Shown here: piece after piece, positions 1 through 40,029 of the stretch | Layout of the letters: each line of letters opens with the position of its first letter | How positions within the stretch are numbered: position 1 is the stretch's first letter | Sequence record: NC_019721.1 | DNA length: 40,029 nucleotides | Origin: Enterobacteria phage mEp390 | Reading direction: 5' to 3' (one strand) | Position numbers and translations under genes: made by a program | The notes under the pieces: generated by a model | What the model was told of the DNA's origin: nothing | The model's database searches: none | What the model saw: the letters and a program-made list of their open reading frames with translations, nothing else

Positions 1-486
1 ATGGCAGATAAACGAACCCGTTCCGACAGTTCGGCGGCAGCGGTTCAGGCCATGAAAAATGCAGCAGTGGACACCATCGATCCTCCGTCCCATGCAGGTT
101 TGGAAAAAAAAGCCGAACCATTCTGGCATGACAATATCAGATCGAAAGCTCTGGACAGCTGGACGCCAGCCGACCTTCTGGCCGCCGTAGAACTGGCAAA
201 TAACCAGCTCTATATCACCGTTTTACGCAAGGATTTACGCAAAGAAGAACGCCTTCGCGGAGAGGCGCGAGACGAGGGGCTAATCAAAGACCTCCGTAAG
301 CAAATTGTTGAACTGCAGCGAACCATCCTGGCTCAGCGCCGTGACCTGCAGATCCATTCCCACGCAACCAACGGCGAAAGCCGCGACCAGAAGAAACGCA
401 ATCAGAATGATCGTGATGCACGAAACACGAAAAACGAGCATCAGGACCAGGACGACAACCTGATCGCCTTTCCCAAGCATGGATAA
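1..486 (+). CDS. terminase small subunit (P27-like), possibly complete at window edge
   Basis: 161-aa ORF directly upstream of the large terminase; the window end supplies an AGGTG motif 7 nt before this ATG if the sequence is circular. Confidence 0.65.
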   Translation: MADKRTRSDSSAAAVQAMKNAAVDTIDPPSHAGLEKKAEPFWHDNIRSKALDSWTPADLLAAVELANNQLYITVLRKDLRKEERLRGEARDEGLIKDLRKQIVELQRTILAQRRDLQIHSHATNGESRDQKKRNQNDRDARNTKNEHQDQDDNLIAFPKHG

Positions 487-492
487 AAGACT

Positions 493-2007
493 ATGACGCG
501 AGGTGAGCGTGTAATAGCGTTCATCGAGCGCTTTTGCATCGTGCCGGAAGGCAAGCTTATTGGCCAACCCATGAGGCTGGACCCCTTTCAGAAAGATTTC
601 ATCCTGGCGGTTTACGACAATCCGGCCGGAACGGATATGGCGATCCTCAGCATCGCCCGAAAAAATGGTAAGACTGGCCTAATTGCCGGAATTCTGCTGG
701 CTCACCTGGTAGGGCCTGAAGCGGTGCAGAACACGCAGATTGTCAGCGGTGCACTCAGCCGGGAACAGGCGGCCATCGTTTTTAACCTTGCGGTGAAGAT
801 GGTCAACCTGAACCCCAAGCTGCAGGAGATTGTGCACATTACGCCAAGCGGCAAAAAGCTGATCGGCCTGCCGTGTAACGTCGAATACAAGGCTTTATCC
901 GCAGAAGGAAAGACGACGCACGGCCTTTCCCCCATTCTGGCCATTCTCGATGAAACCGGGCAGGTTAGGGGGCCGCAGGATGATTTTATCGATGCAATAA
1001 CTACCGCGCAGGGGGCGCATGAAAACCCGCTGCTGATTGTTATCAGTACGCAGGCAGCAAACGATGCTGACCTGCTGAGCATCTGGATTGATGATGCGGT
1101 CAAATCGAAAGATCCGCACATCGTATGCCACGTTTATGAAGCGCCAAAGGACGCTGATATCAGTAAACGCGAGTCCTGGCTGGCTGCGAACCCGGCGCTG
1201 GGAACATTCAGGTCAGAAAAAGACATGGCGCGCCAGGCCGAGAAAGCAGGCCGAATGCCAAGCTTCGAAAACACCTTCCGAAATCTCAACCTCAATCAGC
1301 GCGTTTCTACCGTATCGCCGTTTATCTCCCGCAGCGTGTGGGAGCTTTGCGGAGAGATGCCGATTAACACGCCGAGGAAGTGGTACGCGGGGCTGGATCT
1401 GTCAGCCAGGAACGACTTAACGGCGCTGGTTATCGCTGGTGAAGCAGATGATGGTGTCTGGGATGTTTTCCCCTTCTTCTGGACACCTCAAAAGACTCTT
1501 GAGGAGCGAACAAAAACGGACCGCGCACCCTATGACGTTTGGGTGAGAGAGGGGCTGCTGCGCACCACGCCAGGCGCTTCGGTGGATTACTCATTCGTCG
1601 TTGCGGATATCGCTGAAATTATCGGTGATTTCGACCTTACCTCGATGGCTTTTGACCGTTGGCGCATTGACCAGTTCAGGAAGGATGCCGATGCCATTGG
1701 CCTGAACCTCCCACTGGTCGAGTTCGGCCAGGGCTTTAAGGATATGGGGCCAGCTGTAGACACGCTGGAGTCTCTAATGCTTAACGGGCGCGTGAGGCAT
1801 GGCATGCACCCCGTATTAACGATGTGTGCTGTGAATGCGGTGGTGGTGAAAGATGCTGCTGGCAACCGCAAGCTCGATAAGTCCAAAGCAACAGGCCGTA
1901 TTGATGGCATGGTCGCAATGACAATGTCCGTTGGTGCTGCTAATGGGGAAGTTACCGAACAGGGTGGTGACTTCGATGACTTCATTTTCCGACCGCTGAG
2001 CATGTGA
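493..2007 (+). CDS. terminase large subunit
   Basis: 504-aa ORF in canonical position before portal; ATPase-like N-terminus and nuclease-like C-terminus by eye. Confidence 0.9.
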   Translation: MTRGERVIAFIERFCIVPEGKLIGQPMRLDPFQKDFILAVYDNPAGTDMAILSIARKNGKTGLIAGILLAHLVGPEAVQNTQIVSGALSREQAAIVFNLAVKMVNLNPKLQEIVHITPSGKKLIGLPCNVEYKALSAEGKTTHGLSPILAILDETGQVRGPQDDFIDAITTAQGAHENPLLIVISTQAANDADLLSIWIDDAVKSKDPHIVCHVYEAPKDADISKRESWLAANPALGTFRSEKDMARQAEKAGRMPSFENTFRNLNLNQRVSTVSPFISRSVWELCGEMPINTPRKWYAGLDLSARNDLTALVIAGEADDGVWDVFPFFWTPQKTLEERTKTDRAPYDVWVREGLLRTTPGASVDYSFVVADIAEIIGDFDLTSMAFDRWRIDQFRKDADAIGLNLPLVEFGQGFKDMGPAVDTLESLMLNGRVRHGMHPVLTMCAVNAVVVKDAAGNRKLDKSKATGRIDGMVAMTMSVGAANGEVTEQGGDFDDFIFRPLSM

Positions 2008-3281
2008 TGGAAGAACCTAAATACACGATTGACCTGCGAACCAATAACGGCTGGTGGGCAAGGCTGCAGTCCTGGTTTGTCGGCGGGCGTTTAGTCACCC
2101 CAAATCAGGGCTCACAGACGGGGCCTGTTTCGGCCCACGGACACCTGGGCGATTCATCCATTAACGATGAACGGATACTGCAAATTTCGACGGTTTGGCG
2201 CTGCGTGAGCCTGATTTCAACGCTCACGGCATGCTTACCGCTTGATGTCTTCGAAACCGACCAGAATGACAACCGAAAAAAAGTGGGTTTGAGCAATCCG
2301 CTGGCGCGACTGCTGCGCTACTCACCGAATCAGTACATGACCGCCCAGGAATTCAGAGAGGCCATGACGATGCAGCTCTGTTTCTACGGCAACGCGTATG
2401 CACTGGTGGACCGCAACAGCGCAGGTGACGTGATCAGCCTTCTCCCGCTTCAGTCTGCCAATATGGATGTGAAACTCGTCGGAAAAAAAGTGGTTTATCG
2501 CTATCAACGCGACAGCGAATACGCCGACTTTTCGCAGAGAGAGATTTTTCACCTTAAATGCTTCGGATTCACCGGGCTGGTCGGCCTGTCCCCCATTGCT
2601 TTTGCCTGTAAATCGGCAGGTGTGGCAGTTGCGATGGAGGACCAGCAGCGAGATTTCTTTGCCAACGGCGCCAAGTCTCCGCAAATCCTCTCAACCGGCG
2701 AAAAAGTGCTAACTGAACAGCAGCGCTCGCAGGTCGAAGAGAACTTCAAAGAGATCGCCGGCGGTCCGGTTAAAAAACGCCTCTGGATTCTGGAAGCGGG
2801 CTTTTCCACATCGGCAATTGGCGTAACGCCGCAGGATGCCGAAATGATGGCGTCCCGAAAATTTCAGGTAAGTGAACTGGCGCGATTCTTTGGCGTACCG
2901 CCTCACCTTGTCGGCGACGTCGAGAAATCAACGAGCTGGGGATCGGGCATCGAGCAGCAGAATCTCGGCTTCCTGCAGTACACCCTGCAGCCCTATATCT
3001 CCCGGTGGGAAAACAGCATTCAGCGGTGGCTTATTCCTGCTAAGGATGTTGGCCGCATTCATGCTGAGCACAATCTCGACGGCCTGCTGAGGGGCGATTC
3101 GGCATCCCGCGCTGCCTTTATGAAGGCAATGGGAGAGGCAGGGCTACGCACCATCAACGAAATGCGACGAACGGACAACCTCCCGCCATTGCCGGGTGGC
3201 GATGTGGCAATGCGCCAGTCGCAATACGTGCCGATCACCGATTTAGGAACCAACAAAGAGCCCCGTAATAACGGGGCTTAA
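2004..3281 (+). CDS. portal protein (HK97 family)
   Basis: 425-aa ORF overlapping terminase stop (ATGA); position between terminase and prohead protease. Confidence 0.88.
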   Translation: MMEEPKYTIDLRTNNGWWARLQSWFVGGRLVTPNQGSQTGPVSAHGHLGDSSINDERILQISTVWRCVSLISTLTACLPLDVFETDQNDNRKKVGLSNPLARLLRYSPNQYMTAQEFREAMTMQLCFYGNAYALVDRNSAGDVISLLPLQSANMDVKLVGKKVVYRYQRDSEYADFSQREIFHLKCFGFTGLVGLSPIAFACKSAGVAVAMEDQQRDFFANGAKSPQILSTGEKVLTEQQRSQVEENFKEIAGGPVKKRLWILEAGFSTSAIGVTPQDAEMMASRKFQVSELARFFGVPPHLVGDVEKSTSWGSGIEQQNLGFLQYTLQPYISRWENSIQRWLIPAKDVGRIHAEHNLDGLLRGDSASRAAFMKAMGEAGLRTINEMRRTDNLPPLPGGDVAMRQSQYVPITDLGTNKEPRNNGA

Positions 3282-3298
3282 TTTTTATGGGGGCCGTA

Positions 3299-3976
3299 AT
3301 GCCTGAGATCGTAAAAACGCTGTCCTTCGACGAGACAGAAATCAAATTCACCGGTGACGGTAAACAGGGGATTTTTGAAGGCTACGCCTCTGTTTTTAAT
3401 AACACCGATTCCGATGGCGACATCATTCTGCCCGGGGCGTTTAAAAACGCACTGGCGAACCAGACCCGCAAAGTGGCGATGTTTTTCAACCACAAGACGT
3501 GGGAGCTGCCGGTTGGTAAATGGGACAGCCTGGCAGAAGACGAAAAAGGCCTGTATGTGCGCGGTCAACTTACCCCAGGGCACAGCGGCGCCGCCGACCT
3601 GAAAGCGGCAATGCAGCACGGTACGGTTGAAGGTATGTCGGTTGGCTTTTCCGTTGCGAAAGACGATTACACCATCATTCCAACAGGCCGCATTTTTAAG
3701 AATATCCAGGCTCTGCGCGAAATCAGCGTCTGCACTTTCCCCGCCAACGAACAGGCTGGCATCGCAGCCATGAAAAGTGTCGATGGCATTGAAACGATCC
3801 GTGATGTTGAGAACTGGCTGAGGGATTCAGTCGGCCTCACCAAATCACAGGCAGTAGGGCTAATAGCCCGGTTTAAGTCAGCGATTCGGAGCGAGTCCGA
3901 GGGCGACGGAAACGAAGCACAAATCAACGCTCTGCTTCAGAGCATCAAATCTTTCCCTTCTAATTTAGGTAATTAA
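3299..3976 (+). CDS. prohead protease (HK97 family)
   Basis: HK97-type prohead protease-like sequence; start placed at the ATG preceded by a GGGGG Shine-Dalgarno-like run, alternative start at 3287. Confidence 0.8.
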   Translation: MPEIVKTLSFDETEIKFTGDGKQGIFEGYASVFNNTDSDGDIILPGAFKNALANQTRKVAMFFNHKTWELPVGKWDSLAEDEKGLYVRGQLTPGHSGAADLKAAMQHGTVEGMSVGFSVAKDDYTIIPTGRIFKNIQALREISVCTFPANEQAGIAAMKSVDGIETIRDVENWLRDSVGLTKSQAVGLIARFKSAIRSESEGDGNEAQINALLQSIKSFPSNLGN

Positions 3977-3978
3977 TT

Positions 3979-5136
3979 ATGTCTGAACTCGCTCTCATTC
4001 AAAAAGCTATCGAAGAATCCCAGCAGAAAATGTCTCAACTTTTCGATGCGCAGAAAGCAGAAATCGAAAGCACTGGCCAGGTTTCCAAACAGCTGCAGTC
4101 CGACCTGGCAAAAGTGCAGGAAGAACTGACCAAATCCGGTGCGCGTCTCTTCGATCTGGAACAGAAACTGGCTTCCGGTGCTGAAAATCCGGGTGAGAAG
4201 AAATCCTTCTCTGAACGTGCTGCGGAAGAGCTCATCAAGTCATGGGACGGTAAACAGGGCACCTTCGACGCGAAGACGTTTAACAAGTCTCTCGGCAGTG
4301 ACGCTGATTCTGCTGGCTCACTGATCCAGCCGATGCAGATCCCCGGCATCATCATGCCAGGACTGCGCCGTCTGACCATTCGTGACCTGCTGGCGCAGGG
4401 CCGCATCTCCAGCAACGCTCTGGAATACGTCCGTGAAGAGGTGTTTACCAATAACGCCGACGTGGTGGCCGAGAAAGCGCTGAAGCCCGAATCGGATATC
4501 ACCTTCAGTAAGCAAACCGCGAACGTGAAGACGATCGCCCACTGGGTGCAGGCATCGCGTCAGGTTATGGACGATGCGCCAATGCTGCAGTCATACGTCA
4601 ACAACCGCCTCATGTACGGCCTGGCGCTGAAGGAGGAAGGTCAACTGCTGAACGGTGACGGTACCGGGGATAACATCGAAGGTTTGAACAAAGTGGCCAC
4701 CGCTTACGACACCTCGCTGAATGCCACTGGCGACACCCGCGCTGACATTATCGCTCACGCTATTTATCAGGTGACAGAGTCTGAGTTTAGCGCTTCCGGT
4801 ATTGTCCTGAACCCGCGGGACTGGCACAACATCGCGCTGCTGAAAGACAATGAAGGCCGCTATATCTTCGGTGGTCCTCAGGCGTTTACCAGCAACATCA
4901 TGTGGGGCCTGCCAGTGGTTCCGACTAAGGCGCAGGCCGCCGGCACCTTTACGGTGGGCGGTTTCGATATGGCCTCTCAGGTCTGGGATCGCATGAATGC
5001 CACCGTGGAAGTCAGCCGTGACGACCGCGACAACTTCGTGAAAAACATGCTGACCATTCTGTGCGAAGAGCGCCTGGCGCTGGCGCACTATCGCCCGGCG
5101 GCCATCATCAAGGGCACTTTCTCTTCTGGCTCATGA
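3979..5136 (+). CDS. major capsid protein (HK97 fold)
   Basis: 385-aa ORF immediately after protease, followed by a strong intrinsic terminator. Confidence 0.88.
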   Translation: MSELALIQKAIEESQQKMSQLFDAQKAEIESTGQVSKQLQSDLAKVQEELTKSGARLFDLEQKLASGAENPGEKKSFSERAAEELIKSWDGKQGTFDAKTFNKSLGSDADSAGSLIQPMQIPGIIMPGLRRLTIRDLLAQGRISSNALEYVREEVFTNNADVVAEKALKPESDITFSKQTANVKTIAHWVQASRQVMDDAPMLQSYVNNRLMYGLALKEEGQLLNGDGTGDNIEGLNKVATAYDTSLNATGDTRADIIAHAIYQVTESEFSASGIVLNPRDWHNIALLKDNEGRYIFGGPQAFTSNIMWGLPVVPTKAQAAGTFTVGGFDMASQVWDRMNATVEVSRDDRDNFVKNMLTILCEERLALAHYRPAAIIKGTFSSGS

Positions 5137-5142
5137 TGGAGG

Positions 5143-5164
5143 GGGCGGGGTAACCCGCCCTTTT
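5143..5164 (+). terminator. intrinsic terminator after major capsid gene
   Basis: GGGCGGG-GTAA-CCCGCCC hairpin followed by TTTT. Confidence 0.7.
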
Positions 5165-5169
5165 AACGT

Positions 5170-5496
5170 ATGGCGATAGATGTTCTCGATGTAATTGGCC
5201 TCCGCCTGTTCAAACAGCAGATTGAGTTTGAGGAAGACGACAGGGACGAGTTGATCACCCTGTACGCGCAGGCGGCTTTTGACTACTGCATACGCTGGTG
5301 CGATGAACCGGCATGGAAAGTTGCAGCTGATATTCCTGCAGCCGTTAAGGGCGCCGTTCTCCTTGTCTTTGCTGACATGTTTGAACACCGCACCGCGCAA
5401 AGCGAAGTACAGCTATATGAGAACGCTGCCGCCGAACGCATGATGTTCATCCATCGCAACTGGCGCGGTAAATCTGAACCTGAGGAGGGCTCCTGA
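5170..5496 (+). CDS. head-tail connector protein (gp6-like)
   Basis: 108-aa ORF in conserved position after capsid gene. Confidence 0.6.
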   Translation: MAIDVLDVIGLRLFKQQIEFEEDDRDELITLYAQAAFDYCIRWCDEPAWKVAADIPAAVKGAVLLVFADMFEHRTAQSEVQLYENAAAERMMFIHRNWRGKSEPEEGS

Positions 5497-5834
5497 TGGA
5501 ACCTGGACGATTCAGGCACAGGGTAAAAATTCTCACCTTCACGACTTCGCGCGATCCATCTGGTCAGCCGGTTGAATCGTGGACTGGTGGCAACCCGGTC
5601 CCGGCTGAGGTAAAGGGGATCAGCGGCAGAGAGCAGCTTTCAGGCGGCGCGGAAACGGCGCAGGCAACCATTCGCGTCTGGATGCGCTTCAGGGCAGAGC
5701 TGAACGCCTCTTCTCGTCTGGAAGTGCTCAGCGGCCCGTATAAAGGTCAGGTGCTAAATATCATCGGTCCTCCTGTAGCAAATGCGACCGGCAATCGCCT
5801 GGAAATTCTTTGCAAAACGGGAGCTGAAAAATGA
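5496..5834 (+). CDS. head closure / head-tail adaptor protein
   Basis: 112-aa ORF, start overlaps upstream stop (TGATG); synteny. Confidence 0.6.
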   Translation: MEPGRFRHRVKILTFTTSRDPSGQPVESWTGGNPVPAEVKGISGREQLSGGAETAQATIRVWMRFRAELNASSRLEVLSGPYKGQVLNIIGPPVANATGNRLEILCKTGAEK

Positions 5835-6280
5835 TTGAGACGAGCCTCGATTTTTCCGGGTTAAATGACATTGCAAAGGATCTTGAAGCGCTTAGCCGCG
5901 CTGAAAACAACAAGGTTCTGCGTGATGCCACGCGCGCCGGTGCCGAAGTGCTTAAGGAAGAAGTGATCGCACGCGCTCCGGTGCGTACCGGGAAACTGAA
6001 AAAAAACGTGGTGGTGGTGACCCAAAAAAGCCGACGCCGCGGGGAAATTTCTTCCGGTGTCCACATTCGTGGTGTTAACCCGCGCACCGGGAACAGCGAT
6101 AACACGATGAAGGCGAATAACCCGAGAAATGCCTTTTACTGGCGATTCGTCGAAATGGGTACCGTTAACATGCCACCGCACCCTTTCATTCGTCCCGCGT
6201 TCGATGTACGCCAGGAGCAGGCGACGGAGGTCGCAATCAGGCGCATGAACCAGGCCATTGACGAGGCATTAAGCAAATGA
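5831..6280 (+). CDS. HK97 gp10-family tail component
   Basis: 149-aa ORF, overlapping start; synteny with HK97-like head-tail joining genes. Confidence 0.6.
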   Translation: MIETSLDFSGLNDIAKDLEALSRAENNKVLRDATRAGAEVLKEEVIARAPVRTGKLKKNVVVVTQKSRRRGEISSGVHIRGVNPRTGNSDNTMKANNPRNAFYWRFVEMGTVNMPPHPFIRPAFDVRQEQATEVAIRRMNQAIDEALSK

Positions 6281-6624
6281 CGGAAGACGATCTCTATCCT
6301 CTGCTGGCGCCGCTGGCCGGAGGGCAGGTTTATCCCTACGTTGCGCCGCTCGGCAGTGACGGGAAGCCTTCAGTCTCTCCGCCATGGGTAATTTTCTCGA
6401 TTATTACCGACGTGGCCGCAGACGTTCTTTGCGGTCAGGCTGAATCTGCCGTTTCTGTGCAGGTTGATGTCTATTCCAGCACCATCGCTGAAGCGCGCAC
6501 GATCAGGAATATGGCGCTTGATGCTCTGCAGGTGCTGAAGCCGGAAGGCATTGTGAAAACGCCGGGCTATGAGCCTGATTTGCACTATCACCGGGCAACG
6601 CTCGAATTTCAGGTAACCGTTTAA
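6277..6624 (+). CDS. tail completion / tail terminator-like protein
   Basis: 115-aa ORF immediately upstream of major tail protein gene; followed by terminator. Confidence 0.5.
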   Translation: MTEDDLYPLLAPLAGGQVYPYVAPLGSDGKPSVSPPWVIFSIITDVAADVLCGQAESAVSVQVDVYSSTIAEARTIRNMALDALQVLKPEGIVKTPGYEPDLHYHRATLEFQVTV

Positions 6625-6641
6625 CCTTACTCACCATAACA

Positions 6642-6667
6642 GACCGCTCCGGCGGTCTTTTTTTTTA
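6642..6667 (+). terminator. intrinsic terminator
   Basis: GACCGC-TCCG-GCGGTC hairpin followed by T9. Confidence 0.7.
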
Positions 6668-6679
6668 ACTGGAGAAACC

Positions 6680-7150
6680 ATGACCAGTAAGTATGAAGTC
6701 ACAAAGGGGATGACCTTTGCCGTCTCCGACGCACCAGTAACCGCTGATGATTTTAATTCACAAACTTTCCCGGGGGCTGGCATTACCTGGCTGGAAGCAG
6801 CCTGTGCAACGAAGGAGATCACCTTCACCGGCGGGCAGAAAGGGGATATCGACGTAACCACGCTGTGCTCAACTGAACAGGAGCAAACCAACGGCCTCGC
6901 CGCGCCTGCTGAAATGAGCATTACCCGTAACTGGGTTGGCGATGAAGCAGCACAGGAGGCACTGCAGACCGCTTACGAAAATGACGAACTGCGCGCGCTG
7001 CGCGTGGTATTCCCGTCTGGCAACGGTTTCTACGTGCTGGTGGAGGTACGCCAGAGCTCATGGTCTGCCGCAACATCTTCCGTTGTTGGCGCTACCTATT
7101 CTCTGCGTGTACGCGGCAAACCTAAACGCATCTACGCGTCTGGTTCCTGA
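6680..7150 (+). CDS. major tail protein
   Basis: 156-aa ORF with GGAGAAA RBS, flanked on both sides by intrinsic terminators. Confidence 0.7.
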   Translation: MTSKYEVTKGMTFAVSDAPVTADDFNSQTFPGAGITWLEAACATKEITFTGGQKGDIDVTTLCSTEQEQTNGLAAPAEMSITRNWVGDEAAQEALQTAYENDELRALRVVFPSGNGFYVLVEVRQSSWSAATSSVVGATYSLRVRGKPKRIYASGS

Positions 7151-7171
7151 GCGGCTTCGGCCGCTTTTTTT
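7151..7171 (+). terminator. intrinsic terminator after major tail gene
   Basis: GCGGC-TTCG-GCCGC hairpin followed by T7. Confidence 0.7.
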
Positions 7172-7204
7172 ATCCCTCCGATCATGTAACAAGAGAAAAA
7201 TGAA

Positions 7205-7606
7205 ATGCCGCAAAAAACATCACAGAATTCATTACGCAACGTGGCGCTTACAGCATCGAAAGCCTATCGCACCAAAGAAGGTATCACGGTTCCTGAATGG
7301 GATGGCGCAAAGGTAACGCTGCGTGAACCCTCTGGCGATGCCTGGGTGAAATTCCGGGAGATCGTTAATCCCCAGCTCGCCGAGGGCGAAGAGGCACCGA
7401 CGCTGACGGAGGCGGAAAAGTTTCTGCGTAACAAAGAGGCTGATGTGGTTCTGTTTATTGACGTTCTGCTGGATGAAAACGGCGAGCGAGTATTCAGCGA
7501 TGAGGATCAGGAGCAGGTATCTAAAATTTATGGTCCTGTGCACTCCCGCCTGCTGGCTCAGGCCCTAAACCTCGGCATGAGCCAGGAAGAAGCGGGAAAG
7601 CCGTAA
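7205..7606 (+). CDS. G: tail assembly chaperone (lambda gpG analogue)
   Basis: 133-aa acidic ORF before tape measure gene; ends just after a G GGA AAG slippery heptamer. Confidence 0.75.
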   Translation: MPQKTSQNSLRNVALTASKAYRTKEGITVPEWDGAKVTLREPSGDAWVKFREIVNPQLAEGEEAPTLTEAEKFLRNKEADVVLFIDVLLDENGERVFSDEDQEQVSKIYGPVHSRLLAQALNLGMSQEEAGKP

Positions 7607-7893
7607 AGCAGCCGCTGACCTTCTTCCTGATGTCGCTGGCGCTCCGGTTGGGGCGTACTCTCCACGAACTGCGCCAGACCATGACCGCCAGCGAGCTCAA
7701 AATGTGGATCGAGTTCGACCGCATCAGTCCGATTGGTGACTGGCGCGCCGATGCACAGGCGGCGCAGATCTCCGTTGCAATGCTGAACTCTCAGGGTGGG
7801 AAATTCACCATTCCTGATGTGATGCTGAAGTGGGGAGAGCAGGAAGAGGTCGCAGAAGTCTCAGAACTCGAAAATTGGATATCCAGTCTTTGA
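7205..7893 (+). CDS. tail assembly chaperone frameshift fusion (gpG-T analogue), programmed -1 frameshift near 7594-7600
   Basis: the -1 frame is open from the slippery site at 7594 through ORF 7630..7893 with no stop. Confidence 0.65.
7594..7600 (+). promoter_or_regulatory. -1 ribosomal frameshift slippery heptamer GGGAAAG
   Basis: heptamer read in zero frame as G GGA AAG, located 2 codons before the G stop. Confidence 0.7.
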
Positions 7894-7894
7894 C

Positions 7895-7916
7895 GCCCGC
7901 GGCTGCGGGCTTTTTT
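7895..7916 (+). terminator. intrinsic terminator before tape measure gene
   Basis: GCCCGC-GGCT-GCGGGC hairpin followed by T6. Confidence 0.65.
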
Positions 7917-7927
7917 ATGGGTGAAAT

Positions 7928-10900
7928 ATGGCAACGCTGCGCGAGCTAATCATCAAAATTTCGGCGAACTCATCTTCTTTCCAGTCTGAGATCGCCAGAG
8001 CGTCCCGCATGGGAACCGATTACTACCGCACTATGGAACAGGGCGGGAAAAAAGCTGCAGCGGCCACGCGTGAAACTCAGCGGTCTTTGGCTGAACTGAA
8101 TTCTCAGCTTGCTAGCGTGCGCTCTTCTGCGACTGAGCTTGCCGGGGCATGGGCTGGGGCATTTGCCACGCATCAGCTCATCGCGTTTGCGGATACCTGG
8201 AACCAGCTGAGTGGCCGTCTGCGCCTGGCTGCCTCCTCAAGCGAGGATTACGTGCAATCCCAGCGCGTGCTGATGGAGATTAGCCAGCGCACCGGAACAT
8301 CCCTCGAGGCAAACAGCAACCTGTACAGCAGAATTGCGCAGTCCCTGCGTGATGCCGGTTACGCTTCTGCTGACGTCGCAAAAGTTACGGAAACCGTAGC
8401 AACCTCACTGAAGCTGTCTGGCGCCAGTACCGAAGAGGCGAGTTCTGTTATCACCCAGCTTAGCCAGGCGCTTGGCTCAGGTGTTTTGCGAGGCGAAGAA
8501 TTTAACTCCATCATGGAGAACGGCGGTCGCCTGGCGAAACTGCTGGCTGATGGGCTGGGTACCACTGTTGGTGGCCTGCGAAATATGGCCAACAACGGAG
8601 AGCTGACGACCAACAAGATCGTCCCGCTGCTGACCAACGTCGAGACCCTCCGTAAAGAATTTGACACCCTTCCTGCATCAATCAGCGGATCTGCACAGAA
8701 AGTGCAAAACGCCTTCCTTGCATGGGTTGGCGGGGCTAACGATGCCGTCGGCGCATCATCCACTCTTTCTGGCGTGTTGGATGGTCTGGCGAACAACATC
8801 GATGATGTGGCAAACACCGCAGGCATTCTGGTTGGTGTTGGCCTCGCTCGTTATTTTGGCAACATGGTCGGCAGCGTTGCTCAGTCAACCCGGGCAGTGC
8901 TCGCTAATACGGCCGCCGAGGTCGCGCTGGCGCAGGCTCAGGTTCGCGGCGCTCAGGTTAGCGTTGCTGCTGGTCGCCAGGCTGTTTACCGCGCTCAACA
9001 GGCGCGTGCAGCGGCGACGAGTATTGAGGCTCAGATTGTCGCTGAGCGTAATCTTGCAGCTGCTCAGGCATCACTGAATACGGCGCTTGCTGGCAGAGCT
9101 TCGTCCGTTAATAACCTCACCAATACAGCCTCGGTGATGTCCCGCCTGGGTAGTGGCGTTCTTGGCATTCTCGGTGGCTGGCCTGGAGTGATTATCGGTG
9201 CCGGCGCTGCGATGTATGGCCTTTATCAGCATACCCAGCAGGTGCACAAAGAGGCGGTCGGGTTTGCCAACAATCTGGATGAAATAAACGGTAAGCTGCA
9301 GCAGATGTCGGTGCTTGGGCTACGCTCTACGGCAGCTGATGCCCGTACATCATTACAGGCACAAAAGCAGGACCTGGCCGATCTTGACTCACAAATTGCG
9401 AAGGTAAAGGAAAGCCAGGCAGGACTGGCATTAATTCAGGAAAAATATAATAAATCCCCACGTTTAACCTACCTGAATACCTTCATGGATCAGGCTGATA
9501 TAACCGAAAAAAATATTTCTTTAACTGATCGGTTGTCTCAACTTGAGTTTGAAAGAGAGAAGGTCGCCGCAAGAATAGCGGCCACTCAAAAGCTCGTAAA
9601 TGAGGCGAGCGATCTCGCCACTCAGAGGGCTATACAGCAGGCTGGTGCAATTTCCATTTTAAATGGTGCATACAGACTCCTGAATCAAACAATGGCAGTG
9701 ATCCCAACGGTTGAGCCTAAGTTTGTCAGCCCCGTCGTGCCTGTTTCTAATGCTACGCCACAACAGCAAACGGCCCTTGAACGAGCACGCCGTGATAACG
9801 AGATGGCCAGCCTCAGCGGCTTAGAGAAACTCCATCAGCAGCACGTCTACGAAGCAGAAGATCTGAAGCTGACGGGGGCTCTTTACACCCAGTACATCTA
9901 CAACAAGGATCAGGCAGCCAAAAAGGATGCAGCAGCTGCAGAGGCAAAAAAAACCTCCACTGCTGCCTCAAATGCGCAGAGTAAAGCCGAGCGCGAAGCG
10001 GCCAGCACCGCCGAACAGTATTCCCGGAAAATGGCCGATCTGAGTGTGGCTATCGACGTGCAACGCGTTCGGGCCACGGAAGGCGAAAAAGCCTCGGAGC
10101 TTTACTCTGCATCGCACCAGGCAGGCACTAAATGGACCGACGAGCAGCGCAAGGCGATCCAGGCATCATCAGCAGAGCTGGCAAAATGGACGCAAAAAGC
10201 CGACGAGAACGTGCGCAAGCAGCGCGAACAAGCTGATGCCCTGAAGGATTTAACTGAAGCGGCCCGAAAGTTCAGGGATGAGGCGACGCTGACAACCGAA
10301 ACCGCAGGCATGAGTGATCGCCAGCGCAGCCGGTTCGACGAGACGCAACAGATCGACCGTGTTTTCACTAAAGCCGGTGGAGACAAAAGCACCCAGGCGG
10401 TGATTGCTCGAAATGAGGCCCTCGATGCTCTGGATAAGAAATACAAAGCTATCGCAGCAGCTGAAGCGGACTGGATGTCCGGAGTATCAAGCGGCTATGC
10501 CAACTGGTTTCATGAAATCAGTAACGTATCCGGCACGGTCTCTGACGGGGTGAAAACCACGTTGGACAGCGCATTCAGTAACGTTACGTCGATGCTGGAA
10601 GGCAATAAAGTTAGCTGGAAATCGTGGGGTATTTCTGTCCTGCAGATTATCGAAAAAGTGGCGCTGCAGATGGCGGTGGTTAGCGCGATGGGCGGGGCCT
10701 CTTCCGGCTCTGGCATCTTTGGCTCACTCATAGGCAGTGTAGGCAGCTTCTTCGGGGGCGGGGCGGGAGCATCAGCCAGCACCGGTACGGCGGTTTCCAG
10801 TTACGGATCGAACTTCCAGTTTAACGCCAAAGGCGGCGTTTATGACTCTCAATCCCTGAGTGCTTTCAGTAACGGGATCGTCAGAAACCCCACCATGTTC

Positions 10901-11212
10901 GCTTTCGCAAAAGGCGGGGCCGGAATCATGGGCGAGGCTGGACCGGAGGCGATCATGCCGCTTACCCGCGCGCCGGATGGTTCTCTCGGCGTTCGTGCGG
11001 TCGGCGGCGGTAGCGGTCAGTCTGTATCGTCTGCGCCACAGGTTTATATCACTATCGATGGCAACGGCAACACCTCAACGCAAACCTCACCAGGCCTTGA
11101 GCAATTTGGTGCCGAAGTCGGGAAATTTGTCGATCAGCGATATAAGCAGAATGTAATGCGTGATATCCGCCCCGGCGGTGATATCTGGAACGCAATGAAA
11201 GGAGCCCGATAA
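7928..11212 (+). CDS. tail tape measure protein
   Basis: 1094-aa ORF, Ala/Gln-rich coiled-coil-like sequence, position after G/G-T. Confidence 0.9.
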   Translation: MATLRELIIKISANSSSFQSEIARASRMGTDYYRTMEQGGKKAAAATRETQRSLAELNSQLASVRSSATELAGAWAGAFATHQLIAFADTWNQLSGRLRLAASSSEDYVQSQRVLMEISQRTGTSLEANSNLYSRIAQSLRDAGYASADVAKVTETVATSLKLSGASTEEASSVITQLSQALGSGVLRGEEFNSIMENGGRLAKLLADGLGTTVGGLRNMANNGELTTNKIVPLLTNVETLRKEFDTLPASISGSAQKVQNAFLAWVGGANDAVGASSTLSGVLDGLANNIDDVANTAGILVGVGLARYFGNMVGSVAQSTRAVLANTAAEVALAQAQVRGAQVSVAAGRQAVYRAQQARAAATSIEAQIVAERNLAAAQASLNTALAGRASSVNNLTNTASVMSRLGSGVLGILGGWPGVIIGAGAAMYGLYQHTQQVHKEAVGFANNLDEINGKLQQMSVLGLRSTAADARTSLQAQKQDLADLDSQIAKVKESQAGLALIQEKYNKSPRLTYLNTFMDQADITEKNISLTDRLSQLEFEREKVAARIAATQKLVNEASDLATQRAIQQAGAISILNGAYRLLNQTMAVIPTVEPKFVSPVVPVSNATPQQQTALERARRDNEMASLSGLEKLHQQHVYEAEDLKLTGALYTQYIYNKDQAAKKDAAAAEAKKTSTAASNAQSKAEREAASTAEQYSRKMADLSVAIDVQRVRATEGEKASELYSASHQAGTKWTDEQRKAIQASSAELAKWTQKADENVRKQREQADALKDLTEAARKFRDEATLTTETAGMSDRQRSRFDETQQIDRVFTKAGGDKSTQAVIARNEALDALDKKYKAIAAAEADWMSGVSSGYANWFHEISNVSGTVSDGVKTTLDSAFSNVTSMLEGNKVSWKSWGISVLQIIEKVALQMAVVSAMGGASSGSGIFGSLIGSVGSFFGGGAGASASTGTAVSSYGSNFQFNAKGGVYDSQSLSAFSNGIVRNPTMFAFAKGGAGIMGEAGPEAIMPLTRAPDGSLGVRAVGGGSGQSVSSAPQVYITIDGNGNTSTQTSPGLEQFGAEVGKFVDQRYKQNVMRDIRPGGDIWNAMKGAR

Positions 11213-11214
11213 TT

Positions 11215-11553
11215 ATGGCCATCGAAACTTTCACATGGTGCCCACGGATTAACGCTGAAGCTGATACAAATTTCCGCGTCAGGAAAGCACAGTTTGGTGA
11301 TGGATATGAGCAGGTTTCAGGGGATGGATTAAACCCTAAAAGCCAGCAATGGACGCTCAATTTTACCGGCGATGAAACCTACATTTCAGCGATTAAATCT
11401 TTTCTCGACAGGCATGAAGGAACGAAAGCCTTTCAGTGGAAGCCACCGCTCGAACCTTTGGGTTTGTATCGTTGCGAAACGTATAAACCCACCGGGCTCG
11501 GCGCGGGGAAATTCAACCTTGAAGCAACATTCATCCAGGCTTTTAAACCATGA
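11215..11553 (+). CDS. M: minor tail protein M
   Basis: 112-aa ORF in lambda gpM position directly after tape measure. Confidence 0.8.
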   Translation: MAIETFTWCPRINAEADTNFRVRKAQFGDGYEQVSGDGLNPKSQQWTLNFTGDETYISAIKSFLDRHEGTKAFQWKPPLEPLGLYRCETYKPTGLGAGKFNLEATFIQAFKP

Positions 11554-12308
11554 GCTTAAACGCAGATTATCAGAAGCTGGAATCCGGAAACGATGTTCGT
11601 CTTATTGAGGTAGACGGTTCTTCCTTTGGGCTAACGGACGTTATCCGCTTTCACAATTACAACATTCCCCACACAGAATCGGAAATCATCGCCGCTGGTG
11701 GGGATGAGTCCAATCTTCCGGCGAAACCAATCTGGTGGCAGGGAAATGAATACGCCGCCTGGCCGTATCAGCTGGAAGGTCTGGAGAAATCAACCAGTGG
11801 GAGCAACGCAACGCCATCCCTGACGGTTGCGAACATCGAAAGCTCCATTTCTGCCCTGTGTCTTGCGTATGACGATCTGCTGCAGGCTAAAGTCACTATT
11901 CACGACACAAAAGAAAAATATCTCGATGCCAGAAATTTCGCAGACGGCAACCCCACAGCAGACCCGGCTCAGGAAAAGCTGCAGGTCTGGTATATCGACG
12001 GGAAAACGGGCGAGCTTGCCGGTGAAACCGTTGAATTTGTTCTGTCCAGCCCGATGGACCTCCAGGGGCAAATGATCCCGACGCGACAGCTTCATTCCCT
12101 GTGTACCTGGTGCATCCGGAATAAATATCGTACCGGCGACGGCTGCGACTATGCCGGCACCAGCTATTTTGACAAAAACAACAACCCGGTAAGCGATCCG
12201 TCGCTGGATGAATGCAACGGCACGCTGACGGCCTGCAAACTTCGGTTCGGTGAAAATAACGAGCTCTCGTTTGGTGGGTTCCCTGGCACGTCTTTGATCA
12301 GGAGCTGA
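11550..12308 (+). CDS. L: minor tail protein L
   Basis: 252-aa ORF, overlapping start, lambda M-L-K-I-J synteny. Confidence 0.8.
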   Translation: MSLNADYQKLESGNDVRLIEVDGSSFGLTDVIRFHNYNIPHTESEIIAAGGDESNLPAKPIWWQGNEYAAWPYQLEGLEKSTSGSNATPSLTVANIESSISALCLAYDDLLQAKVTIHDTKEKYLDARNFADGNPTADPAQEKLQVWYIDGKTGELAGETVEFVLSSPMDLQGQMIPTRQLHSLCTWCIRNKYRTGDGCDYAGTSYFDKNNNPVSDPSLDECNGTLTACKLRFGENNELSFGGFPGTSLIRS

Positions 12309-12309
12309 T

Positions 12310-13020
12310 ATGCGGCAGAAAACCATTGATGCCATTATGGCGCATGCTGCAGCTGAATATCCTCGCGAGTGCTGCGGCGTGGTGGCGCAGAAAAGCCGTG
12401 TTGAACGTTATTTCCCGTGCCGCAATCTTGCCACGGAACCGGAGGACAATTTTGTCCTCTGCCCGGAAGATTACGCAGCTGCTGAGGACTGGGGCACGGT
12501 GATCGCCATCGCTCACAGTCACCCTGATGCCACGACACAGCCGAGCGAACTGGATAAAGCGCAATGCGATGCAACGCTTTTACCCTGGCATATTGTGAGC
12601 TGGCCGGAGGGTGATTTACGCACCATCCAGCCGCGTGGAGAACTGCCGTTGCTGGAGCGTCCGTTTGTGCTTGGACACTTCGACTGCTGGGGGCTGGTAA
12701 TGAGCTATTTTCGGCAAACGCATGGTATCGAGCTCCACGATTACCGGGTGGATTATCCCTGGTGGGAAAACGACTATCCGGACAACTTCTATCATGATTG
12801 CTGGTACGAGTGCGGTTTCCGTGAATTCGACGGGCCACCGAAACCAGGCGATATGGTGATCATGCAGGTCCAGGCTGATAAGTGGAACCACGCGGGGATC
12901 CTGCTGCAGGGTAATATGCTGCTGCACCACCTGTACGGACATTTGAGCCAGCGCGTGCCATATGGTGGCTACTGGCAGGAAAGAACAATGAAGATTTTAC
13001 GTTACAAATCTCTGTGCTAA
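12310..13020 (+). CDS. K: tail assembly protein K (JAB/MPN plus NlpC/P60-like)
   Basis: 236-aa ORF with H-S-H-P-D metalloprotease-like motif (AIAHSHPD) and Cys-containing C-terminal half. Confidence 0.8.
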   Translation: MRQKTIDAIMAHAAAEYPRECCGVVAQKSRVERYFPCRNLATEPEDNFVLCPEDYAAAEDWGTVIAIAHSHPDATTQPSELDKAQCDATLLPWHIVSWPEGDLRTIQPRGELPLLERPFVLGHFDCWGLVMSYFRQTHGIELHDYRVDYPWWENDYPDNFYHDCWYECGFREFDGPPKPGDMVIMQVQADKWNHAGILLQGNMLLHHLYGHLSQRVPYGGYWQERTMKILRYKSLC

Positions 13021-13049
13021 CCTTTTGCAAAACCAAAGGGGATAGGGAT

Positions 13050-13460
13050 ATGAAAAAAACATTATTGGCACTTTCTTTGTTAATTATGGCTGGTTGTTCT
13101 ACAGAGCCAGTTCTCCCGCAATATGCAAAAGAAGTGTCAGCACCAAAAGAATTTCAACAGAAAACAAACACAACTGCCGTAACTATCATTCGCGATAAAG
13201 GTTTTGTCGCTGGTGGATGCGCTATAACAGCCTATATCAATGGTAAATATTTGGCGGAACTTGATACAGGGGAAAAAGTCACTGCTTTCCTTAACCCTGG
13301 CGATGTGTTGATAGGGGCAGGATTTGCCGGGAAAGGCCTATGTAATGGTGCGCCTAAAAAGGAGCGTGAATTTTCAATTAAAGAAAATACTCCACGAGTT
13401 TTACGGATATTTATCGATCAGAGTGGGAACGTTGACATACTCCCGATGTCGATAAACTAG
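13050..13460 (+). CDS. lipoprotein of unknown function (moron between K and I)
   Basis: MKKTLLALSLLIMAGC signal peptide with lipobox; AAAGGGGA RBS; AT-rich; own terminator. Confidence 0.6.
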   Translation: MKKTLLALSLLIMAGCSTEPVLPQYAKEVSAPKEFQQKTNTTAVTIIRDKGFVAGGCAITAYINGKYLAELDTGEKVTAFLNPGDVLIGAGFAGKGLCNGAPKKEREFSIKENTPRVLRIFIDQSGNVDILPMSIN

Positions 13461-13480
13461 AGTTAATTTTAATAGACAAA

Positions 13481-13503
13481 GGCCACCTCCGGGTGGCTTT
13501 TTT
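13481..13503 (+). terminator. intrinsic terminator after lipoprotein moron
   Basis: GCCACC-TCCG-GGTGGC hairpin followed by T6. Confidence 0.7.
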
Positions 13504-13516
13504 ATTGGGGTGATTC

Positions 13517-14107
13517 ATGTCAGATGTAATGACTCGCATTGAGCTCGGCGGCGTGCTTGGGAAGACTTTTGGTAAAACACATCACCGCTCAATAAGCACA
13601 ACTCAAGAAGCTTGCAAAGCCTTAGCTGCTACGATTAATGGTTTCGAAAAATTCATGAATACGAGTAAGCAAAGGGGGCTTTCTTATGCGGTTTTTCGCG
13701 GTAAGAAAAATATTGGCATTGATGAGTTAGGCTTTCCTGTCAAGGGCGAGGTTATCAGAATAATGCCTGTGCCGATCGGAAGTAAAAAAGCAGGTGTATT
13801 ACAAACTATTTTAGGCGCGGTATTGGTGGCTGTCGGGGTGGTTTTGAATTTCACGCCCTTTGCTGGAGCATCACCATTTTTCTATCAAGCTGGTGGAGCT
13901 TTGATCCTTGGAGGGGTTGTCCAAATGCTATCACCTCAACCAACCGGATTAGCCAGCAAACAAAGCGCAGATAACCGTGCATCATATGCATTCGGTGGTG
14001 TAACAAACACCGCGGCGCAAGGCTACCCGGTACCGCTCCTTTATGGCCGTCGGCGGATAGGCGGAGCGATTATTTCTGCCGGAATTTATGTCGAAGATCA
14101 GCAGTAG
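13517..14107 (+). CDS. I: tail assembly protein I
   Basis: 196-aa ORF with hydrophobic central segment, lambda gpI position between K and J. Confidence 0.8.
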   Translation: MSDVMTRIELGGVLGKTFGKTHHRSISTTQEACKALAATINGFEKFMNTSKQRGLSYAVFRGKKNIGIDELGFPVKGEVIRIMPVPIGSKKAGVLQTILGAVLVAVGVVLNFTPFAGASPFFYQAGGALILGGVVQMLSPQPTGLASKQSADNRASYAFGGVTNTAAQGYPVPLLYGRRRIGGAIISAGIYVEDQQ

Positions 14108-14125
14108 ATAAATAACCTTTTTTCT

Positions 14126-14149
14126 GGCCACCTTCGGGTGGCTTTTTTT
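14126..14149 (+). terminator. intrinsic terminator after gene I
   Basis: GCCACC-TTCG-GGTGGC hairpin followed by T7; near-identical to the 13481 hairpin. Confidence 0.7.
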
Positions 14150-14160
14150 ATGGGCGCAAT

Positions 14161-17100
14161 ATGGCTACAGATAAAGTGTTAAAGGGCCGCAAGGGCGGCA
14201 GCTCAAGTTCCCGAACCCCTACCGAACAGCCTGATGATCTGCAATCTGTAGCGAAGGCAAAAATCCTCGTTGCGCTTGGGGAAGGGGAGTTTGCAGGGCA
14301 GCTAACCGGCAAAGATATCTACCTGGACGGAACGGCGCTGGAGAATGCCGACGGTTCCCAAAACTTTAGCGGCGTGACGTGGGAGTTTCGCGCGGGAACG
14401 CAGGCGCAAAAATATATTCAGGGTATTCCCGGTACCGAAAACGAAATCAGCGTAGGAACTGAGGTATCAAGCGCTACAGCATGGACGCGCACCTTTACCA
14501 ATACGCAGCTTTCAGCAGTTCGCCTGCGTCTGAAATGGCCTTCGCTTTTCAAACAGGAGGACGACGGCGATCTGGTGGGTTACTCGGTCAATTATGCGAT
14601 TGACCTGCAGACGGACGGCGGCACATGGCAGACGGTACTTAATACCAGCGTGACCGGCAAAACGACGTCTGGTTATGAGCGCAGCCACCGTATCGATTTA
14701 CCGCAGGCTGGCAGCACCTGGACAATACGTCTGCGTAAGATTACCTCTGATGCCAACAGCGCGAAGATCGGTGACACGATGACGCTGCAGAGCTTCACCG
14801 AGGTGATTGACGCCAAACTACGTTACCCCAACACCGCGCTGCTCTACATCGAATTCGACTCAAGCCAGTTCAACGGCTCTATTCCCCAAATTTCATGCGA
14901 ACCGCGCGGCCGCGTTATCCGCGTTCCAGATACCTACGACCCTGAAACCCGCACTTATAGCGGTACATGGACCGGTGCGTTTAAGTGGGCATGGACGGAT
15001 AATCCTGCGTGGATTTTTTACGACCTGGTTGTTTCTGACCGGTTCGGCCTCGGTCACCGTTTGACTGCTGCGAATATCGATAAATGGACGCTTTATCAGG
15101 TTGCTCAGTATTGTGATCAGATGGTACCAGACGGCAAAGGGGGCAACGGTACCGAACCACGTTATACCTGCAACGTGTACATTCAGGACCGGAACGACGC
15201 CTACACAGTCCTGCGTGATTTTGCCGCTATCTTCCGAGGCATGACCTACTGGGGCGGGGATCAGATTGTGGCCCTGGCTGACATGCCGCGCGATGTTGAT
15301 TACAGCTACACGCGCGCTAACGTTGTTGGCGGTCGCTTCACCTATTCGAGCAGCACCACGAAAAGCCGCTACACCACAGCGCTGGTTTCATGGTCAGACC
15401 CGGGTAACGCTTATGCCGACGCGATGGAGCCGGTTTTTGAGCAGGCGCTGGTGGCGCGATACGGCTTCAATCAGCTGGAAATGACAGCCATCGGCTGCAC
15501 CAGGCAGTCAGAAGCGAACCGAAAGGGGCGCTGGGGTATTCTCACCAACAACAAGGATCGCGTTGTTTCGTTTGATGTCGGGCTGGACGGCAACATTCCG
15601 CAGCCGGGCTACATCATCGCCGTGGCAGACGAGCTGCTATCCGGAAAGGTTATGGGCGGCCGCATCAGCGCCGTTAACGGTCGCGTTATCAAACTTGACC
15701 GCGTGGCAGATGCAGCAGCGGGTGATCGCCTTATTCTCAACTTACCATCCGGAGTGTCGCAGAGCAGGACCATTCAGGCCGTAAACGGGGAATCAGTCAC
15801 GGTCACCACGGCATACAGTGAGACGCCACAGGCCGAAGCTGTTTGGGTGGTTGAATCTGACGAGCTCTATGCGCAGCAGTATCGTGTTATCAGCGTTTCC
15901 GAAAAGGATGATGGCACGTTCTCGATTACTGGCGCATGGCACGACCCGGATAAATATGCCCGTATCGATACCGGAGCCATTATCGACCAGCGGCCGGTGA
16001 GCGTGATCCCGCCTGGTAACCAGTCGCCGCCTGCGAACATCGAGATCAGCTCGTTTTCCGTGGTTCAGCAGAATATCAGCGTCGAAACGATGCGCGTGAG
16101 CTGGGACCAGGCGCAGAACGCTATCGCCTATGAAGCGCAGTGGCGCCGCAACGACGGGAACTGGGTTAACGTGCCGCGCAGCTCCACAACGTCATTCGAC
16201 GTCCCCGGAATTTATGCCGGGCGCTACCTGGTGCGCGTGCGCGCAATCAATGCCGCAGAAATTTCATCCGGATGGGGCTATTCAGAAGAGAAAACGCTGA
16301 CGGGTAAAGTGGGCAATCCACCGAAGCCGGTTGGCTTCATCGCTTCTGAAAACGTGGTTTTCGGTATCGAGCTGAATTGGGGATTCTCGGCGAATACCGA
16401 CGACACGCTGAAGACGGAGATTCAGTACAGCCTGACCGGGACAGGGGACGATGCGATGCTGCTGGCCGATGTGCCATATCCACAACGAAAATATCAGCAG
16501 ATGGGACTGAAGGCGGGACAGATTTTCTGGTACCGCGCGCAGCTGGTCGACAGAACAGGCAACGAGTCCGGGTATACGGATTGGGTGCGAGGACAGGCCA
16601 GCATCGACGTTTCAGACATCACCGATGTGATCCTGGAGGAAATTAAAGACTCCGACACATTCAAAGATCTGATTGAGAACGCGGTGGACAGCAATGAAAA
16701 AATTGCTGGCATGGCTGACGAAATCAAAAACCATGCCGACGAACTTGAGCAGCAGGCGAAAGACATCCAGGAGAACGCTGACGGGTTGGCGCAGGCCGAA
16801 GTGAAGATAGACGAGATTTCTGTGTCGATCGACGGCATGACAGGAGGCGTGAAGAATTCGGCTATTGCCATTATTCAGAATGGGCTGGCGCAGGTTGCCA
16901 CTCGCAAAAGGCTATCCGCAACGGTCGCGGGGAACAGCGCTCAGTTGGATCGTATTGATGAGGTAATCGTTAACGAGAAGGAGGCAACGGCGCGTGCTCT
17001 ACTGAGCCTGCAAACGAACGTCAACGGTAATACGGCATCCATCAACAGCCTGAGCCAGACGGTTTCGAATTATCAGCAGTCTACAGCCACGCAGATAAAT

Positions 17101-17610
17101 GCTATTACGGCGACAGTCAATGGACATACTTCCTCTATAACCACGAACGCCCAAGCCATTGCGAACGTAAACGGCCAGCTCAGCGCGATGTACAACATCA
17201 AAGTTGGGGTAACGAGTAACGGCCAGTATTACGCCGCAGGCATGGGGATCGGGGTGGAGAATACGCCATCAGGGATGCAGTCGCAGGTAATCTTCCTGGC
17301 CGACCGTTTTGCCGTTACATCCCAGGCTGGCAGCACTGTGTCCTTGCCGTTCGTGATCCAGAACGGGCAGACATTTATCAATGATGCTTTCTTCCGTGAT
17401 GCGAGTATTCAGTTCGGTAAAATTACGGATTCTCTCCAGTCTGATAATTATGTTGCCGGAAGTGCTGGCTGGCGTTGGGGTAAAGACGGAACGATGCAGA
17501 ACTACGGGAGCGACAGTTCCGGAGGCATGAAGCAGACTAACGTCACCATCAGCATTCGTGATGCTAACAGGCTCCGTGTTCAGATAGGAAAACTTACAGG
17601 AGTGTTTTAA
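14161..17610 (+). CDS. J: host specificity protein J (central tail fibre)
   Basis: 1149-aa ORF in gpJ position after I. Confidence 0.9.
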   Translation: MATDKVLKGRKGGSSSSRTPTEQPDDLQSVAKAKILVALGEGEFAGQLTGKDIYLDGTALENADGSQNFSGVTWEFRAGTQAQKYIQGIPGTENEISVGTEVSSATAWTRTFTNTQLSAVRLRLKWPSLFKQEDDGDLVGYSVNYAIDLQTDGGTWQTVLNTSVTGKTTSGYERSHRIDLPQAGSTWTIRLRKITSDANSAKIGDTMTLQSFTEVIDAKLRYPNTALLYIEFDSSQFNGSIPQISCEPRGRVIRVPDTYDPETRTYSGTWTGAFKWAWTDNPAWIFYDLVVSDRFGLGHRLTAANIDKWTLYQVAQYCDQMVPDGKGGNGTEPRYTCNVYIQDRNDAYTVLRDFAAIFRGMTYWGGDQIVALADMPRDVDYSYTRANVVGGRFTYSSSTTKSRYTTALVSWSDPGNAYADAMEPVFEQALVARYGFNQLEMTAIGCTRQSEANRKGRWGILTNNKDRVVSFDVGLDGNIPQPGYIIAVADELLSGKVMGGRISAVNGRVIKLDRVADAAAGDRLILNLPSGVSQSRTIQAVNGESVTVTTAYSETPQAEAVWVVESDELYAQQYRVISVSEKDDGTFSITGAWHDPDKYARIDTGAIIDQRPVSVIPPGNQSPPANIEISSFSVVQQNISVETMRVSWDQAQNAIAYEAQWRRNDGNWVNVPRSSTTSFDVPGIYAGRYLVRVRAINAAEISSGWGYSEEKTLTGKVGNPPKPVGFIASENVVFGIELNWGFSANTDDTLKTEIQYSLTGTGDDAMLLADVPYPQRKYQQMGLKAGQIFWYRAQLVDRTGNESGYTDWVRGQASIDVSDITDVILEEIKDSDTFKDLIENAVDSNEKIAGMADEIKNHADELEQQAKDIQENADGLAQAEVKIDEISVSIDGMTGGVKNSAIAIIQNGLAQVATRKRLSATVAGNSAQLDRIDEVIVNEKEATARALLSLQTNVNGNTASINSLSQTVSNYQQSTATQINAITATVNGHTSSITTNAQAIANVNGQLSAMYNIKVGVTSNGQYYAAGMGIGVENTPSGMQSQVIFLADRFAVTSQAGSTVSLPFVIQNGQTFINDAFFRDASIQFGKITDSLQSDNYVAGSAGWRWGKDGTMQNYGSDSSGGMKQTNVTISIRDANRLRVQIGKLTGVF

Positions 17611-17912
17611 TGGCTTGGGGAATTCAGACTTGGGACGCCAACGGCATCCCGAACAACTACGGTATCAAACCCGTATCAGTGGTAGGACGTATTCAGCTTT
17701 CCGAGGGGCAAACCTCGGGCAACTGGTCCTTTACCATTCCGGCAGGGATGAAGGTCGGATTTGCGGTGTCCCTTGATAAAGGCGCGGTCTCGGTGGGCCG
17801 ACGCATTATCGCTAACGGGAACACCATCACACTCAGCACTGCCAGCGAAGTTGGTATAGGTAATTATCCGGCCTCGGAATGTGAACTGGTGGTCTTCGTG
17901 GAGAATGCATGA
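17610..17912 (+). CDS. hypothetical protein downstream of J
   Basis: 100-aa ORF, start overlaps J stop (TAATG). Confidence 0.45.
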   Translation: MAWGIQTWDANGIPNNYGIKPVSVVGRIQLSEGQTSGNWSFTIPAGMKVGFAVSLDKGAVSVGRRIIANGNTITLSTASEVGIGNYPASECELVVFVENA

Positions 17913-18589
17913 TGGCAGATTATGGCGCACTGATTGCGCTGGAAAGCGGAAATCCGTTCATAACTCCTCAGTCAACGCCGTTTTGTCTGTACAGAAAGGT
18001 AGTGGTTAATTCTTCAGCAAACGGGGCATATCACGGAGCCTCTGCAACGGTCGCGCTGGATGCCTCTTATCCGGCAATGGTTTTTTGCAAAACGAGTGAT
18101 ACCGCTCAACCAACTACGGTTGGAGCATCCAGGTCAGGAGGAAATATTCTCGTTGGCTCCAGCAATGCTTATGGTCAGTCACATACTCTGACGGCGTACA
18201 TCTTTGCCATCTTTCCACAAACGTTGCCCGACTGGGGATTTGCTGTCTGGGATAAAGACGGAAAGCTGGTACTGACAAACGAAAGCCGCGTGCTTACTGA
18301 CCTCGTTACTGTCGGAACACCAGGAGCCTCAACGGGAGGGATAAACATTGATGTTACGTTGCAGGGTAGTTATGCGGTAGCGCCTGCAATTCTGGGCTCT
18401 CAAATCATACAGAACAACAATACCAGGCCTCCAACAATCGTGAATATAACAGCCTATGCAGGGTGCCGTTTTAACGGTTCGTCGACCAGAATAACTGCCG
18501 CGCCTTCGACAACAGCTACTGGTTCTGCAGCAGGAGGGACAACCACCGGGATAGCATTGACGGCCATCAACACCGCAGCCTATGACTGA
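17909..18589 (+). CDS. hypothetical protein (possible fibre-associated, Thr/Ala/Gly-rich C-terminus)
   Basis: 226-aa ORF, translationally coupled to upstream ORF. Confidence 0.45.
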   Translation: MMADYGALIALESGNPFITPQSTPFCLYRKVVVNSSANGAYHGASATVALDASYPAMVFCKTSDTAQPTTVGASRSGGNILVGSSNAYGQSHTLTAYIFAIFPQTLPDWGFAVWDKDGKLVLTNESRVLTDLVTVGTPGASTGGINIDVTLQGSYAVAPAILGSQIIQNNNTRPPTIVNITAYAGCRFNGSSTRITAAPSTTATGSAAGGTTTGIALTAINTAAYD

Positions 18590-18650
18590 TTGATCGTTTT
18601 GAGCGATCAATAAAAAATAATTGATCTACATAATCAATTATACCCGTCGA
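18586..18650. promoter_or_regulatory. AT-rich region with two inverted repeats of ATTGATC half-sites and three GATC sites
   Basis: ATTGATCG-N7-CGATCAAT and AATTGAT-N7-ATCAATT; GATC at 18592, 18605, 18623. Confidence 0.4.
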
Positions 18651-18700
18651 TTTTGTATTGATATCTTCGAAGCTACTGAATTCCTCTGGATACTATCAAA

Positions 18701-18934
18701 ATGAAAAGGCTAATTATCAGCATGGCGAGCGCTTTAATGCTGTCTGGTTGTGCTGGTGTACTTGAGAAACAGGAACCTATTTGCAGCGGCACGGCCATTG
18801 TAGGCGGTCAGGAAAATACCGTTATGATTTACGGCGTTCGAAAACAAAACAACCAGACGCAATACCGCGCCGGTTATCCCTTTAACTGGCGTTGGGTAGG
18901 CGCAAATACATTCACTGGCACTACCTGTAAATAA
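18701..18934 (+). CDS. small lipoprotein (possible Cor-like superinfection exclusion protein)
   Basis: 77-aa ORF with signal peptide and LSGC lipobox; located after tail genes; followed by terminator. Confidence 0.5.
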   Translation: MKRLIISMASALMLSGCAGVLEKQEPICSGTAIVGGQENTVMIYGVRKQNNQTQYRAGYPFNWRWVGANTFTGTTCK

Positions 18935-18953
18935 CCAACCCATTCGAATACAA

Positions 18954-18976
18954 CCTCGCTCCGGCGGGGTTTTTTA
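18954..18976 (+). terminator. intrinsic terminator
   Basis: CCTCGC-TCCG-GCGGGG hairpin followed by T7. Confidence 0.6.
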
Positions 18977-18991
18977 TTGCCTGGAGAAAGT

Positions 18992-20326
18992 ATGCTTTAT
19001 AACACTGGCACCATCGCCATTAACGGAAATACCGCCACTGGAACGGGTACGAACTGGACTGCGCCAGCCAGCCAGGTCCGCGCTGGCCAGACGATTATCG
19101 TCATGTCGAGCCCGGTTCAAATTTTCCAGATCTCAAGCGTGGACAGCTCCACCTCGATGACGGTTACGCCATCTGCATCACCGGCGTTAAGCGGCCAGAA
19201 GTATGGAATTCTTGTGTCGGACATTATCTCGGTTGATGGACTGGCACAGGCTATGTCTCAGCTCATCAAAGAATATGACGAGAACATTGGCGCGTGGGAG
19301 ACGTTCGCCACTACCTCAGCAAACCAGACCATCACCGTTACCATCAACGGAACCTCCGTTAATATTCCAAGTATTGGCGCGCTTGCCAGAAAGGGGGCCA
19401 ACAGCGATATCACCGAGCTTAAAGGGCTCACTACTGCGCTTTCTGTTGCACAGGGCGGGACTGGGGCAAAGACCGAAGCTGACGCTCGCACAAACCTCGG
19501 TTTAGGAAGTGCGGCAACTAAAAATACTGGTGAAGGCGATAATAACGTGCTGGCACCAGGATCATTTGGCGTAGGTTCGAAAAACTTGCCAGTAATTGGC
19601 GACATCTGGGATAAAAGCCAGGGAACTCGCTTCTGCAACGTATCTCCTGCCACGTCAGGAGGACCGGGTATGTATGGTTCAGGTATCAGGTTCTCGGACC
19701 GAAATATTGGGAGTGGGGGCACCCCAGCTGCGCAACAATCCTTTGCCGCCCTGATTCTTAGCGGCAAGGTCATTCAATTTATGGGAATGGCTGATGGTAT
19801 CGATACTGGCTGGATGAAGATTTACCACACAGGCAATACGACTCGGACATCTGATGGCACGTTGAAGGCCGCCTCGCCTATAGTTCAATTGTTCGGGGAT
19901 GGGACATGCCAGTTTAACGATGAATCCGAGGGGTGCGCCGTAACCCGCCTGGATATCGGGGAATACCTGATTGAAGGTTGTACCGGCTTGAATGCAGATG
20001 CAGCATGGGGCGGTATAGATGGCGGTTTTGACATTCCTACTGACCGTAACAAACAGCCACTCATCTGGCTTGATTATATGGTTAATTCTGACGGTTCTGT
20101 GCTGGTTAAAACCTATCACCGCACCCACCCGTCGGCCCCTGAATTTGCCAGAAATGAGCGGGCGGGGTTAGCTGATGGAGACCCGGTTGATATCCCGTCA
20201 GATCAGTTCGTCAGCGTTCGAGTAGAAATGCCTGCTAACAGCATATGGAATCAAAAACAGCTGGCTGCTAAAAAAGCTCTCTATGACGCTCATGAATTAG
20301 ATGCCAACGAAGATAGTGGCTCTTGA
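18992..20326 (+). CDS. tail fibre protein
   Basis: about 444 aa from ATG with GGAGAAAG RBS (track ORF starts at upstream TTG 18977); Gly/Thr/Ala-rich N-terminus typical of fibre proteins. Confidence 0.65.
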   Translation: MLYNTGTIAINGNTATGTGTNWTAPASQVRAGQTIIVMSSPVQIFQISSVDSSTSMTVTPSASPALSGQKYGILVSDIISVDGLAQAMSQLIKEYDENIGAWETFATTSANQTITVTINGTSVNIPSIGALARKGANSDITELKGLTTALSVAQGGTGAKTEADARTNLGLGSAATKNTGEGDNNVLAPGSFGVGSKNLPVIGDIWDKSQGTRFCNVSPATSGGPGMYGSGIRFSDRNIGSGGTPAAQQSFAALILSGKVIQFMGMADGIDTGWMKIYHTGNTTRTSDGTLKAASPIVQLFGDGTCQFNDESEGCAVTRLDIGEYLIEGCTGLNADAAWGGIDGGFDIPTDRNKQPLIWLDYMVNSDGSVLVKTYHRTHPSAPEFARNERAGLADGDPVDIPSDQFVSVRVEMPANSIWNQKQLAAKKALYDAHELDANEDSGS

Positions 20327-20360
20327 TAGAGTTGCCGCCCATCGCATGAAAAATGGGCGG
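20324..20360. terminator. 12-bp perfect inverted repeat hairpin between convergent genes
   Basis: GTTGCCGCCCAT-N10-ATGGGCGGCAAC; no clear U-tract. Confidence 0.4.
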
Positions 20361-20395
20361 CAACTGGTTGCTCTGTATTCATGCCCGAGTAAAAT

Positions 20396-20662
20396 TCACA
20401 GGCCAACCTGGCGAACGGTCGGGGACTCAGAAACCAGCCATATGTCGGACTCTTCAAACATTTCTTCCAGCATGCGGTTTAGCTTTTCCCGATCGCTTTT
20501 ACTTGCATCGCTATTCAAGCCGTTCGCCTGCATCGGCTTCACCTTCACTTCGGCATCAGGGAAAATCTGATGAACCCGCTTCGTCAGCTCGGCCAGAATG
20601 ATCTCTCTGGCCCCTTCGAGCCCCGCAACATTACGCTTGTCATATACCAGTTCAACAAACAT
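20396..20662 (-). CDS. dinI: DinI-like DNA damage-inducible protein
   Basis: 88-aa ORF with FPD and ESxDxWLVSE motifs matching DinI as recalled; AGAGGG RBS; LexA box about 45 bp upstream. Confidence 0.8.
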   Translation of the reverse strand: MFVELVYDKRNVAGLEGAREIILAELTKRVHQIFPDAEVKVKPMQANGLNSDASKSDREKLNRMLEEMFEESDIWLVSESPTVRQVGL

Positions 20663-20706
20663 TGCTAACCCTCTTGCCTAACTTGATCTGTAATCACAAA
20701 AATACT

Positions 20707-20724
20707 ACTGTATATGCATACAGT
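20707..20724. promoter_or_regulatory. LexA binding site (SOS box)
   Basis: ACTGTATATGCATACAGT, a perfect 18-bp palindrome of CTGT-N8-ACAG type, between divergent dinI-like gene and ORF 20749. Confidence 0.8.
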
Positions 20725-20748
20725 CAATAGTCCAGAGAGGGCGCTCTT

Positions 20749-20988
20749 ATGCCTCGTCAACTTGATATACGTGCAGCCTTTTTAGCGGCCATACAACAGA
20801 ATCCTAAGGGATATCTTTGTTTGAACACTGACAAATTCATCACTGAATTGCGCTTTAGGAATTGGCATTTCAGCCAGGCAGATGCCAATGCCTGGATTAA
20901 GAGATACCAACCAGACTTTGCTGATAAGACGACGGATGGAAGCGATAACCGTTACTGGATCTTGCGTAATATGGGGAGGGTTTTCTGA
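20749..20988 (+). CDS. hypothetical protein, first gene of putative SOS-controlled operon
   Basis: 79-aa ORF with GAGAGGG RBS, 25 bp downstream of LexA box; stop overlaps next start (ATGA). Confidence 0.5.
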   Translation: MPRQLDIRAAFLAAIQQNPKGYLCLNTDKFITELRFRNWHFSQADANAWIKRYQPDFADKTTDGSDNRYWILRNMGRVF

Positions 20989-21308
20989 TGGGCTTTCCTT
21001 CACCTGCTATGGATTACCAGGAACAGCGGTTAACCATAGATCTGTTATGCGGAATTGATGGGAACTGCAGGGTAATAGAAACATCCTGTGGTTGGGCAGT
21101 GATTAACATTGCTCTAAGGCCAGAGCAGGGAGATACGCTACTGGTAAGAATGGATAACAGGAACGAGTTTGCAAAGCTATACGGGGCGGCATTGATAACT
21201 GAAGATGGTGAAGCGATAGAAGGCGACGCGCTGGATGATGTGGAAGTGTTTGGTGTGCTAACGCATAGTCTTAACCGCGTTTGTAATGATGATTGCCCAG
21301 CCATTTAA
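20988..21308 (+). CDS. UmuD'-like S24-fold protein lacking N-terminal tail and probably the catalytic dyad
   Basis: begins M-GFPSPAMDYQEQR, matching the UmuD segment just after its Cys-Gly cleavage site as recalled; C-terminal VEVFGVLTH resembles UmuD DVFGVVIHV; no SGDSM motif seen. Confidence 0.5.
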   Translation: MGFPSPAMDYQEQRLTIDLLCGIDGNCRVIETSCGWAVINIALRPEQGDTLLVRMDNRNEFAKLYGAALITEDGEAIEGDALDDVEVFGVLTHSLNRVCNDDCPAI

Positions 21309-21367
21309 GGTATGGGTTTAACCACCATTTTCACTTCACCCAAAGTCGATTTACGGTACTAAAAACT

Positions 21368-21651
21368 TTCGCCATTGTGACATTTTGATAACGGTAAGCT
21401 ATTGATTACTTAGATCATAAAATTATGAATTAATGGCGAAAAATAATCGTATATGTTTGATTTTATTAGATAACACGCGTGATTTAAAATCCCTCGGCGT
21501 TCGCGCTGTGTGGGTTCAAGTCCCACTCCGGGTACCATGGGAAAACTAGAATAAAATCAATGATAAGCAGTGTCGTATAAACCACCGAAAGGTGGTTTTT
21601 TATTGTGTTTTTTTCGCCATTCGCCATTGTTTCGCCATTCGACTTCGCCAT
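21368..21651. other. attP region: tRNA-Leu 3' core (21481-21537) flanked by TTCGCCATT arm-type repeats
   Basis: 57 bp matching the anticodon-loop-to-CCA portion of an enterobacterial tRNA-Leu(UAA) as recalled, with no 5' half; TTCGCCATT at 21368, inverted at 21432, four direct copies 21613-21651; integrase adjacent. Confidence 0.65.
21580..21602 (+). terminator. intrinsic terminator downstream of tRNA-like core
   Basis: AACCACC-GAAA-GGTGGTT hairpin followed by T6. Confidence 0.6.
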
Positions 21652-21663
21652 AGAAAGAGGGCA

Positions 21664-22674
21664 TTACTGCCCCCCAACCACCGGTACTACAGATATTTTG
21701 CGGTTGTATCTTGCAGTCTGCGAAGCATTTTTGTGGCCTGATATTTCTTGTTTCTCATGCAGCGTACCTTCCAAATCAGATATCCCTTTGGCTTTCAGGT
21801 CATGGAAAGTAAAGTCAAATTCGATCTCAGGGAATTTCTCAGCGGCTAACTTTTTCGCCTTCATCCACTGCGCATTAAAAGCATCTCGTGTATATCTCGA
21901 TCCTGATGGCTGGTGAATAACATACATGCTAACCATTCCTTCTTTGAGAGGTAAGGAATCAGCCAAGGAGATTGCACGCCTTAAGCGATCGGTCCATTTT
22001 TTGATTTGACTCACTGCTGTCTTACTTTGCTGAATCATGATTCCTTCATGAAGAAGCTGCGTTTTTTTTAGATCAAGAATATCCCCCTGTCTAGCGCAGC
22101 ATAGATAGGCAACCTCCATAGCGATTTTTACAGGAATAGTTGCAATACTGTACAGAGCATCATATTCGTTATCAAAAACGTAACGAGTCCTGGCCTTTTC
22201 TTTAAACTGCTTTACCCCTTGGCAAGGGTTCATCTTCACTTTTCCACGCTCATATGCCCACCTGAATACCCTCGACATAAACGCTTTTTCTCGGTTCGCC
22301 TGAACTCTGCTCTTAACCCCCCTCTTATCCATATACTTTCTGATGTGCTCCGGCTTAATGTTTTCTGGTTTCATTTTGCCGAAAACGACATTTACCTTTG
22401 AACCATATTTCCGGTAATCCTTTCTGGTTTCTGTTGCCAGATCATGAAAGTCACCAGAGTTAAAAAACTCTTCGCAAAGAGCATGAAAGTTGGAACCAAC
22501 CTTTATATCGTTGATGAAGTTTTCATACGCTGCCCAGACCTGAGACTTTGTGAGATCGAGGTTGCACAATCTCACAGTTCTCCCGTCTGGCGTTCTGAAC
22601 TCATAAGCAGATTTGCCTCGACGCACGCGGGGCGGCATCCAGTTATCTTCTGGGTTTTTGCGGATTCTGGGCAT
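21664..22674 (-). CDS. int: tyrosine-type site-specific integrase
   Basis: 336-aa ORF with C-terminal HxxR and RY catalytic-region motifs (HDLKAKG, ARYNRK); adjacent to att core. Confidence 0.88.
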   Translation of the reverse strand: MPRIRKNPEDNWMPPRVRRGKSAYEFRTPDGRTVRLCNLDLTKSQVWAAYENFINDIKVGSNFHALCEEFFNSGDFHDLATETRKDYRKYGSKVNVVFGKMKPENIKPEHIRKYMDKRGVKSRVQANREKAFMSRVFRWAYERGKVKMNPCQGVKQFKEKARTRYVFDNEYDALYSIATIPVKIAMEVAYLCCARQGDILDLKKTQLLHEGIMIQQSKTAVSQIKKWTDRLRRAISLADSLPLKEGMVSMYVIHQPSGSRYTRDAFNAQWMKAKKLAAEKFPEIEFDFTFHDLKAKGISDLEGTLHEKQEISGHKNASQTARYNRKISVVPVVGGQ

Positions 22675-22916
22675 TACATGTCCTTAAAGTTTGGTTCTTC
22701 TTCCTCTGGATTGTTCACTACCAGCTTGAGGCCTGCAGGGTTAGTTACATGATCCCATGTAGTTCCTGGCCTGCCGTCTTTTCGTGGCACGAAAAACACA
22801 CCGCTTTCTTTCAGTGCTCGGCACTGAAGGGAAGGGCGACGATAACCAGTAAGCTGATATAGGTCATCAGGGGTAAGAAAACGTTGGCTTTGTCCGCTCA
22901 TCGTATAGCTCTCCAC
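22674..22916 (-). CDS. xis: excisionase-like protein
   Basis: 80-aa ORF immediately upstream of and overlapping int; Xis-like sequence by eye. Confidence 0.55.
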   Translation of the reverse strand: MESYTMSGQSQRFLTPDDLYQLTGYRRPSLQCRALKESGVFFVPRKDGRPGTTWDHVTNPAGLKLVVNNPEEEEPNFKDM

Positions 22917-22934
22917 TCAACCGGCTGCACCCGG

Positions 22935-23213
22935 CTATCTCTTATAGAAAATGCATGATGAACAACCACCACGGAGCCCATCATTGCAGGTACGACATCT
23001 TTTTGTTTCGGTGTAATAGAGCTGGTGGACCATTTCCTTTGGCATGAGAACCGGCATCGGCACTCGGATAACCAGCTTTTTGAGTCTGTCTATCTCAGCT
23101 GCGTGCTCCAGCGCGATATCCTTCCAGTCCTGCGCTTCGGCCATCCACCAGGCTACATCTGCTTTAAGGCGGCGCAAGCGCCGCTGTTTGAGTTTGCTCA
23201 CCATGGCAGCCAC
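22935..23213 (-). CDS. hypothetical early protein
   Basis: 92-aa ORF, co-oriented with early-left operon. Confidence 0.4.
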   Translation of the reverse strand: MAAMVSKLKQRRLRRLKADVAWWMAEAQDWKDIALEHAAEIDRLKKLVIRVPMPVLMPKEMVHQLYYTETKRCRTCNDGLRGGCSSCIFYKR

Positions 23214-23270
23214 CCAAGTTGCTGCAGGGCACCGATTGCCAGCAGCACGAACATAATCGCGTCGAATGGG

Positions 23271-23579
23271 TTAGGCATGGCGTTTTCTCTCTGCCGGTAA
23301 TGGAGGGATATCCATCCACATGATAACCCTCACAATAACACCTTCATTCCCACGCCACTCGTCAGATTCGCAATCGTAGCAGGATGTAATCGCAACGCCG
23401 TAATCTGTCTGGACCAGGTAAATCCCGTTACTTTCAGGTTTAATTTCTGATGCATCATTCCAGATAGGAATCGGGCCATTGCGGTATATCTCCTGAAGCT
23501 CCCGTGCCATGTGGTAGGCGATGTGCCTGCGCCCAAAATCACGAACAACCTCTTTGAGCCTTTCATGGGAAATTGTCAC
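23271..23579 (-). CDS. hypothetical early protein (DUF551-like)
   Basis: 102-aa ORF, overlaps next gene stop; lambdoid early-region family by recollection. Confidence 0.45.
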   Translation of the reverse strand: MTISHERLKEVVRDFGRRHIAYHMARELQEIYRNGPIPIWNDASEIKPESNGIYLVQTDYGVAITSCYDCESDEWRGNEGVIVRVIMWMDIPPLPAERKRHA

Positions 23580-24505
23580 GGCTTCACCTCCTGCTGCGGT
23601 GCTGCTGCAATCATTGCCTTGTGCATGGCGTCGTATCCGTCTTCCTCTACGCGTGCGGCGGCGTCGATCATTGCTCGTGTCGCATCAACCGGCACCAAAA
23701 CCCAACCATCCGGAATCACCGGAGAGTTGCCACCGGCTTTGATGTGCATACGCGGTTCGCCGTCTTTCGGCTCCGGCCACTGGCGCGCCATGTTCTCTTT
23801 CAGCTTTTCTTCCATCGCTGCTGTGATTTCACCGTCACTGATACCGGCGCGGCGCTGGGCATCCCATAGCAGGAACTGCATATCAGCCCACTCGCTGAGG
23901 TCGTCAGGTTCGGCGGCTGCCTCCAGCGCCTCTTTCGAGAGGTGTTTTAGTGGACCTATGGGGCCAACATCACCGAACGTAGCCTGTGACCACTCAGCAT
24001 GGCGCTGACGGATGAGATTGCGTAACTGCAGCGATGATCCAATTTCTTCGGGCAACTTGTAAGCCGTCGTTACAGGTTCGGCACCCTGAAGCATGGCGGA
24101 TCGGCGTGACAGCAGTCTTTTAGCCTCAATGCTGCCTTCTGCCTCAAGCTCTCCTTCAGCCTCTAAGCCACCCTCAAGGTATTCAACCACATCAGCAATC
24201 CACTGCTCCCACGCACCTGGCACTGCCGGCGCTGGCGGGGCGGTGTACAAGGGGCCGCACTTCCAGCCAGCATCTAGTGCTTTTTTTGCCCCAATGCGAT
24301 TGATTCCTTCGTCTGGATTATCCATATCAACATCTCGCTTACCGTCACGCTCCCACATCCACGCCACAGGCTCCGCTGCGAGCGATGCCAGCGCGATACG
24401 CGCCAGTTCGTGAACCTCCCACTCTTCTGCATTTGCCTGACAGTCGCTTCCCTCAGAATTGAACTGAAGGAGGTTTGCTACGCGTTCTCTGGTAATAGTG
24501 CTCAT
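23576..24505 (-). CDS. early protein with C-terminal DUF550 / MazG-like nucleotide pyrophosphohydrolase-like domain
   Basis: 309-aa ORF; segment HAEWSQATFG...EWADMQFLLWDAQRRAG resembles the dATP/dGTP pyrophosphohydrolase domain family. Confidence 0.45.
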   Translation of the reverse strand: MSTITRERVANLLQFNSEGSDCQANAEEWEVHELARIALASLAAEPVAWMWERDGKRDVDMDNPDEGINRIGAKKALDAGWKCGPLYTAPPAPAVPGAWEQWIADVVEYLEGGLEAEGELEAEGSIEAKRLLSRRSAMLQGAEPVTTAYKLPEEIGSSLQLRNLIRQRHAEWSQATFGDVGPIGPLKHLSKEALEAAAEPDDLSEWADMQFLLWDAQRRAGISDGEITAAMEEKLKENMARQWPEPKDGEPRMHIKAGGNSPVIPDGWVLVPVDATRAMIDAAARVEEDGYDAMHKAMIAAAPQQEVKP

Positions 24506-25011
24506 GATGCCTCTCCTTTACCGGCTGCGGCGGCGATACGAAAAAGTTTAATGTCGCCACTGTCTGAGTTCTGCTTACTCCAGATAAGTGACGTTTCTCG
24601 CCCACGCTCGTTGATATGCATGAGATTTCTTTCGTCTGTAAAGCATGCAGGAATGAAAGCTACAGGGAGTGGATAGAGGGCAACTGCATCATCACCCCAT
24701 TGCTCAACTGCATATTTCTCATCGGTTGTGAACCTCGACATGAATGATGTGACGTTAGCGCTCCTCATCCATGCCACTGGCTTAACCTCCCGCGCCTCCA
24801 GCTCAGCAATCCGCTTCTCTGCGGCTTCCAGCTCATCCAGCAGCGCCAGCACGGTTGCGGGGTTGGCTGCGGCAATAAATTTGGCGTCCGTCCGGTGAAG
24901 TGCAAGACCATAGTCGCTAGCCAGTTGATCTTCATTCCACCAGGTCTCTCCTTCTTCTGAGATGGCCTTCTCTGCCGCTTCCCGTAATGCGCGTTTGTCG
25001 ATGTTGCTCAT
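24502..25011 (-). CDS. Ea22-like early protein
   Basis: 169-aa ORF with N-terminus MSNIDKRALREAAEKA typical of ead/Ea22-like proteins as recalled. Confidence 0.5.
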   Translation of the reverse strand: MSNIDKRALREAAEKAISEEGETWWNEDQLASDYGLALHRTDAKFIAAANPATVLALLDELEAAEKRIAELEAREVKPVAWMRSANVTSFMSRFTTDEKYAVEQWGDDAVALYPLPVAFIPACFTDERNLMHINERGRETSLIWSKQNSDSGDIKLFRIAAAAGKGEAS

Positions 25012-25664
25012 TGGGCGGCCTCCTGGCGGTCTATGCGTTCAATTTCAGCCAGAATAAGTGCGCCCGCTTTCACCAGGTCACGGCGTGGATTTGTAGGTTT
25101 CCACCATTCTGGTGCCCACGGCCAGTCCAATGGAATTCGGTTAAAGGAATGGATGGTATTCAGTACGTAGCATGAGGATGCCCACAATAACTGGGATTCT
25201 CCGTACTGGTCGTCATGCTCAGGCGTCCAGCCCTCAACAGATTGCTGGCGTTGACGCTCTGAAATCACTGACTGAACTGCATTGGATAGCGATTTCACAC
25301 CGCTGGCCCGCACTTCAGCCAGAAAAGCGGATGTCGCCGGGGTGCTTTCGAGAAATTGCCTTGTCTTTTCAAGAACGCACCAATCCGGTACAGCTGCACC
25401 TGAAAGCGATCCATTGCCACGGCGTTCTCCTGTATCGCATGAATTGAATATCTCAAGAAGCTGAGTCTTCAGCCCCGCATTCTCCGCAGCCAGCGCCTCA
25501 GCATCATTGCGAACCTTACGCAGTTCCAGTACAGCAACCTGAACTGCATAAGCGAACATAGCGCAAGGGCGGTTACAGTCTGTCTCAGCATCGCGCTGCA
25601 TGTTCACTGCAACAGTCATCAGCTCATCCAGCTGTTCGGCGGTCATTGGTTTATTGGCTGTCAT
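25008..25664 (-). CDS. hypothetical early protein
   Basis: ORF on the minus strand; start chosen at ATG with AGGA RBS 9 nt upstream (track ORF extends to 25805). Confidence 0.45.
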   Translation of the reverse strand: MTANKPMTAEQLDELMTVAVNMQRDAETDCNRPCAMFAYAVQVAVLELRKVRNDAEALAAENAGLKTQLLEIFNSCDTGERRGNGSLSGAAVPDWCVLEKTRQFLESTPATSAFLAEVRASGVKSLSNAVQSVISERQRQQSVEGWTPEHDDQYGESQLLWASSCYVLNTIHSFNRIPLDWPWAPEWWKPTNPRRDLVKAGALILAEIERIDRQEAAQ

Positions 25665-26685
25665 GATCATTTTCCTGCTGCAGTTTGTATTTCTTAACGA
25701 AGTGGGCCACAGCCTTTGACTGGCTAGCGGCAATGGTTTTGTCACCCATGTCCAGCCAAACGGTTTTTCCGCGATACAGTGAGGCCCGACCAATGTCTTT
25801 ACCATCGAGCATCACATACAGAGTTCGTCCGCGAATTTCTGTGGTCGGGACTGGCTGTGACAAGCGATACGTTTCACGCGCTTCCGCAATCGCTTTGTGC
25901 TCATCCATAATTGCCAGCGCTTCAGCAAGGGCAGTTCCTTCAAGAGTGAAAACACCTTCATCACTGATCGTCGCCTGAGCCATCAGCTCAACAAAACGGC
26001 GCGCGTTCTTTACGCTAAGTTCCGGCGCGATAGAACTGCGGGTAACTTTCTTTTTGCCCTGGGCAGCCGCTACAGCCTTATCATGCTGGAGAACTTTTCC
26101 GGCCTGTTCGCCATACTCCATAACGCGATCAACTGCGACGTCTACTGACACCGCACCGGATTTAACTTCCTGCTGAACGTCATGGTTCGCAGTGCTCAGG
26201 AGAAGCAATTTCTCTACCGTGGCCACTGACTTATTGACCAGTTTTGCTATTTCGCTGGTGGTCTGGTTGAACGCGTTATGTAGCTCCTGAATAACTGCGG
26301 CCTGTTCCATATCGGAAAGCGGTAGTTGGTTGTTACTGGTCATGATTCGCGCCAGCCGCTGAACATCGTTACCGTTGAACGGCATGATGTGGATGCGGTC
26401 TACTGGCTTGCCAGCTTCAGCACAGCGCGCATAGCAGCGACGGCGGCGGTGACCTTCGACAACCCATACACCACCTTCATCACGGGCGATAACTTCCAGC
26501 GGTGGAACTGATCCGCCGTTCATCAGGTAGTTAAATAGGTCCTCATCAGCCTGGCGGGTGCGTTCATCATCTTCACGTTTGTTGAAACCTTCACGAACAT
26601 GGATATCGGAAAGGGCGATAAACATCCCGGTATCGGTGCGCTTAATTACACCGGCCTTGGTCATTTGCTTGAATGAGTTAGCCAT
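25651..26685 (-). CDS. ParB-like nuclease domain protein
   Basis: ParB N-terminal signature VVEGHRRRR; start chosen at internal ATG (MANSFKQ) with GAGG RBS (track ORF extends to 26820). Confidence 0.6.
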   Translation of the reverse strand: MANSFKQMTKAGVIKRTDTGMFIALSDIHVREGFNKREDDERTRQADEDLFNYLMNGGSVPPLEVIARDEGGVWVVEGHRRRRCYARCAEAGKPVDRIHIMPFNGNDVQRLARIMTSNNQLPLSDMEQAAVIQELHNAFNQTTSEIAKLVNKSVATVEKLLLLSTANHDVQQEVKSGAVSVDVAVDRVMEYGEQAGKVLQHDKAVAAAQGKKKVTRSSIAPELSVKNARRFVELMAQATISDEGVFTLEGTALAEALAIMDEHKAIAEARETYRLSQPVPTTEIRGRTLYVMLDGKDIGRASLYRGKTVWLDMGDKTIAASQSKAVAHFVKKYKLQQENDHDSQ

Positions 26686-27044
26686 CAGAGAGCAACCTCG
26701 TTCTTCATGGAAATCACCACAGGAGGCAGTTCGCGCAGTTCTCGCTGAGCTTCCAGCAAGTGCATGTTGGTAGGCGTTTTGGTGTGGCGCTCTTCGATGC
26801 GGTCGCACTCTTTGGCCCAACTGGCAACATCCTCACGTAGGGTGGCGTTCTGCTCAGCCAGTTCCTTCCGCTGCGCCATCGCTTCACAGAGCGCGACGCT
26901 GGTAACATCAAGGCGTGTAGCCAGTTCATTAACCATCCAGCCGTAAGCGGCAGGAAGGAGAGAGGCGGCCTTACGAGCTGAGTCGATAAGTTGCTCCCGT
27001 GTCATGCGTGGTTGTAACTCGGTGACGTTCTGTGTGTTCGTCAT
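26685..27044 (-). CDS. hypothetical coiled-coil early protein
   Basis: start chosen at ATG with GGAG RBS (MTNTQNV); stop overlaps next start. Confidence 0.45.
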   Translation of the reverse strand: MTNTQNVTELQPRMTREQLIDSARKAASLLPAAYGWMVNELATRLDVTSVALCEAMAQRKELAEQNATLREDVASWAKECDRIEERHTKTPTNMHLLEAQRELRELPPVVISMKNEVAL

Positions 27045-27870
27045 GGATAGTTTCTCCGTGTTATAAGCGCTCTGCACAGCGCTGATTTTTGGTTGCACGA
27101 ATCCCTCGCCGTTTGGCGACAAAAAATAAAGGGGTTTCGTTTTAGTAAGCACCCAACCAGGGCACTTAGTGAAACGGGCGGCTGCCACCACCAATTAGCT
27201 TCTCCACAATTGGGAGCGCGTTCCCCTGAGTTGATTTAACGACTGAGGCCTCTCAAGGAACTGGCCGAACGCGCTTTCAGTTGTGAAAAGGGGCGGTCGA
27301 CATTAAGGACATTCACAACTGCCGACCGCCAAGACTACACACAGCATCTGGTACAGCTACTACGGTTTACACAACTGGAAGCGCACTCCGTTCGTTTACT
27401 TACCTGTCATCCACAACCGATAGTTGATGGAATGCGCTTTCATGTTGTGTGCCGGTCTTTCCCGGCTGTCAGTTCTTTATTGCCATTTGAACTCATCGGC
27501 CTAACGTGTTTTAACGACCTTTCCCGTTTGCATAATCTTGTCGCGGCGGTTATCGCTGCCGAAGCGCCACTGTCCAGGACATTTATCAGGACCGTCTCCA
27601 AGTGGTAACTCTTCCAGTCCCGCTAAGCACCTGCAGAGATGCTTAGCGTGATTGGCTGATATCCTCGTCTCTTCCGAGGTGTCACACCGTATCGCCACGC
27701 TGGTGAAGCGTCTCTGGCTGTCGTACACAACTGTCTTGCACATTCCGGCTACCCGCTGGATCTGGATACTGAAAGGAATCCACGGACCGCTGCGGCACAT
27801 GTGCCATATACCGTACTGCTTACTACCACACCGGCGCAGGTAAATGTCAGTACCTGTGGCGTGATTTAAA

Positions 27871-27921
27871 TGTAGGATATCTTACTTCATTGTGTCAACA
27901 CTTAAAGTAGGAAAACTTACA
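27871..27921. promoter_or_regulatory. oL operator sites / pL region
   Basis: GTAGGATATCTTAC and GTAGGAAAACTTAC, same family as the three sites upstream of cro. Confidence 0.6.
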
Positions 27922-27930
27922 TTGATAGTG

Positions 27931-27954
27931 AAAAAAAACCGACAAGAATGTCGG
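27931..27954 (-). terminator. intrinsic terminator downstream of cI (minus strand)
   Basis: on minus strand CCGACA-TTCT-TGTCGG followed by T8. Confidence 0.65.
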
Positions 27955-27972
27955 TCTTTAGAAGAGGGGATT

Positions 27973-28629
27973 TTACAGGTCAGTAACTACTTGTTTTACT
28001 ACACCAACAATTTTGCAGTTACCATTTACTTCCATAACACGATAGTTAGGGTTCAGCGGAACAAGATATTTTAATGGCCCATCAATAACAAACTTTTTGA
28101 GAGTTGCCTCAGCAGAACCGACAATTTGAGCGACAACAATTTTTCCATTTACTTCTTGTGGGCTGCCGTAATCGGGGTCCACCACGACGAATGAGCCTTC
28201 CGGGATACTTGGTGCTCCGTTTGGATTTGTCATCGAGTCACCGCGAACACGTAGTGCAAAACCTTCATCTGATAAGCTGGCCGTAGTGAATATCCATTCG
28301 GAAATATCACCTTCAGTTATTGGAGCTCCACTCTCTGTCCATTCCCCAGCCTGTACCCAAGATAGGATAGGGATTTTCTTTACACCAAACTTCTCAGTCG
28401 GCTTATAAAGAATCTCGTCACAGTCTGGATCACCGTGTCCCGTAATTATCCACTGAGGGTTAGTTTTTAAGGCAGCCGCCAGCCCCTGTAGGTTAGAGCC
28501 ACCAGGTTCATAATCACCAGACTCCCATCCTGTAACCGTTACTCGGTTTACGCCTACCAGCTTGGCGAGAACAGCCTGGGTGAGCTTCAGCTCTTTGCGT
28601 CTTGCGCGGATGCGTTCATTCATTTTCAT
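27973..28629 (-). CDS. cI: CI-like repressor (HTH plus S24 autopeptidase domain)
   Basis: 218-aa ORF with XRE-type HTH (LTQAVLAKLVGVNRVTVTGWE) and S24 motifs (GDSM, later Lys); start codon abuts first operator. Confidence 0.88.
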   Translation of the reverse strand: MKMNERIRARRKELKLTQAVLAKLVGVNRVTVTGWESGDYEPGGSNLQGLAAALKTNPQWIITGHGDPDCDEILYKPTEKFGVKKIPILSWVQAGEWTESGAPITEGDISEWIFTTASLSDEGFALRVRGDSMTNPNGAPSIPEGSFVVVDPDYGSPQEVNGKIVVAQIVGSAEATLKKFVIDGPLKYLVPLNPNYRVMEVNGNCKIVGVVKQVVTDL

Positions 28630-28691
28630 GTAGGCAATCCTACCATTTTATGATGTAGGAATCCTTGACCTCTTAATGTAAGATATCCTAC
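28630..28691. promoter_or_regulatory. oR operator sites with pRM/pR
   Basis: three 14-bp sites GTAGGCAATCCTAC, GTAGGAATCCTTGA, GTAAGATATCCTAC spaced about 23-25 bp between divergent cI and cro. Confidence 0.65.
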
Positions 28692-28728
28692 TATCATGAT
28701 GTGTGTTTCCCTTACATTTGAGGCAAAA

Positions 28729-28926
28729 ATGAAAAAAGATGATGTGGTTTCTTACTTCGGCAGCGTGGGGAACGTAGCGAAGGCATTAGGAATTTCCCAT
28801 GCATCGGTTTCTGGGTGGGGTGAAGTAATCCCAAAAGGTAGGGCATTTGAGATTCAGGCACTGACTTCTGAAAAGCTGAAAGTCGATCCATCCCTTTACG
28901 CAAAGCCTAATCAAAACGCTGCTTAA
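28729..28926 (+). CDS. cro: Cro-like HTH regulator
   Basis: 65-aa product from ATG after GAGG RBS (MKKDDVV...), HTH-like VAKALGISHASVSGW; divergent from cI. Confidence 0.65.
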   Translation: MKKDDVVSYFGSVGNVAKALGISHASVSGWGEVIPKGRAFEIQALTSEKLKVDPSLYAKPNQNAA

Positions 28927-28962
28927 TTTTAACTACCAAAGGAAATACAAAGGGGTAGGTGA

Positions 28963-29418
28963 ATGGATTACGAATTTTTTGAGCGACTTGGTAAATCAAT
29001 GCCAGGGTCCGTAGAAATTGACCGAGAAAACTCAACGGTAACGCTTACGGGTTGGAAGTTAGAAAAGTTTGACTATGCCAACAACCAAAAGCAGTGCGCC
29101 GATAGTATCGAAGATCAGCCCAGCGGGTTTAGGACTTCTCCACTTAAAAGTGAAGACACGTTCCCGAAAACAATTCTCTTGGTAAATGGCGGTTTTAAGC
29201 GGGTGGTTAATCCACTCACCAATACCGATTCCCACGCATCCAAGAGCGATAAGACCTGTAGCACCTGCTGGAAATGCGGGGAACATACCAGCGCCAGCAA
29301 GCAAGAAAACGAAAGCTCCGAGAGCAATCAGTACCTTGTACCAGGCATCAAGGGCCAACTTAGAAAGTGGATTTTGCAAGTTCGTAGATTCCTTTTTACG
29401 CCGATAGGCAAATTCTAA
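28963..29418 (+). CDS. hypothetical protein in cII position (low confidence)
   Basis: 151-aa ORF with strong GGGGTAGGTGA RBS and purine-rich first codon positions; C-terminal half low complexity; fully overlapped by an antisense ORF. Confidence 0.35.
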   Translation: MDYEFFERLGKSMPGSVEIDRENSTVTLTGWKLEKFDYANNQKQCADSIEDQPSGFRTSPLKSEDTFPKTILLVNGGFKRVVNPLTNTDSHASKSDKTCSTCWKCGEHTSASKQENESSESNQYLVPGIKGQLRKWILQVRRFLFTPIGKF

Positions 29419-29434
29419 GCGAAGGAAAAACAAC

Positions 29435-29905
29435 ATGGTAGAGCCAAGCCTGAAAGAAGTAGTGAAAACGATGTGCAAAGCGTACCCGGGTGGCCGTGAG
29501 GCTATGGCCGGTGCTCTCGGCATGTCAGTGACGCAGTTCAATAACAACCTGTACGAGAAGAACGGCTGCCGCTTCTTTGAAGTGAACGAGCTGGAAGCGA
29601 TGGAAGACATTTCAAACACGTCTCTCCTGGCTGATTACTTCGCGCAACGTCGCGGCGCTCTGCTGGTGGACGTTCCGCAGTTGGAAGACCTCGATCGCGT
29701 AGACCTGTTTACCCGCGCAATGAGAACTGCAGCAGCACGCGGTCAGGTTGATCAGATTATCCAGAAAGCCCTGGAAGACGGAGTGATTGAGCCGCATGAA
29801 GCCGAAGAGATTAACGAGCATCACCGCCGTCATCTGGCAGCGCGTGAAGAAGAAATACGCGCGATTGTTGCGCTGTTTAGCCGTAAGAAAAGCCCAAAAA
29901 AGTGA
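29435..29905 (+). CDS. phage regulatory protein CII-like (CP76 family)
   Basis: 156-aa ORF, AAGGA RBS; sequence MSVTQFNNNL... resembles CP76-type CII regulators as recalled. Confidence 0.5.
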   Translation: MVEPSLKEVVKTMCKAYPGGREAMAGALGMSVTQFNNNLYEKNGCRFFEVNELEAMEDISNTSLLADYFAQRRGALLVDVPQLEDLDRVDLFTRAMRTAAARGQVDQIIQKALEDGVIEPHEAEEINEHHRRHLAAREEEIRAIVALFSRKKSPKK

Positions 29906-29967
29906 CGCCAGCGGGCGTGCAGGCCCCTGGCGTCTTGGCGTGTCGTATTCAGTGGAGAAACTAACGC

Positions 29968-30306
29968 ATGAACAGTTTAAACCGATTGAGACCAGCGAAG
30001 CAATTCAGATGCCTTCCACTGGTGGGAAAAGACTCCCCGTTCGGCTATGTGGAGAGATTAAACGACCAGCCTGGTGTGAACAACTACCAGCCTGAGAACG
30101 CGATGGTAGAGGCTTTTGCTCTGATGAACGAGAAGGGGCGTGAGGAATGGCTGAAGTTAACCGGCGGTTCAAAGACCACTACGGCGTCCCGGTCCATGTC
30201 ATCAGATGGGAGCCACAGACTCGACGCGTTATATACCTTCGCGAAGGTTACGATCATGAGTGCTTCAGCCCTCTTGAACAATTCCAGCGTAAATTTACAG
30301 AGTTAA
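29968..30306 (+). CDS. hypothetical protein (uncertain; only N-terminal part looks protein-like)
   Basis: 112-aa ORF with GGAGAAA RBS; C-terminal portion Ser/Thr-rich and overlapped by ORF 30147..30332 in another frame. Confidence 0.3.
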   Translation: MNSLNRLRPAKQFRCLPLVGKDSPFGYVERLNDQPGVNNYQPENAMVEAFALMNEKGREEWLKLTGGSKTTTASRSMSSDGSHRLDALYTFAKVTIMSASALLNNSSVNLQS

Positions 30307-30332
30307 AGGACGACCATGAGCAGAATCTTTGA
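30147..30332 (+). CDS. hypothetical small protein
   Basis: 61-aa ORF with GAGG RBS, end overlaps replication gene start. Confidence 0.35.
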   Translation: MAEVNRRFKDHYGVPVHVIRWEPQTRRVIYLREGYDHECFSPLEQFQRKFTELKDDHEQNL

Positions 30333-31269
30333 CATCGTCCAGTCAATGTCAGGCCAGAAGAACGTCATTGTTCTTCCCAGGCCGTACCTGCTGTTCTTTA
30401 AAGAAGACCAGCAGGCTCATGCGCTGGCGGCAGTTCTTAACAACCTCGTTTTCTGGTCAGCTTTTGGGGGAGAAGACGGCTGGTTCTATAAAACTCACAA
30501 GGAGCTTGGAGCTGAGGCTGGCGAATTAACCGAAGACCAGACAGAGCGGCTGGTTAAAAAGCTGGTAAACAAGTATCTGCCTGGCGTGATCGAGACCTGT
30601 TCTCGAAAGGTCAATGGCACGCCAACCAAGCATTATCGTATCGACGGCGATGCTCTAATTTCATTAATCTTTCCAGAAAATAACGATTACGCAAAAGTAC
30701 GGAATGGAAAACGTGAAGATGCGGAATCAAAACCGCGAAACTGCGTTTCTCAATCCGCGAATAACAGTAATCTTGGGAGCCGCGAAAGTACGGAATCCTA
30801 TCTCTATACAGACTTTAATACAGAGTTAAACAAGCAGACTATTAAACCTATTTGTCCGGTTGCGCCGCAACCAGACGGTGATGTGTTGATCACCGATCAG
30901 GCTAAACAGGTTTTGACCCATCTGAACCAGGTGACCAGTTCGCGTTATCAGGTCTCAACCACTTCGCTGCAAAACATTCGTGCCCGAATTGGGGAAGGTT
31001 ACACCGTTGAAGAGTTATCACTGGTGGTGGACTACTGCAACGCCAAGTGGAGCGAAGACCTGACGATGGCGGCCTACCTTCGACCACAGACGCTTTTCCA
31101 ACCTTCCAAATTCCCTGGCTACCTGAAGTCAGCCAACAGCTGGGCCAAAGCTGGGCGTCCTCGTCGCGTCAACGGAGAGTGGGCCCGAGAAGATGGCGTA
31201 TTCCGTTCCAGCTTCCAGAACACTGACTACAGCAGAATACCGGCAGGTTTCAGAGGAGCGAACTCATGA
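30316..31269 (+). CDS. replication protein (conserved phage C-terminal domain)
   Basis: 317-aa ORF in the O position after cro/cII-like genes; C-terminal segment resembles the conserved phage replication-protein C-terminus. Confidence 0.6.
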   Translation: MSRIFDIVQSMSGQKNVIVLPRPYLLFFKEDQQAHALAAVLNNLVFWSAFGGEDGWFYKTHKELGAEAGELTEDQTERLVKKLVNKYLPGVIETCSRKVNGTPTKHYRIDGDALISLIFPENNDYAKVRNGKREDAESKPRNCVSQSANNSNLGSRESTESYLYTDFNTELNKQTIKPICPVAPQPDGDVLITDQAKQVLTHLNQVTSSRYQVSTTSLQNIRARIGEGYTVEELSLVVDYCNAKWSEDLTMAAYLRPQTLFQPSKFPGYLKSANSWAKAGRPRRVNGEWAREDGVFRSSFQNTDYSRIPAGFRGANS

Positions 31270-31586
31270 TGGAATTAACGCCGCGTCAGAGTGAAGTGCT
31301 GGATGCCATAGTGCTCTACAAGGACAGAACCGGATTCCCGCCCACGATGCTTGAGCTTGCCGGGTTAATCGGCTGTGCATCACCGAACGCTGCTGCTGAG
31401 CACGTGAAGGCGCTCAAGAAAAAGGGTTACATCTCCATTGCTCCTGGCGCTGCCAGGGGCATTACCATCGTCAAAAGTGAATGGGATACAGATCCTGTAT
31501 CGATCGTTAGAGACCTGTTAACCGGTGGAGACAAGGCCAGAGATAACGCTGTTGAATGGCTGAAAAAACAGGGAGTCACTTTATGA
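31266..31586 (+). CDS. LexA N-terminal DNA-binding domain homologue lacking peptidase domain
   Basis: LTPRQSEVLDAI...GFPPT...SPNAAAEHVKALKKKGYI...GAARGI aligns closely by eye with E. coli LexA residues about 4-70 as recalled; only 106 aa. Confidence 0.55.
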   Translation: MMELTPRQSEVLDAIVLYKDRTGFPPTMLELAGLIGCASPNAAAEHVKALKKKGYISIAPGAARGITIVKSEWDTDPVSIVRDLLTGGDKARDNAVEWLKKQGVTL

Positions 31587-31972
31587 AACTGGTGCTCCCA
31601 TTCCCGCCGAGCGTAAACACCTATTGGCGAGCTCCTAACAAGGGGCCGTTAAAAGGCCGCCATCTTATCAGTGAGAAAGGCAGGGCATATCAGAGTGCGG
31701 CCTGCGCAGCGATTATTGAGCAGCTGCGTTGCCTTCCTAAACCATCATCTTCACCAGCTGCGGTGGAGATCCTTCTCTTTCCGCCAGATGCACGCCGCCG
31801 CGACATCGACAACTACAACAAGGCTCTGTTTGACGCGCTTACTCACGCTGGCATCTGGGAGGATGACAGTCAGGTTCAGCGAATGCTGGTGGAGTGGGGC
31901 CCTAAAGTTCCGGGTGGCAGAGTTGAAATAGCGATCACTAAACATCAACCATCTGTAGGGGGAATAGGGTGA
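31583..31972 (+). CDS. rusA: RusA-family Holliday junction resolvase
   Basis: start at ATG after GGGAG RBS (MKLVLPFPPSVNTYW...); RRRDIDN and AGIWEDDSQV motifs match RusA. Confidence 0.8.
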   Translation: MKLVLPFPPSVNTYWRAPNKGPLKGRHLISEKGRAYQSAACAAIIEQLRCLPKPSSSPAAVEILLFPPDARRRDIDNYNKALFDALTHAGIWEDDSQVQRMLVEWGPKVPGGRVEIAITKHQPSVGGIG

Positions 31973-32958
31973 GAGCCATACTGACACCTGAAGTTGCGCC
32001 AATGTCCGGGGTGGTGCTGTTCCGGCCAGGAAATGAGTTGCTGTGGTTGTTTCGTCGCGGCCGGGTGGTTATTGAAACGCCATCTGAAGCTATTCAGCAT
32101 CTGCCATCTGGGCTGATTCCTGAAGCTCACCAGCCACTGACAGATGATGACAGCATGCAGGAACTTTTACTGAACGATCGGGTTATTCTGCGTGCTGGTG
32201 GGCTTAGCAGTCTTGATGCCTGGCTGGAAAGAAAATTCGAATGTCAGTGGCCCCACAATGAATGGCACTCAAAGGACTTTACGGTGATGCGTCACGCACC
32301 CGGAAGCATTCGTCTTTGTTGGGGATGTGATAACCAATTACGTGAACAAACCACTGAAAGACTGGCAGGAATTGCCATGCAGAACCTGTTAAAATGGCTG
32401 CTCGAACGGGTGAATATTATGCTGGGCTTTAGTGCAGACCACACCCTGACGTTACCGGAGTTCTGCTGGTGGATGGTACGTAACGATCTGGCCGACCTTA
32501 TTCCTGAATCAGTGGCCAGTAAAGCCCTCAGGATTAAGCCTGAATCGCACAGCCCAGTAATGCGAGAAAGCGACATTGTTCCGTCATTACCGGCAACTGA
32601 AATCCTCCAGGAGAAAGTTAAGAAGATAGTCTCGGTGAAGGTCGATCCTGAATCACAGGAATCTTTCATGCTGAGGCCAAAGCGTCGCCGCTGGGAGAAC
32701 GATAAGTACACCCGCTGGGTTAAGTCGCAGAAGTGCAGTTGCTGCAATAACCCGGCAGACGATCCCCACCACCTGATAGGCCACGGGCAGGGTGGAATGG
32801 GTACCAAAGCGCACGACCTGTTTGTGATACCGCTGTGCAGAGCGCATCACGATGAGTTGCACGCTGATCCTGTGGCATTTGAAGCGAAGCACGGCGACCA
32901 GTTAACGCTGTTGTTTCGGTTTTTAGATCGTGCGCTGGCAATTGGCGTATTAGCATGA
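31969..32958 (+). CDS. DUF968-like protein with C-terminal Cys/His HNH-like motif
   Basis: 329-aa ORF; C-terminus CSCCNNPADDPHHLIGHGQGG...CRAHHDELH. Confidence 0.55.
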   Translation: MRAILTPEVAPMSGVVLFRPGNELLWLFRRGRVVIETPSEAIQHLPSGLIPEAHQPLTDDDSMQELLLNDRVILRAGGLSSLDAWLERKFECQWPHNEWHSKDFTVMRHAPGSIRLCWGCDNQLREQTTERLAGIAMQNLLKWLLERVNIMLGFSADHTLTLPEFCWWMVRNDLADLIPESVASKALRIKPESHSPVMRESDIVPSLPATEILQEKVKKIVSVKVDPESQESFMLRPKRRRWENDKYTRWVKSQKCSCCNNPADDPHHLIGHGQGGMGTKAHDLFVIPLCRAHHDELHADPVAFEAKHGDQLTLLFRFLDRALAIGVLA

Positions 32959-33338
32959 AAAGTGGAGAAAACATGCGTGATATTCAGATGGTTTTAGAGC
33001 GCTGGGGTGGATGGGCCGCGAGTGATAGTTCCGGAGTCGATTACTCATCAATAGCCGCTGGTTTCAAAGGACTTCTTCCCCCGACAAGCAAATCCCGCCC
33101 GTCATGTACTGATGACGATGCCCTAATTATCGAGGGGTGTTTAGCTCGACTTCAAAAACGCAAGCCCTATGAACATTCGCTTTTGGTTGCACACTATCTC
33201 TATGGCATATCGAAGAGGAAAATAGCGAAAGCACGTAAGAAGGATGAGAAGATAATTAGAATAGAGATACAGATGGCCGAAGGCTTTATCGATGGATGTC
33301 TTTCCATGCTTGACGTTTGTTTAGAAATGGATTGTTAA
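32955..33338 (+). CDS. late-gene antiterminator Q-like protein
   Basis: 127-aa ORF in Q position before the lysis cassette; N-terminus MRDIQMVLERWGGWAA resembles Q-family antiterminators as recalled. Confidence 0.6.
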   Translation: MKSGENMRDIQMVLERWGGWAASDSSGVDYSSIAAGFKGLLPPTSKSRPSCTDDDALIIEGCLARLQKRKPYEHSLLVAHYLYGISKRKIAKARKKDEKIIRIEIQMAEGFIDGCLSMLDVCLEMDC

Positions 33339-33348
33339 ATTAAAGAAG

Positions 33349-33381
33349 CCCCGTAAATTATTGTATGAAATTACGGGGTTT
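33349..33381. terminator. convergent terminator hairpin shared by Q and the TIR-like gene
   Basis: CCCCGTAA-N14-TTACGGGG stem with T-rich flanks on both strands. Confidence 0.5.
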
Positions 33382-33399
33382 ATCAGTTGTCAAATTTCT

Positions 33400-34218
33400 T
33401 TATTCAGGGCTTGGGAAAGCGTTTGGTGGCATAAATTGTTGGAGGGCATATCTTATTTGAAGTCTAATGTAGTCCTCTGGAAAATCAGATCGATCTAAAG
33501 ATGATATAATTTCTTCTTCGTTAAATATGCCTGCCTTAATCATTTCATTTATCTTTGTCTTCATGCGCATTAAAATGTCTGTTCTGTTTATCTGGCGCGG
33601 GTATCGGATATTCGCGGAAATTTCACGAGAGTTGCTTTCTAACTCTCTAACTTGATGGGCTAAAATGCGTGTGTTGTTTAAAATTTCAGCCAACATGTCT
33701 TTATCAGTGCGAGCTGGAACGACCTCGTTAGGTTGATTATTGCTGAGGGCTCTACTAAATCCTTCTTCAAATTGAGGCCAGTAAGTTTCAAAAGCCTTTG
33801 CCAGGATATCATCAGGTAATTTACTTTCATCAAGTAATGAATTAATTGTTTTGAGGAGTTTAAAAACGCTATCTTTATTTTGAGTTGTATGGTTGAACTG
33901 AGAAAGTGGTGCTTCTAGGTCTTCAGGTTTTAAATCAATCAAAAATGTACACACTCTATTATCAGGAAGCCCTTTTGTTAGTGCTCCCGTTTCGAAAAGA
34001 ATCCACGGTTTATTTTTGTTTTCTTGAGTCAAGAAAACTACGCCTATTGAGACGTCCTTTAAAATTTCATTAATTTCGGAGAACCAGATTGCACCACGGT
34101 CAATATCTTTAGTTGAAATCCAAGGTTGTGCTGCTTGAATTACGCACTTCAACCATCCATTAAATTCTTCAGCAACAGCTTGGCTACGGTTTCCAGACCA
34201 ACTTAAGAATATTTTCAC
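33400..34218 (-). CDS. TIR-like domain protein with C-terminal helical domain of unknown function
   Basis: 272-aa ORF, GTG start with AAAGAGGT RBS; N-terminus KIFLSWSG...DIDRG..W....I.E.L....VVFLT...W.LFETGAL fits TIR beta-alpha pattern; markedly AT-rich. Confidence 0.55.
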   Translation of the reverse strand: MKIFLSWSGNRSQAVAEEFNGWLKCVIQAAQPWISTKDIDRGAIWFSEINEILKDVSIGVVFLTQENKNKPWILFETGALTKGLPDNRVCTFLIDLKPEDLEAPLSQFNHTTQNKDSVFKLLKTINSLLDESKLPDDILAKAFETYWPQFEEGFSRALSNNQPNEVVPARTDKDMLAEILNNTRILAHQVRELESNSREISANIRYPRQINRTDILMRMKTKINEMIKAGIFNEEEIISSLDRSDFPEDYIRLQIRYALQQFMPPNAFPSPE

Positions 34219-34362
34219 AAAGACCTCTTTATTTGGATCATTCAGGATAGGAGGTTAACTGTACAATGGAAAAAACAAAAAATCATTAACGCGGTCCGCA
34301 ATTTTTAGTTTACTCTGTTAAGAGTGGTTTCTTCGCCACGGACTTAAAACGAATCCTAAACC

Positions 34363-34415
34363 TCGCTACGGCGGGGTTTTGTCATTTTTGAGGCTACCTG
34401 CGGGTGGCCTTTTTT
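34363..34415 (+). terminator. tandem hairpins upstream of holin, probable tR'-type late terminator
   Basis: CCTCGC-TACG-GCGGGG-TTTT and GGCTACC-TGCG-GGTGGCC-T6, 45 nt before holin start. Confidence 0.55.
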
Positions 34416-34461
34416 GTTTCCCCTCAATCTGAGAGGACTCACGGCAATAAGAGGGGGCTAA

Positions 34462-34857
34462 ATGTCCGATCCTGTTTCTGGCACTACGGTAGCTGCTGGT
34501 GGTCTGATGGGGGCCAGCATGTTCGGCCTGGCAACCGGCATAGATTACGGTGTGGTGTTTGGCGCATTCGCTGGCGCGGTGTTCTACGTCGCTACGGCGG
34601 TTAATATCAGCCGCCTTAAGCTGGTGGGTTACTTCATCACCTCATTCATCTTCGGCGTTATCGGCGCGCCACTGCTTGGCTCTTATTTCTCCAAATGGAC
34701 GGGGTATAGCGACAGGCCACTTGATGCGCTGGGCGCGGTAATAGTTGCCGCAGTGGCTATTAAGCTGCTGACGTTCGTCAACAGTCAGGATTTGGGTAGC
34801 CTGTTTGGAATTCTCTCTCGCTTACGTGGAGGAGGGGCCAGCAATGGTAACAAGTGA
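34462..34857 (+). CDS. holin
   Basis: 131-aa ORF with several hydrophobic helices, first gene after late terminator. Confidence 0.65.
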   Translation: MSDPVSGTTVAAGGLMGASMFGLATGIDYGVVFGAFAGAVFYVATAVNISRLKLVGYFITSFIFGVIGAPLLGSYFSKWTGYSDRPLDALGAVIVAAVAIKLLTFVNSQDLGSLFGILSRLRGGGASNGNK

Positions 34858-35125
34858 TCCGAGTGCGATGGTGAACGCCGTTATTTGCGGCGTAATCGTC
34901 CTTGTCCTGATGTTCTACCAGCGAGGTGGGGCGAGACATCGCCCACTGATCTCGCTGATGGCTTATTTCACGGTTCTGGTATACGCCAGCGTTCCTTTCC
35001 GTTATCTGTTCGGCCTGTACCATGAATCGCACTGGTTTGTGGTGCTGGTGAACGTCCTGATATGCGCTGCCGTTCTCTGGGCTCGGGGAAACGTGGCGCG
35101 TCTGGTTGATGCACTGAGGCACTAA
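34844..35125 (+). CDS. holin-like membrane protein
   Basis: 93-aa product from ATG after GGAGGAGG RBS; two to three hydrophobic segments. Confidence 0.5.
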
Positions 35126-35751
35126 TGAACCAATCACAATTTCAAAAGGCGGCTGGGCTAAGCGCCGAGTTAGCTGCGCGCTGGTTTCAGCCAGTCACCG
35201 ATGCGATGAAAGAATTCGGCATTACCAAGCCGGTAGACCAGGCCATGTTCATTGCGCAGGTTGGGCATGAATCAGCTGGCTTCACTCTCCTGGTGGAGAG
35301 CTTCAATTACCGGATTGCCGCACTAGTTAACTTCATTCGTGCAGGACGCCTTACCGCAGAACAGGCAAACGCGTTAGGCCGCCGCCCTGAAGAACGGACA
35401 TTACCGATTGAGCGCCAGCGAGCCATTGCGAACCTGGTATACAGCAAACGCATGGGTAACAACGCACCCGGCGACGGCTGGTTATACCGTGGGCGTGGGC
35501 TTATCCAGATTACCGGCCTCAACAACTACCGTGATTGTGGAAACGGCCTGAAAGTTGATCTGGTTAAGCAACCTCAGTTGCTCGCTGAAGACGTATACGC
35601 GGCAAGAAGTGCGGCATGGTTCTTTGTCACTAAGGGCTGCCTTAATCATTCTGGCGACCTGATGCGCGTGACGAAGATTATCAACGGCGGAACGAACGGA
35701 CTGGAAGATCGTCGCGCTCGCTTCGGTCAGGCCAAAACAGTACTGGTATGA
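35125..35751 (+). CDS. endolysin, GH19 chitinase-like lysozyme
   Basis: 208-aa ORF with GH19-like motifs ([20 protein letters not shown]) following holin genes. Confidence 0.8.
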
Positions 35752-35758
35752 GGTTGAT

Positions 35759-36034
35759 ATGGGTTTAGAAACGATAATCGGTATTGCTGCACTTGTTATG
35801 GCTGCTATCGCTGGTGCCTTTGGCATTGGCCATTCACGCGGCACCAGCAAAGCGGAAGCCAAAGCAGACCAGCAGCGCACCGAAGAAAAGGCCGCAGCCA
35901 CTGAAGCAGTAGCCGAACGCCGGGTAGAAGCAACGAAAGAGGCCAGCAATGTACAGCAGACTGTTAACCACATGCCTGATGACGATGTTGATCGCGAGCT
36001 GCGTGACACGTGGAAGCGTCCCGGTGGTGGTTGA
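35759..36034 (+). CDS. i-spanin (Rz-like)
   Basis: 91-aa ORF with N-terminal TM segment and charged helical remainder. Confidence 0.55.
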   Translation: MGLETIIGIAALVMAAIAGAFGIGHSRGTSKAEAKADQQRTEEKAAATEAVAERRVEATKEASNVQQTVNHMPDDDVDRELRDTWKRPGGG

Positions 36035-36176
36035 TACCGCCTGTGACTGGGTAAAGCCAATCTACCTGACCGATCATGATATTGACGTTATGGACCGCCA
36101 GACGAAGAAAGACATCCTGGCGCATAACAAAGCGTGGCAGGCGAACTGCCAGAAAGAAACCAGAGCCCCGCAATAG
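35949..36176 (+). CDS. o-spanin (Rz1-like lipoprotein), overlapping i-spanin in another frame
   Basis: 75-aa ORF with LIASC lipobox and Pro/Cys content; overlapped arrangement typical of Rz/Rz1. Confidence 0.55.
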   Translation: MYSRLLTTCLMTMLIASCVTRGSVPVVVDTACDWVKPIYLTDHDIDVMDRQTKKDILAHNKAWQANCQKETRAPQ

Positions 36177-36204
36177 CGGGGCCTTTAATTACTGAGGAAA
36201 GAGC

Positions 36205-36402
36205 ATGACTGTAGTTCTCACAGCTAAGCAAATCGAAGACCTGGCTAATTTCGCGAAAGAAGACGGCGCACCTCAATACACTATCACCACTGGCACCATC
36301 CCGGAGTTCGAAGCCGATGATGGCGAGATTATCCCTGAATACACAGGGTTGATCGCGTACTCAGATTCGCTGGAGCATGGTGTGTTGCAACTCGACGACT
36401 AG
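36205..36402 (+). CDS. hypothetical small acidic protein
   Basis: 65-aa ORF with GAGGAAAGAG RBS. Confidence 0.4.
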   Translation: MTVVLTAKQIEDLANFAKEDGAPQYTITTGTIPEFEADDGEIIPEYTGLIAYSDSLEHGVLQLDD

Positions 36403-36584
36403 CCATTACAGCAGGCATTCACTGAGTGCCTGTGATAATGTCGAAACACATTAATCAGGTGCGCGAGATGTCGGGTAATACCGATCCGGACGAAGCGTGA
36501 CGCTGCTATAAGCTGGAGGATGGTGCAGACGGCCAATATCTTCTGGCTCAAGGGTTCGAATCCCTTCCTGATTACCACATTAAG

Positions 36585-36611
36585 CCACTGGCATCCGCTG
36601 GTGGTTTTTTT
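36585..36611 (+). terminator. intrinsic terminator
   Basis: 7-bp stem (two G-U pairs) CCACTGG/CTGGTGG followed by T7. Confidence 0.45.
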
Positions 36612-36723
36612 ATGCGCATCGCACGCGCACAACTAAGAAAGTCTTTCAGCTGTGAGCCTGGGCAAACCGTTAACTTTCGGCGGCTTTGCCGTGCGACAGG
36701 CTCACGCCTAAAAGGAAAATTAA

Positions 36724-38181
36724 ATGCAGGTCACTATTGATGGTGTCCCATACGCACCTGCCTGCGAAATTTCATCGCGGATTGGCATTGCAATAACGAC
36801 ACACCAGCGCGCCGACGTTCTGAAAAGAGCGCTCGAACAGCACATGAAGCACCTGCCAGCTGGTGCGCTGGTGGTGGTTGTGGATGATGGTTCAAAACCT
36901 GCAGCGGTAGTTCCCCACGGCGTGCAGCTGCTTCGCCATGAAACATCACTCGGCATTGTTGCTTCGAAGAACGCCAGCCTGTCAGCCCTGATGGATGCCG
37001 GGTGCGAGCATCTTTTTCTGTGGGATGATGATGCCTGGCCTATCGCCGATAACTGGCATCTTCCCTACATCGAATCACCCGAGCCACACCTGGCTTACCA
37101 GTTTCTCGATCTTGCTGGCCGCAATAAGCTGAATGACCTTTCGGTGCTTTACCGTGACGATCAGCATGTGGCGTATACCGGGCAGCGCGGCGTTATGCTG
37201 TATTACCACCGTAGTGCCATCGAGAAGGTGGGCGGATTTGATCCGGTATACGGTCGCGGCATGTACGAACACAGCGACCTTGCCCTGCGCATCCATAACG
37301 CCGGAATGACTACGTGGGCTTACGCTGATGCGGCCGGTTCAGAAAAGCTGATTCATTCTCTTGATGAGCATGAGGCTGTAGAGCGTTCCGTACCGAAACC
37401 AGACCGGCAGGCGCTGGTGGAACGTAACGTTAAAATCCACAACGAACGGCGTGATGCCGGGTTTACCGGTTACGTGGAGTATCGACGGCAGCGCGACGTG
37501 GTTATTACTACTCTGCTGACCAGCCAGCCTGACCCGCAGCGCGGTACGAAAATGACCGCCTCTCCTGACATGCTGGCTAAATGGGCGTCCTCGCTTCGGA
37601 ATTGTGGACGTATTGCGCTGGTGGATGAACTACAGACGGCACCGGCAGACGTTGAGCTGTATCGCGTTCCTGACGTGAAGATGAATGTCTACTTCAGGCG
37701 CTGGCTGCATATCTGGCAGCACCTGCGAGATCACCCTGAATACCGGTTCGTCTGGTGTACTGATGGTACCGATGTCGAAATGCTTCGCGCGCCGTGGGAA
37801 GAAATGGAACCCGGTAAGGTGTATGTCGGTTCTGAACCGAAGACCTACGCCGACTCCTGGGCGAAACAGAATCATCCTGAGCGTATCTATAAGGAATTCA
37901 TTGAAGCGCACCGCGGCGATGTGATGCTGAACGCTGGTCTGCTGGGTGGCACCCGCGCTGATGTAATGGCGTTCGCTCACGGCATCATCCGTCTTTACTA
38001 CCGGATAGAGAGTTATCGTTTCTGGAAGAAAGAACAGGCTGGCGCTGCGGTGGGCGATATGATCGCTTTTGGCATTGTTGCTAAATCGTTTGGCGATCGA
38101 ATTGTCACCGGCCCCCGCATCCACACTATTTTTAAGTCCGATGGTGTCGGTAAAGAGTACGCTTTCTGGCGCCATAAATAA
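36724..38181 (+). CDS. glycosyltransferase family 2-like protein with additional C-terminal domain
   Basis: 485-aa ORF; GT-A signatures IAITTHQRADVLKRALEQ, VVVVDDGS, DDD, and VGGFD...YEHSDLALRIHNAG. Confidence 0.6.
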   Translation: MQVTIDGVPYAPACEISSRIGIAITTHQRADVLKRALEQHMKHLPAGALVVVVDDGSKPAAVVPHGVQLLRHETSLGIVASKNASLSALMDAGCEHLFLWDDDAWPIADNWHLPYIESPEPHLAYQFLDLAGRNKLNDLSVLYRDDQHVAYTGQRGVMLYYHRSAIEKVGGFDPVYGRGMYEHSDLALRIHNAGMTTWAYADAAGSEKLIHSLDEHEAVERSVPKPDRQALVERNVKIHNERRDAGFTGYVEYRRQRDVVITTLLTSQPDPQRGTKMTASPDMLAKWASSLRNCGRIALVDELQTAPADVELYRVPDVKMNVYFRRWLHIWQHLRDHPEYRFVWCTDGTDVEMLRAPWEEMEPGKVYVGSEPKTYADSWAKQNHPERIYKEFIEAHRGDVMLNAGLLGGTRADVMAFAHGIIRLYYRIESYRFWKKEQAGAAVGDMIAFGIVAKSFGDRIVTGPRIHTIFKSDGVGKEYAFWRHK

Positions 38182-38221
38182 TTTCATTATCCTGAAAATC
38201 CTTTAACCGGGAGGCATTGTC

Positions 38222-38734
38222 ATGGCCGCAAGAAAGACGATTGAAGAGAGATTTTGGATAAAGGTTGATAAAAAAGGTGAAGATGATTGTTGGTGCTGGT
38301 GTGCCGCAACAGTGAAGGGCGGTAGCGGAGAAAGAAAGTTAACTTATGGGGTTATTGGTACAGATCGAAATGCCTCTGGTAACCCAAAGGTTCTTTTAGC
38401 CCACCGGGTTTCTTGGGAAATGCATAATGGGCCAATACCGGAAGGTAAGTATATAGACCATATCTGTCACAACACCTTATGTGTGAACCCACATCACCTC
38501 CGACTTGTATCACCAAAGCAAAACGCAGAGAACCAATGTGTTGTTGATTCCCGCTCAACATCTGGATATCGAGGCGTATCGTGGAATAAACAAAAAAATA
38601 AATGGCTTGCTTACTGCAATCATGAAGGAAAGCGTTATCACGCTGGGTTCCATGAAACAGCAGAGTTGGCAGCTGAAGCTGCACGTCGAGCCCGAAACAA
38701 GGTGTTTACCCATAATGATGCAGACAGATTTTAA
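38222..38734 (+). CDS. HNH homing endonuclease with AP2-type DNA-binding domain
   Basis: 170-aa ORF; HNH-like Cys/His region (HICHNTLCVNPHHL) and AP2-like GYRGVSWNKQKNKWLAY...GFHETAELAAEA. Confidence 0.75.
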   Translation: MAARKTIEERFWIKVDKKGEDDCWCWCAATVKGGSGERKLTYGVIGTDRNASGNPKVLLAHRVSWEMHNGPIPEGKYIDHICHNTLCVNPHHLRLVSPKQNAENQCVVDSRSTSGYRGVSWNKQKNKWLAYCNHEGKRYHAGFHETAELAAEAARRARNKVFTHNDADRF

Positions 38735-39305
38735 GTTTGTTGTGGTTGGCCATCACTCTCGCTTAAGCCATGCGCAACGTCTTGCCGCGTTGCTGGATGC
38801 TCATCTGCTTATTGATGACGGTGACCACGGCGCGAACTGGAATCATCGGCGCGCTATCGAGTGGGCAGTTGAGCAGCCTTGCCGTGTAGTGGTATTGGAG
38901 GACGACGCGCTGCCAGTACATGGATTCACCGAAAAGGTAACTGACTGGCTGGCTCGTTTCCCTGACGACATGCTGAGCTTTTATCTCGGCACCGGCCGAC
39001 CACCGCAGTATCAGAAAGAGATAGCCGACTGGCTGATTGTTGCAGATAAGTCACGAGCAGACTTCATCACACTTCAGAGGCTGATACACGGGGTCTGCTA
39101 CAGCATCCCACCTCAGCACCTGAACCGTGTTCTGTCTCGATGGCACAGCAGCAAGCCTGCTGATTATGCCGTTGGTGATGCCTATGGCGGCGCTGTGGTT
39201 TATCCGTGTTACTCGCTGGTGGATCACGCCGACATGCAGACGGTTGAGCGTCATCCTGACAACGAGCCGAGGACAGAACGCCGCCGCGCATGGAGACTGG
39301 CATGA
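38715..39305 (+). CDS. putative GT-A fold glycosyltransferase-like protein (GT25-like)
   Basis: start at ATG (MMQTDFK); pattern FVVVGHHSR...DDGDHG...RVVVLEDDALPVHGF resembles GT25/GT-A cores; weak assignment. Confidence 0.4.
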   Translation: MMQTDFKFVVVGHHSRLSHAQRLAALLDAHLLIDDGDHGANWNHRRAIEWAVEQPCRVVVLEDDALPVHGFTEKVTDWLARFPDDMLSFYLGTGRPPQYQKEIADWLIVADKSRADFITLQRLIHGVCYSIPPQHLNRVLSRWHSSKPADYAVGDAYGGAVVYPCYSLVDHADMQTVERHPDNEPRTERRRAWRLA

Positions 39306-39643
39306 ACAAAGAGCCACGCGTATATGGCAGCCGATGGGATAAGGCCCGTCTGCGTTTCCTGCAGCAGCACCCACTATGTGTGATGTGCGAGCAGCAGGGG
39401 CGCATTACCCCGGCAACGGTGGTTGACCATATCGAGCCCCACAAACTCAAAGATGCGCTTAAGTCAGGTAACCCGCTGGCCATATCTAAAGCACAGCTCC
39501 TGTTCTGGAGTAAAGATAACTGGCAGCCACTGTGCAAAGCACATCATGACTCAACGAAACAGAGAATGGAGAAGAGCGGCGCGGTAATAGGCTGTGATGC
39601 CAACGGCTACCCGCTCGATCCTGCGTCTCACTGGAGCACGTAA
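39302..39643 (+). CDS. HNH endonuclease (packaging-associated, HK97 gp74-like position)
   Basis: start MNKEPRV after GGAGA RBS; Cys/His pairs CVMCEQ...HIEPH...CKAHHD; sits just upstream of terminase if the genome is circularised. Confidence 0.75.
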   Translation: MNKEPRVYGSRWDKARLRFLQQHPLCVMCEQQGRITPATVVDHIEPHKLKDALKSGNPLAISKAQLLFWSKDNWQPLCKAHHDSTKQRMEKSGAVIGCDANGYPLDPASHWST

Positions 39644-39879
39644 TGAAAGACCTCATCATTGAATACCGCGACGGTAAGTTTGTTCAGTTGGCAATTGATG
39701 GCGTAGCGATGAAGACTGTTACCTCTATCCAGTTTTCCCACACAGTAGGAGAAAACGTGCCGACGCTGACCTTTTCAGGGCATGTGTGGCCCGAGCACGG
39801 GAAAGGCGCTCAGAAACTCGAACAGGTTGATAAACAGACGTCCTGGAATGATGAAGTGAAGCGGATAATGAATGAGTGA
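39643..39879 (+). CDS. hypothetical small protein
   Basis: 78-aa ORF translationally coupled to HNH gene (ATGA overlap). Confidence 0.4.
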   Translation: MKDLIIEYRDGKFVQLAIDGVAMKTVTSIQFSHTVGENVPTLTFSGHVWPEHGKGAQKLEQVDKQTSWNDEVKRIMNE

Positions 39880-40029
39880 AATCATTTCAAATGCAATGAA
39901 ATCAAATGAGAACGAATCGCATCAGGGCAGGGGGGGGGATCAAATCTTCAAAACCTTTGCCCCAAATGACCGCCGCCAAAGTTTGATTTTAACGCTAACC
40001 CGATTTTTTTAGTTTTAAGGTGTTGACAT

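Follow-up and report, generated by a model that had tools for sequence, protein, structure and literature searches.

The immunity region of Enterobacteria phage mEp390 (sequence record NC_019721.1; the window analysed is the whole record of 40,029 nucleotides) raises the question of what its repressor recognises, and of how a cI gene whose start codon touches an operator is transcribed and translated. The features on which the answer is built are collected in Table 1.

The gene content corresponds to the immunity region proposed in a preliminary description of this DNA. A repressor gene with HTH_3 and Peptidase_S24 domains is divergent from a small cro of the P22_Cro family, with a CII gene of the CP76 type downstream; this is the arrangement of a lambdoid CI/Cro switch. 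A tripartite OR, with a degenerate OR2, lies over the divergent promoters, and further operators lie over the leftward promoter past cI. The best PDB matches of the N-terminal domain of cI (residues 3–64) are to P22 c2 (1ADR, 2R1J and 3JXB, E ~7e-15), and the C-terminal domain matches that of lambda cI (3e-21), the sequence and its alignment with this domain placing a putative cleavage site at Ala94–Gly95 with Ser132 and Lys178. Overall, cI is ~47% identical to c2-type repressors (tblastn). Among GenBank phages no close DNA relatives of cI/cro were seen, the nearest repressors being those of Yersinia YeP1-3 (72%) and of E. coli phages (60%); Enterobacter sp. ECC-219 (NZ_CP143680) has a cI that is 99% identical. 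A longer cro of 76 residues, beginning at the ATG at 28696, was discarded, as this start falls in a variable stretch and the conserved pair is formed by the GAGG and the ATG at 28729.

Table 1. Features of the mEp390 immunity region and of the adjoining pL leader (positions in the window)
Feature	Position	Strand	Details
Structured RNA motif, pL leader, ~150 nt	27663–27813	-	covariation, alignment folding
pL promoter	27869–27898	-	TTGACA 27898–27893, 18-bp spacer, TACATT 27874–27869; 10/12 consensus positions in scan
OL1 operator	27870–27887		18-mer ATGTAGGATATCTTACTT on + strand; 14-bp core 27872–27885, GTAGGATATCTTAC; exact pattern and OL-side conservation
OL2 operator	27905–27922		core 27907–27920, GTAGGAAAACTTAC; exact pattern and OL-side conservation
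cI intrinsic terminator	27932–27958	-	hairpin GACCGACA/UGUCGGU, then U8
cI repressor, 218 aa	27973–28629	-	Pfam HTH_3 8e-14, Peptidase_S24 4e-21
OR3 operator	28628–28645		core 28630–28643, GTAGGCAATCCTAC; exact pattern and conservation
Candidate pRM	28637–28645	-	extended -10 TGgTAGGAT; 7 nt between hexamer and cI ATG
OR2 operator, degenerate	28653–28670		core 28655–28668/9, GTAGGAATCCTTGA(C); position and conservation in homologues
pR promoter	28665–28694	+	TTGACC, 18-bp spacer, TACTAT; 9/12 consensus positions in scan
OR1 operator	28676–28693		core 28678–28691, GTAAGATATCCTAC; exact pattern and conservation
cro, 65 aa	28729–28926	+	Pfam P22_Cro 1.6e-21; GAGG Shine-Dalgarno upstream

The five related sites reported earlier, two past the cI terminator and three between cI and cro, are all found at their places. 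The motif given for them, GTAGGA-N4-CTTAC, adds up to 15 bp and has to be corrected to the 14-mer GTAGG-N4-CYTAC. In exact form (GTARGN4CYTAC) 0.03 occurrences would be expected in 40 kb; four are present, each of them in the immunity region. The OR1 core is the exact reverse complement of the OL1 core. The OR3 core is a perfect palindrome that ends directly at the cI ATG at 28629, in agreement with the earlier statement that the nearest site abuts the start codon; taken as an 18-mer, OR3 includes the A and T of this codon. OR2 has an irregular core of 15 bp, composed of one good half (ATGTAGGAA) and one diverged half (GGTCAAGGA), the latter doubling as the -35 element of pR. With its two mismatches it stands at chance level when taken alone (32 such matches against 30 expected), and it is accepted as an operator solely for its location and for being kept in homologues. 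The spacing within OR, previously put at about 23–25 bp, measures 25 bp between OR3 and OR2 and 23 bp between OR2 and OR1; OL1 and OL2 are 35 bp apart, with OL2 placed upstream of the pL -35. A third OL site past OL2 was looked for and not found, the T-run of the terminator filling that place.

Phylogenetic footprinting was carried out with 64 distinct homologous upstream sequences on the OR side (cI 60–99% identical) and with 73 distinct homologous sequences on the OL side. On the OR side three conserved blocks, at -65 to -47, -42 to -24 and -16 to +3 with respect to the cI ATG, are separated by variable spacers at -46 to -43 and -23 to -17. OR2 corresponds to the block kept at -42 to -24, and at OR3 conservation from -16 to +3 is 98–100% with the exception of the central position, -6. 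The OL sites are kept as well, while their flanks and spacers vary. This pattern supports the view that the five sites behave as operators. Since conservation reaches 2 bp beyond the 14-mer on each side, the functional unit is taken to be an 18-mer with the half-site consensus ATGTAGGAT, the P22 counterpart being ATTTAAGAT; the 14 bp described earlier hold for the core, but the conserved unit is the longer one. A literature search for the operator strings turned up nothing relevant.

According to the promoter scan, pR is overlapped by OR1 and OR2 and pL by OL1, with OL1 and OR1 each filling the spacer and the -10 element of its promoter. The predicted start points are near 27862 for pL and at about 28699–28701 for pR. 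Both pL hexamers are kept across homologues, and the pR -10 retains TAnnnT in them, as read from the sequence listing. The hairpin of the cI terminator (-13.9 kcal/mol, z = -4.9) sits between the cI stop codon and OL2, and homologues, too, have a hairpin with a T-run there.

The candidate pRM for the maintenance of cI, an extended -10 element in OR3, has its predicted start at 28631 (A, -2) or at 28629 (the A of the ATG), with an expected leader of 0–2 nt. TGnTAGGAT, 7 nt before the ATG, is invariant in the 64 distinct sequences, although its match to the consensus is confined to TAnnnT and the TG. TAGGAT would be conserved anyway as part of the operator and is weak promoter evidence, so that only the flanking TG adds to it: T-16 and G-15 are outside the palindrome and break its symmetry, yet they are 100% conserved. 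No recognisable -35 element accompanies this promoter; AGGATT, 17 bp upstream, falls in the centre of OR2, at about -31 to -33, where an activator would be oddly placed. On geometrical grounds, a promoter working with OR2 occupied would need its -10 downstream of -24, which would limit the leader to ~10 nt. Two other hexamers were rejected as -10 elements. TACATC in OR2 (compare TACATT in pL and TACTAT in pR) varies in its last base (C, T, A or G), and repressor bound at OR1/OR2 would block such a promoter; from TACATG across the start codon the transcript would begin after both of the ATGs with which cI opens.

The absence of a leader is not arguable from a missing ribosome-binding site, because GGUAGGA, 8 nt upstream of the cI ATG, matches the sites of cro and cII (-5.6 and -5.7 kcal/mol) in its pairing with the anti-Shine-Dalgarno sequence (-5.5 kcal/mol). 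This element would be a usable Shine-Dalgarno sequence for any long, establishment-type transcript, and such strength would be expected of an element from which a leadered cI mRNA is normally translated. Only with a start at the predicted position would the element be missing from the RNA. For cI, a maintenance transcript with no leader or almost none is a plausible account and, on our analysis, the best one. Of the earlier proposal of a leaderless cI as in lambda, it is the leaderless part that survives, in this slightly widened form; the geometry is that of P22 and not that of lambda.

Alternative accounts of the cI start differ in where they place the promoter or the initiation codon. A pRM in the spacer between OR2 and OR3, with TAAAAT at -21 to -16 (28645–28650) as its -10 element, would start near -9 and give cI a leader of 9–10 nt without a Shine-Dalgarno sequence. 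We regard it as unlikely. Compared with TAGGAT, TAAAAT is the better -10 hexamer in mEp390, and A-19 (97%), A-20 (75%) and T-16 (100%) are fairly conserved, but the first hexamer position, -21, is variable (48% for the major base) and many homologues carry CAAAGT, AAAGAT or GCATGT instead; as the hexamer is not conserved, it was rejected as first choice for the pRM -10. No -35 match is found 16–18 bp upstream of it. Neither mode of translation initiation is well served by a 9-nt leader that lacks a Shine-Dalgarno sequence, which also counts against this promoter, and in P22 the counterpart is annotated within OR3 and not in the spacer.

Improbable, too, is the absence of any dedicated maintenance promoter at the ATG, in which case cI would be translated from longer transcripts with GGUAGGA as Shine-Dalgarno sequence and OR3 would only repress; such transcripts would have to come from a CII-dependent or other promoter beyond OR, further to the right. 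The presence of a CP76-type CII gene leads one to expect an establishment promoter, but the minus strand scanned from 28700 to 30400 contained no consensus promoter, and a prophage must make repressor with OR1 and OR2 occupied, so that a promoter on the right would have to read through bound repressor. The Shine-Dalgarno-like element has the correct 8-nt spacing and equals those of cro and cII in strength; an equally good match is nevertheless found at 30% of random ATGs in the window, and in a long transcript the element would lie within the hairpin of the OR3 palindrome. P22, moreover, has a mapped RM start (GenBank annotation). The least probable account is that cI begins at its second in-frame ATG (M3, 28623), the first being merely operator sequence, in which case transcripts from 28629–28631 would have a leader of 6–8 nt. 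An invariant ATG stands at codon 3, followed immediately in every homologue by the conserved N/S-E/D-R-I-R; codon 2 is free among K, N, R, Q and E, and one homologue carries an additional codon. In the first ATG, A and T agree with the outer part of the operator consensus, CCTACAT occurring at OR1, OR2 and OL1 as well. Against this, all 64 sequences have the first ATG, in frame and with no stop between it and the second, and M3 lacks a Shine-Dalgarno sequence (-3.1 kcal/mol). P22 c2 shares the internal Met, yet the 1ADR and 2R1J chains begin several residues before the residue aligned with M3, consistent with the c2 N-terminus MNTQLM... Leaderless initiation is known to be signalled by a 5'-terminal AUG (PMC8630535 and references therein), which speaks against the M3 start as well.

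The mEp390 region is thus probably best described as a P22-type (immC-like) lysis-lysogeny switch with an operator specificity of its own and a cI mRNA that is leaderless or nearly so. Switches of this kind are ordinary and well understood; it is the binding sequence that is absent from the literature searched. In the scheme that we infer, which extends to the binding of the repressor, the order in which the sites fill, the start of the transcript and the effect of OR2-bound repressor on pRM, cI dimers would recognise the 18-bp pseudo-palindromes described above. In a lysogen, cI at OR1 and OR2 would cover the spacer/-10 and the -35 of pR, and cI at OL1, aided by OL2 35 bp away, would cover pL. 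Maintenance transcription of cI would proceed from the extended -10 TGgTAGGAT inside the cI-distal half of OR3, and the 5' end of the mRNA, 0–2 nt before the AUG, would impose leaderless or nearly leaderless translation. At high repressor concentration OR3 would be occupied and pRM shut. Upon DNA damage, autocleavage at Ala94–Gly95 (Ser132/Lys178) would lift repression, and the P22-type Cro would take over the same sites after induction. During establishment, GGUAGGA would be present as an ordinary ribosome-binding site on transcripts that start to the right, at a CII-dependent promoter.

The leader transcribed from pL contains a structured RNA motif, which begins at ~+50 from the predicted pL start; it is controlled by OL/pL and lies outside the operator set. 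In an alignment of 55 sequences below 95% identity, 97.7% of the cells are paired, and covariation amounts to 0.221 against 0.110 in shuffles (0/500), slid controls giving at most 0.036. RNAalifold yields -27.8 kcal/mol for the pL sense and -11.4 kcal/mol for the opposite strand. The structure is visible in the alignment only, folding of the single sequence being no better than that of shuffles. At least 84 phage records in GenBank and at least 120 contigs in IMG/VR carry the motif downstream of strong sense promoters; they include lambdoid, epsilon15-like and P1/P7-like phages, and in several homologues the motif starts within a few nucleotides of the predicted pL start. In Rfam the block had no match, whether the cut-off was the gathering score, E<=1 or E<=10; a search for tRNA and tmRNA found none, a literature search for the motif strings brought nothing relevant, and a simple scan detected no minus-strand intrinsic terminators within the leader. 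A protein-coding gene was rejected for this block, which shows no codon periodicity and frequent 1–2 nt indels.

A tentative interpretation, which we hold to be possible but doubtful, is that OL/pL drives a previously undescribed leader RNA, and not an N-nut system, acting in a put-like manner on RNA polymerase. This RNA would work in cis, be structurally unrelated to HK022 put, and carry transcription through the ~815-nt untranslated leader and beyond; in a parallel part of the same interpretation, pRM would be an activator-independent extended -10 promoter buried in OR3. HK022 putL is likewise a structured RNA directly downstream of pL in a lambdoid phage without an N gene. The put element of HK022 is ~70 nt long and forms two stem-loops (PMC9378689), whereas the mEp390 motif extends over ~150 nt with three helical elements and is present in a single copy, with no putR-like copy after pR. 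The pL-leader block has no sequence similarity to the pL-nun/putL region of HK022.

The region defines one immunity group, characterised by its operator half-site and by the recognition helix VNRVTVTGWESG. The group is common to many prophages of Enterobacter, Kosakonia, Atlantibacter, Phytobacter, Pseudescherichia and relatives, with variants in Yersinia and in E. coli Stx2c phages, and should be useful for the prediction of superinfection immunity and for prophage annotation. For the P22 c2-operator pair, which has been well studied, it also provides a natural variant in specificity that structural and specificity work could use. The general understanding of such switches is left unchanged, and wider potential resides only in the neighbouring RNA motif of the pL leader.

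With lambda the region shares the divergent cI and cro, the tripartite OR and the OL across cI, as well as a homologous cI C-terminal domain in which the Ala-Gly, Ser and Lys residues are aligned. In both phages the -10 element lies 6–7 nt before the cI ATG, so that the transcript would start at the AUG, and the operator nearest to cI overlaps pRM, leading to negative autoregulation. The operators themselves are unrelated, those of lambda being 17-mers. Lambda OR3 stops ~10 bp from the ATG and merely touches the -10, and OR2, centred at -42, adjoins the -35, an arrangement on which activation is based. In mEp390, OR3 covers -1 to -14 including the whole candidate -10 element, and the centre of OR2 falls at about -31 to -33. 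Leaderless repressor messages have been established by 5' RACE for PaaR2 of prophage CP-933P (PMC8630535) and for cI of the telomere phage PY54 (PMC4488713). There, too, the repressor is divergent from a cro-like gene across an intergenic region of ~100 bp with operators, but repressor families and operators are different, and the start was measured in those cases and is predicted in mEp390.

Comparison of the operators with known immunity groups shows the layout of P22 and of phage 21 (imm21, as in DE3), two phages with near-identical immunity regions, and none of the five sites matches a P22 or 21 site. In all three phages spacers of 5 and 7 bp lie between the OR 18-mers, putting their centres 23 and 25 bp apart, the OL1–OL2 distance is likewise 35 bp, OL1 is placed between the -35 and -10 of pL, and OR3 lies against the repressor ATG with OR2 at the P22 OR2 position. 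With P22 the c2-family N-terminal domain of the repressor and the P22_Cro-family cro are shared. The mEp390 OR3 is 2 bp closer to the start codon and overlaps it. The annotated -10 of P22 pRM, TAAGAT in OR3 (GenBank annotation), corresponds to TAGGAT here at the same operator position, again 2 bp closer to the ATG; the extended -10 TG of the mEp390 candidate is absent in P22. The feature "5' nt of RM transcript" is annotated 4 nt before c2 (GenBank record) and lends indirect support to the leaderless reading of mEp390 cI; c2 begins at the operator-abutting ATG, its internal Met aligning with M3 of mEp390 cI.

The analogy with P22 is not complete, because pR has moved one operator to the right. 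In P22 its -35 lies at the OR3-proximal edge of OR2 and OR1 covers the start site; in mEp390 the -35 (28665–28670) lies in the OR1-proximal half of OR2, while OR1 occupies the spacer and has the -10 at its far edge. Of OL sites, two can be recognised here, against three annotated in P22; no gene-24/N-like gene follows the mEp390 pL, CII belongs to the CP76 (phage 186) type and not to the P22 C1 type, and the remaining genome is siphovirus-like. The specificity determinants differ as well. The operators of P22 and 21 are of the ATTTAAG-N4-CTTAAAT type, and 14 of the 18 consensus positions are common to mEp390 and P22 (ATGTAGGATATCCTACAT and ATTTAAGATATCTTAAAT, respectively), mEp390 having G where P22 has T at position 3 of the half-site, and G where P22 has A at position 6; the recognition helix of mEp390 cI is replaced by VSNVAISQWERS in P22. 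From these differences in half-site and recognition helix, P22 and mEp390 are expected to be hetero-immune.

The operator motif GTARG-N4-CYTAC occurs in four exact copies in the 40 kb of the window, against 0.03 expected, and all of them lie in the immunity region, starting at 27872, 27907, 28630 and 28678. The fifth site (OR2, 28655) carries two mismatches and taken alone would be at chance level (32 such matches in the window versus 30 expected). The preliminary description had placed five sites around the repressor gene cI, two beyond its terminator (OL) and three between cI and cro (OR) at about 23–25 bp, the first abutting the cI start codon, and every coordinate was borne out. The cI stop codon is separated from OL2 by a strong hairpin ending in U8 (−13.9 kcal/mol, z = −4.9), neighbouring sites are 25 and 23 bp apart at OR and 35 bp apart at OL, and OR3 (28630–28643) is a perfect palindrome placed directly against the ATG at 28629. 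The motif proposed there, GTAGGA-N4-CTTAC, was one base off. A copy of the operator core with one mismatch, ATAGGAAAACTTAC, was also seen inside a tail gene (17584–17597), in the chance range (2.1 such matches expected).

With cI as query, scans of genomic and viral collections yielded 127 related loci in total. The 94 with cI 60–99% identical were compared; they come mainly from Enterobacter, Kosakonia, Atlantibacter, Phytobacter, Pseudescherichia, Buttiauxella, Rahnella, Kluyvera and Tatumella, and include Yersinia phage YeP1 and E. coli phage Lys8385Vzw. Anchoring the upstream regions at the cI ATG (64 distinct sequences; negative positions count from the ATG) revealed conserved blocks at −65..−47, −42..−24 and −16..+3, with freely variable positions between them (−46..−43 and −23..−17) and beyond (−70..−67). 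On the OL side all 73 distinct sequences keep an identical order: terminator, ~8 nt, ATGTAAGWTTTCCTAC (OL2), 8 variable nt, TTGACA, 5 variable nt and GTAAGWTATCCTACATT (OL1). At the level of sequence, this pattern amounts to a clear phylogenetic footprint with five predicted protein-binding sites and, with the repressor and cro domains, bears out the proposed assignment as an immunity region with its operators. Each conserved block spans 18–19 bp, and the operator unit is therefore taken as an 18-mer, with the half-site consensus ATGTAGGAT (from ten half-sites). The −10 elements of the predicted promoters pR and pL both consist of the final operator bases (TAC) followed by three further bases.

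Coordinates of the main features in the window
Feature	Position	Strand	Remarks
Integrase-sized ORF	21664–22674		
First early-left gene after pL	26685–27044		PHROG of unknown function
Predicted structured RNA motif, about 150 nt	27663–27813	minus	long-range helix and two hairpins, loops UUCACCA and GAAGAGA
pL, predicted	27898–27869		TTGACA, 18 bp, TACATT; over OL1; promoter scan
cI, 218 aa	27973–28629	minus	HTH_3 (8e-14) and Peptidase_S24 (4e-21)
pR, predicted	28665–28694		TTGACC, 18 bp, TACTAT; over OR2 and OR1; promoter scan
cro, 65 aa	28729–28926	divergent from cI	P22_Cro family (1.6e-21)
CII-like activator, CP76/phage-186 type	29435–29905		Pfam PF06892, phrog_101; PHROGs in agreement

The genome is of the lambdoid type, with terminase, portal and tail genes in its left part and replication genes rightward. 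The domains of the 218-aa ORF identify it as a CI/LexA-type repressor, in which the autocleavage residues are present and can be assigned as Ala94-Gly95, Ser132 and Lys178. Among solved structures, its N-domain best matches that of P22 C2 (1ADR, 2R1J, 3JXB; E about 7e-15) and its C-domain that of lambda cI (3e-21). Because the CII-like activator differs from the lambda CII/P22 C1 type, lambda pRE is probably a poor guide to the establishment promoter and to the sites bound there; a scan of the minus strand at 29435–29905 gave no consensus promoter. The gap of about 500 bp between cro and cII (28927–29434) holds either a plus-strand ORF (28963–29418, 151 aa) or a minus-strand ORF resembling a membrane protein (29059–29436, 125 aa), neither with a match in Pfam or PHROGs, and may be a moron-type insertion.

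The pL transcript, with a predicted start near 27862, would run for about 815 nt without a convincing ORF or N-like gene before its first gene (27045–27862, minus strand). This leader is made of blocks (27045–27370, 27370–27485, 27500–27659 and 27661–27820) that appear separately or differently combined in related prophages. It contains TACACAACTG three times and several inverted repeats of 10–19 nt, and a simple scan found no minus-strand intrinsic terminators in it. The early-left operon also encodes, at 25651–26820 (minus strand), a protein in which an HTH domain of the ParB type is recognised (Pfam HTH_ParB, 2.8e-5).

Counterparts of the structured leader motif, which is present once in the window, lie in unannotated DNA of 84 GenBank phage records, in differing contexts. 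In lambdoid phages (mEp460, for example) the motif follows the repressor gene, in epsilon15-like phages it lies between terminase and portal genes and upstream of a minus-strand gene, and in phage P7 (1501–1589 of the compared sequence L258) and related P1-like phages the 3' half alone is placed between tRNA-Ile and ban. The epsilon15 annotation labels the corresponding stretch (L135, 1201–1342) an 'RNaseIII' mRNA-processing site, beside predicted IHF and repressor sites. At least 120 IMG/VR contigs carry an invariant 19-mer from the motif region. Rfam gave no match up to E≤10, the motif does not resemble HK022 putL, and the literature search yielded nothing on it. A coding function was ruled out by substitutions of 154/133/133 by codon phase and indels of mostly 1–2 nt. 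Over 55 sequences below 95% identity, RNAalifold gave −27.8 kcal/mol in the pL sense versus −11.4 on the other strand, paired cells reached 97.7% (90.9% in shuffles), and the covariation score was 0.221 versus 0.110 in shuffles (0/500 reached 0.221; slid controls ≤0.036). These values indicate that the block is structured as RNA. Covariation is carried by the two hairpins, CGN-UUCACCA-N'CG and CCUCG-GAAGAGA-CGAGG; most of the long-range helix does not vary, partly because its 3' strand served as search key. Promoter context depends on direction: a strong TTGAC-N17-19-TAnnnT promoter lies within 250 nt upstream in the sense direction in 47 of 89 distinct contexts, versus 0 in antisense controls. 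We hypothesize a cis-acting leader role, for instance put-like antitermination or protection from Rho across a long untranslated leader.

The leaderless cI message that had been thought probable, as in lambda, is plausible. The P22 record annotates a maintenance promoter (pRM) whose last bases are TAAGAT, within the half of OR3 that faces away from c2, and puts the '5' nt of RM transcript' 4 nt ahead of the c2 start codon. In the window this operator position is occupied by TAGGAT, 7 nt from the ATG versus 9 nt in P22. At the P22 hexamer-to-start distance transcription would begin at A(−2) (28631), and with a 7-nt discriminator at the A of the ATG. T-16 and G-15, just 5' of TAGGAT, are 100% conserved (64/64 sequences), versus 75–95% for the other outer operator positions; they lie outside the palindrome, break its symmetry and form with TAGGAT the extended −10 pattern TGnTAnnnT. 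Against the promoter reading, TAGGAT would be conserved as operator sequence anyway. In addition, the candidate pRM has no −35, and OR2, centred near −31 to −33, departs from the lambda activation geometry. A maintenance promoter must run with OR1 and OR2 filled, which places its −10 downstream of −24 and limits the leader to about 10 nt. P22 c2 begins (MNTQLM...) at the operator-abutting ATG, notwithstanding an internal Met that aligns with M3 of the window cI, and the first ATG of cI is therefore the likely start.

The sequence GGUAGGA, 8 nt 5' of the cI ATG, has an anti-SD pairing of −5.5 kcal/mol, versus −5.6 for cro and −5.7 for cII; pairing this good also occurs at 30% of ATGs drawn at random from the window. 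Since it pairs like the cro and cII sites, the lack of an SD is no argument for a leaderless cI. In lambda, the long establishment transcripts from pRE are held to carry the ribosome-binding site for cI, and we read GGUAGGA as a candidate ribosome-binding site of such long transcripts. Lambda cI mRNA is itself a well-documented leaderless repressor message. Leaderless repressor mRNAs are also described for PY54 cI (PMC4488713) and PaaR2 (PMC8630535), so that a leaderless cI in the window, if true, would be unsurprising.

Variants of the operator with GTTGGAT or GTCAGAT half-sites occur in the wider family. YeP1 (L001, 2400–2500 and 3200–3270) and Lys8385Vzw (L002, 2430–2500 and 3215–3270), with repressors 60–72% identical, keep the OR3 sequence (GGTAGGATTRCCTAC-ATG); their other operators have GTCAGAT or GTTGGAT half-sites, and the recognition helix is nearly identical to that of the window. 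These repressor-operator sets offer a possible natural series for the study of operator specificity.

Comparison with known lambdoid groups, the check proposed in the preliminary description, gave the layout of P22 (NC_002371) and of imm21 as present in DE3. All three have OR 18-mers with 5- and 7-bp gaps (23/25 bp centre to centre), OR3 adjoining the repressor ATG, OL1 inside pL between its −35 and its −10, and 35 bp from OL1 to OL2. The window consensus ATGTAGGATATCCTACAT shares 14/18 positions with ATTTAAGATATCTTAAAT, which we take to be the P22 consensus from the P22 sites and the synthetic P22 operator; the window operator strings had no match in the literature searched. The recognition helix (VNRVTVTGWESG) differs from that of P22 (VSNVAISQWERS), and the module in the window is therefore of P22 type but has another specificity. 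Its OR lies 2 bp nearer the repressor gene than in P22, so that the first two bases of the ATG fall within the OR3 18-mer, and pR is placed one operator further right. Unlike P22, only two OL sites are recognisable and no N-like gene follows pL. The closest model for the switch is P22, rather than lambda.

Follow-up and report, generated by a model that had tools for sequence, protein, structure and literature searches.

DNA repair, mutagenesis and antibiotic tolerance are all under the control of the SOS response, as is the induction of most temperate phages, Shiga-toxin phages included. When LexA has cleaved itself, ClpXP recognizes the ...VAA end that is exposed on the fragment of residues 1–84. 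The protein of Enterobacteria phage mEp390 described here corresponds to roughly the same piece of LexA, but it lacks that end and, with its added C-terminal helix, looks like a stable gene product. After self-cleavage, LexA fragments are quickly degraded by ClpXP and Lon, and on the operator, contacts between the two N-terminal domains stabilize the LexA dimer ~1000-fold (PMC3159453).

[quoted passage not shown] Like the mEp390 protein, gp6 is essentially a LexA DBD without the catalytic domain and is encoded among early genes, and it binds DNA on its own. It has no extra helical tail, whereas the mEp390 protein has both a tail and the LexA S-P-N-A-A-x-E helix. The setting differs as well, since gp6 activates a late promoter, whereas mEp390 is a lambdoid phage with its late genes under Q and with no gp6 operator. 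A further parallel is synthetic: the LexA 1–87 fusions of two-hybrid systems combine the DBD and linker with a heterologous module and have no LexA C-terminal domain. In these systems, the DBD alone fails to repress sulA-lacZ, but represses it when fused to a dimerizing partner (PMC7595419, PMC12430536). The fusions serve here as a working model for the phage protein, whose tail would be the dimerizing part.

The window, that is, the whole stretch of mEp390 DNA analyzed (NC_019721.1; 40,029 nucleotides), holds the gene in an early operon with the following features.

27973–28629, minus strand: CI-type prophage repressor (domain matches to HTH_3 and Peptidase_S24), the RecA-cleavable immunity repressor of mEp390
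28665–28694, plus strand: pR-like promoter ahead of cro, from a consensus scan only
30316–31269, plus strand: O-like/DnaD-like replication initiator (Phg_2220_C), the upstream gene, its stop overlapping the LexA-like start
31253–31258, plus strand: Shine-Dalgarno sequence GAGGAG, 7 nt 5' of the LexA-like ATG
31266–31586 (stop codon included), plus strand: CDS of the LexA-DBD-only protein, YP_007112460.1 (ORF call, PF01726, PHROG 362)
31583–31972, plus strand: RusA Holliday-junction resolvase (Pfam RusA, E=1e-16), the downstream gene and conserved partner

An ORF of 106 aa was found at exactly 31266–31586 on the plus strand. Its ATG shares the sequence ATGA (31266–31269) with the stop of the initiator gene, and at 31583 a second ATGA combines its TGA stop with the RusA start codon. 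The pR-like site is the presumed promoter of the operon, because in the consensus scan it was the sole plus-strand promoter-like site as far as 34214. The LexA-like gene has neither a promoter of its own nor an intergenic region able to hold an autoregulatory site. Iteron-like repeats lie at 30690–30830, inside the initiator gene. By domain and family match, late control in mEp390 is exerted by a Q antiterminator.

The gene had already been annotated as a 'transcriptional repressor', and its product matches phrog_362 (E=6.5e-46) with residues 1–105 onto 1–105 of 106. The labels of PHROG 362 are 'transcriptional repressor' in PHROG and 'LexA family transcriptional regulator' at NCBI. Nearly all of the 213 homologues are 104–109 aa long. 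SfV orf42 and mEp460 gp46, which belong to the same PHROG, are 47% identical to the mEp390 protein, of equal length and likewise encoded directly before RusA; the mEp390 gene differs from the SfV type in directly following the replication initiator, and not a methyltransferase. The SfV-type allele is present in 2233 of the 5426 complete E. coli genomes (~41%), with up to four copies per genome, and it also occurs in Stx2a and Stx2c phages. The mEp390-type clade is found mostly in Enterobacter and Leclercia, and the mEp390 allele is rare in E. coli (7 partial matches). A profile search of genome contigs with a narrower alignment returned only 8 loci, of which 4 were ordinary full-length LexA. 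No match was obtained in a scan of viral contigs with the distant member P0171, by megablast of positions 30300–32000 against a phage collection that evidently lacks mEp390 itself, or, for the LexA-like protein, among the defence families of PADLOC. No functional study of the family was found in the literature searched. The mEp390 protein is therefore not a one-off, as it is a member of a very common, annotated prophage family, and the gene at 31266–31586 is real, encoding a LexA DNA-binding head and a short helical tail without the self-cleaving domain. Full-length homologues number in the hundreds and their DNA-binding face is invariant, which rules out a chance or decayed ORF.

The protein can be divided into the following parts.

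31266–31469, plus strand: winged helix-turn-helix, residues 1–68 (helices 6–22, 28–35 and 40–52; strands 56–58 and 66–68), by LexA N-terminal homology
31383–31421, plus strand: recognition helix 3, residues 40–52, PNAAAEHVKALKK, directly preceded by S39; S39, N41, A42 and E45 kept, E44 replaced by Ala
31470–31493, plus strand: linker, residues 69–76, variable and of low confidence (10-residue block with mean pLDDT 64; high column entropy)
31494–31568, plus strand: helical hairpin, residues 77–101 (helices 77–86 and 91–101), from AF2 and conservation; candidate dimerization element

An earlier note on this DNA, made from the letters alone, had aligned the first 65 or so residues by eye with the winged-helix DBD of LexA. 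Profile and pairwise alignments led to the same domain, and not to an unrelated family. Residues 1–65 match Pfam PF01726 (LexA_DNA_bind) over model positions 1–65 of 65 (E=8.4e-21; 74 bits, cut-off 23.7), and phmmer against the PDB reproduced the by-eye pattern, with the LexA chains 1lea, 1jhh and 3jso matched at E ~1e-16 over residues 2–77 without gaps. Over residues 2–77 of E. coli LexA, identity to the phage protein is ~50%. Superposition of the AF2 model on the N-terminal domain of LexA gave 1.2–1.5 Å over ~70 residues, and the hhalign alignment to full-length LexA (probability 99.9) stops at LexA residue 87. The S24 peptidase domain, which the note had reported missing, is indeed absent. 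The Pfam search of the 106-aa protein gave no second domain and no Peptidase_S24 match, and the NCBIfam LexA equivalog TIGR00498 was matched by its N-terminal half alone (residues 1–94 onto 1–96 of 203; 68.9 bits, below the curated whole-protein cut-off of 110.95), from which the absence of the S24 domain follows. The domain with the Ser119–Lys156 dyad (S24 peptidase/dimerization) is thus not part of the 106-aa protein, which, compared with the 202 aa of E. coli LexA, has a 25-residue hairpin in place of the C-terminal domain.

Conservation was strong at the positions that contact DNA. Of the residues invariant in the N-terminal domain of LexA (E. coli; 1lea, 3jso), most are so in the phage family too, namely T5, Q8, G23, P25-P26-T27, G36, S39, N41, A43, K53 and R64-G65-I66. 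Among 220 distinct family sequences, S39, N41 and K53 are conserved at 100%, A43 at 98% and A42 at 96%, and both the wing RGI (R64-G65-I66) and T5, R7 and Q8 at 98–99%. The helix-3 contacts of LexA, as listed in secondary sources, are S39, N41, A42, E44 and E45 (PMC3091678, PMC13416735); four of these five are retained in the mEp390 protein, so that the helix is largely kept, with Ala at E44. Judged from the family alignment, the DNA-binding surface is under strong purifying selection. Across the same 220 sequences, position 44 is never Glu and position 28 never Arg, and position 45 varies (E 68%, D 18%, A 10%); specificity or affinity may therefore differ from those of LexA.

These family-specific changes at LexA positions 28 and 44, and variably at 45 and 46, agree with a different role, that of a regulator dedicated to the phage and with an operator of its own, which, like GIL01 gp6, would activate or repress a phage promoter and not the SOS regulon. 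This is the main rival to the best reading given below, and we consider it possible, although rather unlikely. The precedent of gp6, a truncated LexA homologue that binds its own palindrome and activates P3, speaks in its favor, as do the PHROG label 'transcriptional repressor' and the fact that LexA-DBD-only proteins of 65–150 aa are carried by many phages of unrelated groups. On the other side, helix 3 of the mEp390 protein retains S-P-N-A-A and E45, in a comparison in which gp6 was known by description only. A nin-region, moron or late-region promoter are examples of the targets that such a regulator might have.

The stretch that follows the DBD has features of its own. In the hhalign alignment, the A84-G85 self-cleavage site of LexA is replaced by T86-G87, the homology runs on through the hinge and cleavage-site region, and a conserved helical hairpin follows. 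In the family, the residue aligned with the scissile Ala84 is S in 63%, N in 10%, E in 9%, T in 5% and A in 5%, and the Gly aligned with LexA G85 is 90% conserved, with the A-G pair retained in the SfV clade. The protein as a cleavable substrate is not supported, since the scissile Ala is mostly replaced in the family. Another function suggested by this segment is that of a protein-level SOS modulator, in which the vestigial hinge/cleavage segment, together with the tail, would serve as pseudo-substrate or docking piece and DNA binding would be secondary; S24 peptidases (host LexA, CI, UmuD) or RecA* are its proposed partners. The conserved Gly and the A-G pair of the SfV clade are consistent with it, together with the alignment of PVSIVRDLLTGGD with GLPLVGRVAAGEP in the homology that reaches LexA residue 87, and GIL01 gp7 shows that a small phage protein can bind LexA and block its cleavage. 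However, the column confidence of hhalign over the segment is low, AF2 gives a helix there, where the cleavage region of LexA has a strand-loop, the Gly is mostly preceded by Ser, Asn, Glu or Thr, and conservation is strongest on the DNA-binding face. A modulator of this kind is very improbable.

The tail hairpin was modeled with a pLDDT of 87–89 and has ~10 conserved hydrophobic positions, the conserved residues being V78, I80, V81, L84, L85, G87, A91, R92, A95, V96, W98 and L99. The weak alignment to the hinge and cleavage site of LexA involves the first helix of the hairpin. Among the PDB fold matches, the winged-helix repressors MntR/DtxR and Rrf2 were weaker and ranked under LexA; repressors of these families dimerize via C-terminal helices. 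In the reading preferred here, the hairpin would dimerize the phage protein. As the bare LexA DBD does not repress SOS promoters, a role at SOS boxes hinges on such dimerization.

A candidate target is present in the phage itself, in a moron region with the following features.

20396–20662, minus strand: DinI-like gene under the LexA box (Pfam DinI, E=1e-21)
20706–20725, no strand assigned: canonical LexA (SOS) box TACTGTATATGCATACAGTC, in the divergent dinI-like/UmuD'-like moron region; candidate phage-borne target
20988–21308, plus strand: UmuD'-like protein (PHROG 3469 'UmuD-like protein', E=1e-47; BLASTP to UmuD, E=6e-8)

Both the SOS box near 20707 and the separate UmuD'-like protein, to which the earlier note had pointed, proved to be real. 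The perfect CTGT-N8-ACAG core of the box (20708–20723) is the sole perfect core in the window, and at up to 3 mismatches to the 20-mer consensus, 20706–20725 is the only match in the window (0 expected). A minus-strand promoter-like sequence, TTGACT-17-TATTTT (20727..20699), overlaps it. The UmuD'-like protein begins at the equivalent of UmuD G25 (BLASTP), and neither a GDSM catalytic Ser motif nor a Pfam S24 match was found in it. In related phages with the gene, near-consensus LexA boxes are again seen in early regions, and a dinI moron regulated by host LexA is common among phages (PMC7556043).

When CTGT-Nn-ACAG and ACAG-Nn-CTGT were counted over the whole window with n=0–20, no enrichment over shuffles was observed, and the N8 box at 20708 was the sole credible spacing; boxes with one mismatch numbered 18 against 12 expected, none of them convincing. 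The lack of enrichment of palindromes with other spacings argues against a gp6-like regulator, as do the lack of a gp6-type operator in the window (0 at ≤2 mismatches) and of a promoter or intergenic region that could hold an autoregulatory site. Because the Q antiterminator serves the late genes, a late activator would also not be needed.

The surroundings of the gene were compared among its homologues. In the clades of the window and of SfV, RusA is directly downstream and translationally coupled, with overlapping stop and start, in 79/79 close loci that could be evaluated; the same arrangement holds in 27 of the 40 loci of a 40%-identical Cronobacter clade and in all four Enterobacter and Kosakonia genome loci. 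The other downstream genes of the Cronobacter clade include those for a Rha/ANT antirepressor, a 221-aa protein and a 251-aa protein matching PHROG 887, which carries the label queuine tRNA-ribosyltransferase. In 106 of ~126 loci, a DNA methyltransferase lies ≤400 nt upstream; four families are represented (MT-A70, Dam PF05869, N6_N4 and C5 Dcm-like), unrelated to one another, and no methyltransferase is present in the mEp390 window itself. The upstream neighbors change while the LexA-like/RusA pair persists. Since the conserved partners are RusA on the 3' side and mostly a methyltransferase on the 5' side, the gene stands at the start of the nin region. Its earlier placement in the replication module is correct by position only.

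The persistence of the pair, the frequency of RusA adjacency and the recurrence of methyltransferases from four families also fit an accessory factor of a methyltransferase/LexA-like/RusA cassette for DNA metabolism. Such a factor could, for example, keep the consequences of methylation by the phage or of DNA breaks in check, or guide or moderate RusA, either by binding particular DNA or by protein–protein contacts made by its tail. This is improbable, given that the protein precedes other genes in the Cronobacter clade, that only 66 phage records have the LexA-like gene against 406 with a RusA homologue, and that mEp390 has no methyltransferase in the window; co-inheritance in a mosaic block accounts for the adjacency without a functional link. 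The variants L127 and L079 have the same head and a different tail of ~85 aa, and a near-identical RusA still follows, so the tail is not RusA-specific. The tail as a docking module specific to RusA was down-weighted on the same grounds.

The best reading, although held tentatively and with a chance somewhat below even, is that the protein is a RecA-insensitive binder of LexA-type SOS boxes, dimerized via its tail. Its ancestor would have been a LexA that lost the S24 self-cleavage/dimerization domain and gained a short C-terminal helix, to give a LexA winged helix, a flexible linker of 8 residues and a two-helix hairpin that is conserved. The pR operon would supply the protein as a delayed-early product, with translational coupling to the initiator on one side and to RusA on the other, after CI inactivation or after infection. 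The hairpin would pair two proteins, and the two LexA-type heads would bind CTGT-N8-ACAG boxes, the predicted targets being the host SOS regulon and the phage dinI/UmuD'-like box at 20706–20725. RecA* could probably not remove the protein, because it lacks both a catalytic domain and an Ala-Gly site, and occupancy of SOS boxes independent of RecA, as the earlier note had proposed, is plausible from the sequence. SOS promoters would then be held in, or brought back to, repression while host LexA is destroyed. While the fold, the homology, the lack of S24, the conserved DNA-contact residues, the operon position and the distribution of the family are shown, tail dimerization, SOS-box specificity, repression rather than activation and any benefit to the phage are inferred. 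Further support comes from two SOS modulators of mEp390, one DinI-like and one UmuD'-like, and from its S24-type CI.

Several observations weigh against this reading. E44 and R28 are replaced family-wide and E45 is variable; the characterized analogue, GIL01 gp6, binds a palindrome that is not of the LexA type and activates transcription; the single LexA box of the window, on the dinI moron, gives no specific link to the gene; and an SOS-box model leaves the tight RusA/methyltransferase linkage unexplained.

Extended to all of PHROG 362, the SOS-box reading would make the family a natural RecA-proof SOS repressor, switched on by lambdoid prophages after induction or infection and shutting the host SOS regulon down again, which we regard as doubtful, if possible. 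The regulon shut down would include the error-prone polymerases, SulA, toxins under SOS control and those antirepressors of rival prophages that LexA controls. Two-hybrid systems show that a LexA head with any dimerizer already works as a SOS-box repressor. If the protein instead acts on an operator of its own, it would be the second known example, after gp6, of a LexA head turned into a phage-specific regulator, and the first in Gram-negative lambdoid phages. A RecA-proof phage LexA head would, if true, be a simple viral override of the SOS circuit, and the family a widespread factor, so far overlooked, in the dynamics of SOS, in mutagenesis, in prophage competition and, possibly, in the induction of Shiga-toxin phages.

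The ORF at 31266..31586 (plus strand) encodes a 106-aa protein that covers the Pfam family LexA_DNA_bind (PF01726) entirely (E=8.4e-21, 1-65 of 65) and aligns without gaps to residues 2-77 of E. coli LexA, at ~50% identity. No domain beyond PF01726 was found in the Pfam search, and the LexA equivalog model gave 68.9 bits versus a cut-off of 110.95, with only profile positions 1-96 of 203 being covered. Because of the presence of the ORF, the PF01726 match, the LexA alignment and the extent of the equivalog coverage, the observation of the earlier note, a LexA DNA-binding domain (DBD) lacking the S24 self-cleavage peptidase domain, is confirmed, far beyond chance. The exact sequence of the protein is YP_007112460.1 / AFM76139.1 ("transcriptional repressor", from the 40029-bp mEp390 record), and the window has the IMG/VR entry UViG_2595698476_000001; therefore, the gene belongs to a deposited, annotated lambdoid coliphage.

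The ATG start codon is preceded at 7 nt by a GAGGAG ribosome-binding site and shares bases with the TGA that ends the gene before it (ATGA, 31266-31269). At the other end, the TGA overlaps the ATG at 31583, which has AGGGAG in front and is the likely start of RusA, the Pfam match of which begins at residue 15 of a longer ORF. The surrounding features are:

27973-28629, minus strand: CI, with HTH and S24 domains (domain matches)
28665-28694, plus strand: pR-like promoter (promoter-like site)
28696-28926: cro
29435-29905: cII-like gene
30316-31269, plus strand: O/DnaD-like initiator, directly 5' of the LexA-like gene
31266-31586, plus strand: LexA-like gene (ORF call)
31583 (likely start), plus strand: RusA, directly 3' of the LexA-like gene (Pfam)
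31969-32958: DUF968/HNH gene, 3' of RusA
32955-33338: Q antiterminator

From pR to 34214, the promoter scan gave no second plus-strand promoter-like site, and the simplest view of the LexA-like gene is as a delayed-early gene of the pR operon. Its placement in the replication module holds for position and nothing more. Iteron-like direct repeats occur at 30690-30830, midway through the O-like initiator gene, and include two copies of CGC[A/G]AAAGTACGGAAT and tandem TACAGA[C/G]TT[T/A]AA; by analogy with lambda, they are likely the replication origin. Between Q and the lysis region, the opposite strand (33400-34218, minus) encodes a 272-aa TIR-domain protein that matches PADLOC PDLC03016 'TIR-TM' (E=1.6e-57) and Pfam TIR_2, and is likely a prophage-borne anti-phage defence moron.

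The AF2 model, built from 34 sequences (mean pLDDT 86.7, pTM 0.62), is composed of a LexA winged helix (helices 6-22, 28-35 and 40-52, strands 56-58 and 66-68), a low-confidence linker (residues 69-76) and a helical hairpin (helices 77-86 and 91-101, pLDDT 87-89). LexA structures superpose on its head at 1.2-1.5 A, and the pTM fits a mobile head-tail junction. Over 220 distinct family sequences, the near-invariant DNA-facing residues are T5, R7 and Q8, P25-P26-T27, K53, and R64-G65-I66, while helix 3 conserves S39 (100%), N41 (100%), A42 (96%) and A43 (98%). The helix-3 residues that contact DNA in LexA are S39, N41, A42, E44 and E45 (PMC3091678, PMC13416735). Four of these five (S39, N41, A42 and E45) are retained in the window protein, and E44 is replaced. 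Glu occupies this position in 0/220 family sequences (A, T or V instead), as does Arg the R28 position (M, I, L or Q instead); the E45 position is variable (E 68%, D 18%, A 10%).

Although the protein had been described as stand-alone, and does consist of a LexA DBD with no S24, this description overlooked a conserved tail with ~10 conserved hydrophobic positions plus G87, R92 and G103. Profile-profile comparison with full-length LexA (probability 99.9) produced an alignment reaching LexA residue 87, in the hinge and cleavage-site region, where A84-G85 of LexA is aligned with T86-G87 of the window protein, column confidence being low at this end. We infer that the ancestor of the family was a LexA that was cut short immediately after its cleavage site and gained a further helix as a cap. 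That the protein acts at the protein level on S24 peptidases or RecA, via this vestigial region, is very improbable.

In sulA-lacZ assays, the LexA DBD alone gave no repression, which was obtained when it was fused to a dimerising partner (PMC7595419, PMC12430536). On the operator, the interface between N-terminal domains brings a ~1000-fold gain in LexA dimer stability, and inactivation proceeds by self-cleavage stimulated by RecA*, for which the C-terminal domain is required, with the cleaved fragments being degraded (PMC3159453). The phage protein joins a nearly intact LexA DNA-contact surface, through a flexible linker, to an amphipathic hairpin that is conserved and not large enough to be stable alone. 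That it is a sequence-specific DNA-binding regulator is highly probable. In the most economical model, the protein would dimerise via its tail, and the dimer would bind CTGT-N8-ACAG boxes and be blind to RecA*; made once pR fires, it could hold or reset SOS promoters, the phage dinI / UmuD' box included, while the host LexA is being cleaved. As a full chain, this model is tentative, though we favor it over a regulator with a private operator, a possible but less likely role. The latter has a precedent in gp6, the truncated LexA homologue of the Bacillus tectivirus GIL01, which recognises another palindrome and acts as the activator of a late promoter (PMC6182141), but the gp6 operator is absent from the window and no other candidate private operator was found there. 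The uncoupling of SOS-box binding from RecA, as proposed in the earlier note, is reasonable under the tail-dimer model, being premised on inferred dimerisation and putative specificity.

Both the SOS box and the UmuD'-like gene that had been reported in the window are present:

20706-20725: canonical SOS box TACTGTATATGCATACAGTC, the sole one in the window
20749-20988, plus strand: 79-aa ORF, PHROG 3893
20988-21308, plus strand: UmuD'-like protein, PHROG 3469

By chance, no consensus match at up to 3 mismatches would be expected in the window. A promoter-like site on the minus strand, leading to a DinI-like gene, overlaps the box. In the other direction, the box lies 26 nt before the 79-aa ORF, with the UmuD'-like ORF beyond; these two genes are co-transcribed, apparently under the LexA box. 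The first residue of the UmuD'-like protein is the exact equivalent of UmuD G25 ('pre-cleaved'), and both the GDSM catalytic serine motif and a Pfam S24 match are absent from it. Because temperate phages are known to carry DinI morons with LexA boxes beside their tail-fibre genes (PMC7556043), the box is first of all a host-LexA site.

In related loci carrying the LexA-like gene (L-numbers), near-consensus LexA boxes form two classes. The first, TACTGTATATATAAACAGT, is within the coding sequence of a 231-aa CI-type (HTH and S24) repressor, in the otherwise variable inter-domain linker, and occurs in 9/9 loci with that cI allele (L009:1451-1466, L013:2432, L018:2501, L054-L056, L066:767, L069:3116 and L090:1192). 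Since the box is kept in all of them despite divergent flanking amino acids, DNA-level selection for a LexA operator inside cI is suggested. The second, CTGTT(C/T)AAACATACAG, with TATAAAT before it, lies directly 3' of the RusA stop in four loci (L070:2469-2484, L077:5942, L080:6681 and L082:6681) and 5' of the gene for a 267-aa KilA-N-type regulator (PHROG 129), so that a regulator or antirepressor, presumably under LexA control, adjoins the LexA-like/RusA pair. Judged by their sequence, the early regions of gene-carrying phages show embedded, putative LexA-type operators. In SfV (L135), a good LexA box, TACTGTAAAAATAAACAGTG, is found at 34172-34187, at the 5' end of orf48, in a moron position between Q and the lysis genes.

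Gene order was examined in 80 IMG/VR loci (57-100% identity), 44 loci of a Cronobacter clade (~40% identity), four genome loci and two phage records. RusA is directly downstream, with stop/start overlap, in 79/79 evaluable loci of the window and SfV clades, 27/40 of the Cronobacter clade and 4/4 Enterobacter and Kosakonia genome loci. The upstream gene differs between loci. A DNA methyltransferase is present within 400 nt upstream in 106 of ~126 loci, belonging to the MT-A70 (57), Dam PF05869 (32), C5 Dcm-like (11, by the GGTPCQ motif, not Pfam) and N6_N4 PF01555 (6) types, which are unrelated, and this slot is a case of non-orthologous replacement at a fixed position. An O-like initiator is directly upstream in 8 of ~126, including the window, which has no methyltransferase. 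A 75-aa ORF is often found between the methyltransferase and the LexA-like gene (loci L004-L130). Because 406 phage records have a RusA homologue and only 66 have the LexA-like gene, the latter goes with one RusA subclade, not with RusA generally. In some variants (L127:6001-6453, L079 and the representative-library protein P0125), the same LexA head carries another tail of ~85 aa, partly matching PHROGs 24920 and 29443, and RusA is still next. The RusA following these variants is near-identical, which makes it less likely that the tail is a docking site specific to RusA. Given the 406-versus-66 count and the swapped tails, we treat the linkage to RusA and methyltransferases as a real, unexplained regularity that may be a co-inherited mosaic block; a role for the protein linked to these enzymes is unlikely.

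Along its entire length, the protein is matched by PHROG 362 ("transcriptional repressor"; E=6.5e-46), and it has 213 close homologues, nearly all of 104-109 aa and labeled "LexA family transcriptional regulator" at NCBI, mainly from the Enterobacter cloacae complex, Leclercia, Salmonella and E. coli. At 47% identity, homologues occur in, among others, SfV (orf42), mEp460 (gp46) and the cdtI, SfII, SfIV and Stx2a/Stx2c phages. Of 5426 complete E. coli genomes, 2233 carry the SfV-type allele (≥95% nucleotide identity), with as many as four copies in one genome. The mEp390-type allele is seldom seen in this species. An exhaustive representative search returned hundreds more short LexA-DBD proteins (65-170 aa, assorted tails), and the viral structure library contained LexA-DBD-only proteins of mycobacteriophages, tectiviruses and uncultured phages. 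Four representative-library proteins (P0129, P0130, P0135 and P0139) have two tandem LexA DBDs per chain and no S24, which gives them the appearance of LexA-head pseudo-dimers held together covalently.

Annotations already exist for both the gene and its family, and one truncated LexA homologue of a phage has been characterised elsewhere. New in this analysis are the family-wide residue pattern (predicted contacts retained, with E44 and R28 replaced throughout), the vestigial cleavage-site homology with a helical tail, the invariant RusA coupling with a recurrent methyltransferase slot, and the LexA boxes of relatives inside the cI gene and 5' of the KilA-N gene. The full-text literature searched contains no study of what the enterobacterial family does, papers giving annotation only; this and the very high prevalence of the family in E. 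coli and Stx prophages place the finding above the routine.

Follow-up and report, generated by a model that had tools for sequence, protein, structure and literature searches.

The closest characterised relative of the protein described here is the TIR protein of the P2-AC1 TIR+2TM+1TM system, a three-gene locus that gives E. coli protection from lambda, LF82_P8 and P2-like phages, and whose TIR protein is proposed to make a nucleotide messenger that activates the TM proteins rather than to deplete NAD+ (Rousset et al. 2022, PMC9122126). TIR defences that consist of a single protein have also been described. SpbK, encoded on ICEBs1 of Bacillus subtilis, is a TIR NADase switched on by YonE, the portal protein of SPbeta (PDB 9phb; PMC11984713). 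[quoted passage not shown] For the family studied here, the literature that we searched holds cataloguing and no functional characterisation, and TIR does not come up in the integron-defence preprint 10.1101/2024.07.02.601686.

An opposite-strand gene between Q and the holin

The window, that is, the whole 40,029-nucleotide stretch of Enterobacteria phage mEp390 DNA that was analysed (NC_019721.1), carries an intact minus-strand ORF of 272 aa, the longest ORF possible at this locus, and its coordinates (Table 1) agree with a first-pass annotation that had placed such an ORF between Q and the tandem hairpins preceding the holin. The GTG start is backed by homologues, which share the same M-K-[IV]-F beginning, and the strong ribosome-binding site claimed earlier was found as AAAGAGGT, 4 nt upstream of the GTG, with AAGAGGT as its equivalent in other TIR loci (alignment A3). 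GC measurement bore out the AT-richness of the gene (0.374, versus 0.527 in the flanks and 0.517 over the whole window), which lies in an island of ~0.94 kb (37% GC, flanks 53%) between Q and the late-control block, the two terminators and the holin, with no second ORF inside it. The protein is matched over its full length by phrog_13899 (E 2e-120) and has 1442 homologues of ~270 aa each, in a family of >3,000 clusters (50% identity) at E <= 1e-30. In the core, pN of 0.09-0.23 stands against saturated synonymous sites (pS 0.65-0.87), and dN/dS is ~0.10-0.14 wherever it is computable. These values show a real, intact coding gene with a core under purifying selection, and speak against the earlier reservation that this strand might not be translated. 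An NCBIfam search of the protein gave no match, Rfam gave nothing at gathering score across 32800-34700 (best istR, 26 bits versus 45), and a tRNA search found none in the window.

Table 1 Features of the Q-holin slot in the window and residue ranges of the TIR-domain protein
Feature	Position	Strand	Remarks
Antiterminator Q gene, left slot boundary	32955..33338	+	PF06530, E 1.3e-54
GC-rich hairpin at Q/TIR convergent junction, candidate bidirectional terminator	33346..33381	.	11-bp stem, 14-nt loop
TIR-domain protein CDS, complete	33400..34218	-	GTG start 34216-34218, stop 33400-33402
Hypervariable small three-helix bundle, residues 206-272	33403..33603	-	C-terminal, no specific family
Conserved linker and long helix, residues 161-205	33604..33738	-	motif R..D.IL.EIL..TR.L..R.R.LE
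TIR domain, residues 1-160	33739..34218	-	predicted model
TIR strands			model: betaA 2-6, betaB 31-34, betaC 56-63, betaD 88-93, betaE 109-111
TIR helices			model: alphaA 10-26, alphaB 43-55, alphaC 71-82, then 115-127 and 136-160
Predicted catalytic Glu76 codon, motif W72-I-L-F-E76-T-G	33991..33993	-	plus-strand TTC = minus-strand GAA
Ribosome-binding site AAAGAGGT	34223-34230	-	read from sequence; 4 nt to GTG
Candidate -10 of the TIR gene's own promoter, TTGTACAGT	34258..34266	-	inferred, low confidence
Phage late-control block: CGCGGTCCGCA, -10-like TACTCT, TGTTAAGAGTGG, CGCCAC	34290..34339	+	invariant columns
Two tandem intrinsic-terminator-like hairpins (tR'-like) upstream of holin	34358-34379 and 34390-34411	+	terminator scan
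First holin gene, start of late/lysis operon	34462..34857	+	PF16931 Phage_holin_8, E 6e-39
Second holin gene	34805-35125
GH19 endolysin gene	35125-35751

Both boundaries of the slot can be placed: homology to the Q genes of E. coli prophages stops at ~33334, and the right boundary of the cargo lies at ~34283. Between the stops of Q and of the TIR gene we found the hairpin that the two convergent genes had been said to share. It folds with a dG of -15.3 (z -3.7) on the plus strand and -12.1 (z -2.8) on the minus strand, and was missed by the consensus terminator scan because of its 14-nt loop. Every related locus has a GC-rich hairpin of its own at this junction; those of five other loci are analogous to the hairpin of the window and unrelated to it. 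The consensus promoter scan called no minus-strand sigma-70 promoter upstream of the TIR gene, nor the candidate -10 of Table 1, a low-confidence element that appears as TGTAAATT in other TIR loci and is conserved only among loci that bear the TIR gene (alignment A3). In the same alignment the late-control block is invariant across nine loci, whether the TIR gene is present or absent, and is probably a late promoter or Q site. The terminator scan yielded 4 terminator-like hairpins in the region, where 1.5 would be expected. The tandem hairpins, which fold jointly (34358..34411) with a dG of -31.7 (z -3.8), are kept in sibling prophages.

In sibling prophages that share the Q, the invariant control block and the terminators of the window, the slot holds other cargo on the opposite strand, which agrees with the first-pass view that the gene was inserted between Q and the late promoter. 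This alternative cargo comprises a DUF6731 pair and a 257-aa protein; it has no match in PADLOC, so that the slot does not qualify here as a proven defence hotspot. Near the lysis genes, one sibling E. coli prophage encodes a sponge of the Acb2/Tad1 type. The Q-holin slot is a classic toxin or moron position in lambdoid phages, and the corresponding Q-S slot of Stx phages holds the Shiga toxin genes.

A TIR domain followed by a long helix and a hypervariable tail

Profile searches identified the N-terminal part of the protein as a TIR domain, as had been suggested from its motifs. Pfam TIR_2 matches residues 3-104 at 28.7 bits, a marginal pass of the cutoff of 28.0, the family profile matches plant TIR 7xoz (E 0.004), and homologues are named 'TIR domain-containing protein' in RefSeq. 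The predicted model has the five-stranded beta/alpha, flavodoxin-like TIR fold. The motifs KIFLSWS, DIDRG, VVFLT and LFETG begin at residues 2, 38, 60 and 74, which makes the Glu of the last of them E76. This residue is invariant in alignments A1 and A2 (25 and 71 sequences) and lies at the start of alphaC in a W-x-x-x-E context; in the profile match its counterpart is the 'SSWCLDEL' Glu of 7xoz, the catalytic Glu of the plant TIR, so that the catalytic position assigned to it earlier holds. Together, the fold and the conserved, predicted catalytic Glu support the TIR reading, and the domain would presumably cleave NAD+. The boundaries drawn in the first-pass annotation needed changing: its TIR-like region of 110 aa was right in kind and too short, as the fold reaches residue ~160, and the helical C-terminal part without a recognisable family, given there as 150 aa, is therefore ~110 aa long, its helical nature and its lack of a specific family being as described.

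The three parts of the protein differ greatly in conservation, with a pairwise identity of 0.90 in the TIR part, 0.69 in the middle and 0.21 in the tail. Within the linker and long helix (helix 172-202 in the predicted model), E, L and R positions are invariant in 25 tails that are otherwise unrelated, and this helix is possibly an oligomerisation or lever element. The tail evolves much faster than the core, averaging 39% identity among pairs with 90-95% core identity. Positive selection on the tail was not demonstrable, as synonymous sites are saturated and dN/dS is ~0.4, not >1, where it can be computed; at such a value, quick drift under weak constraint could account for the variability without a sensor role. 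The modelled tail resembles DNA-binding three-helix domains in its fold, and in one family member the tail is a recognisable HTH (HTH_23, E 2e-5). We propose that the three-helix tail may be a specificity or sensor module.

Distribution of the gene and weighing of its possible roles

The TIR gene occupies the same Q-holin slot in prophages of E. coli, Klebsiella and Enterobacter, and its TIR core is found almost unchanged in Nitrospira, Halomonas, Shewanella, Marinomonas, Pseudoalteromonas and a Bacteroidota MAG. V. cholerae carries the gene as a 1.1-kb single-gene integron cassette between VCR/attC repeats, and in Halomonas the homologue adjoins AbiJ/Abi_C genes. A distant branch (36-47% identity, 13 viral loci) has its homologue just upstream of the terminase genes and on the same strand. 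Across metagenomic, Klebsiella, E. coli, Halomonas, Vibrio and Nitrospira contexts and 80 viral loci, no partner, TM or other, was seen to recur. The TM partners of the AC1 system are absent here and in about 100 other contexts; by tblastn with the AC1 2TM protein, only two of the 80 viral loci (L077 and L085) have a match, and AC1 partners are present in no more than these two. ORFs of 124-153 aa upstream of the gene in some viral loci were considered as a recurrent partner and rejected, as clustering showed that only phage core genes are shared. The TIR gene is monocistronic, stands alone and moves as a single-gene module.

We favour, at a probability of roughly 55%, a self-contained prophage TIR immune gene, a single-gene relative of the P2-AC1 TIR that would act by TIR-dependent abortive infection with its specificity set by the tail; for this gene we infer a defence phenotype, NADase chemistry, trigger and sensor roles and expression in the lysogen. 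In the lysogen, the gene would be transcribed alone, from a promoter that points away from the late control region of the phage, and the hairpin would shield it from the convergent Q transcript. The protein would comprise a catalytic TIR domain with Glu76 as its active-site residue, the conserved long helix and the hypervariable three-helix tail. When another phage infects, the tail would sense a phage component and the TIR domains would form an active oligomer, in which Glu76 would cleave NAD+, and NAD+ depletion or an ADPR-derived product would then abort the infection. The window family might nevertheless belong with the E. coli TIR candidates that lacked defence in Wang et al. A bolder version of the immune reading is put forward tentatively, and we would bet against it: a pan-bacterial minimal immune receptor, in which a near-invariant TIR executioner (~90% identical from Enterobacteria to Nitrospira/Bacteroidota) is joined to a ~60-aa tail that alone would choose the phage and would be swapped or quickly diversified between alleles. 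The gene would then be a one-gene cartridge in integrons and in the Q/late-promoter slot, where convergence with early transcription would silence it during the phage's own lytic growth.

Four other readings have to be set against the immune gene. The protein could be a signal-producing TIR, similar to ThsB, that converts NAD+ into a messenger for an effector whose gene lies elsewhere in the host or prophage. Since the sole validated relative sits with two TM proteins that Rousset et al. suggest are activated by a messenger, the solo TIR might be incomplete and the gene half a system, and the sponge of the sibling prophage shows that TIR/cGAS signal traffic matters in such phages. The catalytic Glu is common to signalling and depleting TIRs, so the sequence cannot tell these two apart. 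However, there is no recurrent neighbour in about 100 contexts across phyla, PADLOC gives no ThsB match and a ThsA-like gene is absent nearby; a single-gene integron cassette and strong conservation across very different hosts also disfavour an unlinked, host-specific partner, and we regard a signalling role as unlikely. A TIR-fold enzyme acting on something other than NAD+, as an NDT-like enzyme or a plant-TIR-like 2',3'-cNMP synthetase on nucleosides, nucleotides or nucleic acid, would still be a defence protein. The marginal TIR_2 score and the DNA-binding likeness of the tail, with its HTH_23 member, would fit such an enzyme, yet sequence profiles select TIR families and not NDT, and W-x-x-x-E together with the alignment to the plant catalytic Glu fits NAD+-cleaving TIRs, which makes a different substrate quite improbable.

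The remaining two readings give the gene a purpose other than defence. As a counter-defence or lytic enzyme it would benefit the phage that carries it, by destroying a host immune signal or nucleotide or by manipulating NAD+ metabolism; phage carriage of the gene and a TIR fold close to that of nucleoside 2-deoxyribosyltransferases would suit this, and in the distant branch the position next to the terminase genes could allow expression together with late genes. Against it, the TIR gene of the window, like that of every close relative, opposes all lytic transcription units and has terminator hairpins on both sides, the same protein is found outside phages in integron cassettes and at chromosomal sites beside Abi genes, and the closest validated homologue is a defence component, so that we rate counter-defence somewhat lower again. 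The classic toxin position of the slot would allow for a lysogenic-conversion virulence factor, a Tcp-like TIR interfering with Toll-like receptor/MyD88 signalling in animals. This seems very improbable, as the near-identical TIR cores listed above (Nitrospira, Halomonas, Shewanella, Marinomonas, Pseudoalteromonas, the Bacteroidota MAG) belong to bacteria without an animal host, no TM segment or obvious export signal was seen in the protein, and likeness to MyD88 at this level is common to all TIR domains. Among the three functions suggested in the first-pass annotation, the evidence thus favours single-gene defence over counter-defence or host mimicry.

If the immune reading is true, few TIR immune genes would be as small and as widespread, and current tools would miss this one as a system, because the only model that finds it (PADLOC TIR-TM) belongs to a three-gene system of which the other two genes are absent. 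A conserved catalytic core with a variable tail of ~60 residues would offer a compact system for phage-cue switching of a TIR enzyme, and invites tail swaps. In PF06530-type lambdoid prophages, the space from Q to the late promoter appears as a slot for insulated opposite-strand cargo, from which other cargo could be mined. If the immune reading fails, the gene is one more TIR-domain moron.

Comparison with known defence systems

By sequence, the TIR gene is homologous to a validated defence component, and the solo form appears to be a variant related to an already known three-gene defence system, without its TM genes. The window protein and the P2-AC1 TIR are 38% identical over residues 1-186; the N-terminal TIR and the helical region are homologous, and the catalytic Glu stands in a common W-I-x-F-E-x-G-A-L context. 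PADLOC PDLC03016 'TIR-TM' matches residues 1-244 of the window protein at E 1.6e-57 (profile positions 1-244 of 293) and the AC1 TIR at E 2.7e-118 (positions 1-286); the two neighbours of the AC1 TIR match the 1TM-TIR and 2TM-TIR models. That the model name denotes a TM protein of which the window copy is a truncated form was considered and rejected, since the window protein, 120 homologues and the AC1 TIR have no TM-like segment and the lengths match. Both genes lie in variable cargo slots of temperate phages, the lambdoid Q-holin slot here and the P2 hotspot for AC1, and both encode TIR proteins without a TM segment. They differ in that the window gene has the phage's Q and holin as neighbours, with no adjacent 2TM (PADLOC 2TM-TIR) or 1TM (1TM-TIR) gene, and in that its product has 272 aa versus 315 aa in AC1, with unrelated C-terminal ends. 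The P2-AC1 system is presumably the one named Rst_2TM_1TM_TIR in DefenseFinder.

Other TIR systems are more distant. ThsB of Thoeris, for which neither a PADLOC match nor a neighbouring ThsA-like gene was found (see above), and the TIR-APAZ protein of SPARTA, with no PADLOC SPARTA match and no Argonaute or APAZ partner, are 13-19% identical to the window protein. For the TIR effectors of CBASS/Pycsar, Pfam CAP12-PCTIR_TIR stays below threshold (15 bits versus a cutoff of 24.7), and there is no sensing domain of this kind in the window model and no cyclase in the neighbourhood. With the single-protein TIR defences, the window protein shares the one-gene layout without partner genes, here as TIR 1-160, helix and three-helix tail, whereas the described domain polarity of TIR-V and TIR-IX is opposite to that of the window family. 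SpbK likewise has its sensor N-terminal and its TIR domain C-terminal, the reverse of the window protein; it comes from another phylum and another type of mobile element, and its 19% identity reflects a structural match without detectable sequence homology. Nevertheless, SpbK is also a single protein of ~270 aa in which a TIR domain and a small non-TIR module are combined, resides on a mobile element and works through abortive infection, and may by analogy serve as a working model for the action of the window protein.

Layout and coding status of the TIR gene

Enterobacteria phage mEp390 is a complete ~40-kb temperate phage with a lambdoid layout (IMGVR_UViG_2595698476_000001). The first-pass annotation had placed a 272-aa minus-strand ORF between Q and the tandem hairpins that precede the holin, and had described it as AT-rich, with a GTG start, a ribosome-binding site (RBS) and a convergent hairpin shared with Q. 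All of these features were recovered, and the GC content of the gene is 37.4% versus 52.7% in its flanks.

Features of the phage and of the compared Q-holin intervals (positions in the window unless a locus is named)
Feature	Position	Strand	Remarks
Terminase, head, tail and tail-fibre genes			in window
Integrase	21664-22674	-	
309-aa early-region protein	23576-24505	-	
CI-like repressor	27973-28629	-	
Replication genes, then RusA			between CI-like repressor and DUF968
DUF968	31969-32958		
Q	32955-33338		PF06530, E 1.3e-54
GC-rich hairpin, 11-bp	33346-33381		between converging stop codons of Q and TIR gene; dG -15.3 kcal/mol, z -3.7
TIR gene	33400-34218	-	opposite strand to Q and holin; sole ORF of interval
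RBS of TIR gene			AAAGAGGT, 4-nt spacing to GTG
Candidate -10 of TIR gene	34258-34265	-	TGTA[A/C]A[T/G]T
Invariant block	34290-34339	+	
CGCGGTCCGCA	34290-34300		invariant in nine loci
TAnnnT element	34311-34316		invariant in nine loci
Tandem terminator-like hairpins	34358-34379, 34390-34411		5' of holin
Holin 1	34462-34857		
Holin 2	34805-35125		
GH19 endolysin	35125-35751		
485-aa protein	36724-38181	+	
Homing-endonuclease-like gene	38222-38734	+	HNH_3 and AP2 domain
Second HNH gene	39290-39643		
Alternate cargo, E. coli YJ4 (NZ_AP023230.2)	L015:3952-5340		DUF6731 protein (313 aa) and 147-aa protein
Alternate cargo, E. coli 21AR0133	L016:2694-3467		257-aa protein without Pfam or PADLOC match

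Elsewhere in the phage, the C-terminal part of the 309-aa protein corresponds to Pfam dATP-dGTP_PPHyd (PF04447, E 2.5e-42), with no family assigned to its N-terminal 160 residues. The 485-aa protein, encoded like the homing-endonuclease-like gene between the lysis genes and the window end, has a glycosyltransferase family 2 match that falls below threshold, and its relatives in Escherichia and Cronobacter phages are annotated as glycosyltransferases.

Among 5.8 billion proteins searched, 1,442 homologues of the TIR protein were recovered, nearly all of 260-280 aa with the common start M-K-[IV]-F. When representatives clustered at 50% identity were searched exhaustively, 11,117 matched at E <= 1e-3, 3,003 of them at E <= 1e-30. 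Across the first 195 codons of the prophage copies compared, pS was 0.65-0.87 (synonymous sites being saturated) and pN 0.09-0.23, with dN/dS of ~0.10-0.14 where computable. An AT-rich composition of the gene (32-41% GC) was seen in all hosts examined, irrespective of host GC. Judged by these sequence comparisons, the window ORF is a real coding gene under constraint. The window copy is the most divergent of its close subfamily (TIR part ~80% identical to the others versus ~90% among the others; nearest full-length relative, homologue P0002, 67% identical), and it retains all invariant residues.

TIR fold, conserved core and variable tail

The N-terminus had been read as TIR-like, with the Glu of LFETG at the position of the catalytic Glu, and profile searches bore out both points. 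Pfam TIR_2 barely passes (28.7 bits versus a gathering threshold of 28.0, residues 3-104), and a profile built from 71 diverse homologues hits the plant TIR 7xoz: P-W-I-L-F-E-x-G-A-L, the family motif, is aligned on S-S-W-C-L-D-E-L so that E76 falls on the plant catalytic Glu. Residues E76, W7, S8, S12, S35, G42, N67, W72, G78, L93, P104 and N126 are invariant in both alignments. AlphaFold2 modelled the protein confidently (mean pLDDT 89.7, pTM 0.70), and the model's top Foldseek match is SPARTA TIR-APAZ (E 2.6e-6), with plant TIRs, SpbK, SARM1 and ThsB lower in the list. The TIR reading of the protein is correct. The limits drawn for its parts were revised: in the model the TIR fold runs to ~residue 160 (strands 2-6, 31-34, 56-63, 88-93 and 109-111; helices to 160) instead of spanning 110 aa, and the helical C-terminal part, estimated at 150 aa, indeed has no recognisable family over the last ~110 residues. 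The fold is followed by a linker, a long helix (172-202) with the conserved pattern R..D.IL.EIL..TR.L..R.R.LE, and a bundle of three short helices (212-228, 234-240 and 248-262).

Among 119 full-length homologues, mean pairwise identity is 0.90 for residues 1-112, 0.69 for residues 113-195 and 0.21 from residue 196 to the end. Core sequences barely differ between Enterobacter, Klebsiella, E. coli, Vibrio, Halomonas, Shewanella, Nitrospira and a Bacteroidota MAG. In pairs with 90-95% core identity, tail identity averages 39% and is below 30% in one third of pairs, and the tails keep a shared helix-Gly-helix-helix pattern despite their divergence. A conserved core with a divergent tail is the pattern that would be expected of an effector fused to a fast-evolving specificity module. 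Weak constraint is a simpler alternative for the variability of the tail, on which positive selection was not demonstrated (dN/dS ~0.4, with dS saturated). Two E. coli prophage alleles that are otherwise 99% identical (L013:5000-5815 and L014:5000-5827) have different ends (...QRLSESNKKKK versus ...ESNKKRNNLPP; 271 versus 275 aa), apparently because of a frameshift in A-rich sequence at the tail's 3' end.

The Q-holin slot and other genomic contexts

In E. coli prophages that lack the TIR gene and have a close relative of Q (86% identical at the nucleotide level in the one case examined), this slot holds other opposite-strand cargo, none of it matched by PADLOC, and the slot acts as a hotspot of variable cargo. 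When nine loci with a PF06530-type Q were aligned from cargo start to holin, sequence left of ~34283 was cargo-specific, and a block comprising CGCGGTCCGCA, TAnnnT, TGTTAAGAGTGG and CGCCAC was invariant regardless of cargo. The two terminators of the window lie after this block, as do terminator-like hairpins in most other loci. We infer that the block is the Q-dependent late promoter and Q-utilisation region, with CGCGGTCCGCA-TAnnnT-TGTTAAGAGTGG-CGCCAC as the candidate for both the Q-binding element and the late promoter of the PF06530-type Q family; if so, the TIR gene lies between Q and the late promoter, as originally claimed. At every locus the stops of Q and of the convergent cargo gene are separated by a GC-rich hairpin, unrelated from one locus to the next (z -2.5 to -3.7), which suggests that selection at this slot has favoured insulating the two converging transcription units from each other. 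The candidate -10 motif is restricted to TIR loci and was not called by a consensus scan. From the orientation, hairpin insulation and foreign base composition of the gene, we infer a prophage-expressed moron rather than a lytic-cycle gene. The E. coli YJ4 prophage, whose slot cargo is non-TIR, has a RefSeq-annotated Acb2/Tad1 domain-containing protein downstream of its lysis genes (L015:7256-7428); Acb2/Tad1 is a sponge for immune signals derived from cGAS/TIR.

The ~0.94-kb island contains no other ORF. The TIR gene is likewise solo in Klebsiella pneumoniae and in three metagenomic contigs from phages of this type; in E. coli, four prophages show the solo arrangement, as do 25 of the 5,426 complete genomes (RefSeq WP_000862379, 'TIR domain-containing protein'). 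It adjoins AbiJ/Abi_C genes in Halomonas and is isolated in Nitrospira. On Vibrio cholerae chromosome 2 (CP053803.1, L011:5828-9189), two identical 1.1-kb TIR cassettes are each flanked by VCR/attC repeats, so the gene there is a single-gene integron cassette; 2.1 kb separates the two, in an array with 16 or more VCR repeats, and a neighbouring NTP_transf_6 cassette likewise occurs twice (98% identity). DUF968-Q is convergent with the TIR gene in 12-13 of 80 IMG/VR loci and AC1-type TM partners occur in only 2 of the 80; clustering of all neighbouring ORFs found no recurrent partner besides phage core genes. The window TIR gene is autonomous. In a distant branch (36-47% identity, 285-320 aa; IMG/VR loci L043, L059, L060, L067, L068, L071, L072, L074, L075, L087, L089, L090 and L095), the gene immediately precedes, on the same strand, the genes for the small and large terminase subunits, which is a second, different conserved phage position.

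Proposed action and comparison with known TIR defences

PADLOC gave one strong match, PDLC03016 'TIR-TM' (E 1.6e-57, residues 1-244 of the 293-position profile). In the GenBank phage collection, Escherichia phage P2_AC1 encodes the sole relative, a 315-aa protein (38% identity over residues 1-186) that matches the TIR-TM model at 2.7e-118 and whose gene is preceded by two small genes matching PADLOC 2TM-TIR and 1TM-TIR. A TM segment is absent from both TIR proteins, and the name 'TIR-TM' thus denotes the system, not the protein. The three-gene AC1 locus guards E. coli C from lambda, LF82_P8 and P2-like phages, and its TIR protein was proposed to make a nucleotide messenger for the TM proteins (Rousset et al., PMC9122126). 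The window protein is homologous to this validated defence component, but its locus lacks both TM partner genes and therefore does not belong to the AC1 system. The TIR gene, a single-gene relative of a TIR component with a known role in phage defence, is uncharacterised and very widespread, and it occupies a recurrent cargo slot of lambdoid prophages.

Because no partner gene is present, NAD+ depletion or self-sufficient action is favoured. The AC1 precedent keeps alive a signal as the output, and the TIR-fold enzyme may, with lower probability, act on a non-NAD substrate. The orientation of the gene and its non-phage contexts disfavour a counter-defence function, and near-identical cores in free-living environmental bacteria, together with the lack of an export signal, disfavour a Tcp-like virulence factor. 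By analogy with SpbK and the E. coli single-protein TIRs, we propose that the variable tail would bind a phage component, upon which the long helix and TIR domains would oligomerise and Glu76 would cleave NAD+. Speculatively, when the prophage itself is induced, rightward early transcripts passing the hairpin would be antisense to the TIR gene and could turn it off.

A prophage-borne TIR defence gene as such would not surprise specialists; the near-invariant core, hypervariable mini-tail and one-gene mobility make it an attractive, directly testable model. In single-gene E. coli TIR defences, protection depends on the TIR active site and the triggers are portal or tail-fibre proteins; of 32 E. 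coli TIR candidates, 20 gave no defence (Wang et al., PMC11350192), and the window gene may be among those 20. In SpbK, the non-TIR domain binds the SPbeta portal protein, leading to activation, NAD+ depletion and aborted infection (PMC11984713), and as the best structural match among single-protein TIR defences it provides a precedent for the window protein.

Follow-up and report, generated by a model that had tools for sequence, protein, structure and literature searches.

The window, i.e., the whole 40,029-nt stretch of DNA analyzed here, is the complete genome of the temperate, HK97-like (Hendrixvirinae-type) phage mEp390. Its left end carries the terminase, portal, protease, and capsid genes, which were assigned by position and synteny, and an integrase gene lies on the minus strand at 21664-22674, 14 kb from the RNA element described below. 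Morons are extra phage genes with their own promoter and terminator, and a gene encoding a TIR_2-domain protein on the minus strand (33400-34218), situated between the Q antiterminator (32955-33338) and the holin genes and opposite to them in orientation, is probably a defense moron. The lysis cassette comprises a GH19 endolysin (35125-35751), the sole cassette gene assigned by a domain test, together with predicted holins and predicted Rz and Rz1. A 65-aa ORF (36205-36402) follows the cassette and directly precedes the RNA element. On the 3' side of the element, glycosyltransferase-like and HNH genes extend up to the terminase end, so that the slot of the element is the interval between the lysis genes and the packaging (terminase) genes. 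Among these downstream genes, an HNH_3 and AP2 homing-endonuclease-like ORF (38222-38734) overlaps the start of a 266-aa ORF (38505-39305) that has no Pfam match and occupies the place at which a "glucosyltransferase" is annotated in related phages; the former may be a homing-endonuclease insertion into a glycosyltransferase module.

A conserved, structured leader was also observed at 36612-36723, upstream of a 485-aa glycosyltransferase-like gene, and again at L061:2703-2820 and L062:2531-2662. It combines a small hairpin in ATGCGCATCGCACGCGCA with a long-range stem, GTGAGCCTG...CAGGCTCAC, formed around inner helices. Two of its pairs are compensatory among three phages, and no family in Rfam corresponds to it.

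Architecture of the tRNA-shaped RNA gene

A complete, tRNA-shaped RNA gene of 125 nt, devoid of an anticodon arm, was found on the plus strand at 36453-36577 (RNA positions given below are genomic coordinates minus 36452). The initial annotation had recognized the two ends of this element, namely the heptamer AATCAGG and, well downstream of it, a T arm followed by an acceptor 3' strand, a discriminator, and CCA, and all of these are indeed present. The 5' strand of the acceptor stem, AAUCAGG (36453-36459; RNA 1-7), pairs over 7 bp with positions 115-121, the 3' strand CCUGAUU (36567-36573), and 98.8% of the alignment cells of this stem are paired. The T arm, AAGGG-UUCGAAU-CCCUU, occupies 36550-36566 (stem 98-102:110-114; 100% of cells paired), and its 5-bp stem and the acceptor stem stack into a 12-bp minihelix. 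The discriminator, RNA A122 (36574), is the equivalent of A73 and is followed by an encoded CCA at 36575-36577. This 3' end reads ACCA in most variants and GCCA, ACCU, ACUA, or AACC in others.

On the 5' side, U8 and G9 lead into an expanded D arm (36460-36497) whose loop contains an extra hairpin. The D stem pairs 36462-36464 with 36495-36497 (RNA 10-12:43-45), which corresponds to the canonical 10-12:23-25 register, with G13.A42 adjoining, and the arm also contains A14, G15, and A41. The hairpin inserted into the D loop is 16 nt long and pairs 36470-36474 with 36481-36485 (RNA 18-22:29-33) around the loop GUAAUA, while an invariant GG at 36488-36489 (RNA G36 G37) is the equivalent of tRNA G18G19. 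The 5' side of the anticodon arm is replaced by a 13-nt linker, UGACGCUGCUAUA (36498-36510; RNA 46-58), with mostly invariant columns. Next comes a long hairpin of ~14 bp (36511-36548; RNA 59-96; 97% of cells paired), which abuts the T arm and consists of an 11-bp lower stem (59-69:86-96), a 3-bp upper stem (70-72:80-82), and the 7-nt loop GCAGACG. C97 (36549) is the equivalent of position 48 and the partner of G15. The nucleotides of the tRNA core are therefore reproduced in the form of U8-A14, the G15-C48 Levitt pair, G18G19 with the T loop, G53-C61, and a 3-bp D stem with G13.A22, and in an alignment of 23 distinct variants these columns are invariant or nearly so. Among unpaired segments, the linker and the loop of the long hairpin are the most conserved in sequence.

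Two small ORFs were considered, a 39-aa frame that begins at an internal ATG and a 77-aa frame on the minus strand. However, 1-nt indels occur in the commonest variant (L001) and in L074, a 6-nt deletion occurs in L082, and the internal ATG is missing from 5 of the 23 distinct variants. Given these indels and the loss of the ATG, neither strand can hold a conserved ORF.

Homologs, conservation, and covariation

BLAST searches of 50,697 phage records did not find the RNA itself, and their matches were confined to the 40 nt upstream and the terminator. Among E. coli complete genomes, the element was rare, being present in 4 of 5426, with two copies intact and two bearing a deletion, and an intact copy was found on a circular 38-kb replicon of Enterobacter cloacae. 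More copies were obtained by exact-pattern scans, based on conserved internal segments, of IMG/VR, JGI/ENA metagenomes, and GTDB genomes; pattern matches with other spacer lengths, which were mostly random and in unrelated bacteria, were discarded. In total, 23 distinct full-length sequences were recovered, and these were used to build both an alignment (A3) and a covariance model. Applied to the collected loci (enterobacterial prophage and viral contigs), the model detected 48 intact copies at ≥110 bits. The window copy, the only one in the window, scored 159.9 bits, deletion variants scored 75-79 bits, one copy disrupted by an insertion sequence (IS) was also found, and genuine tRNA-Met was picked up weakly, at 25 bits. 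In each of the 36 loci with usable flanks, the element lay between endolysin/spanin and terminase genes, and this slot was the same across at least three lambdoid backbones (P22-like, lambda-like, and HK97-like) with differing flanking genes. No protein gene was a constant neighbor of the element across the 36 loci, and no annotation lay under the RNA match in the three annotated homologous loci that were inspected.

The helices were assessed by counting pairs in alignment A3. Standard pairs filled 97.4% of cells, as compared with 93.4% in shuffled alignments, and changes on both sides were seen at 12 pairs, as compared with 3.8 ± 1.2 in shuffles; no covariation measure was as high as observed in any of the 500 shuffles. 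When the 3' partners were displaced by 1-3 columns, only 32-42% of cells could still pair. Pair 100:112 of the T stem is U-A in 17 variants and G-C in six (the window copy being one of the six), and pair 11:44 of the D stem occurs as G-C, as U-A (L076), and as A-U (deletion type). Double changes affect pairs 19:32 and 21:30 of the D-loop hairpin, and 7 of the 14 pairs of the long hairpin have changed on both sides. The 105 nt between the acceptor strands hold a D stem, a D-loop hairpin, and a long hairpin that all display compensatory changes, which supports and extends the tRNA-like structured RNA that the initial annotation had offered as one of two readings. The acceptor stem is conserved in sequence and shows no compensatory change among the variants, so the acceptor helix is argued from conservation and context only. 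Two of the search patterns had fixed one acceptor strand; a scan that fixed neither strand yielded only U3.G70 (L089 type) and the mismatched, apparently decaying L093, and mismatches in the 5' acceptor strand also came from a different pattern scan (L065 and L071). Since the family is narrow, with a mean column identity of 94%, the covariation stems from a modest number of independent events. We are confident that the RNA exists and has the shape described.

Thermodynamic folding of 36453-36577 was a check put forward in the initial annotation, and the two acceptor segments did pair. Whether the 125-nt RNA or the predicted primary transcript was folded, the acceptor strands were paired in both the minimum free energy (MFE) and the centroid structure, and the T arm and long hairpin were present as well. 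With z = -1.0 and -2.2, the folding energy is unremarkable and says little by itself; the case against chance rests on conservation. In the window copy, the fold supported by covariation is 4.8 kcal/mol less stable than the MFE, and across variants the gap ranges from ~4 to 24 kcal/mol. The final structure is a hand model, checked by pair counts, that replaced the output of RNAalifold: the latter lost the T arm and the long hairpin when the alignment included the 15-nt-deletion variants, and the D-stem register that it proposed (11:46, 13:44) is contradicted by L076. A short variable arm of the class-II type (80-83:93-96) was rejected, being broken in L041 and in most variants. A pseudoknot between the linker and the hairpin loop (49-54:73-79; loop 36525-36531) is tentatively possible, with a geometry that looks strained; it is accompanied by one double change, in L074, which also gains a local hairpin, and four variants cannot form its pair 50:78 (alignment columns 50:79).

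The second reading of the initial annotation, a relic of tRNA-targeted recombination, was not supported. In a fuller version, the locus would be a 3' tRNA fragment left behind by integrase-mediated recombination or an att-type site, e.g., a satellite decoy attB, with no RNA function. The T arm, acceptor 3' strand, and CCA do look exactly like an att-duplicated tRNA segment, and truncated or decaying copies exist (L002 type, L084, and L093). However, conservation covers the whole body of the element, with the 5' acceptor strand, the D arm, and the extra hairpins included, and compensatory changes are present, which is more than a mere 3' tRNA fragment would retain. An att site would consist of the 3' part of a tRNA only, beside an integrase gene and duplicated at the other end of the prophage, and this arrangement was not found. 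The integrase gene of mEp390 is 14 kb away, so the element is not the phage attP, and no adjacent integrase was seen in the annotated or ORF-scanned loci that were inspected. The slot is shared by the different backbones. Moreover, the truncation of L084, the only disrupted copy examined, is due to an IS3-family insertion and not to an integrase-bearing element. We consider a relic or att-type site highly improbable.

Several of the incomplete or unusual copies deserve separate description. A variant with a 15-nt deletion is widespread (L002:4048-4160, L007, L017-L019, L021, L024, L037, and L040) and lacks the 3' strand of the long hairpin and the 5' strand of the T stem. It has no terminator, an 81-aa ORF stands directly 3' of it, and a -10-like sequence, TGTTGTAAT, is kept; possibly, this variant is a decayed copy that now serves as a leader or promoter. 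Its persistence shows that some phages can do without the intact fold. At L084:10085-11400, the RNA gene is broken at approximately position 83 by an IS3-family insertion sequence with orfA and orfB. A single 92-kb IMG/VR contig carries two RNA copies of the L015 type (L067 and L077), ~57 kb apart, which suggests tandem or neighboring prophages; copies of this type have the 3' end AACC and a weak terminator. In a lambdoid prophage, four genuine tRNA genes (Met, Lys, Thr, and Gly; L017:4022-4331) lie ~2.5 kb upstream of a deletion-type element.

Upstream box, transcription signals, and proposed maturation

Upstream of the RNA gene, the plus strand carries a "box" (36401-36441) that consists of CCATTACAG, the hairpin CAGGCA-TTCACTGAG-TGCCTG, and TGTGATAATG. 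On its own, this 40-nt sequence matches phi80, Pectobacterium ZF40, many Klebsiella prophages, and 164 E. coli genomes, and near-identical copies stand at L094:1801-1837 (phi80), in L003, and at L062:1830-1870 and 1915-1960. The cargo that follows the box differs by phage (e.g., ECP1 and phi80), and in the related phages SaltyDalty and ECP1 the same slot holds protein-coding cargo. The box has the appearance of a promoter or recombination junction that morons share. The M3 RNA of phi80 was considered as a relative of the mEp390 RNA and rejected: phi80 shares the upstream box only, and other DNA follows the box there. In L081 and L088, the box stands 3' of the RNA, where the terminator would be.

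A predicted extended -10 element, TGTGATAAT (36431-36439, plus strand), which the initial annotation did not include, ends 13 nt upstream of A1. In 17 of 29 distinct configurations of the locus, the distance from the end of TGnGATAAT to A1 is exactly 13 nt, and in one more it is 10 nt; the motif is kept even where the upstream hairpin differs (L066 and L075). No -35 hexamer was recognizable at the RNA gene, and a two-hexamer promoter scan found nothing. From the position of the -10 element, we infer that transcription starts near 36446, so that the extended -10 promoter would initiate ~7 nt upstream of the RNA and the predicted 5' leader (36446-36452; ~7 nt) would end in U(-1). A T is present at position -1 in 27 of the 29 configurations. 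The terminator that the initial annotation had placed after the element was confirmed: a 4-nt trailer and an intrinsic terminator occupy 36578-36611 on the plus strand, with the stem at 36582-36607 and a T run that extends to 36611, and the T run recurs at the same offset in 20 of the 29 configurations. The locus thus has the makeup of a moron, i.e., an intrinsic terminator and a conserved extended -10, the latter recognized from sequence only, located between the genes of an operon and variable among relatives. In a few copies (L072, L081, and L088), one or both of these signals are missing and coding sequence adjoins the RNA directly; therefore, co-transcription with the late operon must also occur. 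During late infection of mEp390, the element would probably be read through from the Q-dependent late transcript.

These copies bear on the possibility that the element is solely a cis-acting processing signal ("tRNA punctuation") in the Q-antiterminated late mRNA, with the excised RNA a by-product. RNase P cuts some polycistronic mRNAs, and a site for RNase P and 3' processing at this point would part the mRNA of the lysis genes from that of the packaging and head genes. Such a role would fit the constant position at the lysis/terminase boundary, the presence of the minimal RNase P features, and the three copies just mentioned, which stand next to coding sequence with neither the box promoter nor a terminator. 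However, a minihelix would suffice for it, yet the D arm, the inserted hairpin, the long hairpin, the linker, and the loop are all conserved or covarying, and most copies have their own -10 at a fixed distance and their own terminator. This explanation appears unlikely to us.

Instead, we propose, with moderate confidence, that 36431-36611 is a self-contained, moron-type gene whose product is a stable non-coding RNA. This RNA would be processed by RNase P at its 5' end and by trimming at its 3' end, and it would be a non-decoding tRNA mimic. In this proposal, RNase P would remove the short leader. Maturation by RNase P is probable in view of the recognition features seen, namely U-1, the 12-bp acceptor/T minihelix, the T loop, and RCCA. 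Transcription would stop at the intrinsic terminator, and the trailer would be trimmed to the encoded CCA to give an L-shaped RNA of 125 nt.

Relation to known RNAs and possible roles

With default settings, ARAGORN reported no tRNA and no tmRNA in the window, and no family of Rfam 15 matched the RNA element at its gathering score. A permissive Rfam scan, of the kind that the initial annotation had put forward as a check, was positive for part of the element: the T arm alone matched RF00005 (positions 46-63) with 13.8 bits, as compared with a gathering score of 29. A match to a whole tRNA was not obtained, and the scan otherwise returned unrelated weak matches only (E ≤ 10). Indeed, the features of canonical tRNA (RF00005) are divided in this molecule. 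It shares with tRNA the 7-bp acceptor stem, U8, the D-stem register, A14, G15-C48, the GG of the D loop, the 5-bp T stem with G53-C61, the UUCGAAU loop, A73, and an encoded CCA followed by a terminator, so that the acceptor/T minihelix, T loop, D-stem register, and tertiary-pair nucleotides are all in place. In contrast to tRNA, it is 125 nt long, has a 16-nt hairpin in the D loop, and has the 13-nt linker and ~14-bp hairpin in place of an anticodon arm. A complete cloverleaf, with a 5-bp anticodon stem and a 7-nt loop containing U33, was not found, and the covarying helices leave no room for an anticodon arm.

The same helices weigh against a decoding tRNA interrupted by an intron or insertion. 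When introns are allowed (-i), ARAGORN offers a tRNA-Arg(CCG) with a 30-nt intron, in a model that spans exactly 36453-36577. However, the proposed anticodon stem takes its nucleotides from the covarying D-loop hairpin and long hairpin, the D arm of the model is poor, and the default ARAGORN search and Rfam reject it. To our knowledge, no bacterial mechanism splices such a 30-nt intron. Models obtained from ARAGORN with introns or lower thresholds are forced ones that conflict with the covarying helices, and a decoding tRNA of this kind is barely credible here.

The tRNA-like domain of tmRNA shares with the phage RNA an acceptor stem, a T arm, CCA, a long helix in place of the anticodon stem, and a possible pseudoknot. 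On the other hand, the phage RNA is far smaller and has a real D stem, its 3:70 pair is U-A rather than G3:U70, and it has no conserved ORF that could be a tag reading frame, whereas a tmRNA combines G3:U70 with a tag ORF, a resume codon, and multiple pseudoknots; ARAGORN was also negative for tmRNA both at its default threshold and at 70% of it. tmRNA is an established substrate of RNase P (PMC11143913), whereas this status is predicted for the phage RNA. The hallmarks of YrlA and bacterial Y RNAs, i.e., a Ro-binding terminal stem joined to a tRNA-like module and linkage to rsr, were not found; neither rsr nor rtcB lies near the RNA element, and Rfam gave no YrlA match at E ≤ 10. YrlA is a Y-RNA-like, tRNA-mimicking bacterial ncRNA that also occurs in phages; it does not decode, its T- and D-arm mimicry reproduces the tRNA elbow, and its ends pair in a stem that binds Ro (Rsr), not in an acceptor stem with CCA. 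The phage RNA is likewise non-decoding and likewise reproduces the elbow, but its termini form an acceptor stem with CCA and its neighbors are lysis and terminase genes.

The nearest conceptual relatives are the tRNA-like molecules of T-even phages, which are also phage-encoded, longer than tRNA, and tRNA-like at their termini. They include the stable "species 1 and 2" RNAs of T4, which are encoded in the tRNA gene cluster and processed with the tRNA machinery and have no known function. A catalog of such T-even molecules is cited in PMC11143913 (ref. 48). BLAST of phage records gave no T-even match to the mEp390 RNA, and there is no detectable sequence similarity; the two also differ in setting, i.e., a temperate lambdoid phage and a lysis/terminase moron slot as opposed to a virulent myovirus and a tRNA cluster. 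Small phage RNAs matured by host RNase P are known from phi80 (M3), P4 (CI), and P1/P7 (C4) (PMC5499578, PMC11143913). These are hairpin-like and have no equivalent of the T loop (PMC5499578), whereas the mEp390 RNA carries a complete T arm together with a tRNA core. Full-text literature searches turned up no account of it. The mEp390 RNA belongs to a known kind of molecule, the tRNA-like non-coding RNAs, but is not one of the families that Rfam 15 or default ARAGORN recognizes; annotation by tRNA finders and Rfam overlooks tRNA-shaped genes of this class in the moron slots of prophages.

Since the RNA has no anticodon arm, it cannot decode, and it would instead act in trans as a tRNA mimic. 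A trans-acting role, as mimic or decoy, is favored because far more is conserved than a processing minihelix, and we put it forward as a tentative hypothesis. Its partner, which it would either occupy or be modified by, would be a protein that recognizes the tRNA elbow and acceptor end; candidates are a synthetase, EF-Tu, a CCA-end enzyme, and a tRNA-directed toxin or defense nuclease. The conserved linker and hairpin loop would confer specificity.

The conservation of these same two unpaired segments would also suit a base-pairing regulatory sRNA that uses the linker (GACGCUGCUAUAAG) or the loop GCAGACG as its seed and the tRNA-like body as a scaffold for stability and processing, and prophage morons often encode sRNAs (cf. 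the Pas sRNA preprint). However, complements of the linker and loop occur in the 40-kb phage genome at chance level, and the retained tertiary-interaction nucleotides (U8, A14, G15/C48, the GG, and the T loop) exceed what a scaffold needs. An sRNA of this type is, in our opinion, improbable.

As for what a mimic acting in trans might do, phage-host conflict directed at tRNA is a current theme, with anticodon nucleases, CCA-end modifiers, and phage-borne replacement tRNAs among its elements. A molecule that keeps the L-shape and the acceptor end of tRNA and has lost the anticodon arm is a natural candidate for a decoy or effector in such conflict. One specific version is that the RNA is an anticodon-less tRNA decoy, aminoacylatable or reactive at its CCA end, that defeats tRNA-directed immunity or gives it to the lysogen; we regard this as a long shot. 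If it were true, a temperate phage would possess an RNA purpose-built against tRNA-directed immunity or would supply such immunity to its lysogen. With its intact tRNA core and A73, the RNA could be a substrate of a synthetase that does not depend on the anticodon, LeuRS being the obvious candidate, as a minimal tRNA-Leu without anticodon and variable arms is still charged by LeuRS. A second possibility is a high-affinity bait, whose targets could be enzymes or toxins acting on the tRNA elbow and acceptor end, such as toxic small alarmone synthetases (toxSAS/CapRel), the MenT/AbiEii nucleotidyltransferases, CdiA-type tRNases, and EF-Tu-dependent effectors. The RNA is short and its lambdoid phages of E. 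coli and Enterobacter are genetically tractable, which makes the hypothesis directly testable.

Outside the assigned helices, the tetranucleotide GACG occurs three times in the RNA, i.e., in the D loop (36489-36492), in the linker (36499-36502), and in the loop of the long hairpin (36528-36531). All three occurrences are highly conserved and may represent a repeated protein-binding motif.

Follow-up and report, generated by a model that had tools for sequence, protein, structure and literature searches.

Two late glycosyltransferase genes of the HK97-like phage mEp390 probably form a virion-protein glycosylation cassette

We analyzed the complete genome of the HK97-like Enterobacteria phage mEp390 (NC_019721.1; 40,029 nt), referred to below as the window. 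Two glycosyltransferase-like genes, designated here GT1 and GT2, flank an HNH-AP2 endonuclease gene in the late region, where the order from 5' to 3' is lysis genes, GT1, HNH-AP2, GT2, packaging HNH endonuclease gene, a small ORF, cos, and terminase (Table 1). ORF and homology analyses confirmed that the two genes flank the endonuclease gene between the lysis genes and the packaging HNH gene, as had been proposed in a preliminary description of the sequence.

Table 1. Positions of the features of the window considered in this analysis
Feature	Position	Strand	Basis or remark
Major capsid protein, 385 aa, HK97 gp5 type	3979..5136	+	ends ...KGTFSSGS; G,S codons 5128-5133; candidate acceptor
gp6-like head-tail connector	5170..5496	+	ends ...EPEEGS; possible further acceptor
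Major tail (tube) protein, 156 aa	6680..7150	+	ends ...KRIYASGS; G,S codons 7142-7147; candidate acceptor
Tail fibre protein, 449 aa	18977..20326	+	ends ...NEDSGS; Pfam Phage_tail_C_2 2e-58; possible further acceptor
Integrase	21664-22674		14 kb from GT genes
Late promoter-like site	34214-34241	+	consensus scan only; putative function
Two terminator-like hairpins after promoter-like site	34358-34379, 34390-34411	+	consensus scan only
Lysis cassette	34462..36176	+	ORFs; directly upstream, same operon
Holin	34462-34857	+	holin-type hydrophobic segments
Second membrane protein of lysis cassette	34805-35125	+	ORF
Endolysin	35125-35751	+	ORF
Rz	35759-36034	+	ORF
Rz1	35949-36176	+	ORF
Two terminator-like hairpins upstream of GT1	36165-36182, 36582-36607	+	scan
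Small ORF upstream of GT1	36205-36402	+	sequence
GT1, 485 aa	36724..38181	+	soluble two-domain glycosyltransferase
HNH-AP2 endonuclease, free-standing	38222..38734	+	Pfam HNH_3 + AP2; phrog_3593
GT2, 196 aa	38715..39305	+	soluble GT25-like glycosyltransferase; phrog_854 1e-75
gp74-like packaging HNH endonuclease	39290..39643	+	Pfam HNH, phrog_2323

The promoter-like site and the two hairpins that follow it (34214..34411) are laid out like lambda pR'/tR', the start of a Q-antiterminated late transcript, and the pR'/qut features annotated in HK542 and HK633 are analogues of this arrangement. The ORFs of the lysis cassette were found again, with variable similarity, in most related loci that reach far enough upstream, and their equivalents are annotated as holin, endolysin, or spanin in HK542 and Fostie. 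A consensus scan of 34000-40029 detected no moron-type promoter belonging to the GT genes, the site at 34214 being the sole promoter-like sequence in this interval, and tRNA and Rfam scans of the GT region were negative or weak. The end of GT2 overlaps the start of the packaging HNH gene by 16 nt, which links the GT genes physically, across cos, to the genes for packaging and the head; the start of this HNH gene is 96-98% identical in DNA to its counterpart in HK97 and relatives. The common strand, the HNH overlap, and the lack of a promoter-like site of their own imply that the GT genes sit in the late/structural/packaging transcription unit.

Both GT proteins lack transmembrane segments. The N-terminal domain of GT1 (approximately residues 18-250) appears to be a GT-A domain of the GT2 family of glycosyltransferases, with D54-D55, D101-D102-D103, and E182-H183, and a deeper PDB profile search with GT1 gave GT2-family matches to this domain only. 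The C-terminal domain (approximately residues 256-485) contains D270/Q272/R273, D347-x-x-D350, N403/G405/G408/G409, and D445. This half had been called uncharacterised, and in ten diverse GT1 homologues the C-terminal half indeed gave no Pfam match; however, its high-confidence AlphaFold model has strands and helices in the order expected for GT-A domains, and its D347-x-x-D350 motif is conserved, suggesting a GT-A-like domain. The good model was obtained from 80 diverse homologues, whereas 26 close ones (80-91% identity) gave a pLDDT of 46. An hhalign comparison detected no relationship among the N- and C-terminal domains of GT1 and the GT2 protein family. Neither GT1 nor GT2 gave a meaningful PDB match by sequence or shallow profile, and NCBIfam gave sub-threshold matches only. 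GT1 is 42% identical to Fruitloop gp99, from the cluster F1 mycobacteriophages, over residues 3-485 (E 2e-131), and a tblastn search with GT1 matched 568 Mycobacterium phage records.

GT2 is 34% identical to Che8 gp110 over 192 of its 196 residues (E 4e-26), and homologous to Fruitloop gp102 (34%, E 4e-26) and GodonK gp82 (40%). The catalytic-type residues are invariant in an alignment of Entero-, Myco-, and Gordonia phage proteins, which span three host phyla; the invariant positions include N43-H44, E62-D63-D64, Y90-L91-G92, H125, D150, H171, and D173. The GT2 homologues fall into 1809 90%-identity clusters at E<=0.001, with the closest in Enterobacter, Citrobacter, and Salmonella, and GT1 lies directly upstream of GT2 in all 82 related loci. 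The window protein itself has no Pfam match, even at E<=1. By contrast, Che8 gp110 (32.3 bits), Fruitloop gp102 (31.5 bits), and Corndog gp38 (24.5 bits) pass the 24-bit cut-off of Pfam Glyco_transf_25 (PF01755), and a profile of the GT2 protein family has GT25 proteins as its best, weak PDB matches (E about 0.1). This transitive evidence from its homologues supports a GT25-like assignment of the GT2 protein, in agreement with the weaker GT25-like core noted before. The earlier view that both genes encode glycosyltransferases is supported.

The putative acceptors lie elsewhere in the genome. A terminal -GS was found in just 4 of the window's 172 six-frame ORFs of >=60 aa, each of which is a virion gene, namely those of the major capsid, tail tube, connector, and tail fibre proteins. 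The corresponding capsid and tail tube ends are ...KTGS and ...SDGS in Che8 and Fruitloop, ...LVGS and ...KGDS in Corndog, and ...EATS and ...EPSS in Cronobacter phage ENT47670, and four consecutive structural proteins of GodonK end in ...NSGS, ...GTGS, ...VTGS, and ...QAGS. In ENT47670, GodonK, and Corndog, the GT genes are found within the cluster of structural genes.

We compared these tails with the presence of the GT cassette across about 130 related loci. The capsid ends in -GS at 106 of 108 cassette-bearing loci compared to 9 of 23 cassette-less loci (Fisher 3e-11), and the tail tube at 83 of 85 compared to 1 of 12 (Fisher 9e-12), where both tests are inflated by linkage and shared ancestry because just 5-8 kb separate the cassette from the genes for head and tail. 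The pattern is repeated in capsid families that are just 36-44% identical, and in protease-capsid fusion proteins. Within families, the difference lies exactly at the C-terminus (..TFSSGS versus ..TFSAD; ..GAGS versus ..PAPAGA; ..ESGS versus an Ig-like domain), such that the tail tubes of cassette-less relatives carry an Ig-like domain of ~90 aa at the position of the tag. Exceptions among cassette-bearing loci are two or more with Ig-domain tail tubes and two whose capsid does not end in -GS; two cassette-less loci keep tags. The apparent exception L238 was rejected, as this rearranged contig does not allow its cassette status to be judged. The connector ending -EEGS was rejected as a further discriminator, since it is present with or without the cassette. 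Moreover, HK97, HK022, HK75, and HK544 retain the capsid ending ...SSGS without the cassette. Given that cassette-less HK97-type phages keep both of these endings, the tag alone is insufficient evidence.

The homologues in mycobacteriophages indicate what such a cassette may do. The Che8 system is said to act on the C-termini of the capsid and tail tube proteins, and the abstract of the primary study reportedly finds little evidence for particle glycosylation in the wider phage population. The literature searched, which did not include that primary study, contained no report of virion glycosylation in phages of Gram-negative bacteria; likewise, searches for HK542 or HK97 together with glycosyltransferase or virion glycosylation, and for the closest phages by name, returned nothing relevant. 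According to PMC11256854 and PMC13445384, which summarise Freeman et al. 2023 (Cell Host Microbe 31:1216), Che8 capsid proteins carry glycans made by phage glycosyltransferases. Secondary sources also call Che8 gp110 essential for capsid glycosylation and describe natural phage-particle glycosylation for mycobacteriophages. Since GT1 and GT2 are both counterparts of enzymes reported to sugar-coat mycobacteriophage particles, mEp390 probably adds sugars to the proteins of its own head and tail. We therefore regard GT2 and GT1 as a likely cassette for O-glycosylation of virion proteins, similar in kind to those reported for the mycobacteriophages Che8 and Corndog. The identity to a characterised enzyme is only 34%, and the enterobacterial member is known here from its sequence; a function is known for the homologues in distant phages, but not in HK97-like phages. 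Among the three targets put forward in the preliminary description, virion proteins are clearly favoured, and host surface polysaccharide and DNA have receded.

We propose that the GT genes would be transcribed late, on the Q-antiterminated transcript shared with the lysis, packaging, head, and tail genes. GT2 is proposed as the initiating enzyme, which would use a nucleotide sugar to attach the first sugar to the -SGS-COOH tails of the major capsid and major tail tube proteins, the C-terminal serine tails being the presumed glycan acceptors; the connector and tail fibre might also be substrates. The two GT-A domains of GT1, the proposed glycan-extending enzyme, would then add further sugars. 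By sequence, both enzymes are soluble and cytoplasmic, and progeny virions would bear short glycans, several hundred in all, on their heads and tails. The likely benefit would be that the particle surface is masked or altered, for instance to evade antibodies, withstand proteases, or adhere in the gut, as suggested by the analogy with Che8 and by the replacement of an Ig-like domain by the tail-tube tag. A broader reading, which could equally well prove right or wrong, is that a single GT25-like enzyme family recognises short serine-terminated C-terminal tails, typically -x-G-S-COOH, as a portable glycosylation tag in phages of both Actinobacteria and Enterobacteriaceae, and that in HK97-like phages the glycan tag and the tail-tube Ig-like domain are alternative surface decorations that serve one ecological role and largely exclude each other.

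It is unlikely, though the best placed of the alternatives, that the enzymes act on some other target (a host factor, defence protein, non-structural phage protein, or small molecule) and that the -GS tails are inherited by linkage and are not acceptors. HK97-type capsids and connectors retain -GS in cassette-less phages, the cassette is co-inherited with the neighbouring genes for head and tail, and the GT pair of Klebsiella jumbo phages lies among non-structural genes. However, in every phage with a GT2 homologue, across three distant host phyla, the tag is found, on unrelated capsid and tail-tube families, the C-terminal tail is the sole systematic difference between cassette-bearing and cassette-less alleles within single families, and it is at the capsid and tail tube C-termini that the Che8 system reportedly acts.

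A more doubtful proposal is lysogenic conversion, in which the enzymes would modify the host LPS core, O-antigen, enterobacterial common antigen, or capsule, and thereby block superinfection or change the serotype. Glycosyltransferases for lysogenic conversion are commonly carried by temperate enterobacterial phages, the region from the lysis genes to cos is a known moron site, the GT1/GT2 junction collects moron-like cargo that brings its own terminators, and LPS enzymes occur in the GT25 and GT2 families (Pfam names). Yet the holins were the only multi-span membrane ORFs found in the window, which showed no flippase, GtrC, or Wzy-like protein, and both soluble enzymes are encoded by genes that are embedded in, and overlap, the late operon without a promoter-like site. 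Moreover, orthologues of both occur in mycobacteriophages and a Gordonia phage, whose hosts lack LPS, the GT genes lie within the structural cluster in three phages, and modification of host glycans would leave the association with C-terminal tags unexplained. The absence of a flippase and of a membrane glycosyltransferase, together with the distance to the integrase gene, bears out the earlier remark that the arrangement is unusual for O-antigen conversion cassettes, and sets this cassette apart from them.

Glycosylation of modified phage DNA bases against restriction, as in T-even or TET-associated glycosyltransferase (TAGT) systems, is very improbable. The late expression and the adjacent packaging genes would suit this role, and 13 of 80 diverse GT1 homologues gave weak Pfam TAGT matches (best 2.5e-5); however, GT1 of the window has no TAGT match, and the similarity falls within the generic GT-A N-domain. 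The larger ORFs of the early region that were scanned encode integrase, dATP/dGTP pyrophosphohydrolase-domain, Ead/Ea22, ParB-like, replication, and DUF968 proteins, and included no hydroxymethylase, TET/JBP, or DpdA-type gene. The homologues are reported to glycosylate proteins. The TAGT lead was dropped after the Pfam scans of the C-terminal halves and these early-region scans. O-antigen conversion and DNA glycosylation are thus both disfavoured.

The middle gene is, as first described, an HNH-AP2 gene. It is inserted exactly between the GT1 stop codon and codon 7 of GT2, and its 3' end supplies a new start and the first six codons of GT2, leaving both GT genes intact. GT1 and GT2 are joined directly, with a 19-nt overlap, at 28 of the 82 related loci, and an HNH-AP2 gene occupies the junction at 17, in two lineages ~54% identical to each other; three copies (loci L021-L023) are frameshifted. 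The junctions of the remaining loci contain more than a dozen other, unrelated cargo families. HNH-AP2 copies are 98-99% identical where the flanking GT genes are only 77-94% identical, which implies that the endonuclease gene moves independently of them, and the GT pair occurs without it in mycobacteriophages, a Gordonia phage, ENT47670, and Klebsiella jumbo phages. The gene resembles free-standing phage HNH homing endonucleases in its domain pair, in its intergenic site between conserved genes, in its presence/absence polymorphism at one site, in its decayed copies, and in being conserved above its flanks; unlike them, it has an insertion site that is also used by many cargo genes other than endonucleases. 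Thus, HNH-AP2 is a homing-type endonuclease gene, with cleavage predicted for its product, and a selfish insert in a hot spot that takes up varied cargo. The earlier suggestion that the endonuclease mobilised or assembled the two-gene cluster is hardly credible: homing co-converts flanking sequence, and related HNH-AP2 genes also lie immediately upstream of GT1 at four loci, but the insert-free loci, the unrelated cargo at most others, the independent movement, and the Actinobacteria phages that have the GT pair alone all argue against it.

If virion glycosylation is the function of GT1 and GT2, the same machinery and kind of acceptor tail would be shared by a large set of temperate phages, whose hosts are Enterobacter, Citrobacter, Klebsiella, Cronobacter, Salmonella, and some E. 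coli. If the tag is also portable, many enterobacterial prophages would make glycosylated virions, and HK97 gp5 would be a ready-made acceptor. The reading can be tested directly in HK97, the best-understood capsid system, because the group includes the cultivable K-12 phages HK542 and ECP1. It would bear on the recognition of gut phages by antibodies and mucus and on the pharmacokinetics of phage therapy, and could give E. coli a cytoplasmic tool for protein glycosylation that is directed by a tag and needs two genes. The exchange of glycan tag and Ig-like domain on the tail tube suggests the purpose of both decorations.

Several known systems share features with this cassette. The giant-virus enzymes PBCV-1 A64R and mimivirus R699/R655, which were among the fold and profile matches, are viral GT-A proteins that glycosylate their own structural proteins in the cytoplasm; the resemblance is at the level of fold, and hosts (eukaryotic), acceptor sites, and glycans are different. 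T4 alpha- and beta-glucosyltransferase and TAGT (PF20691) are likewise phage-encoded, soluble, and expressed in lytic growth, but the similarity of some GT1 homologues to TAGT is weak and generic, and the T4 DNA glucosyltransferases have a GT-B fold. Gtr cassettes (GtrA flippase, GtrB, GtrC; P22, SfV, SfX, Hf4s), described in 10.1101/2021.06.09.447823, also bring glycosyltransferase genes into temperate enterobacterial phages. They differ in having a flippase, a membrane glycosyltransferase, a site next to int/att, and prophage expression, none of which is seen here, where the genes are in the late operon. The closest system is that of the mycobacteriophages (Che8 gp108-gp110; Corndog gp36-gp38), in which Che8 gp110 and Corndog gp38 are homologous to GT2. 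The right end of Che8 consists of glycosyltransferase genes gp108, gp109, and gp110, gp111, HNH gp112, cos, and terminase, so that the GT genes occupy the same place before HNH, cos, and terminase, and capsid and tail tube end in a short serine tail in both phages. Fruitloop gp99, two genes upstream of gp102, is an alternative partner enzyme in other cluster F1 phages and the homologue of GT1. Unlike the mycobacterial Che8, mEp390 is an HK97-like phage of a Gram-negative enterobacterial host whose cassette is seen from its genes, and its GT1/GT2 junction is an insertion hot spot. In Che8 the partners are the glycosyltransferase-methyltransferase gp108 and gp109, compared to the two-domain GT1 here, and because the partner enzyme differs, the glycan on mEp390 particles should differ from that of Che8.

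The window spans, from cos to cos, the whole genome of a temperate HK97-like phage (Hendrixvirinae-type), whose structural genes are 92-94% identical to those of mEp506, LMessi, HK542, and ECP1. ORF calling and Pfam and PHROGs matches confirmed that the two glycosyltransferase-like genes of the preliminary description (GT1 and GT2) and the HNH-AP2 homing-type endonuclease gene between them are real. A scan of 34000-40029 found a single promoter-like site, followed by a pair of terminator-like hairpins in an arrangement resembling lambda pR'/tR'. This layout points to expression of GT1 and GT2 from an antiterminated late transcript, and not as an independent moron.

Features of the mEp390 genome discussed in the text
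Feature	Position	Strand	Product	Match or context
Pyrophosphohydrolase-domain gene	23576-24505	-	309 aa	dATP/dGTP pyrophosphohydrolase domain (PF04447, 2.5e-42); early region
Putative antiterminator Q, by position	32955-33338		127 aa	
TIR-domain gene	33400-34218	-	272 aa	Pfam TIR_2, 28.7 bits, just over cut-off
Promoter-like site	34214			
Lysis genes	34462-36176			upstream of GT1
Terminator-like hairpin	36165-36182			upstream of GT1
tRNA-3'-like stretch	36550-36577			28 nt
Terminator-like hairpin	36582-36607			upstream of GT1
GT1	36724-38181		485 aa	phrog_1579 (2e-252)
HNH-AP2 endonuclease	38222-38734		170 aa	Pfam HNH_3 4e-18, AP2 4e-8
GT2	38715-39305		196 aa	phrog_854 (1e-75)
gp74-like packaging HNH gene	39290-39643			start overlaps GT2 end

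The 320-nt non-coding gap 5' of GT1 holds a stretch (AAGGGTTCGAATCCCTTCCTGATTACCA), just before the second hairpin, that resembles a tRNA 3' end (T-arm, acceptor strand, discriminator base, and CCA). ARAGORN and Rfam detected no tRNA at 36550-36607, and the stretch may be what remains of an attachment-site core or of a tRNA gene that has since disappeared. The TIR-domain gene, of low GC (0.40), lies between the putative Q gene and the late promoter region and is a candidate moron for defence or counter-defence. The pyrophosphohydrolase-domain gene is unrelated to the glycosyltransferase finding.

GT1 scored 19.9 bits against Pfam Glycos_transf_2, under the cut-off, and the GT2 protein of the window matched no Pfam family. 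Among 80 GT1 homologues, 63 match Glycos_transf_2 and 53 match Glyco_transf_7C, and the GT2 homologues Che8 gp110, Fruitloop gp102, and Corndog gp38 of mycobacteriophages exceed the Pfam GT25 threshold. These matches bear out the designation of both genes as glycosyltransferase-like. The best PDB matches of the GT2 family profile, all weak, are GT25 proteins and mimivirus R655, and a GT2 alignment spanning three host groups has invariant N43-H44, E62-D63-D64, Y90-L91-G92, H125, D150, H171, and D173. A search of 50%-identity representatives returned 1424 GT1 relatives, most of which hold a two-domain length of ~450-490 aa down to ~30% identity. An 80-sequence alignment conserves D54-D55, D101-D102-D103, and E182-H183 in the N-terminal half and D270/Q272/R273, D347-x-x-D350, N403/G405/G408/G409, and D445 in the C-terminal half. 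The C-terminal half, originally described as uncharacterised, indeed lacks a Pfam family when the halves of GT1 homologues are searched alone; its predicted strand-helix order is nevertheless of GT-A type, with an acidic motif directly after strand 340-346, and we assign it as a predicted GT-A domain. This order comes from a GT1 structure model built on 80 diverse homologues, in which the C-terminal half is predicted with high confidence. Profile comparison detected no relation among the GT1 N-domain, the GT1 C-domain, and the GT2 family. We therefore conclude that the GT1-GT2 cassette comprises three different transferase modules.

All 82 related loci have GT1 immediately upstream of GT2, but the content of the junction (window 38182-38714; loci L003-L082) varies. 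In 28 of these loci, the genes overlap by 19 nt with no insert, and the GT2 GTG start and AAGGAGG ribosome-binding site lie within the GT1 3' end. Elsewhere the junction carries an HNH-AP2 gene (17 loci; two lineages ~54% identical to each other, three copies frameshifted) or other cargo, which takes the form of a + strand ORF of 100-126 aa in 18 loci, a 172-200-aa ORF on the - strand in 4, and assorted small - strand ORFs in ~15. The non-HNH cargo represents >12 small gene families with no relation to one another, and many of its genes are on the opposite strand; nine of ten representative ORFs match PHROG families of unknown function, and some cargo provides GT2 with a new start and ribosome-binding site, along with a terminator hairpin. 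The window insert starts immediately 3' of the GT1 stop and, at its 3' end, supplies codons 1-6 of GT2. Copies of the window-type endonuclease share 98-99% identity between loci in which GT gene identity is just 77-94%, which fits a self-spreading element. These identities and the 28 insert-free loci speak against the suggestion that the endonuclease mobilised the cluster; HNH-AP2 is instead best read as a selfish insert at a site that is a hot spot for cargo. In Fruitloop, gp100 (152 aa; locus L083 4946-5404), which has a Pfam APH (phosphotransferase) match, sits between the two GT homologues, implying that inter-GT cargo is not peculiar to enterobacterial phages. One compared locus (L225 4744-5238) has lost GT1 and the first ~32 GT2 residues and is a decaying cassette, and HK633 (L330 3091-4091) retains only GT2, which follows a small - strand ORF, and its tail tube carries an Ig domain.

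According to three papers that summarise Freeman et al. 2023 (Cell Host Microbe 31:1216), capsid proteins of Che8 and its relatives bear glycans made by phage glycosyltransferases, with Che8 gp110 and Corndog gp38 named as essential enzymes (PMC11256854, PMC12363180, PMC13445384). If GT2 works like gp110, its acceptors should show in sequence, and -GS-type tails are indeed present. Only 4 of the 172 six-frame ORFs of >=60 aa in the window end in -GS, and each of them is a virion gene, encoding the capsid protein, the gp6-like connector, the tail tube, or the tail fibre. The major capsid protein ends ...KGTFSSGS and the major tail protein ...KRIYASGS; the respective endings are ...NKTGS and ...YSDGS in Che8 and Fruitloop, ...PLVGS and ...IKGDS in Corndog, ...NSGS and ...VTGS in the Gordonia phage GodonK, and ...GEATS and ...SEPSS in ENT47670, a Cronobacter phage of a different type. 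GT1 and GT2 of ENT47670 are flanked immediately by the major tail gene and the tape-measure gene. The GodonK GT genes lie within the structural cluster, where the C-termini of two more consecutive structural proteins read ...GTGS and ...QAGS.

In 80 cassette-bearing IMG/VR loci, -GS ends 54 of 55 recognisable capsid proteins, whose families are mutually only 36-44% identical, and 44 of 48 tail tube proteins. Most of the proteins that the reference set did not recognise are protease-capsid fusions or other tail-tube-sized proteins, and these likewise end in -GS. In five loci (L103, L109, L116, L122, and L127), a 644-658-aa protease-capsid fusion replaces the separate genes and ends ..G[AS]..GS (e.g., ..NYGAGAGS). 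Two extra locus sets, one for the HK97-type 385-aa capsid family and one for a 403-aa family, were anchored on the capsid gene instead of the cassette. Without the cassette, members of the 385-aa family (mEpX1, HK446, and locus L232) end ..TFSAD, and those of the 403-aa family end ..PAPAGA. One tail tube family terminates in either a four-residue ..E[SP]GS or a ~90-aa Ig-like domain, both starting after ..LKGKPxxI (window 6680-7150; loci L197, L198, L201, L205, L232, L233, L236, and L309-L320); cassette-less relatives have the Ig-like domain exactly where cassette-bearing alleles have the tail, and the choice tracks cassette presence or absence. Overall, -GS ends 106 of 108 major capsid proteins with the cassette and 9 of 23 without it (Fisher p 3e-11), and 83 of 85 and 1 of 12 major tail tube proteins, respectively (Fisher p 9e-12). 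Both p-values overstate independence, given the relatedness of the loci and the short distance (5-8 kb) between the cassette and the capsid and tail genes.

It is probable that GT1 and GT2 glycosylate virion proteins, one of three targets named in the preliminary description. The most serious rival is that linkage accounts for the inheritance of the -GS tails and that the enzymes act on some other acceptor. A few loci violate the tail-cassette rule in each direction; HK97, HK022, HK75, and HK544 keep a capsid ..SSGS without the cassette, and the connector ends ..EEGS whether or not the cassette is present. The argument for virion proteins is carried by recurrence of the tail over unrelated protein families and three host groups, and we give inheritance by linkage a small chance. 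Modification of O-antigen or another host surface is unlikely: membrane partners are absent from the window, the GT genes lack a promoter of their own, phages whose hosts have no LPS carry orthologues, and in other phages the GT genes sit within structural clusters. Neither GT1 nor GT2 has a transmembrane-type hydrophobic segment, and the only genuine multi-span membrane proteins of the window are holins. The initial impression that this is not a typical O-antigen cassette thus agrees with the missing partners and promoter and with the late-transcript layout. DNA glycosylation is also unlikely, as the TAGT similarity of GT1 homologues is faint and generic, and a scan of the larger early genes gave no sign of a pathway for modified bases.

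GT2 relatives form 1809 90%-identity clusters at E<=0.001 and are encoded on 559 IMG/VR contigs. Where a source is named among the best 120 clusters, it is chiefly Enterobacter, Citrobacter, Salmonella, or Pantoea; the closest GT1 relatives are from these genera, Klebsiella, and Cronobacter. Among 5426 complete E. coli genomes, just 7 have the cassette. Jumbo myoviruses of Klebsiella with genomes of ~300 kb (FBKp24, Centimanus, KpZh_1, KpSz_1, and similar) likewise have GT1 and GT2 side by side; in vB_KpM_FBKp24 (L328 18522-20591), the pair (~55% and 48% identity) forms a + strand island among - strand genes. Searches of the available literature found no report tying the cassette or HK97-like phages to virion glycosylation.

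The closest parallel is the Che8-type mycobacteriophage system. A translated search of a phage collection with GT1 matched 604 records, 568 of them Mycobacterium phages, including full-length matches at 42-44% identity in cluster F1 (Fruitloop gp99, 42% across residues 3-485, E 2e-131). GT2 matched 696 records (641 Mycobacterium, 21 Gordonia, and ~30 enterobacterial), and its identity is 34% with both Che8 gp110 and Fruitloop gp102 (E 4e-26), 40% with GodonK gp82, and 30% with Corndog gp38. The right end of Che8 (GT gp108, GT gp109, GT gp110, gp111, HNH gp112, cos, terminase) has the same order as the window. Freeman et al. reportedly found the O-glycans attached to the C-terminal ends of capsid and tail tube subunits, with little evidence of glycosylation across the wider phage population. 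This reading yields an explicit prediction of the acceptor tag, together with an alternation of this tag with an Ig-like domain. We regard the cassette as probably a Che8-type system for virion glycosylation, here in phages of Gram-negative hosts.
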